Source: a virus
Lineage: Duplodnaviria; Caudoviricetes
IMG/VR virus record: IMGVR_UViG_3300032167_000004
Coordinates: 32,001-96,000 of that record
Strand: one strand, 5' to 3'
Length of the DNA stretch: 64,000 nt
Shown: one piece after another, positions 1 through 64,000 of the stretch
Layout: each line of letters opens with the position of its first letter
How positions within the stretch are numbered: position 1 is the first letter of the stretch
Notes under the pieces: generated by a model
The model's database searches: none
What the model was told of the DNA's origin: nothing
What the model saw: only the letters and a program-made list of their open reading frames with translations
Program-made: the position numbers and the translations under genes

Positions 1-415
1 CACTAATATTTGAAGAATTAACAACACCATAATTTAAATTATTATTATTTGATACTACACCATTTGTAAGAGAACTACTTCCAGTCGTAGTACCAAATGT
101 TCCACCTCCACCACCATGAGTTGTTCTACCTAATTCTACAACTTGATCAGGTCTAGGATATTCTAAAAATTGACTACTTAAAAATACATAAACAGTTTTA
201 CCATTAGAAGTAATGCCTGGATAAGAATCTGGATCAATTAATTTAAAATAATTATTAACACCACCATCGGTACTTTCTACATAAAAAATTCCACCGGGAC
301 AGTTTTTCTTAAGTAAATATCCTGCAGATGTATATGAATTACTAGTACCATATCTAGTACGAACACCTGTATTTGGACCATTAATTGAATTAAATTTACA
401 TGCAACTCGACCCAT
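1..415 (-). CDS. Hypothetical (probably virion) protein, 3'-truncated by the window edge
   Basis: ATG at 415 with GAAGGTGA SD and an AACA-N6-TA motif at 449-460; open frame MGRVACKFNSINGPNTG... to the window edge. Confidence 0.7.
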   Translation of the reverse strand, partial: MGRVACKFNSINGPNTGVRTRYGTSNSYTSAGYLLKKNCPGGIFYVESTDGGVNNYFKLIDPDSYPGITSNGKTVYVFLSSQFLEYPRPDQVVELGRTTHGGGGGTFGTTTGSSSLTNGVVSNNNNLNYGVVNSSNIS

Positions 416-480
416 AGTAAATCACCTTCTTACTTGAATTTCATTTATTACAGGATTGTTTTTTATATTATTCATACTTA

Positions 481-519
481 AAAAATAAGAGATATAGGGA
501 TTATTCCCTATATCTCTTA
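481..519 (-). terminator. Intrinsic terminator of the 3215-aa gene
   Basis: Hairpin TAAGAGATATAGGGA-ttat-TCCCTATATCTCTTA with an adjacent A-run (U-tract on minus). Confidence 0.8.
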
Positions 520-529
520 ATATATTTAA

Positions 530-3500
530 TTAACCACCAGAACCAGAAGCAATTAATTTAGCAGTTTTATATTCTTTACTAGATATACTATTTCTTCTAT
601 TGCTTGCGATATCAAACATCGGAGAATTAGATTCTTTCTTAGTATCACCAATAACTGCTACATTATTTTTTGCTTCAGCTTTTTCAAATTCAATCTTTTT
701 AATGTCTTCAAGTTTAGAATTTGTATTATCTGTATTATCAACGATAGACATAATACCGTCAGCAATCTTCTTTAAGTATTCAATAACACTATTAAGAGTT
801 GTATTACTAGAGACATCACTGCCAGAAGTTAATATATTACTAATGGAACGTTTAAAATTGGAAGTTGAAGTATTAAATTTATTATAACTATTAAAATATG
901 GTGTAGCAGTGATTTCATCATTAGAACCACCAATACCACCACCGATAGAAGACCAATATGCTGAAGTATCTTTACTACCATTATTATTAGCATTAGTAGT
1001 TTTAGATGTATTAGTGGTGGAACTCCAATATGCAGATGTATCTTTACTTGCACTAGTAGATGTTGAAGCGGTAGAACTATTTTTATATAGATCATAATAT
1101 CCCTTAGCATATCCCAATCTCTGATTAACAAGGTTAGGATATTTTTCAACATCAGGTGCTAAGAAATAAATCATCTTATCATTAGCTTCTTTAACAGTTG
1201 TATAGTTCTTTAATAAATTAAAAGTACCATAATCAACAAGCTCATTGTATAGATGATTCATCTGAGTAGTTAAATCATCAATACTTTTATTATTAGATCT
1301 TGCTAAATTTAATAAAGCCTTTTTTCTAGTATGATATGTCCATTGAGCTAAACCATAGCCTGCACTATCATTAATAAATTTACTATCACCATATGTACCA
1401 TTATTAACAGCATTAGTATATTCTGCATCAGATAAACCAAATTTAGTATTAAATTGATCTTCTAGATTATTAGTCCTTAATGCAGATTCAGCATTTAAAT
1501 TACCAAGAATACCAGCAATACTTACATCAGGTAAACCTTTAGCTTTAAAGAAGTTATATATTGCAGATGCAACAGGACTCTTTGACATAGTAGTTGCGGG
1601 AATAGTATCTGGAACATTTGATGATGGAGTGTCTGTATAAGGAATGTCATTTGAATTATCATTATTTTCAGGTATATCTAAAATTGATCCGTTATCAGTA
1701 TACTCATCATTATCAATCCCCAATAATTTATATAATTCATTAGATATCGATGTCGTAAACTTAGAGAATGGTGAGATTAAAGTATTAAGTAATTCACTAA
1801 ACTTGGTTGTTAGGCCATATAATCCTTTAGGCTTTGATGTAGTGGTTATTGAACCGGGTATATTAGTATCATCAACTGAACCATTTTGTTCCGGAGAAGA
1901 TATAATATCTTCTATAACTGTACCAACATAATTTTTTAAATATGTGTAAGGATCAGTATGATATGTACCAGATGTGCCACCCTTACGAACTTCGTAATGT
2001 AAATGTGCACCAGTACTACTACCAGTATGACCTTCAATACCTAATTGATCACCTCTATTAACTCTGTCACCTTCAGAAACATTAACACCATTCATATGTG
2101 CATAATGGTGATATACACCAGCACTATCTTTGACTCTTACCCAGTTACCAAATCCTTGACCATCGGTACTACCATAATAACCACTATTAGGAGCATACCC
2201 TGATACAACTTTATCAACAGTACCATCAGTAAAACTATATACCGGGGAATTTACACCTTTATAAAGATCAACACCTCGATGAAAACCAGTTTTACCTTCA
2301 ATTGTACGATATTGACCATATCGACTACTTACAGAATAAGAATTAAGCATATCATATTCTTCAGCACCACCAATACCAGGACCCACAGAACCTCCAAGTC
2401 CTCCACCAACGGAAGACCAATATGCAGAAGTATCTTTAGATGTATTACTAGTTGAGGTTGTAGAGCTTAAGGTTAATGAATTTGTTTTATTACTATTTGC
2501 TTTGTTTGAAACTTTTTCAAGAGTTTCATCTAAGAAGAATAATGGGCTTAATAGAGTTCTACCAATTTGGAATATAACTTTCTTAAAAGTATTGGCAATA
2601 CCAGTACCGGAAGGTTTACCATTTGTCCAATAATTATATTTTGTTAAACTGGATATATTGGTAACTTTATCAATAAATAATGGTATGTCGTTAGTACCTT
2701 TTAACATATCATTTATTTTTTCATATACAAGTTTAGCAGTTTTAACTGGTGCATAAATAGGTATTGCTAACATTTTTGCGCCGTGGAAAATACTTTCTTT
2801 TACAGAACCTAGCTCATCACTACTATTAACTTTAGTACTAGTTATATTAATATCATTTTTTAATAATTTATCAGTAGATGGTACTACAGTAGTTTTAATA
2901 TAATTTTGTAAATTTTTTATGACATCTTTATATGATTTAAAAGATGATAACAATGGTGACATAATATCATTTTCTTTAGTTGTATCTGATTTATTATTAA
3001 GATTAACATTAGTGTCTAACTCTTCAATTGATCCGCCAACACCTCCAACAGGTATTGTTTTATTTCCTACAGTAGACCAATATGCAGAAGTTTCTTTAGA
3101 TGTATTAGTCACTTTAGTTGGACTAGTAATATTGGATGTATTAACATAATTAACAATAGGAGTAGATTTAGTAGATTTAGTAGTTTTAGTATTATTTTTG
3201 AATAAACCATTTTTGGTTTCATATTTCTTTAAAGCATCTTCAAGATCTTTCTTGGTAGTTTTATAGAGTTCACTATTTTTATCAACAGCACCCTCTTTAA
3301 CTAATTCCTCTAATTGTTCTAATTGAGTTTTAGTTTTTTTATATTCATCATCATTACCAATTTGACCGACAAAGAATTTCTTAGTACTATCCAAAGCAGA
3401 ACCAAGTCCACCAAAAATCTTACTAAGTACAGTTTCATTAGTTCTATCATTATAAGAATCTTTAGATTCTTTAATTTTAGATTCATCATTGATAATAATT

Positions 3501-6500
3501 TCAGTTTTACCATCAGTACCGATCATTAACTCAGCATTACCTTTAAGATATTCCTGAGTTTTAATATATTCAGCATATTCAGTATCAAAACTCTGTTGAG
3601 CTTTTAATAACGTACTAGCTTTATCTGCATCAGCACCACTAAGTAGTGTGTATAATAAGGTTGCTAACATTTTAACAATATCAGGACCACCTAATGCTAC
3701 AGATATATCAGATCCTAACTGAATAGCCCATCCCCAGCCAAGATTTAATATACCTTTAAGTATAGAAGATGCAGCTCTCATAGTGGGGTTTACATCTTTT
3801 TGTGAGACATTGAACAGATTTGCAGTTTCAGTTGCAGTGAAACCACTTACAACACCATATCCACCTAAAACTAAATCTAATGTATGTCCTGAAGTAATAA
3901 CTGCTGCAGCTTTACCAAAACCTTTAGCTATATCATCTACCCAATTAAGAAGTTTAGATGGAGTTTTTACTATCGTTTTAAATGCTTTACCGATAGTATT
4001 CACAACAGTATTACTTGCAATTTTTGGGAATTTCTTCTTTAAAGCATTAGCAATTGCTTCCACAGCTTCATCTAAGAAATTAGCAAATCGTTTAATAATA
4101 CTTAAATTATCATCATTTGCTAAATATTTAGCTTTATAGTCGGTAGCATCATTACCTTTACCTGTTAAAGTTTTTATAACACCTTTAACTGACCTGTCCT
4201 CAAAATTACCAGCTTTACCTGTAATTAAACTACCAACAGCTTTTGTTGTACCTATTATAGACTTAGTAGAATTAATAGCAGTTTTACCAGCATTTATAGC
4301 ACTGGCACCAATACGTATACCACCAACAGTAGCAGCTTCAACAGCATCACTATTTACTTGAATATCACTAGTGGCATCAGTTCTATCACCATTAGTATCT
4401 TGAAGACCTAATATTTCTTTGGCTTTATTTACTATTATAGAACCTGTGCTTTCTCCTTCTTTAGGTTCATAATCTGCACCATGTTCATTATTGGAAGTAC
4501 CACCACCAAATAATGATGCAAATAAATCTTTAACAGATTGAGGAAGTTTCTTAATAAAGTTCATTAATAGAGGAATTAACAATAATAAACCACCAGTAAT
4601 TAAACCTTTTTTACTAAAAATAGAAGACCATACAGAACTGTGTTCTTTTCTGTCTTCATTACCAATCTGTAATAAATTCCTCATTTTATCTAATATACTT
4701 AATTGGTTCTTTTTATCTTCTTCCTCTTTACGCTGTTTTTTATCTTCAGCTTCAGTTTCACCAGTAGTATGGTAATCTAATACAGTACGTTTAAATTCAC
4801 CATTCTTAGTTCCACCATAAGGAATTAAAGTATTATTTTCATCTGATGAAGCAGTATTATTAGAAGTACCGTGTAACATATCACTCATAGAAGGTTGATC
4901 GTCTTCACGTTGTTCTTTATCTTCAGCTTCGCTTTCACCAGTAGTATTATATTTATTGAATTTATTTTTAAACCATTTACCTACAGAACGTGTCCAACTT
5001 TTTCCTTTTAATCTTTCACGTTCAGCTTTTCTTTTTTCTTTTTTAGATTGCTTCTTATTAGGATCATTATTATCAGAACCTTCAGGATCATTTGTAGTTC
5101 CATCAGGATTAATATTTACAGTAGCAGATTCATTATTAGATTTATCACTATCTGTAGAAGTATTATTATTGTTAGTTTTTTCAGGATCGTCAACTTTTAC
5201 ACCTCCACCTTTACCTCTTAAAATATCGAGAATATCATGGAGGAAATCACTAATATTGAAAATGGTTTTATTAACTGCTTTAGTTTCTTTAAATTGGTCT
5301 TTATCCTTGGCAGACATATTTTTATAATCTCTACCATACTTACGTTTCAGATCCTTATCGATTAATTTATCAACATCAATATCAGAATCAGAACCATCAG
5401 TATTATAACCAAAAGCTTTCGCTCTTTCTCTACGACCATCTAAATCATCACGTAATTTTTTAATTCTTTCTTGGTGTTCTTTACGCTTAGCTTCTCTTTC
5501 AGCTTTACGTTGTTCTCTAGCTGCAACTCTATCATCCTGATAAGCAGCACCATCATTACTATGCTTTGCGGCAGATCTTAAAGAACTAAAAGGATTAGCT
5601 AAACTGACTAAATCACCAACAGACTGTAAAAATCCACGATTTTTACCATCTTCACCCATAATATTATTCAGTCTATCAGTATCACGAATACCGTCTGCTT
5701 TATCAGATAAACCTTTAAAGCCTTTAGTTATTAAACCGATACCTTTAAAAGGTAAAGTTACAGCACCAAGTATACCTTTACCAAGTAATTTTATTCCTGA
5801 CCAGATTCCACCAAATAATTTTTTAATTTTATCTTTAGCAAAATCTGTAATATCCATAATAGAACCTCTGAAAGGTTCAATAACTTTATCATTTATAGTC
5901 TGTACAAATTTAGAAGATTTGATATTATCAATAATTTGCTCTCTAACTTTCTCAATACCTTCACGCATATGTTTAGGCATGATGATTTTATCAGCAATAA
6001 AATGAATTAACTTAACTGGAGAAGACAAGACAAATCCAGTAAATTTAGTAATGGTATTAAATGCAGCTTTACCAACATCTCCTACTAAACTAACAACTTT
6101 ATTAAATCCACTCTTAACTCCATCGGCAATATCTTCAAATAAATCTGTAATATGTAATTTATCTAAAACATCTTTTGCAAAACCGACAATTCTATCCTTT
6201 AATCTTTTGATTTCTTCTTTTAAAGGTTCCACAGAATCAATAAAAGGTTCTGCAATATGTTCAGCAAACCAATCCTGTACATTATAAGACCATTCCATAA
6301 CCTGAATCTTAGCAGGTTCTAAAATATTTAATGTAACAGCATTCATCATTTTAGTCAGAATACTCTGTTCTTTTCGATTACCATCCTTATCGAATGATCC
6401 GAAAATAGTATCTGACCATTTACTTGCAGCCATAGTAATACCTGCAGCTGCACCTAATAATGCACCTGATAAAGGACCAAATGCAATACTACCTAATATA

Positions 6501-9500
6501 CCAAAAGAACTTAAAGTACCACCTAAAATAGCACCTAAACCAGCACCAGCAGCACCAAATCCTAATTTCTTTTTAATACTATCATTATTTAATTTACCAG
6601 TAACTTTATTTACTAATCCATCAGTGTGAGTACCGTCACCATTATCTTTACCAAAAATCATATTTTGGAAAGCTTCAGATCTAGTAAGTAAAGATGTACC
6701 TAATCCAAATAAAGCACCAGTAAGAGGACCACCTAAAATGAAAGAAGGTAAAATACCAATACCGGTAATTCCCTTTAACATTCCTAAAGCGGCACCACCA
6801 ATCATGGCACCTTTATGTTTCTTGAAGAATTCCTGTGTAGATTTACTAATAAATCCACCGAGTCTTTCTCCAGTTTTTTCATCAGTCTTACCGAATAACC
6901 AATCTTTAAATTTATCAGACTGAGATAAGAATCCTGTAGCAGTACCGATAACAACACCAGACATAGGTCCTAAAAATAAAGAACCTAAAATACCGAATCC
7001 ACCAGCACCAGCTAATAATCCAATACCACCACCAACAATACCACCAGCTATTGCTTTAGGTGATTTTTCTTTTATTTCTCCAATTAAAGTATCTACAGTT
7101 TTATTAGAAACGACAGCATTCTTTTCTTTATCAAAATGCTGACCAAATAATAAATCAGTAAATCCTTGTAAACCTTCTTTAAAGTATTTACCTACATCAG
7201 ATAATAATCCCTTAGCATCTTCTTTGGTCTTTTCAGTATCAGAACCAAATAACCATTCTTTGAGATTTAATTTAAAATCATCAAAGAAATTACCTACTTC
7301 ACCGAAAACACCAGCGACACGTCTACCAGCTTTAACATTCTTATCCCATTTACCATTTTTATTACGTCTTTCAAGTTGTCTAATAATACTAGGATCAGTA
7401 ATAACTTCATCAGTCTTATTATCAATATAATAACCAGTAGCTTCATTATATCTAAAGTCAGATAATTTAGTTCCTCTAAAATAAGTAGTAGTTTTATTAT
7501 ACATATCCGAGAATCTACCACCAGAACGAGTGCCATCTTCTCCAACTTTACCAAATAATTTATCACGTGTAGTCTTAGCACCTTGGATAATCTTTTTATA
7601 CATTTCAGATTGCTTAAATTTGGTAATAATACCATCCTTACCAATGAAAGCTTCTTTAATGGGATTATAGATTTTTTCAACTAAGAAAGAATTAAATTTA
7701 TTAAAAATACCGCCAATGGAATTGCCTTCTACATCTTTTTCACCAAATAACCAAATTTTAAAGTTATTTGTCATAGCTGATAATAAACCTTTTTTAGTAT
7801 TATTCTCATATCCAACAGAATTTGTACCAAAAATAAGTTTATACATAGATTCATCTACAGCTGTAAATGCATTTTTAAGACTTGTTTTCCATCCACCAAC
7901 AGTATCTTCAACAACCTGTTGTTTTTCTTCATTAGTACCAAAAATATATTTAATTAACTTACTAAGATGACTAGGTTTTTTCTGATCTGTAGTAAGATTA
8001 CCTTCACGTTTATTTACATAGTTACGGATGATTTCAACTTGCTCTTCAGTTTCACCTGTAATATTATGGACATCTTTAAAGTTCTTTATACCTTGTTCTT
8101 CTCGTTTAGTTATTTCTTCAGGTGTTAAATTTGTAATAGTTCTTGGATTATAACCATCATATTTAGAAATAGTAGCATTATTTTCATTTTCATATTTTTC
8201 TAAACCAGCTAATCTTCCTTCAATAGGATCTACAAACCATACACCAATACCTTGTATTAATGCTTTATAAATATCACGTAAATAGTTAAGGCTATTTTTA
8301 CCAAATTCATCAGTAGGAGTAAAAATAGATCCAACCATTTTTGATTCATTAGATCCTTGATTAGGATATATTTTTGTAGCTTTAAGTAATGGATTATTAC
8401 TTAAATAATCAGCATCATTATCATATAACCCATTAACTTGAGCCATACCGACCATATTACCAGTTTTTTCATAATTCTCTAATAACTTAGTAACATTTCG
8501 TCTGGCATTAATATGTCCTGCACCAGCTAAATTTTCTATTTGAGAACGGTCTAATGATAAAATTAAAGAACGTATGACATTTAATTCATTAGGTGAAACT
8601 TTATCACCTAAAATTTCTTCCAAATCATCATTAGTACCTATTTTATGAGGATTAAAAGATTTTTTCCGTTTAGATAATGCTACTAATAAATCATCAATGT
8701 GTTCTTTTACTTTATCTTCTTCATCAGTTTCTAATCCATATGCCTTAACTCTACTTTTTAATTCATCAGCAGCGTCAAATGATGATACAGCAGCACGTTT
8801 AACTTGCTTATTATATTCATTCTTAAGTTGTGATTTGGATATAAATTTACCCTGGTCACTATCAAAAAGTAATTCATCTTTACCAGTTAAAGCTGATAAA
8901 ATCTTACTCAAATATCCTGGAATTACTTCTACAATAGATTTTCTAGTAATTCCATCAAAAGGAACTACTCCCTTTTCATACATTGCAGGATTTATTTCAG
9001 TTTTACCAACATTTTTAATACCTAAAACACTACCAATGAATCCTTTAAAGGCAGACATTAAATCATCACTAGCTTCATCTGCCCATGACCCCATCTTATT
9101 TAATAACGCAGGTATGAATGCTTTAAAAGATTCATCAAAACCTTTAAATGTTTTTGTTAAGAAATCAGGAACCATTTTGGTTAATATCATTTGAGGAATA
9201 AATGTTAAAGGAGATTGTGCCAATGCTTTTATACCATCACTTTCAAGCATAGACATAATAGATCCTAATAACATATCTTCATCAATTGCATTTCTAAACT
9301 GTCGTTTAACAACATTTTTATATCCTGAAAGATTTAAAGCACCATTATAGGTAGTGATTTCCTCTAACGGATGAACATTTTCAGGTTCACTAGGTCTTTC
9401 AACTGCACCACTAATTATTTTAAGAGTATTAGATATATCTGCCATATATTTAATACTTTCTTCATAATATTTTAAAGATGCACCAATATATCCACCAACA

Positions 9501-10177
9501 TGCTCATTGTTAAAAGTAATAAGATTAGTTAAATTTGTATTTACAGTTTCTATACCACCGTATAAAACTCCTGTAAGATCTTTATCTAATTTCATTTGTG
9601 TTTCAGCAATAGTAATTTGTCTCTTAACTGAAGCATTTTCAGCATCAATTAATAACTTACTCTGTTGCTGAACAGCTTTAACCATAGGATTATCTTTATT
9701 AATATTACTAGTAATATTAACATTAGGAACAACAACTTTTACAGAATTATCTTCAAAATTAGAATCGTCTAAATCTGATGATACATCAAAGTCATCACCA
9801 AAATCGAAGTCAAAATCATCAAGACCGAACTCATCTGCAGTATGTTGAATACGTTCTTTATTATAAAACTGACCACTTTTTAAGTCAGTTACTGCATTTC
9901 TCAGATATTCTTCAGCATCATTCCAGTTATCCAATGCTTTACCTTGAAGATGTTGTTTAATATTAAACTTACCATTATTTTTACTTCTACTAGTTCTTAA
10001 AGTATTTGCAATATCAACTACAAATTCTTTATTAATATCAATAGTTTCTGTAATTGCTGGCATAGTTTCTTTTAATAAATCTAATCCAGCATATCCTAAA
10101 GATTTAGCAGCATTCTTAAACCATGCTCCATTATTTGTAGTATATTGTCCTTTTTTATTTCTAGGTCTATCAGCCAT
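530..10177 (-). CDS. Tape-measure-like virion protein with C-terminal M23 peptidase and phage tail lysozyme domains
   Basis: 3215 aa; Gly-rich hydrophobic helices mid-protein; M23 motifs HRGVD...HYAH...HLHYE; lysozyme motifs AGILGNLNAES and GYGLAQWT; AAGGAGG SD; late promoter motif at 10243-10254. Confidence 0.8.
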   Translation of the reverse strand: MADRPRNKKGQYTTNNGAWFKNAAKSLGYAGLDLLKETMPAITETIDINKEFVVDIANTLRTSRSKNNGKFNIKQHLQGKALDNWNDAEEYLRNAVTDLKSGQFYNKERIQHTADEFGLDDFDFDFGDDFDVSSDLDDSNFEDNSVKVVVPNVNITSNINKDNPMVKAVQQQSKLLIDAENASVKRQITIAETQMKLDKDLTGVLYGGIETVNTNLTNLITFNNEHVGGYIGASLKYYEESIKYMADISNTLKIISGAVERPSEPENVHPLEEITTYNGALNLSGYKNVVKRQFRNAIDEDMLLGSIMSMLESDGIKALAQSPLTFIPQMILTKMVPDFLTKTFKGFDESFKAFIPALLNKMGSWADEASDDLMSAFKGFIGSVLGIKNVGKTEINPAMYEKGVVPFDGITRKSIVEVIPGYLSKILSALTGKDELLFDSDQGKFISKSQLKNEYNKQVKRAAVSSFDAADELKSRVKAYGLETDEEDKVKEHIDDLLVALSKRKKSFNPHKIGTNDDLEEILGDKVSPNELNVIRSLILSLDRSQIENLAGAGHINARRNVTKLLENYEKTGNMVGMAQVNGLYDNDADYLSNNPLLKATKIYPNQGSNESKMVGSIFTPTDEFGKNSLNYLRDIYKALIQGIGVWFVDPIEGRLAGLEKYENENNATISKYDGYNPRTITNLTPEEITKREEQGIKNFKDVHNITGETEEQVEIIRNYVNKREGNLTTDQKKPSHLSKLIKYIFGTNEEKQQVVEDTVGGWKTSLKNAFTAVDESMYKLIFGTNSVGYENNTKKGLLSAMTNNFKIWLFGEKDVEGNSIGGIFNKFNSFLVEKIYNPIKEAFIGKDGIITKFKQSEMYKKIIQGAKTTRDKLFGKVGEDGTRSGGRFSDMYNKTTTYFRGTKLSDFRYNEATGYYIDNKTDEVITDPSIIRQLERRNKNGKWDKNVKAGRRVAGVFGEVGNFFDDFKLNLKEWLFGSDTEKTKEDAKGLLSDVGKYFKEGLQGFTDLLFGQHFDKEKNAVVSNKTVDTLIGEIKEKSPKAIAGGIVGGGIGLLAGAGGFGILGSLFLGPMSGVVIGTATGFLSQSDKFKDWLFGKTDEKTGERLGGFISKSTQEFFKKHKGAMIGGAALGMLKGITGIGILPSFILGGPLTGALFGLGTSLLTRSEAFQNMIFGKDNGDGTHTDGLVNKVTGKLNNDSIKKKLGFGAAGAGLGAILGGTLSSFGILGSIAFGPLSGALLGAAAGITMAASKWSDTIFGSFDKDGNRKEQSILTKMMNAVTLNILEPAKIQVMEWSYNVQDWFAEHIAEPFIDSVEPLKEEIKRLKDRIVGFAKDVLDKLHITDLFEDIADGVKSGFNKVVSLVGDVGKAAFNTITKFTGFVLSSPVKLIHFIADKIIMPKHMREGIEKVREQIIDNIKSSKFVQTINDKVIEPFRGSIMDITDFAKDKIKKLFGGIWSGIKLLGKGILGAVTLPFKGIGLITKGFKGLSDKADGIRDTDRLNNIMGEDGKNRGFLQSVGDLVSLANPFSSLRSAAKHSNDGAAYQDDRVAAREQRKAEREAKRKEHQERIKKLRDDLDGRRERAKAFGYNTDGSDSDIDVDKLIDKDLKRKYGRDYKNMSAKDKDQFKETKAVNKTIFNISDFLHDILDILRGKGGGVKVDDPEKTNNNNTSTDSDKSNNESATVNINPDGTTNDPEGSDNNDPNKKQSKKEKRKAERERLKGKSWTRSVGKWFKNKFNKYNTTGESEAEDKEQREDDQPSMSDMLHGTSNNTASSDENNTLIPYGGTKNGEFKRTVLDYHTTGETEAEDKKQRKEEEDKKNQLSILDKMRNLLQIGNEDRKEHSSVWSSIFSKKGLITGGLLLLIPLLMNFIKKLPQSVKDLFASLFGGGTSNNEHGADYEPKEGESTGSIIVNKAKEILGLQDTNGDRTDATSDIQVNSDAVEAATVGGIRIGASAINAGKTAINSTKSIIGTTKAVGSLITGKAGNFEDRSVKGVIKTLTGKGNDATDYKAKYLANDDNLSIIKRFANFLDEAVEAIANALKKKFPKIASNTVVNTIGKAFKTIVKTPSKLLNWVDDIAKGFGKAAAVITSGHTLDLVLGGYGVVSGFTATETANLFNVSQKDVNPTMRAASSILKGILNLGWGWAIQLGSDISVALGGPDIVKMLATLLYTLLSGADADKASTLLKAQQSFDTEYAEYIKTQEYLKGNAELMIGTDGKTEIIINDESKIKESKDSYNDRTNETVLSKIFGGLGSALDSTKKFFVGQIGNDDEYKKTKTQLEQLEELVKEGAVDKNSELYKTTKKDLEDALKKYETKNGLFKNNTKTTKSTKSTPIVNYVNTSNITSPTKVTNTSKETSAYWSTVGNKTIPVGGVGGSIEELDTNVNLNNKSDTTKENDIMSPLLSSFKSYKDVIKNLQNYIKTTVVPSTDKLLKNDINITSTKVNSSDELGSVKESIFHGAKMLAIPIYAPVKTAKLVYEKINDMLKGTNDIPLFIDKVTNISSLTKYNYWTNGKPSGTGIANTFKKVIFQIGRTLLSPLFFLDETLEKVSNKANSNKTNSLTLSSTTSTSNTSKDTSAYWSSVGGGLGGSVGPGIGGAEEYDMLNSYSVSSRYGQYRTIEGKTGFHRGVDLYKGVNSPVYSFTDGTVDKVVSGYAPNSGYYGSTDGQGFGNWVRVKDSAGVYHHYAHMNGVNVSEGDRVNRGDQLGIEGHTGSSTGAHLHYEVRKGGTSGTYHTDPYTYLKNYVGTVIEDIISSPEQNGSVDDTNIPGSITTTSKPKGLYGLTTKFSELLNTLISPFSKFTTSISNELYKLLGIDNDEYTDNGSILDIPENNDNSNDIPYTDTPSSNVPDTIPATTMSKSPVASAIYNFFKAKGLPDVSIAGILGNLNAESALRTNNLEDQFNTKFGLSDAEYTNAVNNGTYGDSKFINDSAGYGLAQWTYHTRKKALLNLARSNNKSIDDLTTQMNHLYNELVDYGTFNLLKNYTTVKEANDKMIYFLAPDVEKYPNLVNQRLGYAKGYYDLYKNSSTASTSTSASKDTSAYWSSTTNTSKTTNANNNGSKDTSAYWSSIGGGIGGSNDEITATPYFNSYNKFNTSTSNFKRSISNILTSGSDVSSNTTLNSVIEYLKKIADGIMSIVDNTDNTNSKLEDIKKIEFEKAEAKNNVAVIGDTKKESNSPMFDIASNRRNSISSKEYKTAKLIASGSGG

Positions 10178-10242
10178 TATATTATCCTCCTTTCAAAAAG
10201 GATGTAATGGTATGATTAAGATTAATATACCGAATTCATATT

Positions 10243-10254
10243 TAATGTAATGTT
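10243..10254 (-). promoter_or_regulatory. Late promoter motif AACA-N6-TA
   Basis: AACA-TTACAT-TA upstream of the large virion gene; matches the AR9 late-promoter consensus. Confidence 0.6.
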
Positions 10255-10290
10255 TTCACATTAAAAAATACCCGTATAAAGAAAAAAATA

Positions 10291-10333
10291 AAAAAATAAT
10301 CCCAATACTGGAATTCCAGTATTGGGATTTTAT
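10291..10333 (-). terminator. Intrinsic terminator
   Basis: AATCCCAATACTGGAATTCCAGTATTGGGATT palindrome with an adjacent A-run. Confidence 0.8.
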
Positions 10334-10336
10334 TAA

Positions 10337-10888
10337 TTACTTAAACTTCTTCTTCAGCCATGCAGGTGCCTTAGACTTCTTCTCCAGGATCTTATGAGAT
10401 TTAGTCTCGATCTTGAAAGTCTCAGAAGGAGTATTGTCGCCCTTCTTCTTAATAGTACTATAAGTACCAACAGACTTCTCAACATTCTTCACAGAAACAG
10501 AACCCTTGAAATCCTCACGAGTGGGGAAATCAAACTTCTTGTCTGCTTCCATATAACGGTAGATGATTTCAGACATCAGCTCATACCAACCATCTACATT
10601 AGTAAACTTATACTCAGTGACAATCTTCTCAGCATCATGAGAGTCAACACCAAAGTTAACCAGTACACGCTTCAGAGATTCACGGAACATCTTAACAGGC
10701 TGGACAGACTTCTTAACCATCTCACCACCCTTAGTACCGCAATACTCAGTAGTATACTCAGGCTCATTAACCATAGCCTTCAGCAGGGTATCAAAGTCAG
10801 TACGGCTGAAAGTCTTCTTAACCTTACCGCTCTTAGATACAGAAACGTTGCTCTTAATTTCATTAAATACTTCATCAAAAGTTTTCAT
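10337..10888 (-). CDS. Hypothetical basic protein, probably highly expressed (possible DNA-binding protein)
   Basis: 183 aa, Lys-rich; AGAGGAG SD; codon usage (AAG, CTG, TTC) visibly more GC-ending than its neighbours. Confidence 0.8.
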   Translation of the reverse strand: MKTFDEVFNEIKSNVSVSKSGKVKKTFSRTDFDTLLKAMVNEPEYTTEYCGTKGGEMVKKSVQPVKMFRESLKRVLVNFGVDSHDAEKIVTEYKFTNVDGWYELMSEIIYRYMEADKKFDFPTREDFKGSVSVKNVEKSVGTYSTIKKKGDNTPSETFKIETKSHKILEKKSKAPAWLKKKFK

Positions 10889-10930
10889 AGTTGTAATTCT
10901 CCTCTATAAATAAGATTTTTATAATAAATG

Positions 10931-11170
10931 TTATGCGTTAATAATAATCGTATAACATCCATTCTTGTCAATATAACAATCTGAATTATTATTAAGTTCA
11001 GGCTGTGTTTTTGTATTAGTGGTTTCTTCATCATTCGTTGCAAAGATACCATCGATAATTTCTTGTGCTTCTTTATCCTGTTTCTTTGCTAACTTTTTAT
11101 ATGCTTTGTCAATTCGAGCAAATACATAATCGATGACAAAATTATTCGGATCATACTTCTTCGTTTTCAT
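10931..11170 (-). CDS. Hypothetical protein
   Basis: 79 aa; AGGGAG SD; downstream of an early promoter motif at 11362-11375. Confidence 0.7.
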   Translation of the reverse strand: MKTKKYDPNNFVIDYVFARIDKAYKKLAKKQDKEAQEIIDGIFATNDEETTNTKTQPELNNNSDCYIDKNGCYTIIINA

Positions 11171-11385
11171 AAATAAACTCCTTACAGATTAAGATTAACA
11201 TTAACTCTTAATATCAACTCATTTATACAATAGATCTTTTATAATAAAGTTAATACTATAATAACTTTTTACTACAGCATTCCTTTATCAATTCATAATA
11301 TATAAAATCTAATAAGATTCTTCCTTATATAAAATGAATAATCTATTATATCTACTGTATAAATAATATATATTTATTTTTTATT

Positions 11386-12741
11386 TTATTTTTCATAAAT
11401 CTCTTGTAATTTACGTTTTAATTCAATAAGAACTTTATTACCAAACATAGTAAAGATAATTGAAGGAACCATACGTTGTAAAACTGCAGAAGGACCTACA
11501 AAGGCTGAAATCTCTTCATCAGGTCTAAATTCAGAATAAGGTTCATAACCTTCTTCAATAACTTCACCGACAATCGACTTTAATGCACTGTAAAAAGTGA
11601 GCTTGTCGCCAACGCCCATAGAATCGTGATACTTAATATAAAATTCAATTAATACTCCATCAAATACTTCTTTACCTTTTAACTTACCATCAGCAGTAGG
11701 AAGGATTTTACCGGTAGGTTCATTAAATAACATACCTGCTTTAATGATACCATCACTCTTATCATATTTCTCAATAAGTTTTTTCTTCTTATTGATTTTA
11801 TCATAATAGGCTTTTACAATTTTTTGTAAACTAGGAGACAAATCTTTTAAGTCCACTGAACTATAGATTTTAATATCTTCAATTACACCACTATATTTAG
11901 ATTTAATAGGAACTTTTCCAAGAGATTTAATTTCTTCTTTTAATTCATCACCAACAGAGGCTAAGAATTTATTTAATTGATCATCTTCATAAGAAGTTTC
12001 AAAAGATACTAAGATATCACCAACATGGACTTGATCACCGATATTGACCATATGATCAACATTAGCATTTTTACCAATAATAACATCTTTCATCATAACT
12101 ATCTCAGAAGACATTTCTTTTGACATTTTATGAGTGATAAATGTACTATCCTCATAAGTAGAATATGCTGACATAATGGCAATTTTTTGTAATGATCCGA
12201 TATTAAATCTATTACCATTATGACCATCTTGAGTAAAGAATTTATTTTCATAAGCTAAGATATCATTTTTCTTAACTTTATCACCAAGCTTATAATTAGT
12301 ATCTAATTTATTAGAAATATAGAAACCTGAAGAAGAGTTTTTAACAACTCTAGGTTTAATATCAATAGCTTGTGATTTACCATTTTTATACTTAACAATC
12401 ATAAGACCAGTTTTATCATCTAATTCTACAACTTCACCATCATCTTCAGCAGTAACAATGAAATCTTTAGATAAACTATATTGAATAGTTTGTTCTACAC
12501 CATTAGAAATTAAAACCGGTGATGATTTTTCAACAGGAATGATGTGGCCGCTCTGTTTTGACGCCATCGCAAGTCTAATACTTTCATCATGAGTATTACC
12601 CATAGGCGTTAACATTTCAGCGGCAGTAAATAAGTTAGCATCGCTTAATTTAGAATTATCATCATTGATATCTAAATATCCTCTAGGACCTTTAATATTA
12701 GGCTCTAAAGCTAATTTTCTAGCAACACCAACATTTGCATC
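11386..12741 (-). CDS. rpoB: RNA polymerase beta-like subunit (probably virion RNAP), exon 2
   Basis: DANVG..., YEDS, GDKL...LKSIV and QRM motifs of the beta C-half; joins exon 1 in frame as ...MSSSP|DANVG. Confidence 0.85.
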   Translation of the reverse strand, partial: DANVGVARKLALEPNIKGPRGYLDINDDNSKLSDANLFTAAEMLTPMGNTHDESIRLAMASKQSGHIIPVEKSSPVLISNGVEQTIQYSLSKDFIVTAEDDGEVVELDDKTGLMIVKYKNGKSQAIDIKPRVVKNSSSGFYISNKLDTNYKLGDKVKKNDILAYENKFFTQDGHNGNRFNIGSLQKIAIMSAYSTYEDSTFITHKMSKEMSSEIVMMKDVIIGKNANVDHMVNIGDQVHVGDILVSFETSYEDDQLNKFLASVGDELKEEIKSLGKVPIKSKYSGVIEDIKIYSSVDLKDLSPSLQKIVKAYYDKINKKKKLIEKYDKSDGIIKAGMLFNEPTGKILPTADGKLKGKEVFDGVLIEFYIKYHDSMGVGDKLTFYSALKSIVGEVIEEGYEPYSEFRPDEEISAFVGPSAVLQRMVPSIIFTMFGNKVLIELKRKLQEIYEK

Positions 12742-12992
12742 CAATTATATTCATATAGAAGTATTAATTCTATATAGCTAATTTAATAGCTTCTATATAT
12801 TACTATATAGTTTAGACTATATCTTCATCCTTTATTAAAGGAGCTCTCCATTAGTATTCATTTAAATACTTTAGTCGTTGAACCTTACCAATATATAATT
12901 GGTCTTGGCTTCTGATTATCTATAAATAGATTTCCCAGAAATTAAGAGAGATTCATGTAATATATTACTATATTACTCACCCAATTGCTTTT
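12742..12992 (-). ncRNA. Group I intron (ORF-less, 251 nt) in the beta-subunit gene
   Basis: P (AATTTCTGGGAA), Q (AATCAGAAG), R (GTTCAACGACTA), S (AAGATATAGTCTA); P1 TCACCT/GGGTGA with U.G at the splice site; terminal G. Confidence 0.9.
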
Positions 12993-15782
12993 AGGTGACG
13001 ATGACATTCCTATAATACCCATCATTGTAGGATCATAAGAACGTTTGTCTAATGTATATGCTCTATCCAAATTCATACCATTTACACCTTTTGTAGAAAT
13101 AGTACGTAATTTTTCAGATTCATATATAGGATTAAGGGTAGAAAATTCTTCAACAGTATTTGTCATAAGAATTTTCTTAATAATTGCATCTTTAGGGATA
13201 GAAATCTTTGTAGGATTCTTTGCATTTGCAGTTACTCTATAAGCAGCATAAGCATCTGCTAATTCTCTATGAATAATAGCATTAATGATTTCATTAGATC
13301 TTACTCTGTAAAGATTCATATTATTTTCAATGATATAAGAGTTATCTGCTAATAAAGCATTAGCAAAAAGTAATACAGATACAAAATCTGTAGGATAATC
13401 CAAATCATTTAATACTTCTTTAGTGATAGGATCAATCATAAATTCATAGAAAGAATCAAATGCATTAGAAAGATTTCTAGCATGATACATAGCGTCAAAT
13501 AATTCAAGATAAATATCTTTACTATCTAATTCTTCATATTTAAAAGATTTAGTAGGAATTATTTGTAATCCACTCATTAATAATGAATTTTCTAATGGAT
13601 ACATATCAAATACTAAATATCCATCTTCAAACTGAATACTATTTTGTTTATCAGTTAATTTAGGTCTCTTATCTGTGAAGTAATGATTAATATTACCTTT
13701 TTTCATAACAGTTGTTAAGCCTTCACAGTAACCTAAAAGTAAAACTAAAGGTACATCTTTAGCCATGATTGTAGCTCTAGAGAAAATATATTTCTTAGTG
13801 CTAACATTTACATCATCATAAATTTCTTGTAATTTAGGTCCACAAGTTTGGACAATAAAATCAATAAATTCTACACCATTAATCTTTTCATCTTCATATG
13901 TTAAAATAATAGGTTCATTATTACTATAAAAACCTACACACATCTGATCATTAGTTAATGGCTTTCTTAATCTACTCTGAACTATATTCTGATCAAATAT
14001 AAATTCAGCTTTACTACATTTAACGGAAATATAACTTTTTGAAAGTTCATCATACTCTAATGTAGTTTTGTAATTATTGTTTATCTTTGAAGCATCACCA
14101 TTTTGTACCTTGATTCCTAGTACATTGGAAGCGATAGCTTTTTTAAATTTTTCAATTTTGGGTGACATGTTGACACCATGTCGACGGATGAAAATTTTAT
14201 TGTAATTCGAACAAACCTGTACTTCAGATTCACCAGTTTTTACGATAGGTTTCATAAATAACTGCTTAGTAATAATTTTCTTACTACCATTTAAATATAA
14301 GAACTTATCATCAACAAATTTAGGTACATCAAAAGTTAAGTTATGTCTAATTCTATTTTCATCTTCTAATACTACTTTATAAGTATCTTTATAATTTAAT
14401 TCATCACTACTATCTTCAATTTTAATATCTTTAATATATACAGGAATAGATTTATCATTTAATGCTGCTAATACATTCATCGTATCGTGTTGCATTACAT
14501 TATCATTATATTCCTTTTCAAAGTTAGTAAATCTAACATTAGTAACATTAGAATTGGTAGTTGTAACTTTTTTAGATACATCATTTGAAGATAATTTAAT
14601 AGATGATATACTTTTATCATTTATATAATCATCCACAGTTCTATTATTTACTTTGATCTTTTTTTGTTTTTCTCTTAATTCTTGATCTCGTTTAATAGAG
14701 GCTGTAGATTTGCCTGTTTTTTTCTCTCTTATTAAATCGTGCATTGTGCTGAGTAATTCTTCATCTTCATCCAATTTACGATGTAATTTGAGTTCGATTT
14801 TTTCAGGATCTAATTCAGGTTCTTCTTCCTGAATTTTATCTAACTCAGAATCAATTTTTTGATTAACGATCATCTTAATATCGTCATTATCATCTCTTTC
14901 AGTTTCATCATCAATAAATTGATCCGGGTCAACTAAAGGATTATTTGGATCATCAATGGGTAATGTATTTACTCCAGTAAATCCTAATTTATCATTTAAA
15001 TCTTTAGATACAACATCTTTGATATCTTGTCTCTGAATGGCATTATCTAACGCTTCATCATCTTCAAAATTCATTACAGGTGTCAATTTACTTAATTCTC
15101 TTTTAAATATACTAAGATGATTTTGTTCACAAAGAGAAGGATTCATTCTCATAATCATATTCTTAGAATATAAATAGAAATCTATATTACCTAAAGATTT
15201 AAAAATTTCAAAATATTTCCTATAAGATAATAACAAATAGGATACGGGGTTATTTATTTGATTACCATTTTTAAACCAAGACTCTACATCAATAAAAACC
15301 ATTTTAGTTTTATATTGATTAAATTGAGGATTATTGATTAACACTTTTAAATAATCAAAATACAACTCCATCTTAAGTTTAATATTTATATTTTTCAAAT
15401 TATCAAAAAAGATATTATTAAATACTTGTAAATCATAATAAACATTACGATTATTTACCAAATCAAATCTATTAGGTGTTTTAATTAAACTAATTTTCTC
15501 TTTAATATCTTGACTAATATTTTTAGCTTGTTCACGATAATTGACATATACCATTTTATTGTGAATTTTTTGTTTATATATAGGCTCAATAAAGTAAGTA
15601 AGATATTTAGAATTAGTTACTAATAGAGGATGCATGATAAGATTGATAGCATCTTCAGTGTTTAAATTATTACTAAATACAATATTATACATAGATGCTG
15701 CATTTGTATCTCTAGGTAAATAAACTTTTTGTCTATATACTCGTAAGTGAGGTATGTTATTTATAACAATCATAAAATTCAC
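12993..15782 (-). CDS. rpoB: RNA polymerase beta-like subunit, exon 1 (spliced product ~1381 aa)
   Basis: DVPKF..YLNGSKK, SNYNKIFI, GVNGMN..R and YDPTMMG motifs typical of phage beta homologs; late promoter motif at 15818-15829. Confidence 0.85.
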
Positions 15783-15857
15783 CTCTTTATATATTTTTGA
15801 TTAGAAAAACCTACTATTACACAATTGTTAAATGTGTAAATATGTAGTAAAAAGTAG

Positions 15858-16454
15858 ACTCTCAATATAATAATAAAGATATATACGCTATTTTCAACAT
15901 ATATAATCAGTATTATTATATTGAGAATTTATTTTAATAAGTGTCATACGACAGTCGGGGTGTCTCACTTATTATTGGGCGGTACCAATAATAGATTGAC
16001 CATAAAAAGTGTTTCATACTATAGAAGGTGGATCTAGGTCGCTTAAAACTCGACTATAGCGTCCTGAAATCGTAACTGGTTATAATCAATAGATATAACC
16101 TTGAAGTCATTACTTTTTTGTTTTAGTTATAATTGAAAAATAATAGAAAATAATTTAAAATAAAAAAATAAATTATTTTTAATTACAACTATAACATAAA
16201 ATTAAAAAAGGTAGAAGGGGCCTTTAGATAAGAAAAGAAAAATTCCGGATTGGGGGATCGGGGAAAGAAAAGAAATAAAAAATTATTATTAATAATATAT
16301 TAATATAAATATATAAATAATTAATATAATAATTATATAAATAAATAATATATTAATATAAATAATATTATAATAATATATTATTATAATATTAATATAA
16401 TTATATAAATATATATTATTAATATATTATAATAATATTATATTATTAATAATA
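15858..16454. other. Candidate replication origin / structured intergenic region
   Basis: Lies between divergent genes; several inverted repeats, a G-rich element (GGATTGGGGGATCGGGG), then 182 nt (16273-16454) containing only A and T. Confidence 0.4.
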
Positions 16455-16483
16455 GAAAATTTTAAAAATGAGGAAATAAAAAT

Positions 16484-16993
16484 ATGAAAAATAAATTATT
16501 AGTATTAAAATCTAAAATTAATAATTCTGTAATAGCTATTACAGAATTTAAATATCATATGAAATTATTTATTCTACAAAATGAATATGATAAAAAAGAT
16601 TATATTCTAAAAGAATATACAGATATATCTAAAGTTAATAAATATTTAATTCAGTATAGTGAAGATTATTATTTAATTGAATATAAAAATTTCATAATTA
16701 GAAATAGTGATAAAAAATATATTGATGAATTAATATATCTATCTAAAAATAATATTAAAGAAACTATCAATAATTTAGATTATATTAATTCTAACTATAT
16801 ACTATCTCCTAAAGAACATATTGAAATATCAAATACTATTAATATATTAACTAATAATATAAAAAAGAAGAATATTGATGAATTCATCAATATTCATTAT
16901 TTAATCAAAAATTTATGTAATAATCATAATATGAAATATGATTTACAGGAATTAAATAATAATTATCAATATAATTTATTAAAAGGAGATTAA
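16484..16993 (+). CDS. Hypothetical protein (N-terminus resembles 22882 and 23358 ORFs)
   Basis: 169 aa; GAGG SD. Confidence 0.7.
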   Translation: MKNKLLVLKSKINNSVIAITEFKYHMKLFILQNEYDKKDYILKEYTDISKVNKYLIQYSEDYYLIEYKNFIIRNSDKKYIDELIYLSKNNIKETINNLDYINSNYILSPKEHIEISNTINILTNNIKKKNIDEFINIHYLIKNLCNNHNMKYDLQELNNNYQYNLLKGD

Positions 16994-16994
16994 T

Positions 16995-17675
16995 ATGAAA
17001 TTTAATAAAGATATTATTGTAATTGATGGAGCTGATGGTGTAGGAAAAACTACACAAATTGGTTTACTAAAAGAAAAATATAAAGAGTTTAAATTTATGA
17101 AATTTCCTAATTATAATAGTACAACAGGATTTTTCATAACAAAATATCTTAATGGTGAATTTGAAAATATGTTTAAAGGATTAGAACCTTTAGATAGAAT
17201 TAATAAAATTAGTATGTTATATACTATGGATCGGAATATATGGTTCTCTAAATATTATGAGCCGTATATTCCATTAATTTGTGATAGATATACAACTAGT
17301 AATATTCTACATATGTCTACATTGATTATTCATAATGGTGGTACAATGGAAGATGTATATCATTATATTAATAATATAGAAGATTTAGAATATTCTAAAT
17401 TAAATATTCCAGAACCGAATTTAGTTATATATTTAGATGCTCCTACTGAACAATTAAAAAAGAATTTAAATGGCACCCAGCAAGTACTGGATATACATGA
17501 AGATGAAAGCATTTTCAAAAATATTGAGTCTGTAAAGACTGAAATTATTGAATACTGTGGATGGAAAGTTGTAAATTGTGTTGATGAATCTGGTATGAGG
17601 AGCATAGAAAATATTCATAATGATATAGTAAAAATTATTGATAATTACTTTGAAACTAAAAAAATAATGAAATAA
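16995..17675 (+). CDS. tmk: Thymidylate (dNMP) kinase
   Basis: P-loop DGADGVGKTT, KFP, CDRY, PNLVIYLDAP. Confidence 0.92.
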   Translation: MKFNKDIIVIDGADGVGKTTQIGLLKEKYKEFKFMKFPNYNSTTGFFITKYLNGEFENMFKGLEPLDRINKISMLYTMDRNIWFSKYYEPYIPLICDRYTTSNILHMSTLIIHNGGTMEDVYHYINNIEDLEYSKLNIPEPNLVIYLDAPTEQLKKNLNGTQQVLDIHEDESIFKNIESVKTEIIEYCGWKVVNCVDESGMRSIENIHNDIVKIIDNYFETKKIMK

Positions 17676-17723
17676 AAAAATAATACCGAATAGTCTTAAT
17701 TGACTATTCGGTATTATTTTTTT
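17674..17723. terminator. Bidirectional terminator between tmk and the Tas/TIGR transcript
   Basis: A-run + TAATACCGAATAGTC-ttaatt-GACTATTCGGTATTA + T-run. Confidence 0.85.
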
Positions 17724-17755
17724 ATTTCTAAGTATAATAATCTAGTTCACTATAA

Positions 17756-18505
17756 TGATTCATTATTTACTCAACTGGAATTTGATTCATTCTTGGATAT
17801 TGATACTAAAAAAGAGGTGGTATGATTTATTAATATATTTTCAATGTCGTGGTACTATAAAATCATCTGATTCATTGCCATAATATGTTACTATCAGATT
17901 TCTGATTCATTAGAAGAAAATGATATTTTTTGCTTGTCTGGTTTATCATTTTCATAGATTGATACTATATTGATTGATGATTCATTAATATCGCATGATA
18001 CTTTTTGTGGAACCTGATTCATTAATTATTCCTTAGATACTAACTTTAGCAATGATTTTATTAATTTTTTATAGGGATTGATACAATTATGGTGGATGAT
18101 TCATTATGTATCCGTGATACTATGAGGTTTCCTGATTCATTAGGAGGAGACGATACTATAATCATCCTCTTGATTCATTTCAGTTCTCAGATACTAAAAA
18201 TTGACATGATTCATTACACATACTATGATACTAAATCCACAAACTGATTCATTGTTGATTCGTGTTACTATAAACTGCAATGATTCGATTAATTCCACTG
18301 ATACTATACGATGATATGACTCACTATTATTGTATACTACTTTAAGGAAATTTGATTCAGTTATATCTCCCTGATACAATTAGGTGAACTGATTCATTTG
18401 AGCATTTAAGGTACTATCTTTCTTAATGATTCATTAATTTTAATTGATACTATCCCTCCATATGATTCATTTCGGACAATTGATACTATTTTCGTTGATG
18501 ATTAA
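17756..18505 (-). repeat. TIGR-like dual-repeat guide-RNA array 1 (~20 units of ~36 nt)
   Basis: On minus: alternating (A)ATGAATCA and (AT)AGTATCA repeats, each followed by a unique ~9-nt spacer; starts ~25 nt after the Nop-domain gene stop and ends at a terminator. Confidence 0.88.
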
Positions 18506-18530
18506 ATATTATTAAAAAAGTATTTCCGGA

Positions 18531-19484
18531 TTATTCATCCGGAAATACAATTTCTCTATTAGGTGCATGGATAATATGTACATGACCAAGATGATCCTGC
18601 ACAAAAGGATTAGGAGCTTTTGCTCCTCTATCATATTCATACCAAATTTCAAACAAATGACTCAGGAAAATTTTAACTGCAAATCTTTTAGCCATTGCAT
18701 TAATATGAGCAGGAGGAAGCTTACCATTACTATACCACTTATAAGCTTCAGTATCCTTACCATATTTCTTTAACTTCAATTCTTCTGCAGCTTTTTCTGC
18801 AAATCCACCTGCTTCATTTTTAGCTTCATACCAAGACTTCTTTTCTCTATAAAGATGACCATAAATATCATCTTTATTATTAGAAGTTTTTACAAAGGAT
18901 TCACCAAGTTTCCAACACAAAACTCTAAATTTAGGATTCCATGTAATTTTTTGTCCAGCAGTTCTAACTTTACGAGAACCATCCCAGCCAGCATAATTCC
19001 AAATGGAACCTGCAGTATTACATTTTTTAATATCAATATATGCAAGCATACCTGCAGCAATGACAGGACCAACACCCTTGATACTAAGCATCCATTTTCC
19101 GATAGGATGAGATTTTGCATAATAACCAAGGAACTTAGAAATTGTTGTTTCAGTTTCTTTAAACTGGTTTTCAATATATTGAAGATAAACAGGCTGTTCA
19201 CAATCGATAGTATCAACAGATTTTCCATTCTGAATAGCTTCCTCTTTCATCTTCTTCAATTCTTCTCTAGCAACTGCACTTTTACGATTACCAGTTCTAA
19301 TACGAATATCTTGCATATCGTAATATACTTCAATTGCATTACGAATTTCATCATCTTTAATAGGATGCTTTTTAATATCCTTAATAGTCATATTAGCCAC
19401 ATCAAATAAAGGCTCAACCTTATTCTCAATGGTCTTATCCATATCATTCTTGTTGGGGGTCTTCTTAGCTGCACACATAAACAA
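18531..19484 (-). CDS. tasA: TasA-like Nop-domain (IS110/Nop5-related) RNA-guided DNA-binding protein without a recognisable nuclease domain
   Basis: Coiled coil YYDMQDIRIRTGNR; SIKGVGPVIAAGMLAYI...SIWNYAG...WNPKFR...GESF...AKRFAVKIFLSHL; no DEDD RuvC or HNH seen; adjacent dual-repeat array. Confidence 0.82.
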   Translation of the reverse strand: MFMCAAKKTPNKNDMDKTIENKVEPLFDVANMTIKDIKKHPIKDDEIRNAIEVYYDMQDIRIRTGNRKSAVAREELKKMKEEAIQNGKSVDTIDCEQPVYLQYIENQFKETETTISKFLGYYAKSHPIGKWMLSIKGVGPVIAAGMLAYIDIKKCNTAGSIWNYAGWDGSRKVRTAGQKITWNPKFRVLCWKLGESFVKTSNNKDDIYGHLYREKKSWYEAKNEAGGFAEKAAEELKLKKYGKDTEAYKWYSNGKLPPAHINAMAKRFAVKIFLSHLFEIWYEYDRGAKAPNPFVQDHLGHVHIIHAPNREIVFPDE

Positions 19485-19540
19485 AAATTTCCTTTCTTTT
19501 TTGGTTGTTACAATTTTATATATTTGCTTGGATTCATTTA

Positions 19541-19554
19541 AATAATATATATTT
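19541..19554 (-). promoter_or_regulatory. Early promoter motif driving the Tas-TIGR operon
   Basis: AAATATATATTATT on minus, the same motif found before other early gene blocks. Confidence 0.65.
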
Positions 19555-19621
19555 ATTATTTATTTTGATTTTATTACTAAGTAAACTTTATAATAATATG
19601 AATTTATGAAAGGAGAATAAT

Positions 19622-20149
19622 TTGATGGCAATTACATCTTTATTAGATATTACACCAACTTTAAAGGACTCAGTTAGTAGCATAACTGATAAATTTAATG
19701 ATGAAGTTATTCCTAAAATAGAAAAAATTTCAGGCACTGTCAATGAAATAAATTGGACATTTAATGACCAAATCAAACCTACTGTAAATGATAATAAAAA
19801 TAAAATTAATGAAATTGATACTTTAATAAAAGAAGAAATTTTACCAATTACTACAGATTTTATAGAATTATACGAGGTTATTATTATTCGTATCTTATTA
19901 TCTAAATTTGTTATGTTCTTAAATCATATCTTTAAATGGTACTCCTATCTAATTATAGAAATTGATGATGATTCAAATGAAATAACTCATATTATATCAT
20001 TATCTGAAACTAATACTAAGAATATATATAATACGAGATATAAAATATTTAAAAATAAATTAAAAGAATTAAAAAAAGAATATAATATTAGTTATAATGA
20101 CTTAGTTAATATAACTATACTATATACTAAATCTATACTTAGAAAATAA
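19622..20149 (+). CDS. Hypothetical protein with N-terminal helical repeats
   Basis: 175 aa; AAAGGAG SD; repeated I.P motif about every 22 aa. Confidence 0.7.
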   Translation: MMAITSLLDITPTLKDSVSSITDKFNDEVIPKIEKISGTVNEINWTFNDQIKPTVNDNKNKINEIDTLIKEEILPITTDFIELYEVIIIRILLSKFVMFLNHIFKWYSYLIIEIDDDSNEITHIISLSETNTKNIYNTRYKIFKNKLKELKKEYNISYNDLVNITILYTKSILRK

Positions 20150-20168
20150 AAAAAGGAGACAAACAATC

Positions 20169-21512
20169 ATGAATACTACTTATTATATTAAAAATTTTCA
20201 ATTTGATAATATGGAAAAGATTAATGATTATCTTAGACGTTATTCTGACAAATATTTTAATTTTAATGAGTTACAGAATTTATTAATGGCTGAAAATGTT
20301 TCATTTGTGTTATCTGGTATTAATAGACTCCAGAGTACATTAATTTGTGAAGCAGGATTCTCTTATGTACAGCAATCTCAGAGATATGTCCCTGTTAATA
20401 ATAAATTTATTAAATTCTTAGATAATACTCCTGAAGAATTAATTATTGAAGGTTCTACATTGGTAAATAAATCCATTAATTTATATAATAAAATGACTGA
20501 ATTAGTTAATCCTAATAAAAAGGGTCGTCCTGCTAAAGAAGATTTTGTTCATGGTATTATGTATGAAGATGGACGATCTGTACTGCCTTTAGCCATGTCT
20601 ACTCATCTTGTAGTTAGCATGAGTGCAGATAAGTTAATTGATCTATTTATTTTATTTACTAAATATCCTTTAATTTTTAAATCTCTTCAGGAAGATATGG
20701 AAAAATTGATTCCTTTTAAACTGTATCATAATTTAACTGTAGCTGCATATTATAATACTCAGACTGATAATCGTATTAATGACAATTATTTTAAAGAAAA
20801 TATTAAGGATCTTTCTCTGATTAATCCTATTTATATGCTTAATTCTATGAATAATGTAGCAGTAGCTGCATTAGCAAGTCAGAATGAAGCTTCTCCTGAT
20901 GAAGTTTATAATTCTTGGGGTCCTGATACTGAAGCTAATGATTTAAAGATCTGTAGAAATGTGTTAGGATATGGTCATCATGGTATCAATGAACATTCCA
21001 GAACTAAATTTGCGATGACTTGTTCTTTAGCAGCATATCATCAAGTTATTAGACATAGACTTCAGAATATTAGAAGAGAAGCTTTAAAAGATTTAGTCTG
21101 TGGTAAGGATAGAGAATATGTTATCCCTAAGTCCATTATTTATAATGATCAATTCTTAACTGAATTCCATGCTTTAATTGATGAGTATGAAGATTTTTAT
21201 GCTAAGTATAATAAAAAATATGATATTCAGTTCTTAATGCAATTTATGTTAAATGCCGCAGCTATTAGATTTGTTGTATCCTCTAATATTAGAAATGATA
21301 ATAATATTTTTAAGGATAGACTTTGTTATACTGCACAGGAAGAAATTCGTGAACTGTACTTAAAGAAATTTAAGATTCTACATAATACATATCCTCATTT
21401 AGTTAAAAAATATGCTATTCCTCCTTGTGTTACAACTGGTAAATGTAAGGAAGGTAAGTTAACTTGTGGACATATGGCTGAAGTTAAGGAGCAATATAAA
21501 GATTATATTTAA
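20169..21512 (+). CDS. thyX: FAD-dependent thymidylate synthase, tandem two-domain form
   Basis: SYVQQSQRY and EDGRSVLP in the N-half; GHHGINEH, HQVIRHR and RLC..AQEEIR in the C-half. Confidence 0.8.
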   Translation: MNTTYYIKNFQFDNMEKINDYLRRYSDKYFNFNELQNLLMAENVSFVLSGINRLQSTLICEAGFSYVQQSQRYVPVNNKFIKFLDNTPEELIIEGSTLVNKSINLYNKMTELVNPNKKGRPAKEDFVHGIMYEDGRSVLPLAMSTHLVVSMSADKLIDLFILFTKYPLIFKSLQEDMEKLIPFKLYHNLTVAAYYNTQTDNRINDNYFKENIKDLSLINPIYMLNSMNNVAVAALASQNEASPDEVYNSWGPDTEANDLKICRNVLGYGHHGINEHSRTKFAMTCSLAAYHQVIRHRLQNIRREALKDLVCGKDREYVIPKSIIYNDQFLTEFHALIDEYEDFYAKYNKKYDIQFLMQFMLNAAAIRFVVSSNIRNDNNIFKDRLCYTAQEEIRELYLKKFKILHNTYPHLVKKYAIPPCVTTGKCKEGKLTCGHMAEVKEQYKDYI

Positions 21513-21573
21513 ATTTTCATTATAATAAAAAAATAAATGGGTATGAGGATTTTCTCCTCATACCCATAATTAT

Positions 21574-21804
21574 TTATCCATTAAGAATTTCTTCAGTAAG
21601 CTTATGTGCGTACTTATCAATATTCTCAAAAGAGTCTAATTGAAATACATTACAGCTAATTTTATTAACTAGTTCTCCTGTATTCATATCATACTCCATA
21701 ATTCGAATTTGTCCTGAGAGTTTATCGATACGAAGATTTCTTTGTAATTTGAGTTCATTATCTTCATAGACTAATGAAATACCATCAGTTTTAAGTTCAA
21801 TCAT
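21574..21804 (-). CDS. Hypothetical protein
   Basis: Start revised to ATG at 21804 behind AGGAGGAG. Confidence 0.65.
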   Translation of the reverse strand: MIELKTDGISLVYEDNELKLQRNLRIDKLSGQIRIMEYDMNTGELVNKISCNVFQLDSFENIDKYAHKLTEEILNG

Positions 21805-22492
21805 GTTTCTTCTCCTCCTTAAATTCATCCTGAGGAATAGTGATTTCAGAATCATCATCACCATTCATCAAACGATATTTTGCCTGCTCAAAGCTTTCAA
21901 AACTTTCTCCAGCAGGAGTCATATGGTCAACAATCCACTGTTGAACAATACTTGCTGTAGTACGTTTCATATCATTTTCAATTTTTGCTCTCTTTTTATT
22001 ATCTTTAGGTACTCCATATTTAATATATACAACTTCCCATTCATCACGATCAATTGTTTTAGCAATAAACTGAGTACCTTTAAAGAATTTGTCTTTATCT
22101 TCAGGAAGATTAAAGATATAATATACATATCTATCTTTCCAAAGTTCTTTGAGAACTTCCATGTCTTTAACAATCTCATTATCTTTATTGTTAAAGATAT
22201 CAAAAAAGCTTTTAATACCAACTAATACCGGAATCACTCTATGTATGATTTTTCTCATTAGTAAAAGACTATCTTTAACTAATTTCATTTCAAGTTGGAT
22301 AATAATAAAATCTGTCTCTACATCTCTGATAACTTTAATACTATGGGATTTCCGTTTCCGGTTTTTGAACCTGTGTTTAAAATATTTATAATCTTCAGAT
22401 AAAATACCAACTGTCTTGAGTTCTTTGATTATTGCGTTTAATAATGCAACAATCCATTCCATGAATTCTTTTTGGATTTTGAGTGTTAACAT
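21797..22492 (-). CDS. Hypothetical protein
   Basis: 231 aa; AAAGGA SD; early promoter motif at 22547-22560. Confidence 0.75.
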   Translation of the reverse strand: MLTLKIQKEFMEWIVALLNAIIKELKTVGILSEDYKYFKHRFKNRKRKSHSIKVIRDVETDFIIIQLEMKLVKDSLLLMRKIIHRVIPVLVGIKSFFDIFNNKDNEIVKDMEVLKELWKDRYVYYIFNLPEDKDKFFKGTQFIAKTIDRDEWEVVYIKYGVPKDNKKRAKIENDMKRTTASIVQQWIVDHMTPAGESFESFEQAKYRLMNGDDDSEITIPQDEFKEEKKHD

Positions 22493-22546
22493 ATGCGTAT
22501 TCCTTTCTAGTTTGTATATTGAGAGTTATTCTTTCTCTCTTATCTT

Positions 22547-22630
22547 AATAATATATATTTGAGTATATTAATTTTACGAATTTTCTATGTTCCTACAAAT
22601 GGTTAAACTTCTTTATAAATATATATTATT
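22547..22630. promoter_or_regulatory. Divergent pair of early promoter motifs
   Basis: AAATATATATTATT on minus (22547-22560) and plus (22617-22630). Confidence 0.65.
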
Positions 22631-22649
22631 AATATGAGGTGATTATGTA

Positions 22650-22892
22650 ATGGATAAACTTGATAAAGAGTTAGCTATAGAAAAATTCACTAAAACTATG
22701 AGAGGATCTTTAAATGATATTGAAAAATTAATATCATTCTTAAATATTGAAGATACTAAGCATAAGAAACTATTAGAAGAATCAATTAAAATGATTGATA
22801 AAAAACTTAATAAAGTTGAAAAATGTGATAGTATTGAAGAAACTAAAAAGTATATAAAAGTTAAAAAGGTGATTAAAAAATATGGAGAATAA
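22650..22892 (+). CDS. Hypothetical protein
   Basis: 80 aa; GAGGTGA SD. Confidence 0.75.
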   Translation: MDKLDKELAIEKFTKTMRGSLNDIEKLISFLNIEDTKHKKLLEESIKMIDKKLNKVEKCDSIEETKKYIKVKKVIKKYGE

Positions 22893-23358
22893 GGAACCTA
22901 AACATGTATATATTTTTGGTAACAAATCATTAGGATTTCATGGCCATACTTATTATAAAGATGAAGCTAAGAAAATTTTAAAAGCTAGAAAAGGTCTTAA
23001 AGTAAAGAAAATTAAAAATGATAAGTATTGTAAAGCTGTTTTATCAGTTAATACTGAATTTATAAATTATTATGAAGGAACTTATGTGACTTGTGATGAA
23101 GAAGAATATTTTTTAGAATCTTTTCAACAATTTCAACAAGATGTATTAAAGCAAATTGATACATTAATAGATAATATTAAATTCTTTAAATTAACAGAAG
23201 AAGAAAAATACCTTATGAAATATCTTATAGATTATTTACTTGATTATCAAGATTATATGTTGCGTGGTCAATATGAAGATGGGGGAGAAGCTTATGAATC
23301 TTTATTTAATAATAGTGAAGCAATGAGATGGTTCGTTGCTAATGTATTAGATCCATAA
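22882..23358 (+). CDS. Hypothetical protein (paralog of 23358-23870)
   Basis: 158 aa; overlaps upstream stop; shared N-terminal YI...G.T..K....L..RKG pattern. Confidence 0.75.
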   Translation: MENKEPKHVYIFGNKSLGFHGHTYYKDEAKKILKARKGLKVKKIKNDKYCKAVLSVNTEFINYYEGTYVTCDEEEYFLESFQQFQQDVLKQIDTLIDNIKFFKLTEEEKYLMKYLIDYLLDYQDYMLRGQYEDGGEAYESLFNNSEAMRWFVANVLDP

Positions 23359-23870
23359 TGAAATATTATATTATATTTAAAGATAACCACTTCATAGGAT
23401 ACACCACAGATAAAAATCTATTAGATAATTTTCTTAATAATCGTAAAGGAAAATATAAGGTAAAGAAACTTAATGAGGATGAAATACCTGATGAAATAAG
23501 AAATTCATTTGAATTTAGTAATTATGAATTAGTAGAATATTGTGATTATTATACTACTAATGATGCTGTAATATTTAACTATGAATATATTGATATGGAA
23601 GAATATATGAGTAGAGATTGTTTAGCATTACAACATCTACTAAAGTTTGTATTACAAAATTTAAATCTTATGAATTTTAATGATGAAGATAGAAAAATTA
23701 TTCAATACAGTTTTTATAAATTATATGATGATCTGAATGCTATAACAGATAGTAATGAGGTTATATATGATGAGATAATTAATATTAATAAATATCTGTA
23801 TGATAGATATTTACCAAATAGAAAAGATACTAAGGATATAATCGAAAATTCCACTTTACAAGATTGGTAA
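23358..23870 (+). CDS. Hypothetical protein (paralog of 22882-23358)
   Basis: 170 aa; TAATG coupling. Confidence 0.75.
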   Translation: MKYYIIFKDNHFIGYTTDKNLLDNFLNNRKGKYKVKKLNEDEIPDEIRNSFEFSNYELVEYCDYYTTNDAVIFNYEYIDMEEYMSRDCLALQHLLKFVLQNLNLMNFNDEDRKIIQYSFYKLYDDLNAITDSNEVIYDEIININKYLYDRYLPNRKDTKDIIENSTLQDW

Positions 23871-23905
23871 CATAAATGTAATAAAGAATTGTGAGGTGGT
23901 AATCG

Positions 23906-24565
23906 TTGAGAGTACCAAAGGTTGAGAATTATAGTAATGAGAAGTTATTTGAAGTATTAAATATTTCAAATGTACCTAAAGTACAAATGGAATATATTGT
24001 CATGTCAGATAAAGATAAGATTAGATTGATAAAACATATTGAGTCTATTGTTAGAAAATCTATTGAGTATAAGGATTATATTAAATTCTTAAAAGAACAC
24101 ATCGACATGACAGAATGTACATTCTTTGAAAAAGTAACTAATAAGAATCCTAATTCTGGAATTTCCATTGAGATTCATCATGAACCTATGGATTTATTCA
24201 CTATTGTACAAACTGTAGTTGACAAATGGATTGATTTGGATATGGATGTTAATCCTTTACTTATTGCTGAAGAAGTGATGGAATTACACTATAAAAATCA
24301 AGTTGGTTTAGTACCTTTATCTGCTACAGTACATCAGTTATATCATGATGGAAAAATATTTATTCCATTACAGAATGTGTATGGTAATTATTTATCTTTC
24401 ATCGAAGAATATGGTACTTATATAAGTGATAGTACACAGAATATTCTTCAGACTAAATTAAGAATGTCTAAAGAAATTATTAATCCTGACACATCTATAC
24501 TTGAAAAGAAATATGTATATTTGAATGTGGATGGATTCAATTTACCTCAAGTGATTGAGCAATAA
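23906..24565 (+). CDS. His-motif (HNH-like) conserved protein, paralog of 31286-31939
   Basis: C...IEIHHEP...LSATVHQLYH; late promoter at 23869-23880; GAGGTGG SD. Confidence 0.65.
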   Translation: MRVPKVENYSNEKLFEVLNISNVPKVQMEYIVMSDKDKIRLIKHIESIVRKSIEYKDYIKFLKEHIDMTECTFFEKVTNKNPNSGISIEIHHEPMDLFTIVQTVVDKWIDLDMDVNPLLIAEEVMELHYKNQVGLVPLSATVHQLYHDGKIFIPLQNVYGNYLSFIEEYGTYISDSTQNILQTKLRMSKEIINPDTSILEKKYVYLNVDGFNLPQVIEQ

Positions 24566-24635
24566 AAAAATAAATACAAGATATAAGTTTTAAAACTTAT
24601 ATCTTGTATTTTTAATGTAAAAAAGGAGAATTAAT

Positions 24636-25082
24636 GTGGGAAATCATAGATATTATAGAATATGTGTAAATGGTAAAAAAGACCATTCTACAGGAGGTTA
24701 TACAGCTCAATATATACGAGAAAATATATTAAATGATAATTTTGATCCTATTAAGTATATAACTCATAATAATTATGATATTAATAATATTTTTAATATT
24801 TCATTTGTTAGTATAAAAACTTCTAATGATAGAACTACAAAAAATATTGAGGATATTATCATCTTTACTTATGAGAATGGTATAAAGTTGAATAATATTA
24901 AATTCTGTATGATTCATTATTCTACTCGATTAGCTGATGAATTTTGTAATAATGTTATTAATTTGAAATCAATACTTTCCAATAATATTATATCATTCGA
25001 TGACACACATATAACACAACCAATAAAAACAGGATTACATGGTGAGTATGTGTATAAGTTTAAAGGATGGAAAACTAAATGA
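24636..25082 (+). CDS. Hypothetical protein
   Basis: 148 aa; AAGGAG SD; GTG start. Confidence 0.7.
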   Translation: MGNHRYYRICVNGKKDHSTGGYTAQYIRENILNDNFDPIKYITHNNYDINNIFNISFVSIKTSNDRTTKNIEDIIIFTYENGIKLNNIKFCMIHYSTRLADEFCNNVINLKSILSNNIISFDDTHITQPIKTGLHGEYVYKFKGWKTK

Positions 25083-25672
25083 TAAATATAAACTTATTTA
25101 CAGATGGTGGAAGTTTTAAGAAAGGAAAAGTGGCAGTCTCTACAGGACGGATGTATGTGGATAGAAAGAAGGTATTAACTTATGAAAAAGTAATATTATG
25201 GAAATCGAGTACATTTGCTGAACTATTTGCTATTAATAAAATACTTTCACGAGCATATGGTTATTGTGTGCAGAAAAATATATTAGATGATGATTTTCAT
25301 ATCAGTATCTATACAGATTCATTAACATCTATAAGTATTATATTATCAGATAAGAACTGTGTAGATGATACATTCAGTAATACAATTATTAATGAGATTA
25401 AAGATACTATTAGTAAATTTAATAATAAAGTATCTTTTTATCATATTAAATCTCATGTATCAGGTCATAAATTAAGAGAAGCTCATAATGAATTCTGTAA
25501 AAGAAATAATGTAGAAATCTCATTCGATGACTTTTTATTCATTTATCAACAAAATAAAAAGTGTGATAATATAGTTTCTAAAGAATATAAAAAGTATAAT
25601 AAACAATTAAAAATAAAAGAATCATTGATTAAATCGAAAAATATCGATTATGAAAATCAAATACTTTTATAA
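25079..25672 (+). CDS. rnhA: Ribonuclease H-like protein
   Basis: FTDGG, AELFAI, YTDS, HIKSH and N..CD motifs. Confidence 0.8.
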   Translation: MININLFTDGGSFKKGKVAVSTGRMYVDRKKVLTYEKVILWKSSTFAELFAINKILSRAYGYCVQKNILDDDFHISIYTDSLTSISIILSDKNCVDDTFSNTIINEIKDTISKFNNKVSFYHIKSHVSGHKLREAHNEFCKRNNVEISFDDFLFIYQQNKKCDNIVSKEYKKYNKQLKIKESLIKSKNIDYENQILL

Positions 25673-25724
25673 TTATATATTATATCAGTATAGTCAAGAA
25701 ACTATAATATTAAAATTTAAGTAG

Positions 25725-26777
25725 GTGACATCATTGATTAATATTAACGTGACTCCGGCTAGAAATAATTTTGTTAAACGAGATTCTCGTTTGATGGAAG
25801 TATATGTTTTAGACTATGGTGATAATTATCATCGAGGTGATAATGAACCAAGTACGGAGTTTGAAAGGGAAGTTCGTAACATTAAAGCAAGATATAGAGA
25901 TATTAATAAATATTATTATGCTATGTCATTATATAAAGAATATATGGAATATCTTGCTGAAAAACATGGAGGTATGGATCTTTTTAAGCTTAAGAAAAAG
26001 AGAGGTCTTATCGAAGACTATGTTCCTCCGAAGCCTAGAATTAAAAATACTAAAGAATTAAAGTTCTTAAAGAAGCATAATATTATTGTAAGTAATACCG
26101 GTAGATATTTAATTGATGATGATAAATTTGATGAATATCTTGAAGAGAATTATTATAGTCCTAATTCTAAAGGAGAAGATACTATAGTAAAACAATCTAA
26201 AGATAAAATTGTTGAAGATATCTACTATGATAGTTCTTCTAATACTAAGATGAAAAATATTAAGTCTCAAAGTTTTAAAGACGACTTTGATTATCTTGAT
26301 AACTATTTTAGAAATAAAAACTTTAATTCTAAGAAAGATAAAAAGAAAAAGAAGAAGAAAAATAAAGATAATAATAAGGTTCTAATTAGTGAACTTATGA
26401 GAGCTGATTATGACCAATATTATTATGGTAAGGATGAATATATGGAGGATAGTGATACTGGATATGCTGTATATAATAATATGATGCTATCTACAGGCAC
26501 TATGAAAGAACTTGATATTTATCATAAGTTGAATGATCTTGGTTGGAATTCTTATAAACTTATGAAGAAGAACTCTTATAGTAAACGTGTTGCCAGTGTA
26601 TTTAAACCTCCTAAGAAGAAAAAGAAAAATAAGAAAAAATCCGCATATAATAAAGATTATGATGGATTGTTAATTGATATTATGACTGATAGTGGATTCG
26701 ATACAGACGATATGGATTCATTCGCAGAATTTCAGAAAGAGATGTTAAATATGACATCTGCAAATGTTTTTAAATAA
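25725..26777 (+). CDS. Hypothetical protein with poly-Lys tracts
   Basis: 350 aa; behind an early-like motif at 25671-25684. Confidence 0.75.
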   Translation: MTSLININVTPARNNFVKRDSRLMEVYVLDYGDNYHRGDNEPSTEFEREVRNIKARYRDINKYYYAMSLYKEYMEYLAEKHGGMDLFKLKKKRGLIEDYVPPKPRIKNTKELKFLKKHNIIVSNTGRYLIDDDKFDEYLEENYYSPNSKGEDTIVKQSKDKIVEDIYYDSSSNTKMKNIKSQSFKDDFDYLDNYFRNKNFNSKKDKKKKKKKNKDNNKVLISELMRADYDQYYYGKDEYMEDSDTGYAVYNNMMLSTGTMKELDIYHKLNDLGWNSYKLMKKNSYSKRVASVFKPPKKKKKNKKKSAYNKDYDGLLIDIMTDSGFDTDDMDSFAEFQKEMLNMTSANVFK

Positions 26778-26799
26778 AATTAGAAAGTGTGATATTAAC

Positions 26800-28284
26800 A
26801 TGAGTGAAGTTAGAAGTAGAATCTTACAATTTATGAATGAAGATCTATTAGTTAGATTAAACTCTATTGCATTAGATGTATTGATTCCAGATAATAATAC
26901 AAAAATGAATTTGTATATTGCAGCTCTTGAAGAACATAATATCCCATATCAGGAATTAGGTCCAGGCACAAACCGTGGAGCCTTTCTTATTGATGGTTAT
27001 GTATTTAAGATTGCATTTGATAAAGCTGGTATGAATGATAATTTTTCTGAATTATCATTATCTCAACAGTTACAACCATTTGTAACTAAATGTTATGAAT
27101 GTAGTGGTAATGGATTGATTGCTGTACAAGAATATGTGACGGTAATATCCAAAGAAGAATTTAACAATAGTAAAGAGGAAGTGCGTCAAATTCTTTCTCA
27201 TCTTGCTGAAAGTTATCTTCTTGGTGATGTTGGAAGTGTAACTAAAAACTTTATGAATTGGGGATATCGAGAAGATGGATCTCTTGTTATTCTTGATTAT
27301 GCTTATATTTATAGAGTGATTGGTGATGAATTACTTTGTGGTGGTATTAATCCAGATGATACATTTTGTCAGTATCCTCTTGATTATGATATCAATTTCC
27401 ATAAGTTAATTTGCCCTAAATGTCGAAAAGAATATACTTTCCATGAAATTAGAAGACGAATCAGTCAAGAGTATGAAGAAAAAGAAAGAGAAATGATTAA
27501 AAATATTGCATATAAGGTTACACAACCTTCACAAAAAATTAATAAGAATATTGACACAACTATTGTGAAAGAAAATAATGAAGGAGACAATATTATGAGT
27601 AAACATAAATATGAATATTTAGAAGAAAATAATATTAATGAAGAAGCCCTCTATGAGGATGCTATTGAATTTATGAGAAAAGGTACTCCTGTAGTTGAGG
27701 AGAAAGATACTGAATCTCATGATGTTATCGTTGATGATAATGAAGCTGTTGATGAAGCAGCTGATGCTATTGTAAATGCTTCTGATGAAATTGTTATTAA
27801 TGAAGTTGAATCTGAAGAAGAATCGGATGAGAATATTATTAATATCATTAATGATGTATTTGAAGAAGCAATTAATGAATTTGAAAATGAAGAGCTAATT
27901 GATGCTGATAATGAAACTATTTCTGAAACAGTTGAAGTAGAAGAAGCATACGAAGATGCTATTGAAGAGTTATCTTCTGAATATCATTCAAATTCTATAA
28001 TGGATGTAGTTGAACCTGAAAATGGTAATATGACTACTGCTAATATTCTTGAAGGTCTCGACGTTACGTCAATGACTACTGTAACTAAGATTGAAACTGC
28101 TTCTAATGATACTGTAACCATTGAATCTAATGATACTGTAATTCTTACTACTCCTGATAATGTAGATAAGATGCGTGAAATGCTTGTTGCTGATCTTAAT
28201 GAGAAGTATGAAGAATATGATGATATGTTTGGTCAGCATAATGGTTTCCATAAGATTCCTAAGAAGAAGAGAGATTTTAATTAA
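26800..28284 (+). CDS. Protein-kinase-like domain + Zn finger + long acidic tail
   Basis: GPGTNR...FKIA, QEY, GDV...NWG, ILDYAY; CPKC; D/E-rich C-half. Confidence 0.6.
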   Translation: MSEVRSRILQFMNEDLLVRLNSIALDVLIPDNNTKMNLYIAALEEHNIPYQELGPGTNRGAFLIDGYVFKIAFDKAGMNDNFSELSLSQQLQPFVTKCYECSGNGLIAVQEYVTVISKEEFNNSKEEVRQILSHLAESYLLGDVGSVTKNFMNWGYREDGSLVILDYAYIYRVIGDELLCGGINPDDTFCQYPLDYDINFHKLICPKCRKEYTFHEIRRRISQEYEEKEREMIKNIAYKVTQPSQKINKNIDTTIVKENNEGDNIMSKHKYEYLEENNINEEALYEDAIEFMRKGTPVVEEKDTESHDVIVDDNEAVDEAADAIVNASDEIVINEVESEEESDENIINIINDVFEEAINEFENEELIDADNETISETVEVEEAYEDAIEELSSEYHSNSIMDVVEPENGNMTTANILEGLDVTSMTTVTKIETASNDTVTIESNDTVILTTPDNVDKMREMLVADLNEKYEEYDDMFGQHNGFHKIPKKKRDFN

Positions 28285-28320
28285 TATAATATTAAACTTA
28301 TTAAAGGAAGTGTTTTATTA

Positions 28321-28995
28321 ATGGCTTGTATTATTAGAATGAGATCTGATGAATTTCTCGATAAATTTATTAAGAAGCATGATTATAAGAAATTTAATTT
28401 TCTATTAATTTCTGAAGATATTAAGACTACGAATCAGTATAAAAATGTATATGCTATTCCATCTTTAATTCCCCCACCTAATATTATTTCTGATTTTATT
28501 CAGGTGGGATATTCCGAGAAATATATTAAAAATTATTTAGATTATATCCAGACTCCTAGAGTCGAAGCAATGATTACAGTTGCCGTTAAACTTGCAATTA
28601 TAGATAACGCCAATGTCGTCTTGATCTGCTCTAAAGCTGAAGATGAATTTAAATATATTGATATTATTTGTCAGTATATTGAAAATATCTATGGGGTTAA
28701 AACTTATAGTTATAAGAAATATAGAAAAGATCCTGAAGCATGTGAAACTATTAATGATAAGGTAAAAAAGAAAGTAGCTAAGGTTCTTGAAAAGAAAATT
28801 GGTGAAATCCAAGATATTGATCCTTATAAAATTCCTCATAAAAAAGAAATTCGTGCATTTGTTAAGCCTCTTGGTAAAAAACAAATGACTAAGATGCTTA
28901 GAGAACACGGCATTAAGCACAATCCTAAAGATTCTAAGAAAGATCTTAAGAAACTTGTTAGTTTAATGATTGCTGAAGGACGTATTAGAGTTTAA
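28321..28995 (+). CDS. Hypothetical protein with C-terminal HeH/SAP-like helix pair
   Basis: 224 aa; LREHGIKHNPKDSKKDLKKL. Confidence 0.7.
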   Translation: MACIIRMRSDEFLDKFIKKHDYKKFNFLLISEDIKTTNQYKNVYAIPSLIPPPNIISDFIQVGYSEKYIKNYLDYIQTPRVEAMITVAVKLAIIDNANVVLICSKAEDEFKYIDIICQYIENIYGVKTYSYKKYRKDPEACETINDKVKKKVAKVLEKKIGEIQDIDPYKIPHKKEIRAFVKPLGKKQMTKMLREHGIKHNPKDSKKDLKKLVSLMIAEGRIRV

Positions 28996-29054
28996 ATATA
29001 TAAGGTACTAGACTTATTTGCCTAGTACCTTATATTTATTAATCAAAAAGTATA

Positions 29055-29776
29055 ATAATATCAATGGAATCACATGAATCAAGGATGCAGATAAATAGTA
29101 TCATACGGGGATAATGAATCATTGACAAGGATCGCATCATTATATTTAAATGAATCATTGAAGATCATTGTGTCATTTTATTGAAATGAATCAGGGTGGA
29201 TTATAGTATCATTTGAGTCTAATGAATCATTTGTCATTATAAAGGTATCAGGATAGTTAAATGAATCGTAATTAGCAGATAGTATCCGATGAATACAATG
29301 AATCAGGGTGACTGAAATTTGTAACATTTGAGCCTAATGAATCATCTTGAATTTATAGAAACATTGAATGGGAATGAATCGACTATGAATAAAGTATCAA
29401 GGAACATGTGAATGAAACATGAACACATAATAGTATCATCAGGTTCTAATGAATCATTACATATAATAGTATCAATGATCTGAACATGAATCATATGACA
29501 ATAAAAAAGTATCAGAATAGATTAATGAATCATGTTATAAAAAAGTATCATATAGGTATCAATGAGCCAGAGTGACTGACAATATGTATCATTCAAGTCT
29601 AGTGAATCGTGTGGGTAAAAGTATCTTGATATGATCAATGAATCATACCATAACAAATAGTATCAATAAATGCTAATGAATCAGTTATTATCATAGTATC
29701 AGTTGTTATGAATAAATCAGGATGCAATAAATATCATCATACTTGAGAAATGAATCAGGTATTGTTATTGAATCAG
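29055..29776 (+). repeat. TIGR-like dual-repeat guide-RNA array 2 (~20 units), orphan (no adjacent tas gene)
   Basis: Same alternating ATGAATCA / AGTATCA repeats with ~9-nt spacers and ~36-39 nt period; bounded by a hairpin (28999-29036) and a terminator. Confidence 0.87.
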
Positions 29777-29787
29777 ATATTAAAATG

Positions 29788-29826
29788 AAATACAGATTAT
29801 CTATATAGATAATCTGTATTTTTTTA
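29788..29826 (+). terminator. Terminator after array 2
   Basis: AATACAGATTATCTATATAGATAATCTGTATT palindrome followed by a T-run. Confidence 0.85.
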
Positions 29827-29861
29827 AATATATATTATTACTTTAATTAGGAGGTGATAAT

Positions 29862-30617
29862 ATGTTATATGAAAAGCATAATTATCTTAATAAAGATATT
29901 GAATATTTAATCAATCAGGAAATTACAGAGTATGATATTAAAAGTGCTGGTTTTAATATTTGTAAAAAATACCATTTGCTAGATGATAAGAAAATAAATC
30001 ATTTAGAATCTTTAGATAAGAAACGTAGACAAATCACATTGGGCTTATATCAACAACATGATCAAGAATTTAAAGAAATTTTAAATTCCAAATTTGTGGA
30101 AGTAAGAAAAGAATTTTTTGAAGCAAATGATTTGAAAGATGAAGATGTATTATCAATAAAGAAAGACGCTATAATAACCCTTAGAAAATGTTATAATACA
30201 GAATTTGATAATATAATATTTTCTGATAAAAATAATTATTCATCTTATTTTTATATAAATAAATTTGAATTTTATATTAATCCCACAATTATACATGTTA
30301 AGGGTATATCTGATGATAAATTAGAATTACATAAAGACTATATGTTAGATTTTCTACATAAAATATTTAGGTTATTTGAAACTAATCCGAATAAGAAATA
30401 TATTATTGATAATATACGAGAATTTATTTCTTATTATAAAGATAAACGATTACATATAGGATATTATAGAGAATTAAATAAAGATTCTTTATATAAATTA
30501 AATAGATCATTTATACACGATTATATAGGATTGCAACATGTAAATTCATTAGAGAATATTGATATTTCTTATAATTATATGAAATACATTATTCCTATAA
30601 TTAATATTTTATTATAA
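29862..30617 (+). CDS. Family B DNA polymerase-like palm fragment
   Basis: EYDIKSA, SIKKDAI and HVKG motifs; early promoter motif at 29826-29839. Confidence 0.55.
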   Translation: MLYEKHNYLNKDIEYLINQEITEYDIKSAGFNICKKYHLLDDKKINHLESLDKKRRQITLGLYQQHDQEFKEILNSKFVEVRKEFFEANDLKDEDVLSIKKDAIITLRKCYNTEFDNIIFSDKNNYSSYFYINKFEFYINPTIIHVKGISDDKLELHKDYMLDFLHKIFRLFETNPNKKYIIDNIREFISYYKDKRLHIGYYRELNKDSLYKLNRSFIHDYIGLQHVNSLENIDISYNYMKYIIPIINILL

Positions 30618-30808
30618 TGAGGAATTTAAAAATGATTAAAAGATGGAAAGTAACAGCCGAAATTTATTGGAGTGCTAACCGTGAAGAAACTGTAATTGTG
30701 AAAGCAAATACTCAGAGAAAAGCAGTTCAGTTTGCAAAAGAAAAAATTAAAAAGAAATATCCTGATATTGGTGATATGATCAATATTAGAGATGTTAAAG
30801 AAGTATAA
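30617..30808 (+). CDS. Hypothetical protein
   Basis: 63 aa; coupled to the upstream gene. Confidence 0.65.
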   Translation: MRNLKMIKRWKVTAEIYWSANREETVIVKANTQRKAVQFAKEKIKKKYPDIGDMINIRDVKEV

Positions 30809-30828
30809 AAAATATAACCCAATACGAA

Positions 30829-31281
30829 TTACTTCGTATTGGGTTTATAACTATTAGTATAGTCAATAAATAATGATTGACCAGTTCTTGTTATTTTTTT
30901 TATTAAATAGTCATGTGAATAGTATTTTAAACATTCTGTCATTACATTATTAGATATAGAATTAATGACTTCCTTTACGAATAAAGTTATTTCATCATCC
31001 ATATTAGGGATCATGGTTAAATCACGTAATCTATAATTAATGAAATATTTATTTTTCCATATATCATTAGTAATATAATCGACTATTTCATTACATTCTT
31101 TAAATGATAAAGAAATAGTATTAACATTATGTAATTTTGTTCTAGTCATACTTAGATCATTTTCTAAACTAGAAATTTTATTTTTATATGTATTTTTAGT
31201 ATAATTATATACATATAAAAAAAATCCTAAAATAAATAAAACACACGATACCATTACACAAATTAAAATTAAACTATCCAT
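30829..31281 (-). CDS. Membrane-anchored hypothetical protein
   Basis: N-terminal hydrophobic helix. Confidence 0.7.
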   Translation of the reverse strand: MDSLILICVMVSCVLFILGFFLYVYNYTKNTYKNKISSLENDLSMTRTKLHNVNTISLSFKECNEIVDYITNDIWKNKYFINYRLRDLTMIPNMDDEITLFVKEVINSISNNVMTECLKYYSHDYLIKKITRTGQSLFIDYTNSYKPNTK

Positions 31282-31285
31282 TATG

Positions 31286-31939
31286 TCAACTCCATTTTTT
31301 AATATTTTCTCTTAATGTAAGAGTTCCTTTATCGAAACTATCGTATTTCTCACATGTTTTAATATAATTATTAATTTTTTCAATTTGTTCATTAGAGATA
31401 CCATCTCTATATTTAGATAAGAATCTATTTAAATCACCAAACGCGTGTTTGGTATTTAAAAAGATATTATTATCATGTACTTCTTCATGTACAGTTTTAG
31501 ATAACATGACAATTTGTACATTATTATTAAAATGCTCTTCTAACATTCTGTTAGCTAAACTAAAAGTTGTAATTTTTTTATTATTATATAATGACCAGTC
31601 AATTAATATTGTAATATAATCAAATAAAGTTAATATAGGTCCATGATGCATTTCAATTTCAACTTTAGATTCTTCATCGTCTTGTTTAATATTAGATAAT
31701 ACTTGGCAGAAATTTAATCCAATATCATTTTTAATATATGCTATATATCTAGAGTAATATTTAGATGTACGAACTAAACTCTCTACTGCTTTTACATAAC
31801 CTACAAAATTATCTAAATTTGCAAAATAATCTGTATCTTTATAAAAAGGTAAAGTATAGAGGCTAGTATCACTATCTATTGTAGGATATGTATTGACCTT
31901 TTTGTAGTCAATATTAGGTAAATTCATCATATGTATCAC
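31286..31939 (-). CDS. His-motif (HNH-like) conserved protein, paralog of 23906-24565
   Basis: CQV...IEMHHGP...LSKTVHEEVH; late promoter at 31993-32004. Confidence 0.65.
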   Translation of the reverse strand: MIHMMNLPNIDYKKVNTYPTIDSDTSLYTLPFYKDTDYFANLDNFVGYVKAVESLVRTSKYYSRYIAYIKNDIGLNFCQVLSNIKQDDEESKVEIEMHHGPILTLFDYITILIDWSLYNNKKITTFSLANRMLEEHFNNNVQIVMLSKTVHEEVHDNNIFLNTKHAFGDLNRFLSKYRDGISNEQIEKINNYIKTCEKYDSFDKGTLTLRENIKKWS

Positions 31940-32048
31940 ACCTCATCCGTAGTATTTTAACTTTTTTTGTAAAATACATATTATTAATATATTAAATTAT
32001 TGTTTTACAGTAGAAAAATCACTCATAAGAGGTAGGTGCTAGAGAATT

Positions 32049-34553
32049 ATGATAATGAATACTATTGTAAAAGATATAAAAACTCTTGTGAATAATAGCA
32101 CTATTAAGATAGATAGTGTTGCAAAACAGTATGAGACATTAGAATCTATTAGTGATTCTGATAGATATATTTCAGCAGTGCAGAAAACTGATAGATTTGA
32201 TTTATATAGTACATTTGATATTGATGCTGTTGGAGAAGCTTTTACTAGTGAAACTGGACAATTGTTAATTGATGAAGAATTACAATTTCAATATGCAAAT
32301 AATCCTCATCTTATCCCAGAGCAATACAAAGATAAAGTATTAAATAAACAACGAGAATATATTATTAGGGATTATGTAGAAATAAATGACTATTACAGAA
32401 TGTTACATGGTTTACCAAATATTAAAACTGATGAGAGTGAATTCATCAGATTAACTGATGATCAATTATCTCGCTCAGGTATTATAAATTATGATTATAT
32501 CCATACATTCTCTAATGATGAAATTTATAAAGTTGAAGAATCTGGAGTATTAAATGAAATAATATCTCAATATCCTCAATATAAATATTTAAATTATTTA
32601 GGTAAGAATAAAATTGATATTGTAACTGCTAGAATTACTAATAATTTTGGTATATTAAAAATTAATAATGAATCTATTCCTGATTATTTTTATAATAAAT
32701 TTTTACAGATATATGAAGAATCTCGTCAATATTTTATGACAGTTATTTATATTCAAAGTTATAGTAATAGTTATAAATTATATGATAATTTTATTGGTTT
32801 ATGTATCATGTTTATGACTATTCAAAGAATAGTTTCTAGTATATTTAAATTTGGTATTGAAAGAGAATTTTATGATTGGTCATTCATACAAAATTTATAT
32901 AAGACTTATAATGTACCTTTCATCAATACTCTACCCATTGAATATCATATTATAATTATTAAAAATCTTAATCATTTATTACGTTATAAATCCACAGACA
33001 AAGTTTTATTTGATATTGCATCATTATTAGGATATGAACGAATTAAAATATTTAAATATTATTTAGTTAAAAAACATAAATTGAATGAGAATGAAGAACC
33101 TATCTTTTTTTATAAATATAAAAAAGATGAAGATGGTTTTTTTGTATTTGATGATAATGGTAAACCAGTTATGGTTGAAGATATAGAACGCATGTATGAC
33201 ATATATTTTCAAAAAGTTGATATTAATACAGATAATTTACCTGCAGCTCTCCAGGATACATCAAACAGTTTACCGTATAATGAAACTATAATAGATGATC
33301 CATATTGGTATGAAGATGCTAATTTAACAGAAATGAAATATAATGAAATATATAACTATGTCGAAACGAAATATATGAGTTTAAATTTAATGTATAAAAT
33401 GAGTGAAATGTTATTTGAATTAACATATGGATTTAGAATGATAATAGATAAAAAAGATGAAATAGAAAATATAATGGTCACGTTACCTAAAATATACTTA
33501 GATACAGATTTTAAATTATTTGATGTGGTTATTTTTATGATCGCATTGATGTGTAAACTACATGGTTTTAAAGATGGATTAATTACTACTCCATCTAAAA
33601 TTTCCCATATTTATGGATTTAATTTTGATCAAAATACTATTGATGAAATAAAATCAATTATATTAGATAATAAAAAGATAATTGATCAAGATTTGTTAAA
33701 TTATTTTAATAATTTAACAATCAATGAAGCTGATGATGTTAATAATTTATTTATTAAAATTAGAGAATATAATAATTTAATTATAGATAAAATGAGATCT
33801 ACTAATAATATTGATCAATATAGATTATATAAAAAAATATTTACGATATCAATGGTATCTGAAACTCAAACTGATATGTTCAAAATATCATATCATGATA
33901 AAAATACTGGTATTATTGAAGAAACACCTGCAAAAACATATTCAGAATATCTAGAATATAAATCACCGATATTAGCTCAGATTTTAAAAGATACTACAGT
34001 AGAAAATATACCTGCTATGATGAATCATTTAATTTCTGTTATTAATGATGTCATAGAATCTATGAAGTATTTATTCATTATTAATGATAATAACAATCCT
34101 GTATTTACAGCATTAGTATCTTTAATAAACTTTTTTAAATCCTATACTGTTGATATTCATAGTTTAAATGTTATATATTTATTTGATAGCAAATACTATA
34201 ATTTATTAAAATTTGTTGAAGATATTCATTTAATAAAAGCAAATATTGATATTGATGGATCACTTGACCAACTATATACTGATGATATTTGTAGTATTGG
34301 TGTTCATTTAGGTGATTATAAAGATAAATATAAATTAAAAGATATATATGAATCGTATATGAGTATGCTATTACGTGATAAATCTAAAGATATATTTATG
34401 AAAGATAAAATTAATGACATGTCTAAACATATTGAATATAGAGGTAGTTTAGATCATCAATATAATACTGATCTATTAATTAATCATACTAGTTTGAAGC
34501 ATAAAGATAAATATAAAATGAGAGATGATATAGTATTAACTTGGGAAAGTTAA
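32049..34553 (+). CDS. Putative virion structural (baseplate-like) protein
   Basis: 834 aa; YVEINDYYRMLHGLP, LLRYKST and FFKSYTV motifs as recalled from jumbo-phage virion proteins. Confidence 0.55.
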   Translation: MIMNTIVKDIKTLVNNSTIKIDSVAKQYETLESISDSDRYISAVQKTDRFDLYSTFDIDAVGEAFTSETGQLLIDEELQFQYANNPHLIPEQYKDKVLNKQREYIIRDYVEINDYYRMLHGLPNIKTDESEFIRLTDDQLSRSGIINYDYIHTFSNDEIYKVEESGVLNEIISQYPQYKYLNYLGKNKIDIVTARITNNFGILKINNESIPDYFYNKFLQIYEESRQYFMTVIYIQSYSNSYKLYDNFIGLCIMFMTIQRIVSSIFKFGIEREFYDWSFIQNLYKTYNVPFINTLPIEYHIIIIKNLNHLLRYKSTDKVLFDIASLLGYERIKIFKYYLVKKHKLNENEEPIFFYKYKKDEDGFFVFDDNGKPVMVEDIERMYDIYFQKVDINTDNLPAALQDTSNSLPYNETIIDDPYWYEDANLTEMKYNEIYNYVETKYMSLNLMYKMSEMLFELTYGFRMIIDKKDEIENIMVTLPKIYLDTDFKLFDVVIFMIALMCKLHGFKDGLITTPSKISHIYGFNFDQNTIDEIKSIILDNKKIIDQDLLNYFNNLTINEADDVNNLFIKIREYNNLIIDKMRSTNNIDQYRLYKKIFTISMVSETQTDMFKISYHDKNTGIIEETPAKTYSEYLEYKSPILAQILKDTTVENIPAMMNHLISVINDVIESMKYLFIINDNNNPVFTALVSLINFFKSYTVDIHSLNVIYLFDSKYYNLLKFVEDIHLIKANIDIDGSLDQLYTDDICSIGVHLGDYKDKYKLKDIYESYMSMLLRDKSKDIFMKDKINDMSKHIEYRGSLDHQYNTDLLINHTSLKHKDKYKMRDDIVLTWES

Positions 34554-34611
34554 TAATCTATATCTATGAAAACATTAATGTAAGAAATTACTTAGAAAGG
34601 ATTAATATGAT

Positions 34612-35484
34612 ATGAATACATTAAATCTTAGAGATAATTTAAATAATAAAGATTCTGTGTCATTTTCTAATAAACGTAGTCCGTTTGTTAGAACTAAGAT
34701 TGTTGCAGGTTATGATCCTTATAAAGATAAAAATGGTGTAACTCAGTTTGGTGAAACTGTTTTTGAAACTGAGAATATGATTGTTCTTGGTGGTTCTTTA
34801 TTTACTCTTGAAAAAGTATTCGGTCTTAATTCTCCTATTGCTATTAGAGATTTGAGAGATGTGATGACTTTACCTTCTAAAGATACTCCTGTTACTAATA
34901 ATAAAGATACTTATGTGTGTTTATTTGGTGTAGGAACTGGTGGTGCAGGTGAAAGTATTACTGATGTTAAGGATGTAGAATACTATGAAGATACTATTTA
35001 TGACATGATTCCTTTCCGTCAGACCGAAAATGAACTTACTCCTGAGGAAACTGCTAAGTACTGGTTTAAGAAGCCTGTCACTATTAATATTGATGGTGGT
35101 CAGATTCATAAAACTGCATACTATTTAAAGAGATTTGAAACTGTTCCTGAAATTCATGTTCTTTGGAGAGATGCTGAAGGTGATGAGGATGGTTCTGAAG
35201 TCGGTGATAATGTTCATGAAACCCCTTCTACTAATACCACTCCTATTGAAACTTTCATTGAGTTGACTTTAAAAATTACTAAGAAGGATGCTAGAGAATT
35301 CTTTGATGATAATGGTAACATTGAAGCTACTCGTATTAATAGTATTGGTTTATTTACTGGTGTTCGTAATGAAGGTGATGATGATTACCAACAAATCAAG
35401 TTATTCTCTAAATTAAATATTAATAATGAGATCTTAGTTTTAGCCAAAGACCTTACTATTTCTTATAGAATTTATACTTCTTAA
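34612..35484 (+). CDS. Putative virion structural protein
   Basis: 290 aa; late promoter at 34571-34582; EN.IV.GG, FGVG.GG, IPFR, YYLK, SIGL pattern. Confidence 0.55.
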   Translation: MNTLNLRDNLNNKDSVSFSNKRSPFVRTKIVAGYDPYKDKNGVTQFGETVFETENMIVLGGSLFTLEKVFGLNSPIAIRDLRDVMTLPSKDTPVTNNKDTYVCLFGVGTGGAGESITDVKDVEYYEDTIYDMIPFRQTENELTPEETAKYWFKKPVTINIDGGQIHKTAYYLKRFETVPEIHVLWRDAEGDEDGSEVGDNVHETPSTNTTPIETFIELTLKITKKDAREFFDDNGNIEATRINSIGLFTGVRNEGDDDYQQIKLFSKLNINNEILVLAKDLTISYRIYTS

Positions 35485-35561
35485 TATATAATAAAAATTA
35501 TAATAAGAGATACGATATATAATTCGTATCTCTTATTTCATTTATAAGGAAGTGATTTTAT

Positions 35562-36770
35562 ATGGTAGTTTTAAAAGAAGAATATAAACAGATGTTATTA
35601 AAAATGAAACCTGATGATATTACTTCAGATTTTGTTTTTGAATATTTGGCAGATACATCTAAAAAAGTAAATGGTAAATTAGTTCAAGTTCCTAGTAAAA
35701 TTAAAACATATGATACATTTACTTTAAAAAAAGGTGAATATTTTAATACAGAAACTATCACTACTAATGTAGGATTATTTATATTTAATAAATTTCTTAT
35801 TGAAGAATCATTTAGTAAAGTAGTTGGTTATATTAATACTCCTGTTAATGCTAAAATACAGAAAAATATTGAAGCTAAAATTAGCCAGGCTTTATTAGAT
35901 GATATCATTACTGTAGAAGAAATGGTTAAATATTTAAATAAATTACAATGGTTATCTAAAGAATTTAATGCTGTTTTTTCTGGTTCTTTTACAATGAAAA
36001 CTTTAAAACCTGTTCCTAAGGTTATGAAACACAAAGAAAAACTTGTAAAAGAAAATAAAGAAGCATTAGATAAAGGTGATATTGCTGTAGCAGTTAATAT
36101 TGAAAAAGAGTTATTAGATATGGCACGAGAAGAGTTAAAAGGTGATCCTGGAATGGATTTATATAACTCAGGGGCTCGTGGTTCTTTTGATAATAACTAT
36201 AAAAATATAGCTGTTATTAAAGGACCTGTATATAATCCTGTTACAGATAAATATGACTTTGTTTCTTCTAACTTTATGGAAGGAATTAAAAAGGAAGAAA
36301 TTCCTATTGTAGCTAATAGTATTCCCGCTGGAGCATATCCGAAAGCAGTCGGAACACAAACCGGAGGCTACTACAACAAACAGATTTCCGCAGCATTTCA
36401 AGGTGTTGTTTTAGATAAACAAGGATCTGATTGTGGTACTAAATTAACTCTTGAAGTATTACTTACTGATTCTAATAAATCTCAATTCTTACATAGATAT
36501 ATTGTATCTGGTAGTAATTTAATTTTATTAGATAGTAATAATATTGATAAGTATATTAATAAAAAAGTAAAATTTAGATCACCTATGTTCTGTAAAGGTG
36601 ATAAATTATGTAGTAAGTGTGCAGGTATTCTTTATTATAAATTAGGTATTGAGAATATAGGTTTAACTGCTACCAAATTGGCTGGTACATTATTGAATCT
36701 TAATATGAAAAAATTCCATAATAGTACAGCTAATATTAAAAAGATTGATCTTAATGAAATTGACTTATAA
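35562..36770 (+). CDS. rpoC: RNA polymerase beta' C-terminal-half subunit (probably virion RNAP)
   Basis: SGARGS, bridge-helix TQTGGY, DCGT, RSPMFC...CSKCAG, NIGL...MKKFH. Confidence 0.85.
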   Translation: MVVLKEEYKQMLLKMKPDDITSDFVFEYLADTSKKVNGKLVQVPSKIKTYDTFTLKKGEYFNTETITTNVGLFIFNKFLIEESFSKVVGYINTPVNAKIQKNIEAKISQALLDDIITVEEMVKYLNKLQWLSKEFNAVFSGSFTMKTLKPVPKVMKHKEKLVKENKEALDKGDIAVAVNIEKELLDMAREELKGDPGMDLYNSGARGSFDNNYKNIAVIKGPVYNPVTDKYDFVSSNFMEGIKKEEIPIVANSIPAGAYPKAVGTQTGGYYNKQISAAFQGVVLDKQGSDCGTKLTLEVLLTDSNKSQFLHRYIVSGSNLILLDSNNIDKYINKKVKFRSPMFCKGDKLCSKCAGILYYKLGIENIGLTATKLAGTLLNLNMKKFHNSTANIKKIDLNEIDL

Positions 36771-36823
36771 TTATAAGAGAGTATAGGAAATCCCTATACT
36801 CTCTATTTTTTATTATATTTTTT

Positions 36824-36837
36824 AAATATATATTATT
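36824..36837 (+). promoter_or_regulatory. Early promoter motif
   Basis: AAATATATATTATT directly after a terminator (36773-36812) and before a small-ORF block. Confidence 0.65.
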
Positions 36838-36880
36838 ACCTTGACATAAATATAATAAAATATTTTTAAAAAGAGGAGAA

Positions 36881-37306
36881 ATGTTTATGTTCGGATTAGT
36901 TAGTGAAATTAAATATAATCAACTTGATAAAAAATATGCATCGACTCAAAAAGAGTTAGATGATATTAAAAAGAATTGTGTAATGGTAAGAAAGTCTGAT
37001 ATGGATGTTTTAATGGCGGATATGAAAAAACTTGAAGAAGATAATAGAATGCTTCTTAAAAGATTAGAAGAATATGAAAATGTTATAGATAAAATGCGTA
37101 GATTATCTAATACACCTCTATATACCAGTACAGAATATAAAGGTTTAGATACTGATGCATATTGGGTTACTGAAGAAGGAAAACCTTTAGTGTGTAGTAA
37201 ATGTGGATATAGTTTTTGGAATGGTACCGATCAGTATGTGACCCATTGTTCGGGTTGTGGTCGTCGGATGATAAATATTGTACAGGGTAAAATTAATGAG
37301 GAGTAA
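36881..37306 (+). CDS. MFGLVS-family coiled-coil + Zn-ribbon protein
   Basis: CSKC...CSGC. Confidence 0.75.
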   Translation: MFMFGLVSEIKYNQLDKKYASTQKELDDIKKNCVMVRKSDMDVLMADMKKLEEDNRMLLKRLEEYENVIDKMRRLSNTPLYTSTEYKGLDTDAYWVTEEGKPLVCSKCGYSFWNGTDQYVTHCSGCGRRMINIVQGKINEE

Positions 37307-37929
37307 TGATTATGTTTGGTTTAGTTAGTAAAAAAGAATATGACATACTTGTAGAGCAGAACAACATGCTTAGTCGTGAAATTTCCCATTATCAACATAT
37401 TATTCATGAATCTGGATTTTGGTATATTCAAAATTATCATGAGAATTTATATAGATGCTCTAATTGTAATTCTGAATTAACTTTTACTTTGGATAGTATT
37501 CCTGCAAAATGTCCTATATGTGAAAAACATATGTATGCATTGAAAAATGATCCCAGACGTATACCTAAAAATCCTGAAGTCGAAGAACTTAAAAAGGAGA
37601 ATGAAAAACTTAAATTACAAATTTCTAGTATGCAAGTAGATATAAATGGATTAGAAGATTCTAATAGACATTATAGAGATAAGTATCTTGATATTTGTGA
37701 TGTTATGAGGGAGATCAATAATACCATATCTGATGAGAATGATCAGATTCCTAATAAATGTCCTGATTGTGGAGGTAACATTTTCTATAATTGTATAGGT
37801 CATTATGGAATGTGTATAAAATGTGGTAAGAATTATAAAATGAGTAAGATGTGGGAAACTTTAAATCTCAAGAAACCTGAAGTTCCTTGTAATAAATGTA
37901 AATATAAGAATAATACTGAGGAGAAATAA
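37306..37929 (+). CDS. MFGLVS-family protein with two Zn ribbons
   Basis: CSNC/CPIC and CPDC/CIKC. Confidence 0.75.
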   Translation: MIMFGLVSKKEYDILVEQNNMLSREISHYQHIIHESGFWYIQNYHENLYRCSNCNSELTFTLDSIPAKCPICEKHMYALKNDPRRIPKNPEVEELKKENEKLKLQISSMQVDINGLEDSNRHYRDKYLDICDVMREINNTISDENDQIPNKCPDCGGNIFYNCIGHYGMCIKCGKNYKMSKMWETLNLKKPEVPCNKCKYKNNTEEK

Positions 37930-37931
37930 TT

Positions 37932-38201
37932 ATGCAAGAAGTTACACTCAAAGTTACTAAACGTAAAGCTATTCCATACATCGTCAATTTAAAATGTGAA
38001 TGTGGAGGTAATTTTAGTAAGTCCATACCTATAGCATATGATTATGAAACTAATACCATTAAACATACCTGTGAGAATTGTGGTAGAGTGATCAATTCTA
38101 AATATGAATTCCCATATTCTATGAATTTATCTGATGAACCTGAAGAAGAATATGGTACTTTTAATGTTCTTGAAGGATGTAAAAATACTATCGGACTATA
38201 A
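37932..38201 (+). CDS. Zn-ribbon protein (CxCGG family)
   Basis: CECGG...CENC. Confidence 0.7.
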   Translation: MQEVTLKVTKRKAIPYIVNLKCECGGNFSKSIPIAYDYETNTIKHTCENCGRVINSKYEFPYSMNLSDEPEEEYGTFNVLEGCKNTIGL

Positions 38202-38232
38202 TAAAAATATAAATAAAGAGGAGAAATTAATT

Positions 38233-38463
38233 ATGGCAAAGACTATGAATAACAACACCCCTATTGTAAATACTACTATTACTGAACCCAAGCCTGCAAA
38301 TACACCTTCTAGTGTACAGTATGCATTATCTATTACCTGTCTTTGTGGTGGTAGATATGTACCTTTGACACATAAAATTGCTGATGTTAATAATGTTTTC
38401 TATAGATGTACTAAATGTGGTAGAGATATTAATATAAAGCGCACACCTATAACTAATAAATGA
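38233..38463 (+). CDS. Zn-ribbon protein (CxCGG family)
   Basis: Start revised to 38233 behind GAGGAG; CLCGG...CTKC. Confidence 0.7.
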   Translation: MAKTMNNNTPIVNTTITEPKPANTPSSVQYALSITCLCGGRYVPLTHKIADVNNVFYRCTKCGRDINIKRTPITNK

Positions 38464-38473
38464 GGTATTCGTT

Positions 38474-38803
38474 ATGTTTGGATTTGTTAGTAAGAAAAAA
38501 TTCAAATATTGTGAAAGTGAATATATTAGAGTTAATACTGAAAATAATGAGCTTATAAAAGAGAATGAAAAACTTAAAAGATTAATGGAAATTGTAAATG
38601 AAGATAATCAAGTTCTTCGTAATGTGAATGATTTTTATCTTAAGAAATATAATGATGCAAAAAATATTATTAGAACTCTTAATAATGAAAATCCTGATAA
38701 GATTAAAATTCCTAGTAAGTGTAAAGTGTGTGATGAATTATTAAATTATAATGAAAACTTACATATTGCAGTATGTCCAAATTGTAATCAAACTTTCAAG
38801 TAA
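38474..38803 (+). CDS. MFGFVS-family coiled-coil + Zn-ribbon protein
   Basis: CKVC...CPNC. Confidence 0.75.
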   Translation: MFGFVSKKKFKYCESEYIRVNTENNELIKENEKLKRLMEIVNEDNQVLRNVNDFYLKKYNDAKNIIRTLNNENPDKIKIPSKCKVCDELLNYNENLHIAVCPNCNQTFK

Positions 38804-38819
38804 TAGAAGGATAGTATAT

Positions 38820-39155
38820 ATGGATAGAAAAGTTATTAATAAAAGTTTTAGTAGTAACAACTACTTCTAAAATTGAATTAGAATATACTTGTGGTGGTAT
38901 CTTTAATAAGGTTCCTGGAAAAGTTGATAATAAAACTAAACGTCTTATGTATAGATGTAATAGATGCAGAATGAAGTATATCTTGATCCTAATATTACAT
39001 CTATTTAAATGGAATCTATGTCTAATAGACATATTATTGGTACTAAGTCTGTATATATTGATAAACCTTATACATGTGATTGTGGTGGTATGATATTTTA
39101 CATTGGCAATAATCCTGGTAGATGTATTAAATGTAATAAAACTTATGAGGTATAA
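38820..39155 (+). pseudogene. Probably frameshifted Zn-ribbon paralog
   Basis: SD + ATG at 38820 stops after 16 codons; ELEYTCGG..CNRC and CDCGG..CIKC are found in other frames. Confidence 0.45.
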
Positions 39156-39157
39156 TA

Positions 39158-39427
39158 ATGAAATTTACTGAAAAGACAGTATTTAAAACAGCTAGAGCTT
39201 GTACTCCTATATATGTTGAATTAGAATGTGTATGTGGAGGTCATTATATTACTAAGGATATTAAAGTAGAAAATAAGTATCTTGCTACATGTGATAAATG
39301 TGGAGATGAAATTTATACTTTTGGAGAATATCCCCATATTGATTATCAGCCGTTTGGTAGAGATCCAATATATTCAGAACATGTACGTGCATTTGTTGAA
39401 GAAAAGGAAAAAGTAAATGAAATTTAA
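39158..39427 (+). CDS. Zn-ribbon protein (CxCGG family)
   Basis: CVCGG...CDKC. Confidence 0.7.
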   Translation: MKFTEKTVFKTARACTPIYVELECVCGGHYITKDIKVENKYLATCDKCGDEIYTFGEYPHIDYQPFGRDPIYSEHVRAFVEEKEKVNEI

Positions 39428-39593
39428 TATTTATACACTTAATGATAATGGTTCTGGAATGAAATATTCTAATAAAGAAGATTTCATGAAAGAAATTGGT
39501 TTAATGGTAGATGACTGTACTGCTAATGGCGGTACACAATTTACTATTCATATAGATGCTGATGCAAGTTGTTTTTATAAAGATAATGAGTGA
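39417..39593 (+). CDS. Small hypothetical protein (58 aa, not in ORF track)
   Basis: AAGGA SD; overlaps upstream gene end; open to TGA. Confidence 0.55.
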   Translation: MKFNIYTLNDNGSGMKYSNKEDFMKEIGLMVDDCTANGGTQFTIHIDADASCFYKDNE

Positions 39594-39655
39594 TTAAATT
39601 AATGGTAACGGATAAGATTATTCGTTACCATTTTATAATTTAAGGAGAATATTTT

Positions 39656-39865
39656 ATGTGTAGTACATGCAATCATACTAAGTATGAAGAATTTGAAATT
39701 GAAAATAAGTTTGGTAAAACTAAAAGATTGAGAAATACTCATGATGAATTAGATATTCATTGTGATATGAATGGTAAGAATTTTAAAATCGGTAATTTTT
39801 CTATTTTGAGATGTCCTATTTGTGGTAGAGAATTATTTGAAAATCATATGACCACTAGAAAGTGA
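39656..39865 (+). CDS. Small Zn-finger protein
   Basis: CSTC...CPICGR; AAGGAG SD. Confidence 0.7.
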   Translation: MCSTCNHTKYEEFEIENKFGKTKRLRNTHDELDIHCDMNGKNFKIGNFSILRCPICGRELFENHMTTRK

Positions 39866-39872
39866 ATTACAT

Positions 39873-40043
39873 ATGAGAAAACTAATTAATTATATTCGCT
39901 CATGTTTTTGTAAACATGAATGGGAAATGATATTTGATACTGAAATTCATGATCATTATAGTAGAGAAATATATAATATGTTTCATGTAAAAACATATCG
40001 TTGTAAAAAGTGTGGCTATTCTAAGAAATATAAGTCTTATTAA
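39873..40043 (+). CDS. Small hypothetical protein (56 aa, not in ORF track)
   Basis: FCKHEW...CKKCG motif. Confidence 0.6.
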   Translation: MRKLINYIRSCFCKHEWEMIFDTEIHDHYSREIYNMFHVKTYRCKKCGYSKKYKSY

Positions 40044-40060
40044 AAAGGAAGTATATTCTT

Positions 40061-40447
40061 ATGTTAAAAATTGTATATTGTAAAGATGGTATACCTATTT
40101 CTGATTTTAAAGTATATGAAACTGTTGATCGTATGATAGATACATATTTAACAGCTAGACATTCTAGAAGTGTATATATTGGTACAACAACTACTGTTGT
40201 ACCAATATATAACTATGAATATAGAACTTCCAGTGAGTTATGTCTTTCAGTATTTAGTCTTCGTGTTCTTGAAGAAAAAATTCCTATTAATGAAATTGAG
40301 TTTTATCTTGAAGATGAAAAATTGGAGTTTGATAAATATAAAGGTTTAAAAATTCCTAATGGTAAACAATTGGGATTTTTGGGAGAGGTAACTAGACAAG
40401 CTGTGAAAATTGGTATTGAAAAGTTGATTAGAGATAAGAAATCGTAA
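40061..40447 (+). CDS. Hypothetical protein
   Basis: 128 aa; AAGGA SD. Confidence 0.7.
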   Translation: MLKIVYCKDGIPISDFKVYETVDRMIDTYLTARHSRSVYIGTTTTVVPIYNYEYRTSSELCLSVFSLRVLEEKIPINEIEFYLEDEKLEFDKYKGLKIPNGKQLGFLGEVTRQAVKIGIEKLIRDKKS

Positions 40448-40510
40448 AGTTTATCTGATTAAATATATATTATTTACATAAGATAATATATAGAAAGGGG
40501 GTAAACTTAT

Positions 40511-40912
40511 ATGAATAAGCATGAGTTGGAAATCATTAATTTTGTTGATACTCTCAGAAATAAAAATATTGATGTTCGATATAATGCAAAATTAATGAAT
40601 GGTGGCGCATTCATCAAAATTAATCTTAAAAATGGTGAATATGCTGAAGTTATTTGTACGGATCGCACCAACTGGAGATTCATGAACAGTAAGAATTGTA
40701 CACTATTCGGTAAAGATTATCGACCTGGTACATATATTGTTGATATTTCCGTATTCATCAATGATGTTACTAAATATTTTAATAATGAAGTTGATGATAA
40801 TCTGCTTTCTCTTACTGCACTCGGTTGGCTGAAATCTGTAAATTATTCTGCAAAGACTCATGAAGAGCGGATGATTTTGATCGATGCTGCAAGAATCGCA
40901 TATCCGTATTAA
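40511..40912 (+). CDS. Hypothetical protein with its own early promoter (40461-40474) and terminator
   Basis: 133 aa; AAGGGGG SD. Confidence 0.75.
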   Translation: MNKHELEIINFVDTLRNKNIDVRYNAKLMNGGAFIKINLKNGEYAEVICTDRTNWRFMNSKNCTLFGKDYRPGTYIVDISVFINDVTKYFNNEVDDNLLSLTALGWLKSVNYSAKTHEERMILIDAARIAYPY

Positions 40913-40984
40913 TTTTGTCACAAAGGGAGGGAGAGTAAAATCTCCCTCTTTAATTTTTTATTTAAAAGAAAGGAAAAAAGTTAT

Positions 40985-41428
40985 ATGTCTGTTGTAATGG
41001 AGTTGTTGAAACCTGTAGAGGTTGAATGTCTCGGAGAATGTCCTAACAGTATAATCAAAATGATTTGGTCTGATAATAAAAATCATGATCATATTGATTT
41101 TTCAGATCTCCGTCTAATTTATAGAAAGGAAAGATTCTGGAATAGAATTGCAAATAAGTTTGAAGGACTTTCCGCTAATTATTGTCCTAATGGATATAGT
41201 AAGGGACATATTATCATTCCTGTTGATACAGTCCAGTATGCTCAGGGATATTTCTTTAATGATAGATATTTTAAGAGAAAGTATTGGTATAACGTCTGTA
41301 ATACCAAGCGTGGAATGATTGATTTCTTTAATAGATATATTGATTATTCTATGGATGGTGCTAGAGAAGCAACTAATAGGTTTATTGATTCCTGGGAAGA
41401 TGGAATGATTTTCATTTGTAGTTTCTAA
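40985..41428 (+). CDS. Hypothetical protein
   Basis: 147 aa; AAAGGA SD. Confidence 0.75.
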   Translation: MSVVMELLKPVEVECLGECPNSIIKMIWSDNKNHDHIDFSDLRLIYRKERFWNRIANKFEGLSANYCPNGYSKGHIIIPVDTVQYAQGYFFNDRYFKRKYWYNVCNTKRGMIDFFNRYIDYSMDGAREATNRFIDSWEDGMIFICSF

Positions 41429-41443
41429 TGGAGGTATTATTTT

Positions 41444-41839
41444 ATGATGACTGGTATTATTTTATTCTTTATACTTGCATTTCTATCTGTTCCTGTATTT
41501 ACATTAATAAAGAATAAATATTATGCTCATAGTTGGATAATATCTACTATATATGTAATATTTATCATTGTTTTAGCAATTCTTATAACATTTCTACCTA
41601 TATTAATTAGTCACTATATTGTTATCGGTGATGCTAAATCCATTTATGTATATGACGAGAGTGGTACATTATATTATGATTCAGATGAAAATATATATTT
41701 TTATTCTGAAGTTAGTGAGTGGGAATATCCACATATGGTCAATAGAGTTAATATTGAATATGAACTTGGTAAAAATATTCATAATGCCGCACATCTAATC
41801 GAAAATTCTGAATATATATTCAATTCTATGATTGAATAA
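41444..41839 (+). CDS. Two-TM membrane protein (paralog of 43254-43646)
   Basis: Shared GDA...GT.YYD..EN.YF...W...I.Y.LG pattern. Confidence 0.75.
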   Translation: MMTGIILFFILAFLSVPVFTLIKNKYYAHSWIISTIYVIFIIVLAILITFLPILISHYIVIGDAKSIYVYDESGTLYYDSDENIYFYSEVSEWEYPHMVNRVNIEYELGKNIHNAAHLIENSEYIFNSMIE

Positions 41840-42023
41840 GGGGGGATTATTTATGGGAAAGAAAACTTTATGGGAGAAGATTTATTCATTCTTTGGGTTT
41901 TGGAAATATACTTCAATCACTGATACAGGTAAATACCGAATTTATTATTGGTGTTGTTTTCCCTGGAAGTTCTATAGAAAGTTTGATATTTTCAGAATTA
42001 AGGTAAAATAAAGGAGAATTTTT

Positions 42024-43208
42024 ATGAAAATTGTTGAATGGATGAGCGGTATCTGGCATTGTCTCGGACCGTTTCCTGGTACCTTTAATATTTGTGATGA
42101 ATCTATTAGTTTGATTCAAAATCACAATAATGACTTTATTGTTATGAGAGTAACTAAAGTTATTGATTCGGATTATGGTATTCCTATTAATACTTTTTAT
42201 TATTCTACGTATGATGAAGCAAAAGCTCAATATGACAAGTTTAAATCTGAATTGGAGTGGCATGTAAAACAAACAGCCGAATCTAATTAAAGAGGTAAAA
42301 GTATGTGTGAAAAACTTATTCTTTATTTAGATATACCACCATATATTGGATGTTGTACATACCGAGAAACACTCAATAAAATCAATAATGGTTATGAAGT
42401 AGTAAATACAACACAACCTGCTTTTCTTCAGTTTAAATATGCTAAACGTTTATTTGTTAGAGTAAAAGGTGAAGAACATGAAATTACTCTCGGTAAATGT
42501 GAAGGAACTGATAAAGAAATTCGTAAAGTTCATAACATTGAAAAGATGTTATTGAATGGAGCTTTTGATTACTTTAGAGGGATTTAAATATGACAAAAGA
42601 CATTGAAAATTATAATAGTATAGAATGGTTATTTACTTCTAAATTTGAGAAATTGGTATGTCTTGTTACAGTATGCTATAAAAATAAACAGAGATTGCAT
42701 CTTAATATCGGATTATGTTTAGATTTTGAAACCATGAGTATTGACATTGTGGATGATTTAAATTTTAAACAATGGAATGATTTACAGTGGTTCTTTGCAT
42801 CTAAGTATAAGAGAGCAATGTATCTCATTAAATTAGCATATTCATGTAAAAGATCATTTGATTTCAATAATGGTATAGTTTTAAACTTTAAAACTATGAC
42901 TATTGAGGAGCGTTATTAATATGGATTATCGACATATGACCAGACCCCAATTTAAATTTGTTGATCGTTATCATGGATCTGTATGGGATAAGACCATTCA
43001 ACATATTTATATTAATCGTTATATGGCAACTATTACAGTAATTGATGATCGTGTTCTTACCGGTTATATTGATGGTTTTGATGAACAAACTATATATCTT
43101 ACAACAAATACTAATCTCGGTAGATCTAGTACAATCTTTCCTAAAGCACATATCACATCTATTAGTTTCTCAGGAGAAAATCTCTTTAGAAATTATGGTG
43201 ATGAATAA
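42024..43208 (+). other. Four small hypothetical CDS (42024-42290, 42303-42587, 42590-42919, ~42921-43208)
   Basis: Tightly packed co-oriented ORFs with SD sites. Confidence 0.65.
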
Positions 43209-43253
43209 AGAAACTTATTAATAAAGAGGGATAAACTCCCTCTTTATTTTTTT

Positions 43254-43646
43254 ATGAAAGGATGTGTTATTATGATTACTAAAATTATTTTATATATTAT
43301 TTCAATTATAATTATGATTCGTATTTTATCTAAGAAATGTAAGAAATATTTAATTTTATTATGTGGTGTCATTTTATTATCAATTATTATAATATTAGCA
43401 TCATCTACAGAAAACGATCTTAATTCACTTGTTGGTGATGCTGAACTTATTGGTACTTATGAAAATCTTGGTACTATATATTATGATGAAAATGATAATA
43501 TGTATTTTGTTATTAATGTTAATCCCTGGAATTTATTTGAATCATTTAAGAAAACTGATATAGATTATAATTTAGGTGAAATAGCACACATCGCTTCACA
43601 TATTACAAATGAAATGGAAAATCTTATTGAAAGTTATTATAAATAA
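43254..43646 (+). CDS. Two-TM membrane protein (paralog of 41444-41839)
   Basis: Two hydrophobic helices followed by the shared domain. Confidence 0.75.
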   Translation: MKGCVIMITKIILYIISIIIMIRILSKKCKKYLILLCGVILLSIIIILASSTENDLNSLVGDAELIGTYENLGTIYYDENDNMYFVINVNPWNLFESFKKTDIDYNLGEIAHIASHITNEMENLIESYYK

Positions 43647-43831
43647 CTTTTTATTATACTACTAACATATATTTAGGTAGATTTTTCTTTTTTCCTTTCT
43701 TTCTTTTGTGTAAGAGAGGTATAAATAATAATTCCAATAAAATTATACCTCTCTTAATATTAAATTTAATTTTTTTATTAACATTCATTTAGAAGGAAAA
43801 TTTTACCATATTATAAAGGAGATATTAATTT

Positions 43832-43954
43832 ATGAAGAATCTTAAAGTTCTTAAGACTGAAAACCGTATTCATGCTCTTACTCAGAGAGATCCTGTTATT
43901 AATAAGAATATTATTAATAAATTGAAGAGAACTTTACGTAATATTAAAAATTAA
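43832..43954 (+). CDS. Small basic protein (40 aa, not in ORF track)
   Basis: AAAGGAG SD; late promoter at 43780-43791; MKNLKVLKTENRIHALTQRDPVINKNIINKLKRTLRNIKN. Confidence 0.65.
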   Translation: MKNLKVLKTENRIHALTQRDPVINKNIINKLKRTLRNIKN

Positions 43955-43976
43955 TTATTTATATAACATATATTTA

Positions 43977-44630
43977 TTAGGTATATAGATCTGGTTCCAT
44001 CAGTAAATAGTTGATGGGTAAAGAGACGGAATATACATATTGTATTAATCTTTTCCATGATCTTTATATATACATTATAAGAGAGTGAAATAGTAATTAT
44101 CTGGTATATATTCCATTCATTAATGGAGAGTGAAGTACATTAATGATACAGCTTGCCTGGAACCGTTCACTATAATCTAGTAGTAACTCTCTTATAAATT
44201 AAATTTAATTATTTATATAACATTTATTTATAGAAGTAAAATAATCTTTTGATTATTTTATATACATATGGGTCTTATAAGTGATTTACATAGCTTGCCT
44301 TCCTTTGATTTGTCTGGTTCAGCATCCTTCCAACTCATAGGATATGAAATCATCGCTGGTTAAGTTCAGCAAAGACCCCCTCTTTCTGTTTTCCGGGAAG
44401 GGTGAGAGAAAAAAGGAATTCGTTCATAGTAAAAAATATTAAATTAAGAAACATTTTATGATGTCACCGCCATAGATGTCATTTTATCATATGATTTTGC
44501 CTGCCTGTCTGCAGTTTGCCGTCAATGACTGCATTCCCGCGCCATTACGTTGATACCTCCATCCCCTGTTTCTTAGTAATCCATACTGTATTTAATATTT
44601 TTTGGGTTTCTTTTAATCCCTTCCCGGAAA
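43977..44630 (+). ncRNA. Cluster of candidate structured non-coding RNAs
   Basis: No SD-led ORFs seen; locally higher GC; AACA-N6-TA motifs at 43965 and 44219; long closing helices (e.g. TTATAAGAGAG...CTCTCTTATAA, GGGTCTT...AAGACCC). Confidence 0.45.
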
Positions 44631-44707
44631 ATTCAAATTATTTTTTGAATATATATTATTGATATAACATATAAGTAAATATAATATTAATTTATGTTTT
44701 GTAATAC

Positions 44708-44794
44708 CCCGGGTTGGCGGAATAGGTAGACGCAAGGGACTTAAAATCCCTCGCTGGCGACAGCGTACCAGTTCGAAGCTGGTATCCGGGACCA
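44708..44794 (+). tRNA. tRNA-Leu(TAA)
   Basis: Cloverleaf; anticodon arm AGGGA-CT TAA AA-TCCCT; long variable arm; TTCGAAG; encoded CCA. Confidence 0.95.
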
Positions 44795-44861
44795 TGAAAA
44801 TCCCGACTACAGAGGAAAATATAAATCTGTAGTCGGGATATTTTTATTAATTATATAATAT

Positions 44862-44937
44862 GGGTCCATAGCTCAGTTGGTAGAGCAACGCCCTTTTAAG
44901 GCGTGGGTCAGCAGTTCGAGCCTGCTTGGACTCACCA
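44862..44937 (+). tRNA. tRNA-Lys(TTT)
   Basis: Cloverleaf; ACGCC-CT TTT AA-GGCGT; encoded CCA. Confidence 0.95.
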
Positions 44938-45013
44938 CTCCATTATATCCCTATACTGGTATGTCCAGTATAGGGATTATTATTTGTCAAATTTTAAGAA
45001 AGGAAAATAAAGA

Positions 45014-45823
45014 ATGCTAAATATTGTTATTAATACACCTACAGACAGAGGTATATATACTGATATATATGCTATTGATGAAAGAGATAAATACTATCAT
45101 CAATTATATCATGCAAGATGTAAGGTATGTGGAACTGAAATAAAAAGTCGTTTAATAGATATTAATCGTAAAAATTCAGTATGTGTACATAAATATATTA
45201 AAACATTTATACGAGATTATCGTATAAATAAAATATTTCAAGGAATGAAACGTAGATGCTATGATAAACACGATAAAGCTTATAGAATGTATGGTGCTAA
45301 AGGAATAACAATTTGTGATGAATGGTTATATACTCCATATAAATTTGAAGAATGGTCGTTACAAAATGGATATCAAGATGATTTAACAATAGACAGAATA
45401 GATTCATCAAAAGGATATTCACCAGATAATTGCAGATGGATTGACTCTGAAACTAATTCTAAATATAAAAAATCCACTAAAGTATTATATGTTAATGGTA
45501 TGGGATTAAGTATGAGGGATTGGTCTAAAGTTATGGGACATGCCAATCATTATATATCAAAATATAATAAAAAACATGGTGAAAAAGCTACTATTCATTT
45601 GATTAGAAAATATATAAGACAACATAAATCATCTTCTGAAAGAATGTTAATGCAATTACATCCTTTTATTCTTAATGAAAAAGATAAATATTATAATATT
45701 GATATAAATCATCCTAGTATTGAAACTGAAACTACTCTTGATAAAATTACTGATTATATTAAGAATAATAAAGTTCCTGTAGATGAGAATGGTTATTATA
45801 ATATTAATATTAAAGTGAATTGA
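45014..45823 (+). CDS. Free-standing HNH endonuclease in the tRNA region
   Basis: MKRRC...YGAKGITICDEW...LTIDRIDSSKGYSPDNCRW. Confidence 0.85.
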   Translation: MLNIVINTPTDRGIYTDIYAIDERDKYYHQLYHARCKVCGTEIKSRLIDINRKNSVCVHKYIKTFIRDYRINKIFQGMKRRCYDKHDKAYRMYGAKGITICDEWLYTPYKFEEWSLQNGYQDDLTIDRIDSSKGYSPDNCRWIDSETNSKYKKSTKVLYVNGMGLSMRDWSKVMGHANHYISKYNKKHGEKATIHLIRKYIRQHKSSSERMLMQLHPFILNEKDKYYNIDINHPSIETETTLDKITDYIKNNKVPVDENGYYNINIKVN

Positions 45824-45849
45824 TAATATTGAAAGGGAAATAATAAAAA

Positions 45850-46263
45850 ATGGATAATCATAATATTGTATTAGCTAGATTAAGAGCATTGAATATGTTT
45901 GCTCGTTATGGTATTTGTACATATGATACATCATATAGAAAGGTTAATAATGATGTTATTATTGGAGATTTTATTAAATATTTAATTAAATTTCAATTAA
46001 TTATCGGTGATACTAAAAATAATACACTGATATTTAAAATTCCTAAAAATGAAGGTTCTCATATTGATTATTTTATTTTATATGATAATGTAAAAGATAG
46101 ACTTTTTATGGTTAAAAATAATGACCGTTGTAATAAAATCAAAATTTGTTATAAAAAAGTCGATATGGATAATAATGAAAATACATTATTTTATAGTAAT
46201 CATGAATTTGAACACATTATTGAATCAATTATTACTAAAGTATTTACATGTAGTCATAGTTAA
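45850..46263 (+). CDS. Hypothetical protein
   Basis: 137 aa; AAGGG SD. Confidence 0.65.
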   Translation: MDNHNIVLARLRALNMFARYGICTYDTSYRKVNNDVIIGDFIKYLIKFQLIIGDTKNNTLIFKIPKNEGSHIDYFILYDNVKDRLFMVKNNDRCNKIKICYKKVDMDNNENTLFYSNHEFEHIIESIITKVFTCSHS

Positions 46264-46377
46264 TAACAAATAATTATACATATAACATATAAATATAGGG
46301 TTCTAATTTTTAGAACCCAAATTAAAAATAATTAATACTATAACATAATATTAGAGAAGGTATTAAATATTATATAC

Positions 46378-46454
46378 GGGCCTGTAGTTCAGTTGGTTAG
46401 AACCCTTGGCTCATAACCGAGTTGTCGCGAGTTCGAAGCTTGCCAGGCCTACCA
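46378..46454 (+). tRNA. tRNA with CAT anticodon (likely Ile2/lysidine type, otherwise elongator Met)
   Basis: GGGCCTG acceptor; CTTGG-CT CAT AA-CCGAG; encoded CCA; lacks the initiator C1 mismatch and GGG/CCC stem. Confidence 0.9.
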
Positions 46455-46770
46455 AAATACATATCATGGTGCATTTCATGCATCACCAAAAAAATCCTTA
46501 GTACCAACCAAGGATGGTTCCTTATCTCTGAGCCTCTCCTATGTGAGAGCAATGCAGAAGAATAGAGTCTGGTCTTTCTTAATCCTTCTCCCAGACTCTA
46601 TTCATTTTTTACATATGGGGTAAATTTTATCCCCGCCCATCAAGTCAAGCGTTTGAATATAGAGACCCTACATATTGTTATATTCAAACAACCCTTACAA
46701 CCCCATAATAGGATATCCTATTATGGGTCTATATTTAAAATTTTTCATATTGTATAAAGGAGAATAAAAT

Positions 46771-49179
46771 ATGGTTTATATTTTAGAGTTATTTATTATA
46801 ATTAGTATAATTTTTCTTATTACTGGTATTATTTATTTGAAAACTGGTTTATTTAAAGTTTTCTTTCATGATATTTTAGAATGGCATATGCCTAATAATT
46901 CTAGACAATATTATGATGGGTGTAATATTCATTGTGTATGTAGACATTGTAAATGTGAAATTATACAAGATAGTCAAGGTAATTGGTTTAGAGCTTAAAG
47001 TATAGAGGTTAATAAAATATATGAAGAGAATTGAGAAATTAAAAGAACAGTTTAGTTATTTTAGTGAATCACATCTCATAGAAACATTATGTCCATATGA
47101 TATTGATAAAGAATTAGAAAATTGTGATAAAGAAACACTTAGACTTAAACATGAACCTCCTGCATTTAAATCAGGTTGTAGAGGAATAACCTGTGAAGAA
47201 TGTTGGGATAAAGAATTATACTAAAGAGGATATTAAAATGGAAATGTATTGTATTGAAGGTACTGATTATGATGAAAATATTATTGTTATCGGTTATACA
47301 ACAACAGAAGAAAAAGCTAAAAGAATGGTTGAAGTTATGAGAGAAACCGATAGATTCGATTCTTATTATGAATATAAATATCGTAAAATTTATGTCGATA
47401 TGTTAATTATTAATGATAAAAAGATTGAATTTTGATTTTATATAAGAGGAAATATATTAATATGGAAAATACTATTGAAGAAATTTATGAAATTCTTATA
47501 AATAAAGAATATTGTATAACTGAACATGATGCTGGAAAAATTGAAGGTGATGATTCTCATACCGTATTAGATATTAGTATGTTAAATACTGCTAATGCAA
47601 TATTTTGGGATGGTTATATATGGAATTTAGTATTCGGACTATATTCACATACATATAAAAAATTTATTGCATGTAATCATGCATCATTAAATGATATTAT
47701 TAATGATGACAATATCTATTTAATTATAAGTGTAGAAAGTGCAGAAGTTAATAGAAATTGTACTGTTAAATTATCTTATATAAAAAATAAAATTATTGAT
47801 AAAAGGGTAGAAGGAAATAAATGTATATTTAAATTGAAAACTGTAGGAATCGATAGAAAGAAAGAAGAAGATAATAGTATAAATATTAAAGTTCCTGAAT
47901 GGTGTAAAATAGGTAAACGAGTGTATTGGAATTCACCACGAATTACAGGAATGGAATGGGTTAGAGAAAGAATCTTAGGATATGGATTAGATGGATTCTT
48001 TCATAGTGGTGGTAATACGCCAGTATATTATAGTAAATTTTCAGAATTCGGTAAAACTGTTATGTTAGAAGAACCAGATAAAAATTTATATAGAGGGATG
48101 TCGTATTATGAGTATATATGAAAATATGAGCTCACAACCATATAGAGATATTAATAATGATGTAGAATCTGAACCTAAGAAACATACAAGAGAAGCTTTA
48201 ATGAGGTATATGAATAAAGATAAGAAACGTTCATATACTAAAAAGACTAATTTTACATATGAAGAAATTGCAAAATCTTTAATTATTCTTATGGATAATG
48301 GAATTGATCCGGATGATGCTTGTGGAGTATTAACTGCTATAGGACATAGTTTATTAGATATTGAGATTTTTAAGAATATTGATCAATATATATTAGGTGA
48401 TACAATTACAACTCTTAGATCAAAAGAGGTATAATGATGAAAGTAGATTTATATTATTATGAACAACATGTTCATTTTCAATATATACAACAGATTTTTC
48501 CTGATACTGATCATGAATTAAAACCAACTTATATAGGATATATTGAAGTTGAAAAATTTGATCTAGAAGAAATATTTCATTTATGCAATTGGAGTCATTG
48601 GTTACCTGAAAAACCTGTAAATTTATATTCTAAAATTAAATCTTGTGGTCATGGGTTAATGATGATTAATCCAGAAAATAATCAAAGATATCTAGCAAAA
48701 TCTATGGGTTGGTTAATAGGTAATGAAGATACTATAAATAAATATGTGGAAGAAAATAGATATCGATTATATTGGAGATAATAATGTTACTACTTATTGG
48801 TGTTAATTGTTATGTTACAATATGTGTATCATTTTTAGATACAACGATTATTAAACCTATATTTCCTAAAACAGATGATGGTGTTATAAAAGTTGATAGT
48901 GAACTTATACGAGGTGGAGATTCATATAAATATATTTTAACTGTTAAATTAGATATATCAGAGTATAATCTTCATAAACATAATTTATCAGAATATGTAA
49001 AAATAAAAGCTAAGGATCATGAATTGTATAAGGAAAGAATACAATGGTGTGTTAAAGAATATGGTAAAGGTAGAGAATATAACGTATATACATCATTTGA
49101 TGATCATGATTTAAATTTAAGAGATTATGTATATAAAGATGGAAAAGGTAATATAATATTAAGGAATTATTATGGATAA
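46771..49179 (+). other. Block of small hypothetical CDS (46771-46998, 47021-47224, 47238-47435, 47462-48121, 48108-48434, 48434-48781, 48772-49179)
   Basis: Co-oriented, coupled ORFs with SD sites; ends at a terminator ~49180-49215. Confidence 0.7.
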
Positions 49180-49299
49180 AAGAGAGATAATAATTATCTC
49201 TCTTTTATTTTTTTTCGTTTATTTATATATTATAAATATATATTATTAATATAATAATATGAGAAGGAAAACTCAGTAAACCAAGAAAGGAAAATAAAT

Positions 49300-52064
49300 A
49301 TGGAATACTATCTGTTAGATGTTAAAAGCATTATTTATGTAAATGGTGCTGAAGTTGCATTTGATTATATCAATACGTATTTCGATCCGAAGAAAGCAGT
49401 TGATGAGGCAACTATCCTTTCGTCAAAGGATAATGTGATTTGTGTATCTGTTCATAAGTGGTATGTAAATGAAAAGGGTCGACATACTCATTCCGGCGAT
49501 ATTCTTTATCATTATGAAAAGAAGTTTACAAAATTGACAGATTTGACTAAATGATAATTTAGAGAGGAAAAAACTATGGAAAATCATATCAAGAAGCTTT
49601 ATGAAGCAACTAAAAATATTGAAATTTTTATCGCCAGTGCATGTGATTGGGTTGACGGTAAAAATGTTCCTTCTCTGGGTATCAGAGATCGAGAAAACAA
49701 GGGTTGTGAAATCGATGGTGTTTTCTGGCTCATTGCAGGTACAGTCAGATTAAAGGATACACATAAGCCTGTACAGTATCTCAGTATGCTGAAAGCTGAC
49801 ATTGATAATATCTATATCGATTTACGGGCACAAGCAATTCCTTATGGTGAATGTACTGTAACTGTTGATCTTGGTAAAAGAAAGATTATACATACTGAAA
49901 TGGGTGAAGATAGAATCTTTGCTCATCTTGAGGTGATGTGATGAATACATATATTGTAACATTGCTACCATATGGTGATAAAATGTTACCATATAAAATT
50001 ACTGTAACCTCTGATACATCTGATGATGCTATTATCAGAGCAAAACGATTTGTTGCTGAAACTGGATATTGGCCTCGACATCTTAATATTGAAGAAATAA
50101 TGGATTGTCTTGAAGTTAGTGAAATTACAATTTCAGCAACAAATATTACTTCATCTTTTTAATAAGGAGATAATTAAATGATTAATTGTGTAAATATCGA
50201 AACCAAAACTGCTATTTTTGGTTATGGTGGCATTAAAGTGGATGTTTCCGTTTATCGTTTAGGACTTTATGGAATCAGACCTCCTGTCGGTGCTGGAACC
50301 CAAATTCTCGATTCTAATGGAGAAAAAATCGGAGATTGGGAATATACTGGAGAACATTTCATCATATGTTTTGGTACATATGATGAAGCTAAATCTGTAT
50401 ATGAGCATCTCGAAGAAATCGAAAAGAATCAAGGTGGAATATTCAAGCATGACGGAATCACATTTGATTTCACTTGGTATCGTCAGGCAAGTATTGATGT
50501 TGTAAAGAAAGCCATGCGTTTTATTATTGGAAACTTTTTACAAGTAATGGCTTGTTAAAATTGGAGGCATTGTACAATGAAATATGTAATTTCACCACCA
50601 AGATTGAAACACTTCGTTAGAAGATATAAAGACGATATGGAACGTCTTAGCAAATATCCTGAACACAGTAAAGAAAGAGATCTGTTAGAGAGAAGAATTG
50701 AAAGACATAAACAAGATATTATCAATTATGTAATAAGTGAATCTTTTGAAACAGTTCTTAACACATTAGACCCGTAGAGAAAGGAAATTATATGGATATT
50801 ATTTTCTATTTTGTAATCTCCACATTTGCTGCATTTATCATATATGTCATTGGACCTCTTATTCATAAAGGGTTCAATAACTATGATTCTAAGGAATATG
50901 AGTTTGTGGATCGTGAGATTCCTGAGAAAAAGAAAAGACATAAGCCTAAGAAGGGTGTTATTTATGAGTAAAAAATATTATGATCTCATTAATTATTCCA
51001 GTATTAAAGACTCTGTTGATTTCTGGAATAGTCCAATGGCAGTCGGTTTATCTCATGAATTCAAAGGTAAGAATGTATTCCAAGCTATTGAATACTGGAA
51101 AAGCCGTGCTCTAAAGACAGATAAAATTGAATCATCTTTGGTAGTATATCTTGAAAATCATGATTTGCTATATAGTGATTATGAAATCAAGTTTATTACT
51201 GAATTACTGAATCATCCTGAAAGGGATAGATTTAGACTTATTCATGACGGTAGTTACTACAGTCATAGAATATGGTTCCATGTTGACCCAGATGATAAGA
51301 AGATTCATATTTCTCCAAGTATTTCTTGGTATGATGGTGGTAAATCTCTTAAACCTTTGTCTGATGAAATGAATATTTTACCTGTAGAGGATAAAATTCA
51401 ATTTCTATTGGATCACTTTGAAGTTGTCTATATTCAGATGCATATTGTAAAAAATCGATCTGATATTAGAGATATTATTTCTGATAGTGTACATGAATAT
51501 GCCTTGTTAGATTTTGATTTCTAAAAAAATAAAGAGGATTAAATTATGACTAGAGAAGAACAGCTGAGAAAAGAATACGAAGATAAGCTAAATGCTTTAA
51601 GAACAGAACAAAGAAATTGTACACATGAATGGGATGAAGTTAAATATGACCCGGAGATTAAAATGGAACCATGTGGATATAAAACGGTTACACAGGGTGT
51701 TCATGTATGGCGAGAAGCAACAGATTATCGTAGGGTAGAAGAAAAAAGATGGAGTAGAACTTGTAAGAAGTGTGGTAAGGTCGAGTATACGAAAGAATTA
51801 GTTGTTGTAAAGTATGAACCAAAGTTTTAAAGGATAATATGAGGTATAATAAAGAAAGGAATATGCATCATGAAGTTATATAATATTCTTTCTGTTATTA
51901 GCGGAGGTACTCACATTATCATTTATGATGGATGTGCAGAAGTTTTCAATGGAAAGATGTGCGAAGTATCTAAGACTGAATGGGATGAGAAGATGGATAG
52001 ATATATGAATAATGATATTATTCGTGTGAATACTATCGATGGAGCAATTACCATTGCAGTTTAA
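49300..52064 (+). other. Early operon of small hypothetical CDS (49300-49554, 49576-49941, 49938-50162, 50178-50558, 50577-50777, 50792-50971, 50964-51524, 51546-51830, 51870-52064)
   Basis: Early promoter motif at 49234-49247; SD-led ORFs; terminator ~52080-52113. Confidence 0.7.
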
Positions 52065-52214
52065 TATACTTTTATAAAAATAAAGAGGGATTTATTTCCC
52101 TCTTTATTTTTTTATCTTTTTTTATAAGTATATATTATATTTATATGAACGGAATTTAAGATATAATTTTCGTTTTAACAGCATTATAATGGATACAACT
52201 AGAGGAGGATTAAT

Positions 52215-52406
52215 GTGAAACGTATTAAAGAATTTATATGCGATGATTATTGTATTCCAACAGATGAAGAATTGTTAGAATGCATTAATATCGCTAAATC
52301 CGAAAATTGTATTGTATATTTACATTATACACTACCAATGAGTCGTACACATACTTTATATATTGATAGTACGACAACTTTTGAAGAATTAAAAGAAAAT
52401 TTATAA
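52215..52406 (+). CDS. Hypothetical protein
   Basis: 63 aa; GAGGAGG SD. Confidence 0.65.
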   Translation: MKRIKEFICDDYCIPTDEELLECINIAKSENCIVYLHYTLPMSRTHTLYIDSTTTFEELKENL

Positions 52407-52427
52407 TATTATATGAGGTGATTTATT

Positions 52428-53047
52428 ATGAGCAAAAATAATAATACAGGTGTCCAATTAGAGAAACTTAATTGGGATAAAGAATGTGAATTAGATCTTA
52501 TGTTAGGTCGAGGATTCATTGTTTCTGAACCTGCAATTACTGGTAAAGACACTAAGTCTATGTATGGTATCCAATCACCTCTGTTTGCATCTGATTGGTC
52601 AGATGGAGAAGATGCATTCGCTGACCGTTTTAAATGTGCATGTGGTGCTATGAAAGGTAAAATTTTCGAAGGAGAAATTTGTCCTGAATGTAAAACTAAG
52701 ATTGAGTTTAGGGATGTCGATCTTAGCTATACCGGCTGGATAGTCATTAATAATCATAAGATTATTCAACCTATTTATTATAATAAATTAGCATCTATTA
52801 TTGGTAATAAAACTTTTAATGAAATTATTAAATATGATAAGTTTATCGATAGAGATGGACATGTACAAGAAAAGACAACAGATAGTAATCCTTTTAGAGG
52901 AATTGGATTGATTGAATTTAGAGAAAGATTCCAAGAGATATTGGATTATTATAAAGTAAAGAAAAAGAATAAATGGGAAGAAATCAGAGAGATTGAAGAA
53001 GATAAAGATAAAGTATTTACTTCATGTATTCCTGTGTTCAGTTCCGT
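52428..53047 (+). CDS. rpoC: RNA polymerase beta' N-terminal-half subunit (probably non-virion RNAP), exon 1 of 5; spliced ~481 aa
   Basis: Zn-binding CACG...CPEC, TGWI...IIQP, IPVFSS; exons join in frame: 52428-53047, 54316-54585, 54837-54858, 55090-55147, 56307-56782. Confidence 0.9.
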
Positions 53048-54315
53048 AAATCTTTAATGCGGCTATATAAAGTGATTTATATAGTGAACTCTTTTAATTG
53101 CTGGGAACTCTAGAAATAGACAATCAGCAGCCAACCCTATAAATTGCATAATAATTAATTTAAAGAAGGTGTTTTAAATACTTTTTGAACGTATAGTTGA
53201 AATATTTTTACCATTTTATTACGAAGGTAAAAAGACAATATATCTTGTCAGTGATGCTGGTAGAATTATGAATGGTAAAAGTGGTAGAATATTAAAAACT
53301 CGTATAGAGAAAGATTATGAACGTGTTGGTTTATCACTTAATGGTGTAGATAAAGATTTTTCTGTACATCGTTTAGTGGCAATGGTATTTATTCCTAACC
53401 CTGAAAATAAACCAACAGTAAATCATATTAATATTCATAATTTAAGTGCTGCAGAAAATAAACAAGATAATTGTATTGAAAATCTCGAATGGGCAACATA
53501 TCCAGAACAAGCTGAACATGCTCTGAGAACTAAATTACGAGAACCATTACGAGGTGAAGATAATCCTGCAGCAAAATTAACTGAAGAAGATGTTAAAAAT
53601 ATATCAATGATATTTACAATGAATGAATTAACTATTTCAGAAATAGCAACTCTATTTAAAGTAGATTATGAAACAATACGTGATATATATTGTGGTAATA
53701 CATGGAGACATATTACATGTGACTATGATTTCAGTAATTATACTAAATTAGGTTGTGAAATATATACTGATGAACAAATTCATCATGTATGTAGATTTCT
53801 GGAAGAAAATAAATTACTGGTTTCAGAAATATCTAAAGAAACAGGTGTTGATGAATTCAATATTAGACATATTATAAGGAAAGATTCATGGTTACGAATT
53901 TCTAATAATTATAATATATCTAATTATGATAAAATTAGACCTGTTACAAAAAACACTGAAGAACAAATTCATCATGTGTGTAAATTATTAGAAGAAAATA
54001 AATTAACATTACATGAGATTTCTGATATAACTAGTGTAAAATATAAAGTAGTTAATGCCATTCTTAACGGTAAAAATTGGAAACATATCTCTTCACTATA
54101 TAATATCAACTATACCGCATTTGAGATTAAAAAATAAAAAAAATAATTATGCATTTTATAGGAAGGTTCAACGACTATTAAGTACATCCTAATGTAGATG
54201 GAAATGGAGAGCATCTTTAATAATAAGATGAAGATATAGTCTAGTCTTTATAGAAATATAAAGAAGTTCTATATAGAGAACTGTATAAGAGTAACGATCT
54301 TATATGAATATAACA
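53048..54315 (+). mobile_element. Group I intron 1 (1268 nt) carrying an HNH homing endonuclease
   Basis: P/Q at ~53096-53131, R GTTCAACGACTA, S AAGATATAGTCTA; P1 CCGT/GCGG; P10 TTAAT/ATTAA. Confidence 0.88.
53178..54137 (+). CDS. Intron-encoded NUMOD4-HNH homing endonuclease with three C-terminal HTH-like repeats
   Basis: VHRLVA...PTVNH...N...NLEW; frame open back to ATA at 53178 behind AAGGTG (ORF track starts at 53268). Confidence 0.85.
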   Translation: MLFERIVEIFLPFYYEGKKTIYLVSDAGRIMNGKSGRILKTRIEKDYERVGLSLNGVDKDFSVHRLVAMVFIPNPENKPTVNHINIHNLSAAENKQDNCIENLEWATYPEQAEHALRTKLREPLRGEDNPAAKLTEEDVKNISMIFTMNELTISEIATLFKVDYETIRDIYCGNTWRHITCDYDFSNYTKLGCEIYTDEQIHHVCRFLEENKLLVSEISKETGVDEFNIRHIIRKDSWLRISNNYNISNYDKIRPVTKNTEEQIHHVCKLLEENKLTLHEISDITSVKYKVVNAILNGKNWKHISSLYNINYTAFEIKK

Positions 54316-54585
54316 ATTAAGACCAGTGTCGTTCAGAAATGATAGTTTCTTTTATTCGACGATTGATAAGAAATACAATAGTATATTCTCGTCTGCACGT
54401 CTGTTAAATGATACAGACTTGTATGAAAAGAGAAGAAAGAAATGGACAAAGGAAAAAAGAGAAAGAATGGACATTGCTACTATTCTTTCAACAATTCAGG
54501 AAAAATTAATGCAGTTATGGGAATTAGTATTCGACCTTATAAACCAGAAGGATGGATTCATAAAATCGGAGATACTCGGTGGAAT
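54316..54585 (+). CDS. rpoC: beta' N-half exon 2
   Basis: (V)LRPVSF...KDGFIKSEILGG. Confidence 0.85.
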
Positions 54586-54836
54586 AAAACTAATTGTTCC
54601 TATACATAGTAATATGTATATAAAACTTTCTTAATTGCTGGGACATCATATATGGACAATCAGCAGCCAAGACTATCTAAAAAGATAGTAAGGTTCAACG
54701 ACTATTAGATTCAAGTGAATCATAATGGAAAGCTCCTTTTAATAAAAGGATGAAGATATAGTCTAATCTTTATAGTAATATAAAGCTGTTATTAAATTAA
54801 CGATATAAGAGTAATGAACTTATATGAATATTATTG
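54586..54836 (+). ncRNA. Group I intron 2 (251 nt, ORF-less)
   Basis: P/Q/R/S motifs; P1 GGAAT/GTTCC; P10 TAATT/GATTA; terminal G. Confidence 0.9.
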
Positions 54837-54858
54837 GATTAATTTCTCTAGCCGTTGT
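54837..54858 (+). CDS. rpoC: beta' N-half exon 3 (22-nt micro-exon)
   Basis: Encodes (M)INFSSRC of the conserved G..(N/D)FS.R.VI.PDP motif. Confidence 0.85.
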
Positions 54859-55089
54859 AAAAATAATGCAACGTAACTCTTTTAATTGCTGGAAAGTCTA
54901 GAAATAGATAATCAGCATCCAAGACTATCTAAAAAAGATAGTAAGGTTCAACGACTATTAGATTCAAGTGAATCATAATGGAGAGCAACTTATTATAATA
55001 AGTTGAAGATATAGTCTAATCTTTATAGTAATATAAAGCTGTTATTAAATTAACGATATAAGAGTAATGAACTTATATGAATATTATTG
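54859..55089 (+). ncRNA. Group I intron 3 (231 nt, ORF-less)
   Basis: P/Q/R/S motifs; P1 CGTTGT/GCAACG; P10 ATAAT/GTTAT; terminal G. Confidence 0.9.
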
Positions 55090-55147
55090 GTTATTATTCC
55101 TGATCCTGAATTGAAAGCAGATGAAGTAAAACTTAACTATATGGCAT
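55090..55147 (+). CDS. rpoC: beta' N-half exon 4 (58 nt)
   Basis: VIIPDPELKADEVKLNYMA. Confidence 0.85.
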
Positions 55148-56306
55148 TAAATTAAAAGTGTCCTCATATAGTAATATATGATGTAAAAACTTTCTTAATT
55201 GCTGGGAAATCCTATACGGACAATCAGCAGCGAATACTCTTTATAAAAAAATATAAAAAGGAGATACAGTATGAAATACGAATTTACGATAAAACCTATA
55301 GAAGGAGAAACCTATACTATATTAAAAGATATTGATGGTAATGATACTGAATTTTTAATTAGTAAAAATGGTTATATTACACCTTCTAATACTATCATTG
55401 TTGAAATATGGAAACCTATTTTTATAAATGGTGAAAAAACTCATTATTTGATCAGTGACTATGGTAGAATCAAAAATTCAAAAAAGAATAAAATACTTAA
55501 ACCTAAAACAAATGCATATTGGGGATATAAACAAGTTGATTTATCTATACATAATGTAAAGTATCAGTGTAAAGTTCATAGATTAGTAGCAGAAGCTTTT
55601 ATTCATAATCCTGGAAATAAAAAGACTGTAGACCATATAATTGTAACTTCTCCAAGTGAGATTGGTAAAGCTATTAATACAGTATTTAATTTACGATGGG
55701 CTACTCAAGAAGAACAAGCTAAATATGCTATTTCGTCTGGAGCTAGACATGGTGTTAAAGGATCTAAAAATCATCTTGCTAAAATGGATGAATTAATGGC
55801 ACATGCAATTTGCAAAGAAATTGTAAAATATGAGTTATCTATTATTGAGATTAGTAAAAAATTAAATATTCCGTCGCATACTATAACAGATATTTTAGAT
55901 AAAAGATCTTGGATACATATATCATCAAATTATGATATTGATAGATCTAGAATACCTTCTAGTAGAAGAGGATTAGACAAAGAAGATTTATTTAAAATAT
56001 TTAAGTTGCGAGATGATGGATATACTTATAAATATATTGCTGATCAGATTGATAATAAGATAACATCAGGTGCTATAAGAGATATGATGAATCGACCCGG
56101 TAGTTATAAAAAAGAAAAAGAAGAATATGCATTATTATATAAAAATAATAAAGAGTAACGTTCAACGACTAATATATCTGTGTAAGATAGTAATAGAAAG
56201 TATCCTATTCATCAAATAGGATAATGATATAGTCTAATCTTTATAGTAATATAAAGCAGTTATTAAAATAACGGTGTAAGATTAACAATCTTATATGAAT
56301 AAAATG
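55148..56306 (+). mobile_element. Group I intron 4 (1159 nt) carrying an HNH homing endonuclease
   Basis: P/Q, R GTTCAACGACTA, S ATGATATAGTCTA; P1 GGCAT/GTGTC; terminal G. Confidence 0.88.
55271..56158 (+). CDS. Intron-encoded NUMOD4-HNH homing endonuclease
   Basis: EIWKPI...YLISDYGRI, VHRLVA...TVDH...NLRW; AAGGAG SD. Confidence 0.88.
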   Translation: MKYEFTIKPIEGETYTILKDIDGNDTEFLISKNGYITPSNTIIVEIWKPIFINGEKTHYLISDYGRIKNSKKNKILKPKTNAYWGYKQVDLSIHNVKYQCKVHRLVAEAFIHNPGNKKTVDHIIVTSPSEIGKAINTVFNLRWATQEEQAKYAISSGARHGVKGSKNHLAKMDELMAHAICKEIVKYELSIIEISKKLNIPSHTITDILDKRSWIHISSNYDIDRSRIPSSRRGLDKEDLFKIFKLRDDGYTYKYIADQIDNKITSGAIRDMMNRPGSYKKEKEEYALLYKNNKE

Positions 56307-56782
56307 TTTTGGAACTTTATAAGTACGAGATAATCGCATATCTCGTTAAGATGGCAGGTATTACTGAAAATGAAGCCTATGAAGCTTGGTTTAAAGCCCG
56401 TATAGTTTATAATCCTAAAATTTATGAAGTAATGAATTTTATTCTTAAGAAAAGAAAGCCTAAGATCCTGATTAATCGTAACCCCACGATTAATTATGGG
56501 TCCTTGCTTTGTGTTAAGATTAAATCTATTAAGAACGAGTTTTCTGAAGATTACACGATGAGTATGCCACTGCAGATTTTAAGTGTACTGAACGCTGACT
56601 TCGACGGAGATATTCTGAATATTATTAGTCTGAAAACAAAAGCTTTAGAAAAAGAATATAATAAGATTTTTAATCCTAGATTAAATCTCTTTGTTAGTAG
56701 AAATGATGGCATGTTCAATAGTGATGTATCTTTGTTTAAAGATGAAATTATTGGATTGTGGTCCTTTAATAATATTGAATAA
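56307..56782 (+). CDS. rpoC: beta' N-half exon 5 containing the catalytic motif
   Basis: INRNPTI and NADFDGD. Confidence 0.92.
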
Positions 56783-56799
56783 TAAGAGGATATATTATT

Positions 56800-58812
56800 A
56801 TGGCTAAAGATATTAATGAAGAAATTGATAGATTATTATATATAAGAAATGAAGTATATTTTTATACTAAATTATTAATTGCAGATAAAAATATAAGAAT
56901 TATAAGTAAAGATAAATTTAATCAATGGATGAATGAAAATAAATTAGATAAAGATATAATTTATTGTACAGTAGATCCAGAGATTGGTCAGTATATTGAA
57001 GGATATATTGAATAAGAGATAAATATATGGTAGTAGTAAAGATTTAATTTACTACTACCATATTATATAAATTTTTTATATAAGGATATACTTATGAAAG
57101 AAATTAAAATATTAATATATGTAATGATCATTAGTGGATTAGTATGTTTTAGAACCATTGGAAGATTTATGACTGATAAAATAAAAACAGAATGGTCATT
57201 TGAATATCTTATATTTGGATATGGTGGAGCATTAGTGTTTGTCGGTAGTGTTGAATTATTAGTATATTACATATTTTTTATATAGAGGTGTATAAAAATG
57301 GAGAATAAATTAATTATAATTGGTATTATTGCCTTTGTATTGTTATCTATTTCAATCAGCTTCTATATTGGTTATATATTAGGTTTTAAAAAATCTAAAG
57401 AGATTGATGATAATATTTTAAATGAATTAAGAGAGAAATATGTTAAACCATTTTATTTAGATGAAGATGATTATATATAAGGAGAAAACAATGGACAAGA
57501 AAACTGATAGAGGTTATTTATATATTAAAGCTGATAATCCTTATATAAATGGAATTCTTGGTACTGATATTAAATTAACCTTTAAACAGAAAATAGATAT
57601 ACTTTTTAGTAAAGGTATATGTGTATTATTAAGAGGAAATGATATCATTAAATCAAAAGGACCTTTGAAATAAATGGGATGTGAAGGATGTATTCATTAT
57701 TCATTTTGTGGATATTTTGATTTATATTATGGTAAAATGACAGAAGAAGAAAGATTTAAAGAGCATTGTGTTGGTTGTTGCTGTGGTGATGGAGCGGAAT
57801 GTAATAAACACAATGGTGAAGGTCATAAATGTACAAATTGGGAAGATGGTTCTGAACCATTAATGGGATAATATGACTGTTGAAGAATTAATTAAAAAAT
57901 TGGAAGAATTTCCAAAAGATATGGAAGTTTATGTTGGTTATGATGAAATAGAACGTGTATATGAAAGTACATGGACACATAGTAATTATCCATATAATAA
58001 ACCAGATAAACAGATAGTAATTATTGATTAATATAAGAGGAGAATAATATGTTTAAAGATGCAGTAGTAGTAACTTCTAAATTTTTAGAGTTAAGAGACA
58101 AATTAAATCATAATATTAGTATGAATAAAGGATATAACAATAGTATTATGCGAGAACATGGTAAAAGTGAAGAAACACTTAATCTGTATGAGTTACAAAA
58201 AGCTTTCGGTGAATTATGTGAACTTTTACATGATTTAGCATTATCTGCTAATAAATAAGTTGGGGAGAAACTATATGAGTTGTATTTCAAGCAATAATTA
58301 TCCTACAAAAGGAAGAAACCTTGATCTTAAGATTAATAACCCTTCATTTATAAAAGATACTATAGATTCACATATATCATATAAAGAAATCATTCTTGCT
58401 GAATGGGACATGGTGATGGATGATTTTGATGATGGTGTTGGTACTAGACTTTTACCTCATTGTACAAATTGTCATAGAGGTGTATATAAACATGATGCTG
58501 GTAAATGGTGTACATTTTGTGGAGCATTAATGAAAAACCCAATAGCATTATAATATATTAGGAGAAATATTGAATATGAAAATGTTTTCTGATTGTAGTG
58601 GAGAATGTTGTGTTTGTGCATGTGGAGATTTTTGTCTTGCGGGACATGGTGATGATGATTTCCGTTTAGCTACTAAAGAACAAATTATTTCACGATTAGA
58701 TAAAGGTCAATATAGATCATATAGATTTATGATGGTTAATACATTATTCAATGTATATAACTATGAATATACTAGATCTGAGTTAGAAATTAGAGGGGAG
58801 AAAACTGTATGA
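56800..58812 (+). other. Block of small hypothetical CDS (56800-57015, 57094-57285, 57298-57480, 57461-57673, 57674-57871, 57873-58031, 58049-58258, 58260-58553, 58570-58812)
   Basis: Coupled ORFs; several Cys-rich or single-TM. Confidence 0.65.
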
Positions 58813-59594
58813 AAGTATTTTTAGGTGGAACTTGTGCTGGTTATCCTTGGAGAGATGACTTACAGACTTTATTAAACTGTGACTATTATAATCCAATTGT
58901 TGAAAATTGGAGTGAAGAAGATAGATTAAGAGAAGTACATGAAAGAGAAACTTCTGATTATGTATTATATGGAATTACTACTGGTATTAATGGTGTATAT
59001 TCTATTGCAGAAGTCGTGGATGATTCTAATAAAAGACCTGAAAAGACAATATTCCTTAATTTGTTTAAAGAATATGGTGATGAGTCTAGAAAGAAAATGG
59101 GTCATAGTCTTAAAGCAGTTGAAAACTTATTAAAATCTAATGGTGTTAAAGTATTTAATACTATTGAATCTGTTGCAGAATTTTTGAATAATAGATATTT
59201 TGAAACACAATCTAAAGCAGACTTTGCTAGTTCTGAATGTATGGTAAATTGTGTTAATGCTCATTTCGATACAAAATCAAATTTGGAAACAAAAGAACCT
59301 ATTTACATAGTTGAATTGCATGATTATGATAGTGATACTGTTGTGGGTTATTTTACAGATTATAAAAAAGCAGAAGAATGTTCTGATTATTTTAATAAAG
59401 CTAAGCCTAGTTCTTATCAGGATGTAGGATTTAAATGGCAAATAATAGAATTTGATCCAAATACAATTGACTACGCTTCTATGCTTAACGAAATTAATGA
59501 AAAAGAAAGACTCGAACGTGAAGCAAAAGAGGAAGAAGAACGACAGAAAGAATTGGCAGAACTTGCAAGATTAAAGGCTAAATATGAAACTTAA
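58809..59594 (+). CDS. Nucleoside 2-deoxyribosyltransferase-like protein with a C-terminal extension
   Basis: KVFLGGTC...WRD...YYNP.VENW...YSIAE.VDD; C-domain resembles the 47238 ORF (V.GY.T...KA). Confidence 0.7.
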   Translation: MKVFLGGTCAGYPWRDDLQTLLNCDYYNPIVENWSEEDRLREVHERETSDYVLYGITTGINGVYSIAEVVDDSNKRPEKTIFLNLFKEYGDESRKKMGHSLKAVENLLKSNGVKVFNTIESVAEFLNNRYFETQSKADFASSECMVNCVNAHFDTKSNLETKEPIYIVELHDYDSDTVVGYFTDYKKAEECSDYFNKAKPSSYQDVGFKWQIIEFDPNTIDYASMLNEINEKERLEREAKEEEERQKELAELARLKAKYET

Positions 59595-62500
59595 TCAATT
59601 ATTTTGTGATCATGAATTAGGAATACATGGTGGTATTTTATTTGAGTATTCACCTGATAGAAAAGTTGTTATGAATGACTGTAGTCATTTTATATGTAAA
59701 AAATGTGGAAAGTCATATAAGGAAATAACTATGATAGATATTGACAAACTTTTAGATAGTAAACATGTTACTATAAGATTTTTTGGTACACTTGGTTTTT
59801 ATAATTCATGTATACATAGCAATCAGTGTGTAGATAATAGTTGTAAAAATTGTAGTTATACTAACTATTATGTCAGATTTAAAAATGGTAATAAACACAG
59901 ATTACCTGGTTTTATACAAGTAATCTTAAGAAAGATATGGAGTTAATTATATGAGTAGTTTTGGTGATGGTAATGTTAAGACTAGGATTGAAGAAGAATT
60001 ATCTTGGATAGCAAAAAATTGCTATTCTGATAATTTCTCTGAAGATAATGAAGCAAAAAAGAATTTTCTTTTAGATGTAATAGAAGTATTGACATATATT
60101 TGTGGTGAATAATATGGTTTTATGTAATGAAAAATGTTTACCATGTTGTGATTATTGCATTTATGTTATGACTGAACGCATTCCTTATAACGGAAAAATG
60201 ATAAACGGTAGACCTATTGGATGTTTTAAAAATCATGATGAGGAACATAATAAAATTGCTGAGTCATGTGGATATTGTAAAGATTTCCATTGTAGAAATA
60301 TGAAACTAAAACAATGTGTGGAGATTGAATATGTATAATCCTTGTCATGAATGTTATATTAGATATGATAGACAGTATACAGAAGATTGTGATAATACTT
60401 GTGAATATGCTCATGTGCTGAGTAAATTAAAACCTTATGGTTCAATAGATACTATTATTGAAATTTTAAAAGGTGATTCTTTTCCTTTAGTATTTATAGA
60501 TAAGGATCATCTTGATCGTACATATCATATTGTACAAGCTGCTAAAGATGGAATAATATAAGTAAGAGGTGAAGCTATGAGTGTATACATTTGCGAAAAA
60601 TGTGGATGTATAGATAATACTTCATTAGGTGGATATTGGAAAAATGCTTTGAGAAAAGAACCTAAAATGTGTTCAGAGTGTAATACTGGAGTTTGGCATA
60701 ATGAGTTTCCAAAGAAACATTGGACTGAATATGGAATCGAAACTCTATTAGAAATGGAATACAAACATGACGGTTCTATGATAAACGCATCTACATATTT
60801 AAAATCAATAGGAGAGATGTATTAACATGATAGAAGTTTTACATAATACTGAAAAAGAAAAAGTTATGGAGTTTATTAAAAATCCTGTATTGGTTTCTGG
60901 TCGTAATAGAATGGGTTGTAATGAAAATTGGTATAATCCATATTATGCTATTAAGGAAACCTTTAGTCTACAGGAGATAACTTTAATGTCAACTGAAGAA
61001 GTTAGTAATTTAGTAAAGTTAGCTGGAGCTATTGGTGAAGCTTTATATTAACGGAGATAATTATGAGGAATTTACATATAGAAAATAGTTATAATATTTG
61101 GAGCATATCTAAAATGAAATCTATTATAGATGAGGAATGTGTAACATCATATTATTCAGATCTTCCAAAATTATATTTGAATAGAACATATCTGTCTATG
61201 TATATTGAATGGTGGTTACATAATATCGGATATTATATTACAAAACCATTTTGCTTTATTAAACGAATTGAAAAGATTAATTTAAGATGTAAAGATGTTG
61301 ATATTAATGAATGGGTGGAATATATGGCTAAAAAAGATAAAGTTATTATAGAAGGTAAAGAAATCAATACACTATATGAAGCATATATTTGGCTTAAAGA
61401 AGCCTGGATGTATGAACCGTATAATATATCTTATAGTGAATACGGGAATAAGGATTCTGATTTTTATTATGAAGTTATTAATATCGAATCAACTAAAGAA
61501 TTTGATGGTTGGGATTTTTACATCTATGATCTAGAACAATTTGAGAGTTTTATAGATAAAAATTAAAGAGGAAATTTTTATGGAAGAAATTATTTATCAA
61601 TTAAAATGTGTTCAAGAAAAACTTAAATTTATAAAATCTGAATATCCGTGTATTGAATTTGACATTGAAGTATTAGATGGATGTATTTCTCAACTTGAGA
61701 ATATTAATAAAAACGAGGATAAAAATATGGGTACTATTGTTAGAGAATATGAAACAAGGTATAATACCGGAGATGTAGTAATCTTTAGAAAAGACAACAA
61801 ATTACAAGTTGGTATTATTGAAGGTTACTATATTGATAATGATATTTTCTGGTTTAATATTAGAATATCTAAAGATGTGGTTTATACATACTCAAATCAT
61901 GGAGATGTTGGAGAATATGATATTATTGGTATTGTAGATGATACAACTAAAATGATTTGTAATGATATAATTACTAAGGATTTATTTTAAAGAGGAATAT
62001 TATATGAATAAAGCTATTCTAGTACTAAATATACCACGAAGTTGTATGGAATGTTCATTAAGATTTAGAGATGACCATTCAGATTTCTGTGGTGTAAATA
62101 TCAATGATAATCAATTAGAGGTTCATGAATTTATGTTAAAATTCACAAAACCTGATTCATGTCCATTAAAACCAATTCCAGAAAAATATGAAATTGACGA
62201 TACTATCCCACATGATAGAGATTGTGATTGGGAATATGAATATGGATATAATAAAGCTATTGATGATATTTTGGAATTAGAGGTAAAAGTATGTTAAGAT
62301 ACATATGTCCAGTATGTGGTAATGATTTAGAAGAATCGGAAGGTCTTGATAATACTGAGGTATTTCATTGTATAAATTGTGGATATACATATATGAGAAA
62401 GGTTTAAATATATGGGACTTTTTAAATGTAAACATAAGTGGCAAATTACTGAAAAGAGCAATGTGTTACAGTTGGATGAATTAGGGTATCCTCTTAGATT

Positions 62501-63847
62501 ATTTATTGTTAAATGTACTAAGTGTGGTAAAAGTGAGCATCAGTGGATTGATGTTGCTAAATCAGTATTAAATGAATTAGATACTGGTGAATCTGTATTA
62601 TTAAAATGGAGTAAAGTATAATGAAAATTTTAGTTAACGAACTACCATCAAAACCTGAAGAATGTATATTCTCTAGAGAAGAAATTGAACGTAGATTAAT
62701 TGATATTAATACTGGTAAGTTGATAACTGAATATATTCCGTATTGTATTATTGATTTAAAACAATGTGTTTTAAACTATGATAATGAATGTTGTAAATTA
62801 AAGAAGGTATAATTATGAATTTTATTATCATTAAAATCTTATGTACATTATTGGTGATTATAATGTGTTATTTCTTTATTACTGAGACAATAAAATATAT
62901 TAATAAAAAAGAATATGGATTTGCTTTAATCGGTATAGTTTTAACTATATATTATTTATATTCTGAATATAGATTATTAATAGAGGTTTAATTATGGCTA
63001 CAAAAATAACAGAATTAACTCCCATATTAGTTGAAAAAACTTGTGATAAATGTGGTGGCTATATAAGATTAGTCAAGGAATGTGATGATGGTTTCCATTT
63101 ATTAAGAAACACTAAATATTGGTATGAATATAAGTGTGAAAAATGTGGAGATACTATAGTCACAGAAAACCCAATAATATTGAGAACTATTAAATTTATA
63201 AATAAAGAGACAGATGAGAGTTATAAACTAATTCCAACTAATGGACTATTTATTCAAACATGATATAGGAGATAAAAAATAATGGTTTATATGAGTTTTA
63301 ATGATATTAAATATTATATTAATAAAAAATATCCTGGAAAATATACTGATGAAGAAATTGAGCTTATGCCTATTATAATAGTCAGTGAAACAGAATCAGT
63401 AGCATCACACATTCAGGATTCTATGATAACAGTTCAAAATACTAATGAAAAATCAAAATATGATTTTTGTGACCCTAGTATTCTACAGCCTTTACCTGCA
63501 GTAATATTTGTAGAAGCTTTTTAATATTAATATAAAATAGGAGAATTTTAATGGATAATCAAGATTTTTTAACAGGACTTATAACATATAGTTTACAAGA
63601 AGCACTTAAAAAATATGAAAATCCTGAAAGTGAAGTAAATAGAGTTTTATTTGAAGCTTTTAAACGAAGTGAAACTGTTTGGAAATCAATTAGAATACAT
63701 GGTTTAGAAACATATGGTTTAACTTATGAGCAATTTTGTAAACAATGTGAAGACAAACCAAATATTCTATTTTTATCTGATGATGAATTAAATGAATATT
63801 GTAAAGCAATGGAAATTATGAAATCAATAAAAAATATATTGGGGTAA
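59584..63847 (+). other. Block of small hypothetical CDS (59584-59946, 60102-60338, 60331-60561, 60577-60825, 60827-61051, 61063-61566, 61580-61990, 62004-62297, 62412-62621, 62621-62812, 62994-63263, 63282-63524, 63551-63847)
   Basis: Dense co-oriented SD-led ORFs, many Cys-rich. Confidence 0.7.
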
Positions 63848-63849
63848 AT

Positions 63850-64000
63850 ATGAAATTAAAAGATATTGTAAATTATATTAGAAGACCTTTTATAGTTATT
63901 ATTCCTGGTGAAAAGATTGATCATGATCAGGTACAAATGTTAGTTAAGATTGATAATAAATATTATGTCGGGCATACCATTCATGGTATAGAAGAAGATA
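63850..64000 (+). CDS. Hypothetical protein, truncated by the window end
   Basis: ATG at 63850; open to the end. Confidence 0.55.
   Translation, partial: MKLKDIVNYIRRPFIVIIPGEKIDHDQVQMLVKIDNKYYVGHTIHGIEED

Follow-up and report, generated by a model that had tools for sequence, protein, structure and literature searches.

Which kind of RNA-guided system does a phage carry when the gene for a Nop-like protein is directly followed by an array of two alternating short repeats, and what DNA would such a system address? The locus that raises this question lies in a stretch of viral DNA of 64,000 nt (the window), which corresponds to bases 32001-96000 of one 263,786-bp virus record with 28% G+C, rated complete by CheckV. 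A first-pass annotation, made from the letters of the window, had read it as a nuclease-free TIGR-Tas system that is expressed early in an AR9-like jumbo phage. TIGR-Tas systems were first described in 2025, and existing catalogues list about 20,000 tas loci and 6,685 arrays; we found no paper in the literature on TIGR-Tas in jumbo phages.

The gene, here called tasA, was identified on the minus strand at 18531..19478 by phmmer, AlphaFold2 and Foldseek. It encodes 315 aa from the ATG at 19478, the same length as the database cluster representative P0001, and the 317 aa originally proposed are obtained from the TTG at 19484. Among PDB sequences, phmmer matched TasA to TaTasR (9mty, 331 aa; E 2.7e-16) and to SpTasH (21kl; E 3.3e-11), and both alignments begin past the nuclease domains of these proteins (RuvC in TasR). 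An AlphaFold2 model built from 28 homologues (pLDDT 88, pTM 0.81) has a coiled coil (residues ~42-122, with long helices at 42-84 and 97-122), a Nop C-terminal domain and a flexible C-terminal loop (~289-301). When this model was compared with the PDB by Foldseek, the best 11 matches were TasH/TasR complexes (E 4e-8 to 1e-4), with TaTasR (9mty) and SpTasH (9w03, 9w04, 21kl), which combine the same coiled coil and Nop domain, at E 4e-8 to 1e-6. The IS621/ISCro4 recombinases formed a second tier at E about 2e-3, and Tas structures were thereby ahead of IS110 structures by ~4 orders of E-value. The Nop/IS110 RNA-binding fold claimed for this protein, for which modelling followed by a Foldseek search had been suggested as a check, is thus recovered as a Nop fold of the Tas type.

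Merely ~40 low-complexity residues precede the coiled coil; since the latter starts at about residue 42, a nuclease domain would not fit ahead of it, and neither RuvC nor HNH was found in the protein with Pfam. According to the definitions of Faure et al. 2025 (PMC12045711), a Tas protein without a nuclease domain belongs to subtype TasA, the type to which the gene had been assigned. The gene encodes a Nop-domain protein of the Tas family that lacks a nuclease domain, and, in contrast to TaTasR and SpTasH with their N-terminal RuvC or HNH, no DNA cleavage is expected of it. At least 977 homologues of TasA were found, and the 264-kb genome carries a single tas gene.

Array 1, defined by a pattern scan and by repeat conservation, extends over 17756..18507 on the minus strand and contains 20 units, each made up of an edge repeat (AATGAATCA), a 9-nt spacer A, a loop repeat (ATAGTATCA) and a 9-nt spacer B. 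It opens with a degenerate edge (ATTTAATCA) at 18507, 24 nt past the tasA stop, and closes with an edge at 17764-17756 that reads AATGAATCA; both the number of about 20 units and the distance of some 25 nt from the stop had been correctly estimated. The unit quoted as an example by the first-pass annotation is unit 11 (18141-18105). The pattern edge-N9-loop, with up to two mismatches, occurs 18 times in the window, compared with 0.05 occurrences expected by chance. Ten of the 20 units are exactly 36 nt long and the others range from 27 to 45 nt, with 1-9 bases extra or missing, mostly at the 3' ends of the spacers; unit 20, the last one, is truncated. The terminator said to close the unit is an intrinsic terminator at 17675..17722 on the minus strand (-31.6 kcal/mol, z -12). 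Between gene and array there is a terminator-like hairpin that holds the tasA stop (18520..18548, minus strand; a 12-bp stem followed by T6, -20.6 kcal/mol, z -5.7), and two related loci (L002 and L003) have hairpins at the equivalent position. The interval between tasA and array 1 contains neither the early motif nor an AACA-N6-TA motif, and array 1 would be reached by transcription that passes through the hairpin holding the tasA stop.

A genome-wide scan revealed one further array, array 2 (29037..29792, plus strand), which is the sole array besides array 1. It comprises ~20 units, in which the edge and loop repeats are those of array 1 but the spacers differ, and it is located 10.5 kb from array 1, on the opposite strand, with no tas gene beside it. 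Its bounds are, like those of array 1, edge repeats and a terminator (intrinsic, 29788..29828, plus strand, z -5.8). A hairpin lies directly upstream of it (28998..29035, plus strand; -18.8 kcal/mol, z -6.2), after the stop of a 224-aa ORF at 28321-28995. Each array is co-oriented with its flanking transcription signals. No recognised promoter was found before array 1 or array 2; upstream of array 2, the AACA-N6-TA motif was matched just twice, both times within genes, and a sequence at 25674 resembles the early motif imperfectly. Across both arrays, all nine repeat positions are 75-100% conserved (most of them 85-100%), and the flanks and spacers vary. Only 15-16 of the 40 units in the genome have canonical 9+9 spacers, and so some units may be non-functional. 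A Rfam scan of positions 17500-30100 returned a chance match to v-snoRNA alone (E 0.53, far under the gathering score).

TIGR arrays are described by Faure et al. 2025 (PMC12045711) as two alternating repeats of 8-12 nt (edge and loop) with 9-nt spacers, although spacers as long as 12 nt have been described for the family. They usually contain 5-15 units, have a truncated edge at both ends followed by a terminator, and are processed from mid-edge to mid-edge into 36-nt tigRNAs. The dual repeats, the spacers, the period, the edge ends and the terminator of this description are all found here: the two arrays, with ~40 units in total, have the TIGR architecture of edge, spacer A, loop and spacer B with a 36-nt period. 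The alternating 9-nt repeats, 9-nt spacers and 36-nt period that had led to the TIGR-Tas assignment match the published definition, and we conclude that the locus almost certainly belongs to TIGR-Tas, subtype TasA.

The edge and loop repeats have A1, G4 and A6-U7-C8-A9 in common. At the place of box C both carry UCA, where TaTIGR has CCA; the UG of the edge and the AG of the loop resemble box D, for which TaTIGR and SpTIGR provide examples of both forms. From box C to the conserved G there are 11 nt, not 9, which makes the box D register ambiguous, with a shift of 2 nt relative to TaTIGR; either box D has been displaced, or positions 1-2 of each repeat act as invariable ends of the spacers. 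The resemblance to box C/D motifs that had been pointed out is seen in the forms of the boxes (UCA, UG/AG), with the register of box D ambiguous.

The exact pattern edge-N9-loop-N9-edge was present at 19 additional loci, which are spread over about a dozen IMG/VR contigs of 30-320 kb (many of them of 100-320 kb), and several related viral contigs hold two or three arrays. In the clade as a whole, 280 of 428 units (65%) are exactly 36 nt long. The pattern was absent from prokaryotes, represented by one genome for each of 185,579 species; given its presence on large phage contigs, this repeat type seems confined to a clade of large phages. The tasA gene lies between thyX and a dTMP kinase gene, and it does so as well in phages whose TasA proteins are 81% and 64% identical to this one. 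In these two relatives, arrays of ~24 and ~9 units follow tasA, and in a relative with 52% TasA identity the gene has no following array. A variant contig from another gut sample (depth about 5) encodes a tas gene that is ~94% identical; with respect to array 1, blocks of ~72 and ~114 nt differ and the tas-proximal units are replaced. The comparison of array variants suggests gains and losses of whole units.

The fixed position of the gene bears on a different reading of the locus, that it encodes an IS110-like recombinase or mobile element, or a box C/D-like guide system for RNA modification, and not a DNA binder. This reading draws on the box C/D-like look of the repeats, on the IS621 structures among the second-tier fold matches, on the label 'transposase' given by PHROGs to the TasA family, and on a weak Pfam match to Transposase_20, which is sub-threshold only (18.6 bits vs a cut-off of 21.3) and lies around the GVGP helix-hairpin. 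We consider it highly improbable. The IS110/IS621 bridge-RNA recombinases share with TasA the fold of the Nop-like RNA-binding domain and the Transposase_20 similarity; however, the N-terminal DEDD/RuvC domain is absent here, a multi-unit array is present instead of a single bridge RNA, the structural matches place Tas well ahead of IS110, and the locus is fixed in synteny, not mobile. With no DEDD domain in the protein and a syntenic position that is fixed, an IS110-type recombinase is excluded. Archaeal and eukaryotic box C/D sRNPs (Nop5/Nop56/58) also combine a Nop domain and a coiled-coil dimer with two guide segments flanked by box-like motifs, but the units here are arrayed with a 36-nt period and contain no full box C/D that would form a K-turn. 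Furthermore, the profiles of fibrillarin (PF01269) and L7Ae (PF01248) had no match in the complete 264-kb genome, an absence that disfavours box C/D RNA modification, and the inactivity of TasR on RNA substrates also argues against an RNA-modifying role.

A second question is whether the system could make its own guide RNAs. SpTasH cuts its own precursor by means of Y289 and H296, which are located on a flexible C-terminal loop (PMC13421893). The corresponding loop of TasA has low pLDDT, as expected of a flexible loop, and contains H299, which aligns with H296 of SpTasH; neither H299 nor H301 varies among 28 relatives. Where the dyad has its Tyr, TasA carries F292; among the 28 relatives, 18 have F and 10 have Y at this position. 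Judging from these residues, self-processing by TasA is plausible but not certain; a pair of His residues, or an RNase of the host, could take the place of the Y/H dyad.

The Phe at the Tyr position of the dyad could also be taken as a sign that the locus is decaying or only partly functional, with relic arrays that hold few or no working guides. The terminator-like hairpin ahead of array 1, the several repeats with 2-3 mismatches, the truncated unit 20 of array 1, and the fact that merely ~40% of the units of the genome are of the canonical 36 nt point in the same direction. Against this, tasA has an uninterrupted reading frame and a conserved product (40 invariant columns among 28 homologues), and both arrays have kept their repeat positions while the spacers vary. 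Spacers longer than 9 nt are, in addition, part of the known range of the family, and many large phage contigs share this design, with a clear majority of 36-nt units. The conservation of the repeats and the recurrence across phages lead us to set aside the decay of the whole system as improbable; for individual odd-length units, decay is possible.

The tasA gene is preceded by the motif AAATATATATTAT at 19554-19542, which 6 nt separate from the G at 19535, the predicted +1 position (19535..19554, minus strand; direct reading). Since the early-promoter consensus of AR9 is AAATATATATTAT-(6N)-G+1 (PMC5312081), the motif reproduces this consensus letter for letter, and the early-promoter motif announced before the gene is confirmed in its exact form. 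Its core, TATATATTAT, occurs 66 times in the genome (43+23), compared with ~9 copies expected per strand (~18 in total). This exact AR9-type promoter suggests that tasA would be made right after infection, early expression being read here from the promoter motif only. The genome also encodes a multisubunit RNA polymerase beta-like protein. However, no close relative of the 264-kb phage was found among GenBank phages, and blastn gave no match of the locus DNA to these phages. The description of the virus as an AR9-like jumbo phage is therefore kept in a weaker form: judged by the common early-promoter consensus and the RNA polymerase beta-like gene, it is only distantly AR9-like. All public runs listed as containing the locus are of DNA, sampled from the faeces of animals or from bovine gut. 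ParB neighbours some known TasA loci; the ParB_N profile had no match in the 264-kb genome.

To which DNA the guides are directed depends on how the two spacers of a unit are read. TasR leaves 3' overhangs of 8 nt, and its activity is kept when spacers A and B are swapped (PMC12045711). The published 3' overhangs imply that the target on one strand is spacerA + revcomp(spacerB), the sole geometry that gives such overhangs; by our own derivation, the other arrangement always gives 5' overhangs. The rule that the first-pass annotation had given for the target is the same.

When the 39 parsed guide pairs of this genome were compared with 389 pairs from other contigs, 3-4 had counterparts with no more than 3 mismatches in 18 positions. 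Three of the counterpart guides are consecutive in the relative with 81% TasA identity and scattered in array 2 here. As judged from these sequence comparisons, guide content turns over fast between related phages. One of the common guide pairs has its A and B spacers swapped, with 1 mismatch in 18 (TATGACAAT / GAATAGATT here; GAATAGATC / TATGACAAT there); five random re-pairings, which served as the null, produced none at one mismatch or fewer. Since a swap of A and B addresses the same duplex, this pair, a single case, fits selection on, or acquisition from, a target in either orientation.

All guide pairs were searched against the phage's own 264-kb genome, and no excess of the A+rcB geometry over three control geometries was observed; the best self match in this geometry had 1 mismatch and was a low-complexity variant, and the controls gave equally good ones. 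In 531 kb of DNA from this phage and the related loci, with the arrays masked, the 248 distinct canonical guide pairs from all arrays had 0 exact matches and 1 match with one mismatch, compared with 0-3 one-mismatch matches for the control geometries. An exact scan of viral contigs gave 0 matches for the target of unit 11 of array 1, 8 matches in 5 unrelated contexts for the conserved swapped pair, and 8 matches in 6 unrelated contexts for a pair conserved in three phages. These matches were rejected as natural targets, because their contexts are unrelated and their number is what chance predicts for 17-18-mers. The 18-mer target search that had been proposed thus found no target in the own genome, in related phage DNA or, for the three predicted targets scanned, in viral contigs; the authors of the TIGR family report the same target-finding limit for 18-nt guides. 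There was also no enrichment of units in which spacer A resembles spacer B, as palindromic targets would give.

The results of the self search bear on the idea that TIGR-TasA controls the phage's own genes, as a form of self-targeting temporal control. An early promoter would suit a regulator, and homologues of TasA are reversible repressors. Nevertheless, the guides match the own genome no better than the wrong-geometry controls do, and syntenic loci carry almost wholly different guides, which would be unexpected for regulators of conserved genes; we therefore regard self-control as unlikely. The lack of matches in the own genome, taken with the fast turnover, makes it most likely, as the default inference, that the guides aim at foreign DNA, of the host or of competitor mobile elements, and not at the phage itself.

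TasA homologues bind 36-nt RNAs (PMC12045711), and MbTasA binds target DNA and represses transcription in a reversible, guide-dependent manner. On the basis of the homologues FpTasA, MbTasA, TaTasR and SpTasH, we propose that the arrays would be transcribed and cut within the edge, to give tigRNAs of ~36 nt with the form AAUCA-spacerA-AUAGUAUCA-spacerB-AAUG. A single tigRNA would be loaded on a coiled-coil dimer of TasA, and the G and AUCA that edge and loop have in common, as the equivalents of box D and box C, would each dock on one protomer. Spacer A would then base-pair to one strand of the DNA, and the 9 nt next to this site on the opposite strand would pair with spacer B, with no PAM, and nuclease-free binding would bend and occupy the site, blocking transcription or replication. 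By analogy, TasA would function as a DNA binder and repressor, and the full scheme, from tigRNA processing and a dimeric RNP to 9+9 pairing on both strands and a roadblock in place of cleavage, very probably applies to this locus.

A more extended reading is possible and is offered tentatively. In this AR9-type jumbo phage, the nuclease-free TasA might be loaded in trans from two arrays (~40 guides) and serve as an immediate-early programmable silencer of host or rival DNA, with units acquired throughout the clade from duplex targets, in either orientation, by some adaptation route. The acquisition in either orientation is suggested by the A/B-swapped 18-bp target in two phages together with the gains and losses of whole units, which are seen from one near-identical strain to another as well as from phage to phage.

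The closest known systems are the dual-repeat TIGR-TasA loci of FpTasA (Flavonifractor plautii) and MbTasA (PMC12045711; Xu et al. 2026, preprint 10.64898/2026.09.09.750476). They resemble the present locus in the solo coiled-coil Nop protein without a nuclease, the adjoining dual-repeat array of ~9-nt repeats, the 9-nt spacers, the 36-nt unit, the edge bounds and the terminator. Several differences were noted: the repeats end in UCA here and in CCA/CCN there; the edge has UG at box D and the loop AG, with 2 nt more between the preceding box C and the conserved G than in TaTIGR; ~60% of the units here deviate from 36 nt; a second array is located 10.5 kb away; Phe occupies the Tyr position of the processing dyad; and the system is carried by a jumbo phage of 264 kb, with an early promoter of the AR9 type. 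Likeness to SpTasH extends to the C-terminal loop with its conserved His (H296 there, H299 here). Nuclease-free CRISPR systems carried by mobile elements (type IV and type V-M) are similar in their rapid guide turnover and in a likely guide-dependent interference without cutting, whereas the proteins are unrelated and TIGR-TasA differs in its split 9+9 pairing on both strands, the lack of a PAM and the absence of known adaptation genes.

The locus adds no new mechanism and its kind is already known. It may also be among the published TIGR catalogues already; the names of the related contigs and the repeat motifs do not occur in the portion of the Faure et al. 2025 supplement covered here. What is new here is the second array, the clade-wide repeat pair, the syntenic tasA, the fast turnover of guides, the A/B swap and the Phe at the Tyr position.

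The questions now before the TIGR-Tas field concern natural targets, how spacers are acquired and what nuclease-free TasA does. The locus described here provides the context of a complete phage genome, with an identifiable early promoter, two arrays and a single tasA gene. The clade to which it belongs, with an identical repeat pair and mostly different guides, constitutes a comparative set for the study of targets and of the gain, loss and re-acquisition of units, and the 315-aa effector with its ~40 natural guides is a candidate for the building of repressor tools.

Besides array 1, we identified another TIGR array (array 2) on the plus strand (window 29037-29792); it comprises about 20 units and shares its edge and loop repeats with array 1. 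This array is preceded by a hairpin (28998-29035, plus strand) and closed by a terminator (29788-29828, plus strand). No tas gene was found beside array 2, and the whole phage genome contains a single one. In some related viral contigs, the same repeat family forms much longer or multiple arrays: loci L013 and L023 carry long arrays of about 45 units, and in L024 and L025 several arrays are spread over more than 2-4 kb. With ~50-65 units per locus, these relatives are well over the 5-15 units described as typical of TIGR arrays (PMC12045711).

On one side of tasA and array 1 lies a thymidylate-kinase-like gene (window 16995-17675), and on the other a long ThyX-like gene (20169-21512), whose 447-aa product has its Thy1 domain confined to the C-terminal half. 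Related phages keep this neighbourhood, with the thymidylate-kinase-like gene, the array and tasA, and the ThyX-like gene. In a 210-kb phage contig, a tasA whose product is 52% identical occupies the same position, adjoining thyX (L004:6001-6885, L005:5009-5893); no array follows it, because the next gene begins 59 nt downstream, and any arrays may lie elsewhere in that genome. Some close TasA relatives contain extra regions of about 130-180 residues, as observed in P0027 and P0030 (446-485 aa), in P0019 (485 aa), where a BspA-type LRR region is N-terminal, and in P0031 (477 aa, from a 247-kb contig), where the extra region extends the C-terminus and matches no Pfam family.

The guide pair of array 2 unit 13 (window 29485-29532) recurs in unit 15 of locus L003 from a related phage (L003:7010-7060) with spacers A and B swapped and 1 mismatch in 18; a re-pairing null gave no such match. 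Exchanging the two spacers leaves the duplex target unchanged. Within array 2, units 5, 8 and 15 (window 29185-29229, 29297-29344 and 29561-29609, plus strand) showed related spacer pairs, GGGTGGATT/TTTGAGTCT, GGGTGACTG../TTTGAGCCT and GAGTGACTG../TTCAAGTCT, respectively. These are either duplicated units that have diverged or guides directed to variants of one target.

A contig from DNA run X9 represents a strain variant whose tas is about 94% identical. Compared over array 1 (window 17767-18510), the difference consists of inserted blocks of ~72 and ~114 nt and of replaced tas-proximal units; the units common to both are 97-99% identical.

In three related phages, a hairpin was observed between tasA and the array, overlapping the tasA stop codon or located after it (window 18520-18548, minus strand; L002:~7015-7035; L003:~6470-6492). 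This hairpin may be an attenuator, determining how much mRNA is made relative to array transcript.

Follow-up and report, generated by a model that had tools for sequence, protein, structure and literature searches.

A second TIGR array far from the single tasA gene of a phage, and dispersed arrays in its relatives

In dual-repeat TIGR arrays, repeats of 8–12 nt alternate with 9-nt spacers A and B, the first edge repeat is truncated at its 5' end, and the array closes with a 3'-truncated edge and a rho-independent terminator (Faure et al. 2025, PMC12045711). According to the same study, a box D G and a box C C anchor each spacer, and the corresponding motifs, UG and CCA, may diverge but covary between both repeats. 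TasA was described as an RNA-guided repressor, and the published dual-repeat guides have a fixed length of 36 nt (Xu et al. 2026, bioRxiv 10.64898/2026.09.09.750476). SpTasH cuts its own precursor by means of Y289 and H296 (PMC13421893), and this Y/H processing dyad was reported to be conserved across dual-repeat systems. Published arrays have been placed before or after tas, on both sides of it or within it; the 2025 survey looked no further than 5 kb around this gene, and the 2026 survey no further than 10 kb. The literature treats the natural targets of TIGR-Tas systems and the origin and change of their arrays as open questions, and we found no mention of orphan or distant TIGR arrays in the searchable literature.

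The window analyzed here is a stretch of 64,000 nt from a phage genome (positions 32,001 to 96,000 of IMG/VR record IMGVR_UViG_3300032167_000004). One of its two arrays, array 2, resembles those of dual-repeat TIGR-TasA systems, such as FpTasA of Flavonifractor plautii, in its repeats, its pairs of 9-nt spacers, its period of about 36 nt, its box D-like G and box C-like TCA, and its truncated edges and terminator; like those systems, it belongs to a phage, is accompanied by a solo Nop-domain effector and lacks adaptation genes. Unlike in the published TIGR-TasA systems, half of the guides of this phage, and up to 81% in its relatives, reside in arrays 6–151 kb away, which lie on either strand among unrelated genes; moreover, unit length is less uniform than the published 36 nt, and TasA has Phe in place of the catalytic Tyr. 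Orphan CRISPR arrays and phage mini-arrays are comparable in that an array without an effector is matched by its repeat to a distant effector used in trans, but in the system described here the effector is a Nop-domain protein, the guides are split into 9+9 nt and there is no PAM, and in place of leader-polarized acquisition by Cas1-Cas2, growth appears to proceed by duplication and exchange of units. The archaeal box C/D sRNA genes (Nop5-fibrillarin-L7Ae) provide another parallel, since many dispersed guide genes are served in trans by one Nop-domain protein and the RNA has a two-guide layout with similar box C/D-like anchors; however, box C/D sRNAs direct the methylation of RNA and depend on K-turns and L7Ae, whereas TIGR units are minimal, tandem and guide DNA binding. 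The TIGR-TasA system itself is thus already known, and within the searchable literature it is the far-off orphan arrays that appear to be the new aspect.

Anatomy of the second array

A reading of the window made from the letters alone (the sequence-only reading) had noticed about 20 alternating units at 29055–29776. A careful parse bore this out and extended the array slightly, to 29038–29792 (+ strand) and about 21 units. Each unit runs from the edge repeat, (A)ATGAATCA, through the 9-nt spacer A to the loop repeat AGTATCA, that is (A)TAGTATCA, and the 9-nt spacer B, which gives a period of about 36 nt in which both repeats are set apart by spacers of about 9 nt, a canonical dual-repeat TIGR layout. 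Both repeats carry box-like motifs, a G at position 3 and a terminal TCA. The period varies from 35 to 40 nt, 36–37 nt being commonest; exactly 36 nt was found in 6–7 of about 20 units, and about four loops have two mismatches. Conservation per position was 74–100% in the repeats, as against 32–58% in the spacers. A search of the entire + strand (263,786 bp) for exact copies of ATGAATCA gave 19, of which 13 lay within array 2, which makes up 0.29% of the genome (binomial P = 2.6e-29).

The same edge and loop repeats are found in array 1, the tas-adjacent array of about 20 units on the opposite strand (17756–18513, −); the edges are exact in 13/20 cases in array 1 and in 13/19 in array 2. The spacers of the two arrays differ, the closest pair still having mismatches at 6 of 18 positions, in agreement with the earlier view that the repeats are common to both loci and the spacers are not.

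Array 2 had been placed between two hairpins, and both of these fold far better than shuffled sequence. The upstream hairpin (28999–29036, +; −18.8 kcal/mol, z −6.2) is the terminator of the gene at 28321–28995 and may be leaky, because its T-tract is interrupted. Immediately 3' of it, the array opens with the 5'-truncated edge ATTAATCA. The stretch 29038–29073 had been taken for a leader, a reading that has to be given up, since it is the 36-nt first unit of the array. At the other end, the 3'-truncated edge AATGAAATA forms part of the 5' arm of the stem of the closing rho-independent terminator (29788–29826, +; −18.4 kcal/mol, z −5.8), in which the hairpin is followed by seven T. An Rfam search of this stretch returned no family. 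Array 2 is almost certainly a genuine TIGR array.

Two units are of particular concern below. The unit at 29298–29336 (+) has the guide GGGTGACTG / TTTGAGCCT and a length of 39 nt, and it is present within the array as three diverged copies, at 29186, 29298 and 29562. The unit that follows it (29337–29373, +; 37 nt) has the guide TCTTGAATT / TTGAATGGG. The array is unchanged in three full-length assemblies from different samples (L235–L237). Three further independent assemblies (L238–L240) begin inside the array, at about 29350–29377, and match its 3' half with 0–2 mismatches; these contig ends probably represent assembly breaks at the repeated units.

The single tasA gene and loading of distant guides

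The phage genome (263,786 bp, 28% GC, CheckV completeness 100%) was recovered from animal faeces and bovine gut metagenomes and belongs to a jumbo phage of the animal gut; megablast against deposited phages gave no match. Translated in six frames and searched with TasA, a profile built from ten Tas relatives and the Pfam Nop model, the genome yielded one tas gene. The gene, tasA (18531–19478, −), has an open reading frame that opens with TTG at 19484, but it is the ATG at 19478 that follows a ribosome-binding site. It is preceded by a match to the phage promoter motif TATATATTAT (19542–19551, −) and ends in a hairpin with T6 (18520–18548, −) that lies between tasA and array 1; array 1 is in turn closed by a bidirectional terminator (17676–17721, −). 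Directly after the promoter motif, the leader of tasA contains TTAAATGAATCC (19530–19541, −), a near-copy of the edge repeat AATGAATCA, which could be a candidate site for autoregulatory binding of TasA or could be due to chance.

TasA (315–317 aa) has a Nop/IS110-type RNA-binding fold homologous to TasR and TasH. Its sequence matched TasR (9mty, 1.2e-28) and TasH in phmmer and profile searches, and its AF2 model (pLDDT 82) is all-helical, with TasH and TasR as the best Foldseek hits and IS621-type recombinases next. A Pfam search found neither an HNH nor a RuvC nuclease domain, so that the protein is of the solo TasA type. Loci of TasA relatives with 40–58% identity carry equal repeats.

The distance from array 2 to the 5' end of tasA is 9.6 kb, and ten unrelated open reading frames lie between them. 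Array 2 is therefore not tas-adjacent, and the tas gene with matching repeats is present in the same genome. The genes on either side of array 2 (28321–28995 and 29862–30617) match no Pfam family, and profile comparison does not relate them to Tas (hhalign probability 0.1%), which upholds the earlier statement that no Nop gene adjoins the array. The proposal of a single TasA also stands, and the suggested scan of the rest of the genome for further arrays, carried out by motif counts together with a repeat-agnostic periodicity scan, yielded array 1, array 2 and nothing further. Acquisition machinery was not evident, which agrees with the literature.

The source of an array 2 transcript was considered in the light of the phage promoter motif. 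The motif, (TTAAA)TATATATTAT, has 66 copies genome-wide, mostly 20–60 nt before a ribosome-binding site; examples lie at 25674, 29829 and 36827 (+) and at 19551 (−) of the window. The copy at 29829–29838 (+) belongs to the downstream gene 29862–30617 and marks the end of the array module. No copy precedes array 2, which directly abuts the terminator of the upstream gene; the nearest upstream copy on the + strand, at 25674, heads the operon that ends at 28995. A scan for sigma-70-type promoters gave matches no more frequent than in shuffled sequence. The element TATAATAATAT at 29051 had been a candidate for the array 2 promoter; it was rejected because it lies within the first unit and because the true phage motif is TATATATTAT.

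Transcription of the + strand of array 2 would, since no TATATATTAT copy precedes it, likely come from read-through of the operon starting at 25674, past the leaky hairpin at 28999–29036, or else from a weak TATAAT-type start that lies within the first unit or shortly ahead of it. Cleavage of the transcript inside its edge repeats would then release guides of about 36–40 nt, to be loaded in trans onto dimers of the single TasA. The resulting complexes would bind DNA sites composed of the spacer A sequence and then the reverse-complemented spacer B, where they would block transcription or replication; binding and blocking, as with other TasA proteins (Xu et al. 2026), is the expected activity, since this TasA has no nuclease domain. 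Because there are one tas gene and two arrays, and because the neighbors of array 2 are unrelated to Tas, we consider loading in trans to be the best reading, and from the sequence data it is likely that array 2 is expressed and serves TasA in this manner. The equality of the repeats makes it the economical reading that one TasA is shared by about 40 guides.

How the precursor would be processed is a separate matter. His301 of TasA aligns with H296 of SpTasH, but Phe294 aligns with the catalytic Tyr289, and the Y/H dyad is thus incomplete; in the alignment of relatives (A1), this position is Phe in the five closest and Tyr in four more distant proteins. Since Phe replaces the catalytic Tyr, processing by TasA alone should not be assumed, and self-processing by the published mechanism is doubtful. 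Loading in trans is independent of this difference. In addition, some units of array 2 may be dead, because published guides have a fixed length of 36 nt while only 6–7 of about 20 units here conform to it.

Dispersed arrays in related phages

An edge-loop-edge scan with this repeat pair found 34 loci in viral contigs, often several per contig, and a control pattern read backwards gave 0–1 matches per genome. Four phages were fully examined, namely the phage under study (G000) and three relatives (G001, G002 and G005). G001 (247 kb, complete) has one tas gene, at 209.1 kb, and five arrays, situated at 57.8 kb (5 units), 85.4–87.1 kb (41 units), 153.2 kb (7 units), 207.8 kb (15 units, adjacent to tas) and 226.2 kb (12 units); its arrays lie up to 151 kb from tas, and 65 of its 80 guides are in orphan arrays. 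In G002 (299 kb; tas at 263.1 kb), arrays of 11, 12 and 12 units are located at 245.4, 252.2 and 262.5 kb, the last being the adjacent one. G005 (320 kb; tas at 196.8 kb) has an adjacent array of 12 units at 197.7 kb and one of 18 units at 203.9 kb. Orphan arrays hold the majority of guides in all three relatives (up to 81%) and about half of them in G000. A further phage, G006 (141 kb, complete; L011, L007, L017 and L234), has its tas gene at 86.6 kb with no adjacent array; its sole arrays (about 2.9 kb in all) are at 74.0–76.9 kb, about 10 kb off.

All 12 arrays of the four examined phages start with a 5'-truncated edge, and all 12 end in a truncated edge and a terminator. Dispersed arrays are typical of this phage clade. 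The proposal that arrays relocate and expand independently of tas is in accord with these inventories, in which the relatives have two to five arrays at different places, and with the empty site in the syntenic genome of G001 (see below).

What makes these loci interesting is not so much the second array itself as the dispersal across the clade, together with the clues to array evolution. The inventories of the relatives indicate that an RNA-guided TIGR system can keep the greater part of its guides a long way from the effector gene. If it is true that some phages keep most guides tens of kilobases to 150 kb away, catalogues built from 5–10 kb around tas undercount guides, and tas genes classed as "arrayless" may have distant arrays.

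Some features of the relatives were recorded in passing. The 41-unit orphan array of G001 (85,403–87,064; L031) has a TATATATTAT motif directly upstream. The Tas open reading frame of G001 (L036:4629–6062, −) carries a C-terminal extension of about 175 aa, and that of G005 (L026:7254–8525, +) an N-terminal extension of about 150 aa; G000 TasA has no counterpart of either.

History of the site and turnover of guides

The genome of G001 is syntenic with the window over 12.9–36.8 kb, and between its homologues of the genes that flank array 2 there is only a terminator and about 70 bp. The site was followed in other lineages by means of the downstream protein. Arrays are present in L241 (79% identical protein; at least 22 units) and L242 (75%; about 19 units), and there is no array at the site in L243 (77%), L246 (73%), L247 (64%) and L248 (62%). 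In L245 (74%), the site (L245:2169–2411) is taken up by a gene for 80 aa with a Pfam Hfq domain. One branch of the downstream-protein tree, which is poorly resolved, separates the array-bearing lineages (G000, L241 and L242) from the others in 96% of bootstrap trees, and this fits a single old gain; the array in these three lineages was probably acquired once by their ancestor. It has been kept at the site since the lineages diverged to about 75% protein identity. That array 2 might be a recent relocation or fresh copy of array 1 was rejected because orthologous arrays occupy the site in lineages whose neighboring proteins are 75–79% identical. By the same evidence, array 2 has long resided at this position, which is variable and is bounded by a terminator and a promoter.

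The comparison of presence and spacer turnover among relatives that had been suggested earlier thus revealed a site with and without an array, and the guides of the three orthologous arrays turned out to be almost wholly different. A few guides were retained. L242 keeps a unit, GGGTGACTA / TTTGAGACT, that has the 39-nt length of the 29298 unit of G000 and differs from its guide at 2 of 18 positions; the L242 array also has a terminal unit related to that of array 2. Among the 182 guides of the four examined phages, six pairs differ at no more than 3 of 18 positions, and a swapped-spacer control gave none below 4. One guide of G002 is identical in its distal and tas-adjacent arrays. The guide of the 29337 unit of G000 recurs with one mismatch in 18, and with its 37-nt unit length unchanged, in the distal array of G005, a phage that is not syntenic with G000 and whose TasA is only about 48% identical.

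These observations bear on the possibility that array 2 is a relic, a TIGR array copy that has fallen out of use and is decaying in a variable region between genes. A relic might have unit lengths of 35–40 nt, several degenerate loops and no upstream TATATATTAT motif, as array 2 does, and the site looks dispensable because nothing occupies it in five relatives. Array 1, next to tas, is equally irregular, however, and array 2 has intact truncated ends and an intact terminator, and its spacers are much more variable than box C (TCA) and the repeats. Moreover, the persistence of the array across lineages with 75–79% protein identity, the conservation of individual guides, and the guide held in common with the phage encoding the ~48% identical TasA all argue against decay, and we regard a relic as unlikely.

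The conserved single guides also weigh on a second explanation, in which the array 2 RNAs titrate TasA in the manner of a sponge or timer, or in which the first unit and hairpin have some other regulatory role. The position of the array downstream of another operon, and on the strand opposite to tasA and array 1, would suit such a role. But the units of array 2 are indistinguishable from guide units, and the conservation of individual guides argues for selection on spacer sequence, not just on the number of repeats, so that titration seems very improbable.

It is hardly to be expected that array 2 has a cognate protein of its own, encoded at another place in the phage or by its host: although no tas gene adjoins the array, its repeats equal those of the tas-adjacent array, the six-frame, ten-sequence profile and Pfam Nop searches arrived at one gene in the complete genome, and an edge-loop-edge scan of 185,579 bacterial and archaeal species genomes showed the repeat pair to be absent from them. 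Equally remote is the idea that the repeats act as DNA (iterons, centromere-like or protein-binding sites) and not as RNA, for while regularly spaced short repeats are also typical of iterons and partition sites and some TasA loci are linked to ParB-like genes, here two different repeats alternate with hypervariable 9-nt spacers in a strand-specific layout, with a truncated edge at each end and a 3' terminator in 12/12 arrays, identical to that of arrays experimentally shown to be transcribed and processed.

Returning to guides that would be loaded in trans onto a single TasA, we asked how their arrays change. Within the 41-unit array of G001, a block of some 13 units is present twice (about 500 nt, 80% identity). 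Seven exact half-spacers are common to different arrays, compared with 0.85 expected, and this sharing mostly reflects duplicates of whole units. In array 1 of a bovine strain with about 95% identity, 15 of the 20 substitutions listed fall in spacers, which account for 48% of positions. Comparison among the phages shows arrays that sit as cargo at terminator/promoter junctions, grow by segmental duplication and exchange single units with one another, while their guide content turns over almost completely and few guides are retained.

Combined with the inventories, these findings lead to a tentative overall picture, one that we hold to be possible as a whole but would not yet call probable. In it, in this clade of gut jumbo phages, one TasA would be served by up to five separate arrays, with up to 80 guides, scattered over the genome; the arrays would evolve without acquisition machinery, inserting at terminator/promoter junctions and changing by block duplication, by unit swaps between arrays and between phages, and by divergence through point mutation; and the few guides that stay constant for long would mark biologically important targets. 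The site with and without an array, the orthologous arrays with almost complete guide turnover, the identical guides in two arrays of one genome and the block duplication are clues to how guides evolve without acquisition, and the long-conserved guides provide a short list for target hunting.

The search for targets assumed a site in which spacer A precedes the reverse complement of spacer B at a gap of 0–2 bp, a geometry deduced from where the published cuts fall and from the 3' overhangs they leave; it yielded a target for none of the guides. The phage itself has no such site with 0–1 mismatch, and the counts at 2–3 mismatches equaled those obtained with three control geometries and with shuffled pairs. 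Likewise, a search with all guides of the four phages against all four genomes yielded no site with 0–1 mismatch and counts at the control level. The two conserved guides, searched against viral contigs and species genomes, produced only scattered matches in unrelated contexts, as is expected for words of 17–18 nt and was already remarked by Xu et al. A cluster of matches in oral streptococci was discarded as a target, since it does not fit an animal-gut phage of 28% GC.

Two details of the window around array 1 complete the description. The array 1 unit at 18178 has the spacers AGAGGATGA and TCTCCTCCT (18146–18154 and 18170–18178), and its second spacer differs at four of nine bases in the ~95%-identical bovine-gut strain, which is the densest cluster of differences in array 1. 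Extremely AT-rich tandem repeats with several nested periods occupy 16287–16454, just upstream of the gene at 16484–16993.

Follow-up and report, generated by a model that had tools for sequence, protein, structure and literature searches.

The beta'N gene of Bacillus phage AR9 (NC_031039, BI022_gp269; PDB 7S00/7S01 chain d) encodes a homologue of the subunit considered here, which ends soon after its catalytic motif. This gene has an early promoter upstream and a single intron, which contains an HNH/NUMOD4 gene, ends in G and interrupts the catalytic motif (at site 424 in the numbering of the window, i.e. of the 64,000-nucleotide stretch of phage DNA analysed). PMC11878797 describes phage genes that hold two or three introns: orf142 of Twort, which has three and shows exon skipping, and the polymerase, terminase and reductase genes of Bastillevirinae. 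Intron-split RNA polymerase genes are known from MarsHill-like phages (10.1101/2020.12.14.422802). In these systems, as in the window, an essential gene is interrupted by several group I introns, and the internal exons are small. A different precedent is the hexacoral mitochondrial intron ND5-717, which ends in A and whose exons are exactly ligated in vivo, at a lower efficiency (PMC6545197).

In the window five exons, all on the plus strand, join in frame with the sizes given by the first-pass annotation (620+270+22+58+476 nt), yielding 1446 nt, that is 481 codons and a stop, and restoring the four motifs it had named. The joined product aligns over 473 aa with an intron-less homologue (P0001) at 76.3% identity and with zero gaps, and the closest homologues are collinear with it across all four junctions. 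Exon 1 (52428..53047, 620 nt) encodes the beta' N-terminal part with its Cys cluster and matches phrog_2987 (E 1.8e-15) and AR9 7S01_d (E 2.9e-10). Exon 2 (54316..54585, 270 nt) starts with the invariant Leu-Arg of an LRP motif: L208 and R209 are conserved in 56/56 homologues, and Leu-Arg is present in AR9 too. After a micro-exon of 22 nt (exon 3, 54837..54858) and an exon of 58 nt (exon 4, 55090..55147), exon 5 (56307..56782, 476 nt) carries the catalytic NADFDGD at 56591-56611, matches PF00623 above its cut-off and AR9 7S01_d with an E of 2.3e-28. As foreseen, automatic gene calls at this locus are fragmentary.

Homology to the beta'N of AR9/phiKZ-type non-virion RNA polymerases extends over the whole subunit and includes the DxDGD catalytic motif, and the best matches of solved structure are AR9 chains and phiKZ gp55, annotated as non-virion. 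On this homology, which agrees with the catalytic beta' identity first proposed, we assign the gene to an AR9-type non-virion RNA polymerase, as its catalytic N-terminal beta' subunit, rather than to the virion paralogue. It is single-copy in the phage genome; a distant paralogue (24.8%) lies at about 11.6-13.5 kb of G000, and further genes of the RNAP beta family are present in the window. Many assemblies contain the phage, and the exons are under purifying selection (dN/dS 0.03-0.08 versus relatives), a conservation that could partly predate the terminal A of intron 1 discussed below. Upstream of the gene, at 52126..52138 on the same strand, lies a motif whose core, TATATATTAT at 52129, occurs 66 times in the genome. 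It is similar to the early consensus of AR9 (PMC5312081), save for an A where the AR9 start position has G, and is a candidate virion-RNAP promoter.

The four intervening segments, also on the plus strand, were proposed to be group I introns, and all four indeed contain the core elements P, Q, R and S in order, with the same P7 strands and their G-C guanosine site. Intron 1 (53048..54315) is 1268 nt long, with its guide G at 53059; intron 2 (54586..54836) and intron 3 (54859..55089), of 251 and 231 nt, have no ORF, the latter also being devoid of a P2 hairpin, and intron 4 (55148..56306) has 1159 nt. Against the Rfam model RF00028, with a cut-off of 50 bits, introns 2 and 3 score 84.6 and 83.7 bits, whereas introns 1 and 4 match as split halves of 22.6-36 bits, below the cut-off. 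The Rfam alignments place one hairpin as an insertion after R, a possible P7.1, the extra hairpin that subgroup IA has between P7 and P3. The P1 with its U.G pair and the P10 announced for each junction are there: P1 counts 4, 5, 6 and 5 bp in introns 1 to 4, and the directly adjoining P10 counts 6, 5, 6 and 6 bp. P9.0, as read from the alignment, pairs GU with AC in intron 1 and AU with AU or UU in introns 2-4. The last 86 nt of intron 3 are identical to those of intron 2. The DNA of some strains is without one or other of these introns (intron 4 is missing from X10 and X12, intron 1 from L261, introns 1 and 2 from L267), so that the insertion points are fixed independently. On this anatomy all four introns are predicted to be removed by self-splicing.

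Introns 1 and 4 carry putative HNH homing endonuclease genes, of which introns 2 and 3 are free. In intron 1 the HNH/NUMOD4 frame (53178..54137, plus strand, between core elements Q and R; phrog_59, E 2.7e-43) opens at ATA 53178, and the first ATG, at 53268, falls inside the NUMOD4 region; NUMOD4 is detected solely on the extended frame, and the orthologue of strain L012 has an ATG near the point corresponding to 53178. The ORF of intron 4 (55271..56158, plus strand, 295 aa) matches NUMOD4 (E 7.2e-10) and phrog_59 (E 2.4e-29). Neither ORF matched Pfam HNH_3. Around the intron insertion sites synonymous divergence is raised.

Four introns in this gene had been called unusually dense. This does not hold: since relatives reach five in the same gene (L011; L009 has four), with 13 sites occupied across ten beta'N loci, the density is not exceptional and the locus adds one more case to a pattern already known.

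The terminal base of group I introns is nearly universally G. Introns 2, 3 and 4 end in this G (omega-G); intron 1 ends in A (omega-A, 54315), which the first-pass entry did not mention. The position is set by two lines of evidence. First, P10 reaches 6 bp at 54315, and no other site between 54305 and 54328 allows more than 2 bp. Second, an in-frame G exists 6 nt downstream, at 54321, and its use would delete the invariant L208-R209. All joint shifts with a 5' U and a 3' G were enumerated as alternative registers, and each alters or deletes invariant residues; as none keeps the Leu-Arg, intron 1 has no G-ending register. A compensating change was sought in the P7 guanosine site of intron 1 and none was seen. 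Intron 1 is thus, judged on its core and its end, a variant member of group I, as ND5-717 is.

The same A is found in nine other assemblies and in a diverged strain, L266 (88% exon identity, dN/dS 0.065), whose intron 1, at 5621-5880 of L266 and 260 nt long, is ORF-less and differs from the window copy by 8 core substitutions, with P10 preserved through an A-U to G.U change. The terminal base can be scored in these two strains only: the copies of the more distant strains L012 and L013, which hold intron 1, stop before its 3' end, and the contigs of X10 and X12 do not reach 54315. Because a diverged strain shares the A, an essential phage RNA polymerase probably depends on a non-standard splice. 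The remaining 20 complete introns mapped in the beta'N gene all end in G, a 20-to-2 tally that leans slightly to G, ambiguous registers in relatives having been settled by the U/G convention; site 206, that of intron 1, is without any G register. G-ending siblings are about 77-80% identical to the A-ending intron in the core. Of 23 related introns that share the P9.0 strand of intron 1, 17 end in AC-G, and five carry the identical 13 nt before a G. Further site-206 introns were looked for by pattern scans of viral and genome contigs, which gave chance matches only, and by a protein scan of metagenome contigs, which gave none.

Taken together, we consider it likely that an AR9-like single-copy beta'N gene is invaded by mobile group I introns, the first of which ligates after A. 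The host would be an AR9-like jumbo phage, a giant gut phage, in which the conserved motifs of beta'N form a hotspot for such introns, four having settled in the window strain. Each would be excised by its own ribozyme, through its own P1 and P10 and without obligatory order. For intron 1, the first step would use free guanosine at the unchanged P7 site; ligation would then occur after the terminal A, the 3' site being set by the 6-bp P10 stacked on P1 together with P9.0, probably more slowly than in a G-ending intron.

The A might even be selected: by slowing ligation or preventing 3' hydrolysis, it would turn intron 1 into the rate-limiting step for the non-virion RNA polymerase, hence for the switch to late transcription. 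This is compatible with the preferred reading, to which it adds a purpose. In its favour, the A is shared by two strains and has outlasted the gain or loss of the endonuclease gene, the polymerase gene sits behind the early-promoter-like motif, and coral ND5-717 is less efficient, with a protection from hydrolysis proposed there (PMC6545197, PMC8146996). However, very close relatives are without intron 1 (L261, at 97% protein identity, and L267), so that no such brake is needed; and, with just 8 substitutions between the two cores, a single mobile intron that spread recently accounts for the shared A. Such a selection is therefore possible but unlikely, and its fuller form, a mobile-intron lineage with a heritable A and an unchanged guanosine site in which slow ligation was selected as a timer of the late RNA polymerase, seems to us rather more doubtful.

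It had also been proposed that the 22-nt exon imposes a splicing order on introns 2 and 3 and so gates the synthesis of the polymerase. Exon 3 is indeed short and flanked by ribozymes with identical last 86 nt, cases of exon skipping are on record for phages Twort and SIOphi (PMC11878797), and the sequence would allow tertiary crowding around it. Nevertheless, the P10 of intron 2 lies on nt 1-5 of exon 3 and the P1 of intron 3 on nt 17-22; as these do not overlap, both pairings can coexist. Skipping of exon 3 would leave a 1-bp P10 and a frameshift, and no P10 formed across exons is as strong as its cognate: the best, of 4 bp between intron 1 and exon 4, shifts the frame. Moreover, relatives have micro-exons of 28 and 29 nt at other site pairs and the 22-nt one is missing from close relatives, which fits independent insertions. 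We find such a gating improbable.

Nor is it easy to believe that intron 1 is defective and ligates mainly at 54321, a subunit devoid of Leu-Arg being tolerated or rare correct events being sufficient. The near-universal terminal G, the in-frame G that the window and L266 both have 6 nt downstream, and an endonuclease gene that looks attenuated (a NUMOD4 start without ATG) point that way. At 54321, though, P10 is of 1 bp; this G occupies the middle position of the Arg codon, its conservation being explained by the protein; Leu-Arg is invariant, AR9 included; and the phage occurs in many assemblies. Finally, it is hardly conceivable that an assembly or sequencing error produced the terminal A or the intron array: identical assemblies may stem from one sampling campaign, but the same base stands in ENA, JGI and Logan assemblies, and the same A in the diverged L266, from another sample, refutes it.

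The four-intron layout is mainly a lesson for annotation; the useful part is the A-ending intron, in an essential single-copy gene and, in L266, as a compact 260-nt ORF-less ribozyme beside G-ending siblings. This natural A/G pair would allow one to ask to what extent the choice of the 3' splice site can rest on P10 and P9.0 in place of the terminal G. Intron finders that demand a terminal G will mis-splice phage genes, and would here remove two invariant residues in frame. Besides, the map of 13 sites, with raised synonymous change around them, makes this gene well suited to studying homing conflicts among related jumbo phages.

Compared with the known systems, intron 1 shares with ND5-717 the condition of a natural A-ending group I intron in an essential gene, ND5-717 being obligatory, vertically inherited and a holder of genes in P8 (PMC8146996, PMC6545197). 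Intron 1 is, by contrast, optional, phage-borne and found with and without its HNH gene. The bacterial group I intron Cbu.L1917 of the Coxiella burnetii 23S rRNA reportedly ends in A beside a short exon and self-splices more slowly than its G version; it belongs to a different intron family and interrupts an rRNA gene. PhiPA3 gp210 (PMC11620839) is an HNH endonuclease whose group I intron likewise interrupts a conserved RNA polymerase motif of a jumbo phage; it differs by its location, the single intron of a virion RNAP beta gene, and by an activity against a competitor shown there, that of the window HNH genes being putative. The window has four introns against two or three in the genes of Twort, Bastillevirinae and MarsHill-like phages, for which the available parts of the sources mention no A-ending intron. 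As to AR9, the four introns of the window lie elsewhere in the gene, leave the catalytic motif intact and include one that ends in A.

The first-pass annotation read the gene at 52428-56782 as five exons separated by four group I introns, and its positions are correct: exons 52428-53047, 54316-54585, 54837-54858, 55090-55147 and 56307-56782 give, once joined, 481 codons and a stop codon. The product matches the intron-less homologue P0001 at 76.3% over 473 amino acids with zero gaps, and in protein alignment the nearest homologues are collinear through each of the four junctions. Exons 1 and 5 best match AR9 RNA polymerase beta' chains (E 2.9e-10 and 2.3e-28 respectively), phiKZ gp55 coming next; the annotation of the AR9 counterpart calls it the non-virion beta' N-terminus. 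Positions 56591-56611 hold an intact catalytic motif, a core like that of AR9 early promoters is present at 52129, and dN/dS values of 0.03-0.08 show purifying selection on the exons. The gene is single-copy, its sole further match being a 24.8% paralogue.

The virus record containing the window measures 263,786 bp, and the DNA comes from animal feces and gut metagenome runs. This paralogous beta' gene, probably of the virion type, lies outside the window in the whole phage genome record G000:C1 and holds a divergent G-ending intron (about 13070-13420) inside its catalytic motif; more group I introns occur in G000:C1 around 161-162 kb, 182 kb, 190.5 kb and 243.7-245.5 kb. Within the window, a fifth group I intron, ORF-less and G-ending, splits a large RNAP beta gene (about 12745-13000, minus strand), and a free-standing HNH-type ORF (45014-45823) is flanked by two tRNA genes (44862-44934 and 46378-46451).

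All four intervening sequences (53048-54315, 54586-54836, 54859-55089 and 55148-56306) present the group I core elements in the right order. Introns 2 and 3 reach 84.6 and 83.7 bits with Rfam, above the cut-off of 50; introns 1 and 4, split by HNH/NUMOD4 genes placed between elements Q and R, were matched as halves scoring below it. From intron 1 to intron 4, P1 is 4, 5, 6 and 5 bp long; P10, directly beside it, has 6, 5, 6 and 6 bp. A blind search fed only with P1, P10 and the protein match recovered the identical four boundaries. Besides, DNA from related strains lacks some of these introns: intron 4 is missing from X10 and X12, introns 1-3 are missing from L261, and L267 keeps intron 3 alone of the four. 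A P2 hairpin is found in introns 1, 2 and 4 and not in intron 3 (54859-54885; L267:5393-5420). At the start of the endonuclease frame of intron 1 (region 53163-53270) a ribosome-binding-like site is followed by ATA instead of ATG, and the NUMOD4 domain lies mostly upstream of the first ATG; since the frame has no ATG at the point where its orthologue has one, this endonuclease may be attenuated.

Ser-Val-Leu-Arg-Pro is restored only if intron 1 ends with A54315. The RNA anatomy independently agrees with this end: the 3' site at 54315 has a P10 of 6 bp, and no neighbouring site exceeds 2 bp. The P9.0 strand of intron 1 recurs in 23 related introns, whose ends were read by position and not by splicing; 17 of them finish in AC-G, and in five the same 13 nt seen in intron 1 are followed by a G. 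A54315 is identical in nine other assemblies and in run X6, which may all be one population. The decisive check on a shared terminal A is L266, a different strain (exon identity 88%): its intron at the same site, 260 nt long, ORF-less and with 8 core substitutions, has the same terminal A, and its P10 stays at 6 bp, an A-U pair having become G.U where the exon is recoded. All 20 further complete introns mapped in the beta' gene have G as their last base.

The boundaries, the pairings, the terminal A with its inheritance and the purifying selection acting on exons are established; accurate splicing of all four introns is probable. By established group I chemistry, free guanosine would attack each 5' site, and the freed exon would then attack the 3' site positioned by P10 and P9.0. 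In the second step of intron 1, whose P7 guanosine site is unchanged, the A would fill or bypass the guanosine site, probably slowly. That the A was selected for a role in timing seems doubtful, because near relatives manage without intron 1. Ligation at the next in-frame G (54321) in place of A54315 is still harder to credit; the residues lost would be L208 and R209, found unchanged in 56/56 homologues and both present in AR9.

It had also been proposed that ordered splicing around the 22-nt exon 3 gates RNAP synthesis. Tertiary crowding or some exon skipping is conceivable, the more so as introns 2 (54751-54836) and 3 (55004-55089) share an identical 86-nt 3' end. However, intron 2 P10 uses nucleotides 1-5 of exon 3 and intron 3 P1 nucleotides 17-22, so that both helices can coexist; skipping exon 3 would leave a 1-bp P10 and a shifted frame, and close relatives lack the micro-exon arrangement. 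Gating is thus very improbable, and nothing points to a regulatory design. The identical ends suggest recent gene conversion or a common origin, and recombination between the two introns would remove the micro-exon.

The intron density, first thought unusual, is ordinary for this gene. In ten loci rebuilt into open frames, 13 distinct sites are occupied: L011 has five introns, its exons measuring 659, 244, 237, 85, 29 and 236 nt. There are four introns in L009, two in L004, and three or more in L266, which includes a micro-exon of 28 nt. Many database proteins end at these sites. Some relatives carry introns within the catalytic motif (L004:7886-8906, L009:8008-9080, L011:8342-8664), those of L004 and L009 holding GIY-YIG genes, not HNH.

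Synonymous differences are raised within 4 codons of known insertion sites, also where both alleles are intron-less. Close to a site, 50-54% of comparisons show a different third position, compared with 33-40% away from sites; for serine codon-family switches the figures are about 40% and 9-20%. First positions of Leu and Arg near insertion sites show no excess. This is a lead, the compared pairs being non-independent, and it fits homing-endonuclease escape or co-conversion of flanks. The invariant SSVLRP motif (53035-53047, 54316-54345) is heavily recoded between close strains (L261, L267, L004, L008), with similar recoding near other insertion sites; X10 differs from the window by three synonymous changes over the intron 4 junction.

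A related HNH-carrying group I intron, apparently A-ending, lies in a UvsX/RecA-like gene (L094:1766-2780, minus strand; same sequence in L101). Its P1 has 6 bp, its P10 reaches 4 bp at the A only, and nearby G registers shift the frame, making it a further A-ending candidate. A limited literature search found no published A-ending group I intron in phages. Coxiella offers a precedent for an A-ending intron. In coral mitochondria, ND5-717 ends in A and is ligated exactly in vivo, less efficiently than its G-ending neighbour (PMC6545197, PMC8146996). Intron-split RNAP genes are reported as frequent in phages of this kind, and PMC11878797 describes exon skipping and small exons in phage genes that hold two or three introns. 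The beta' gene and its introns are further examples of already known kinds, and the A-ending intron 1 is a variant with precedents in Coxiella and in coral mitochondria.
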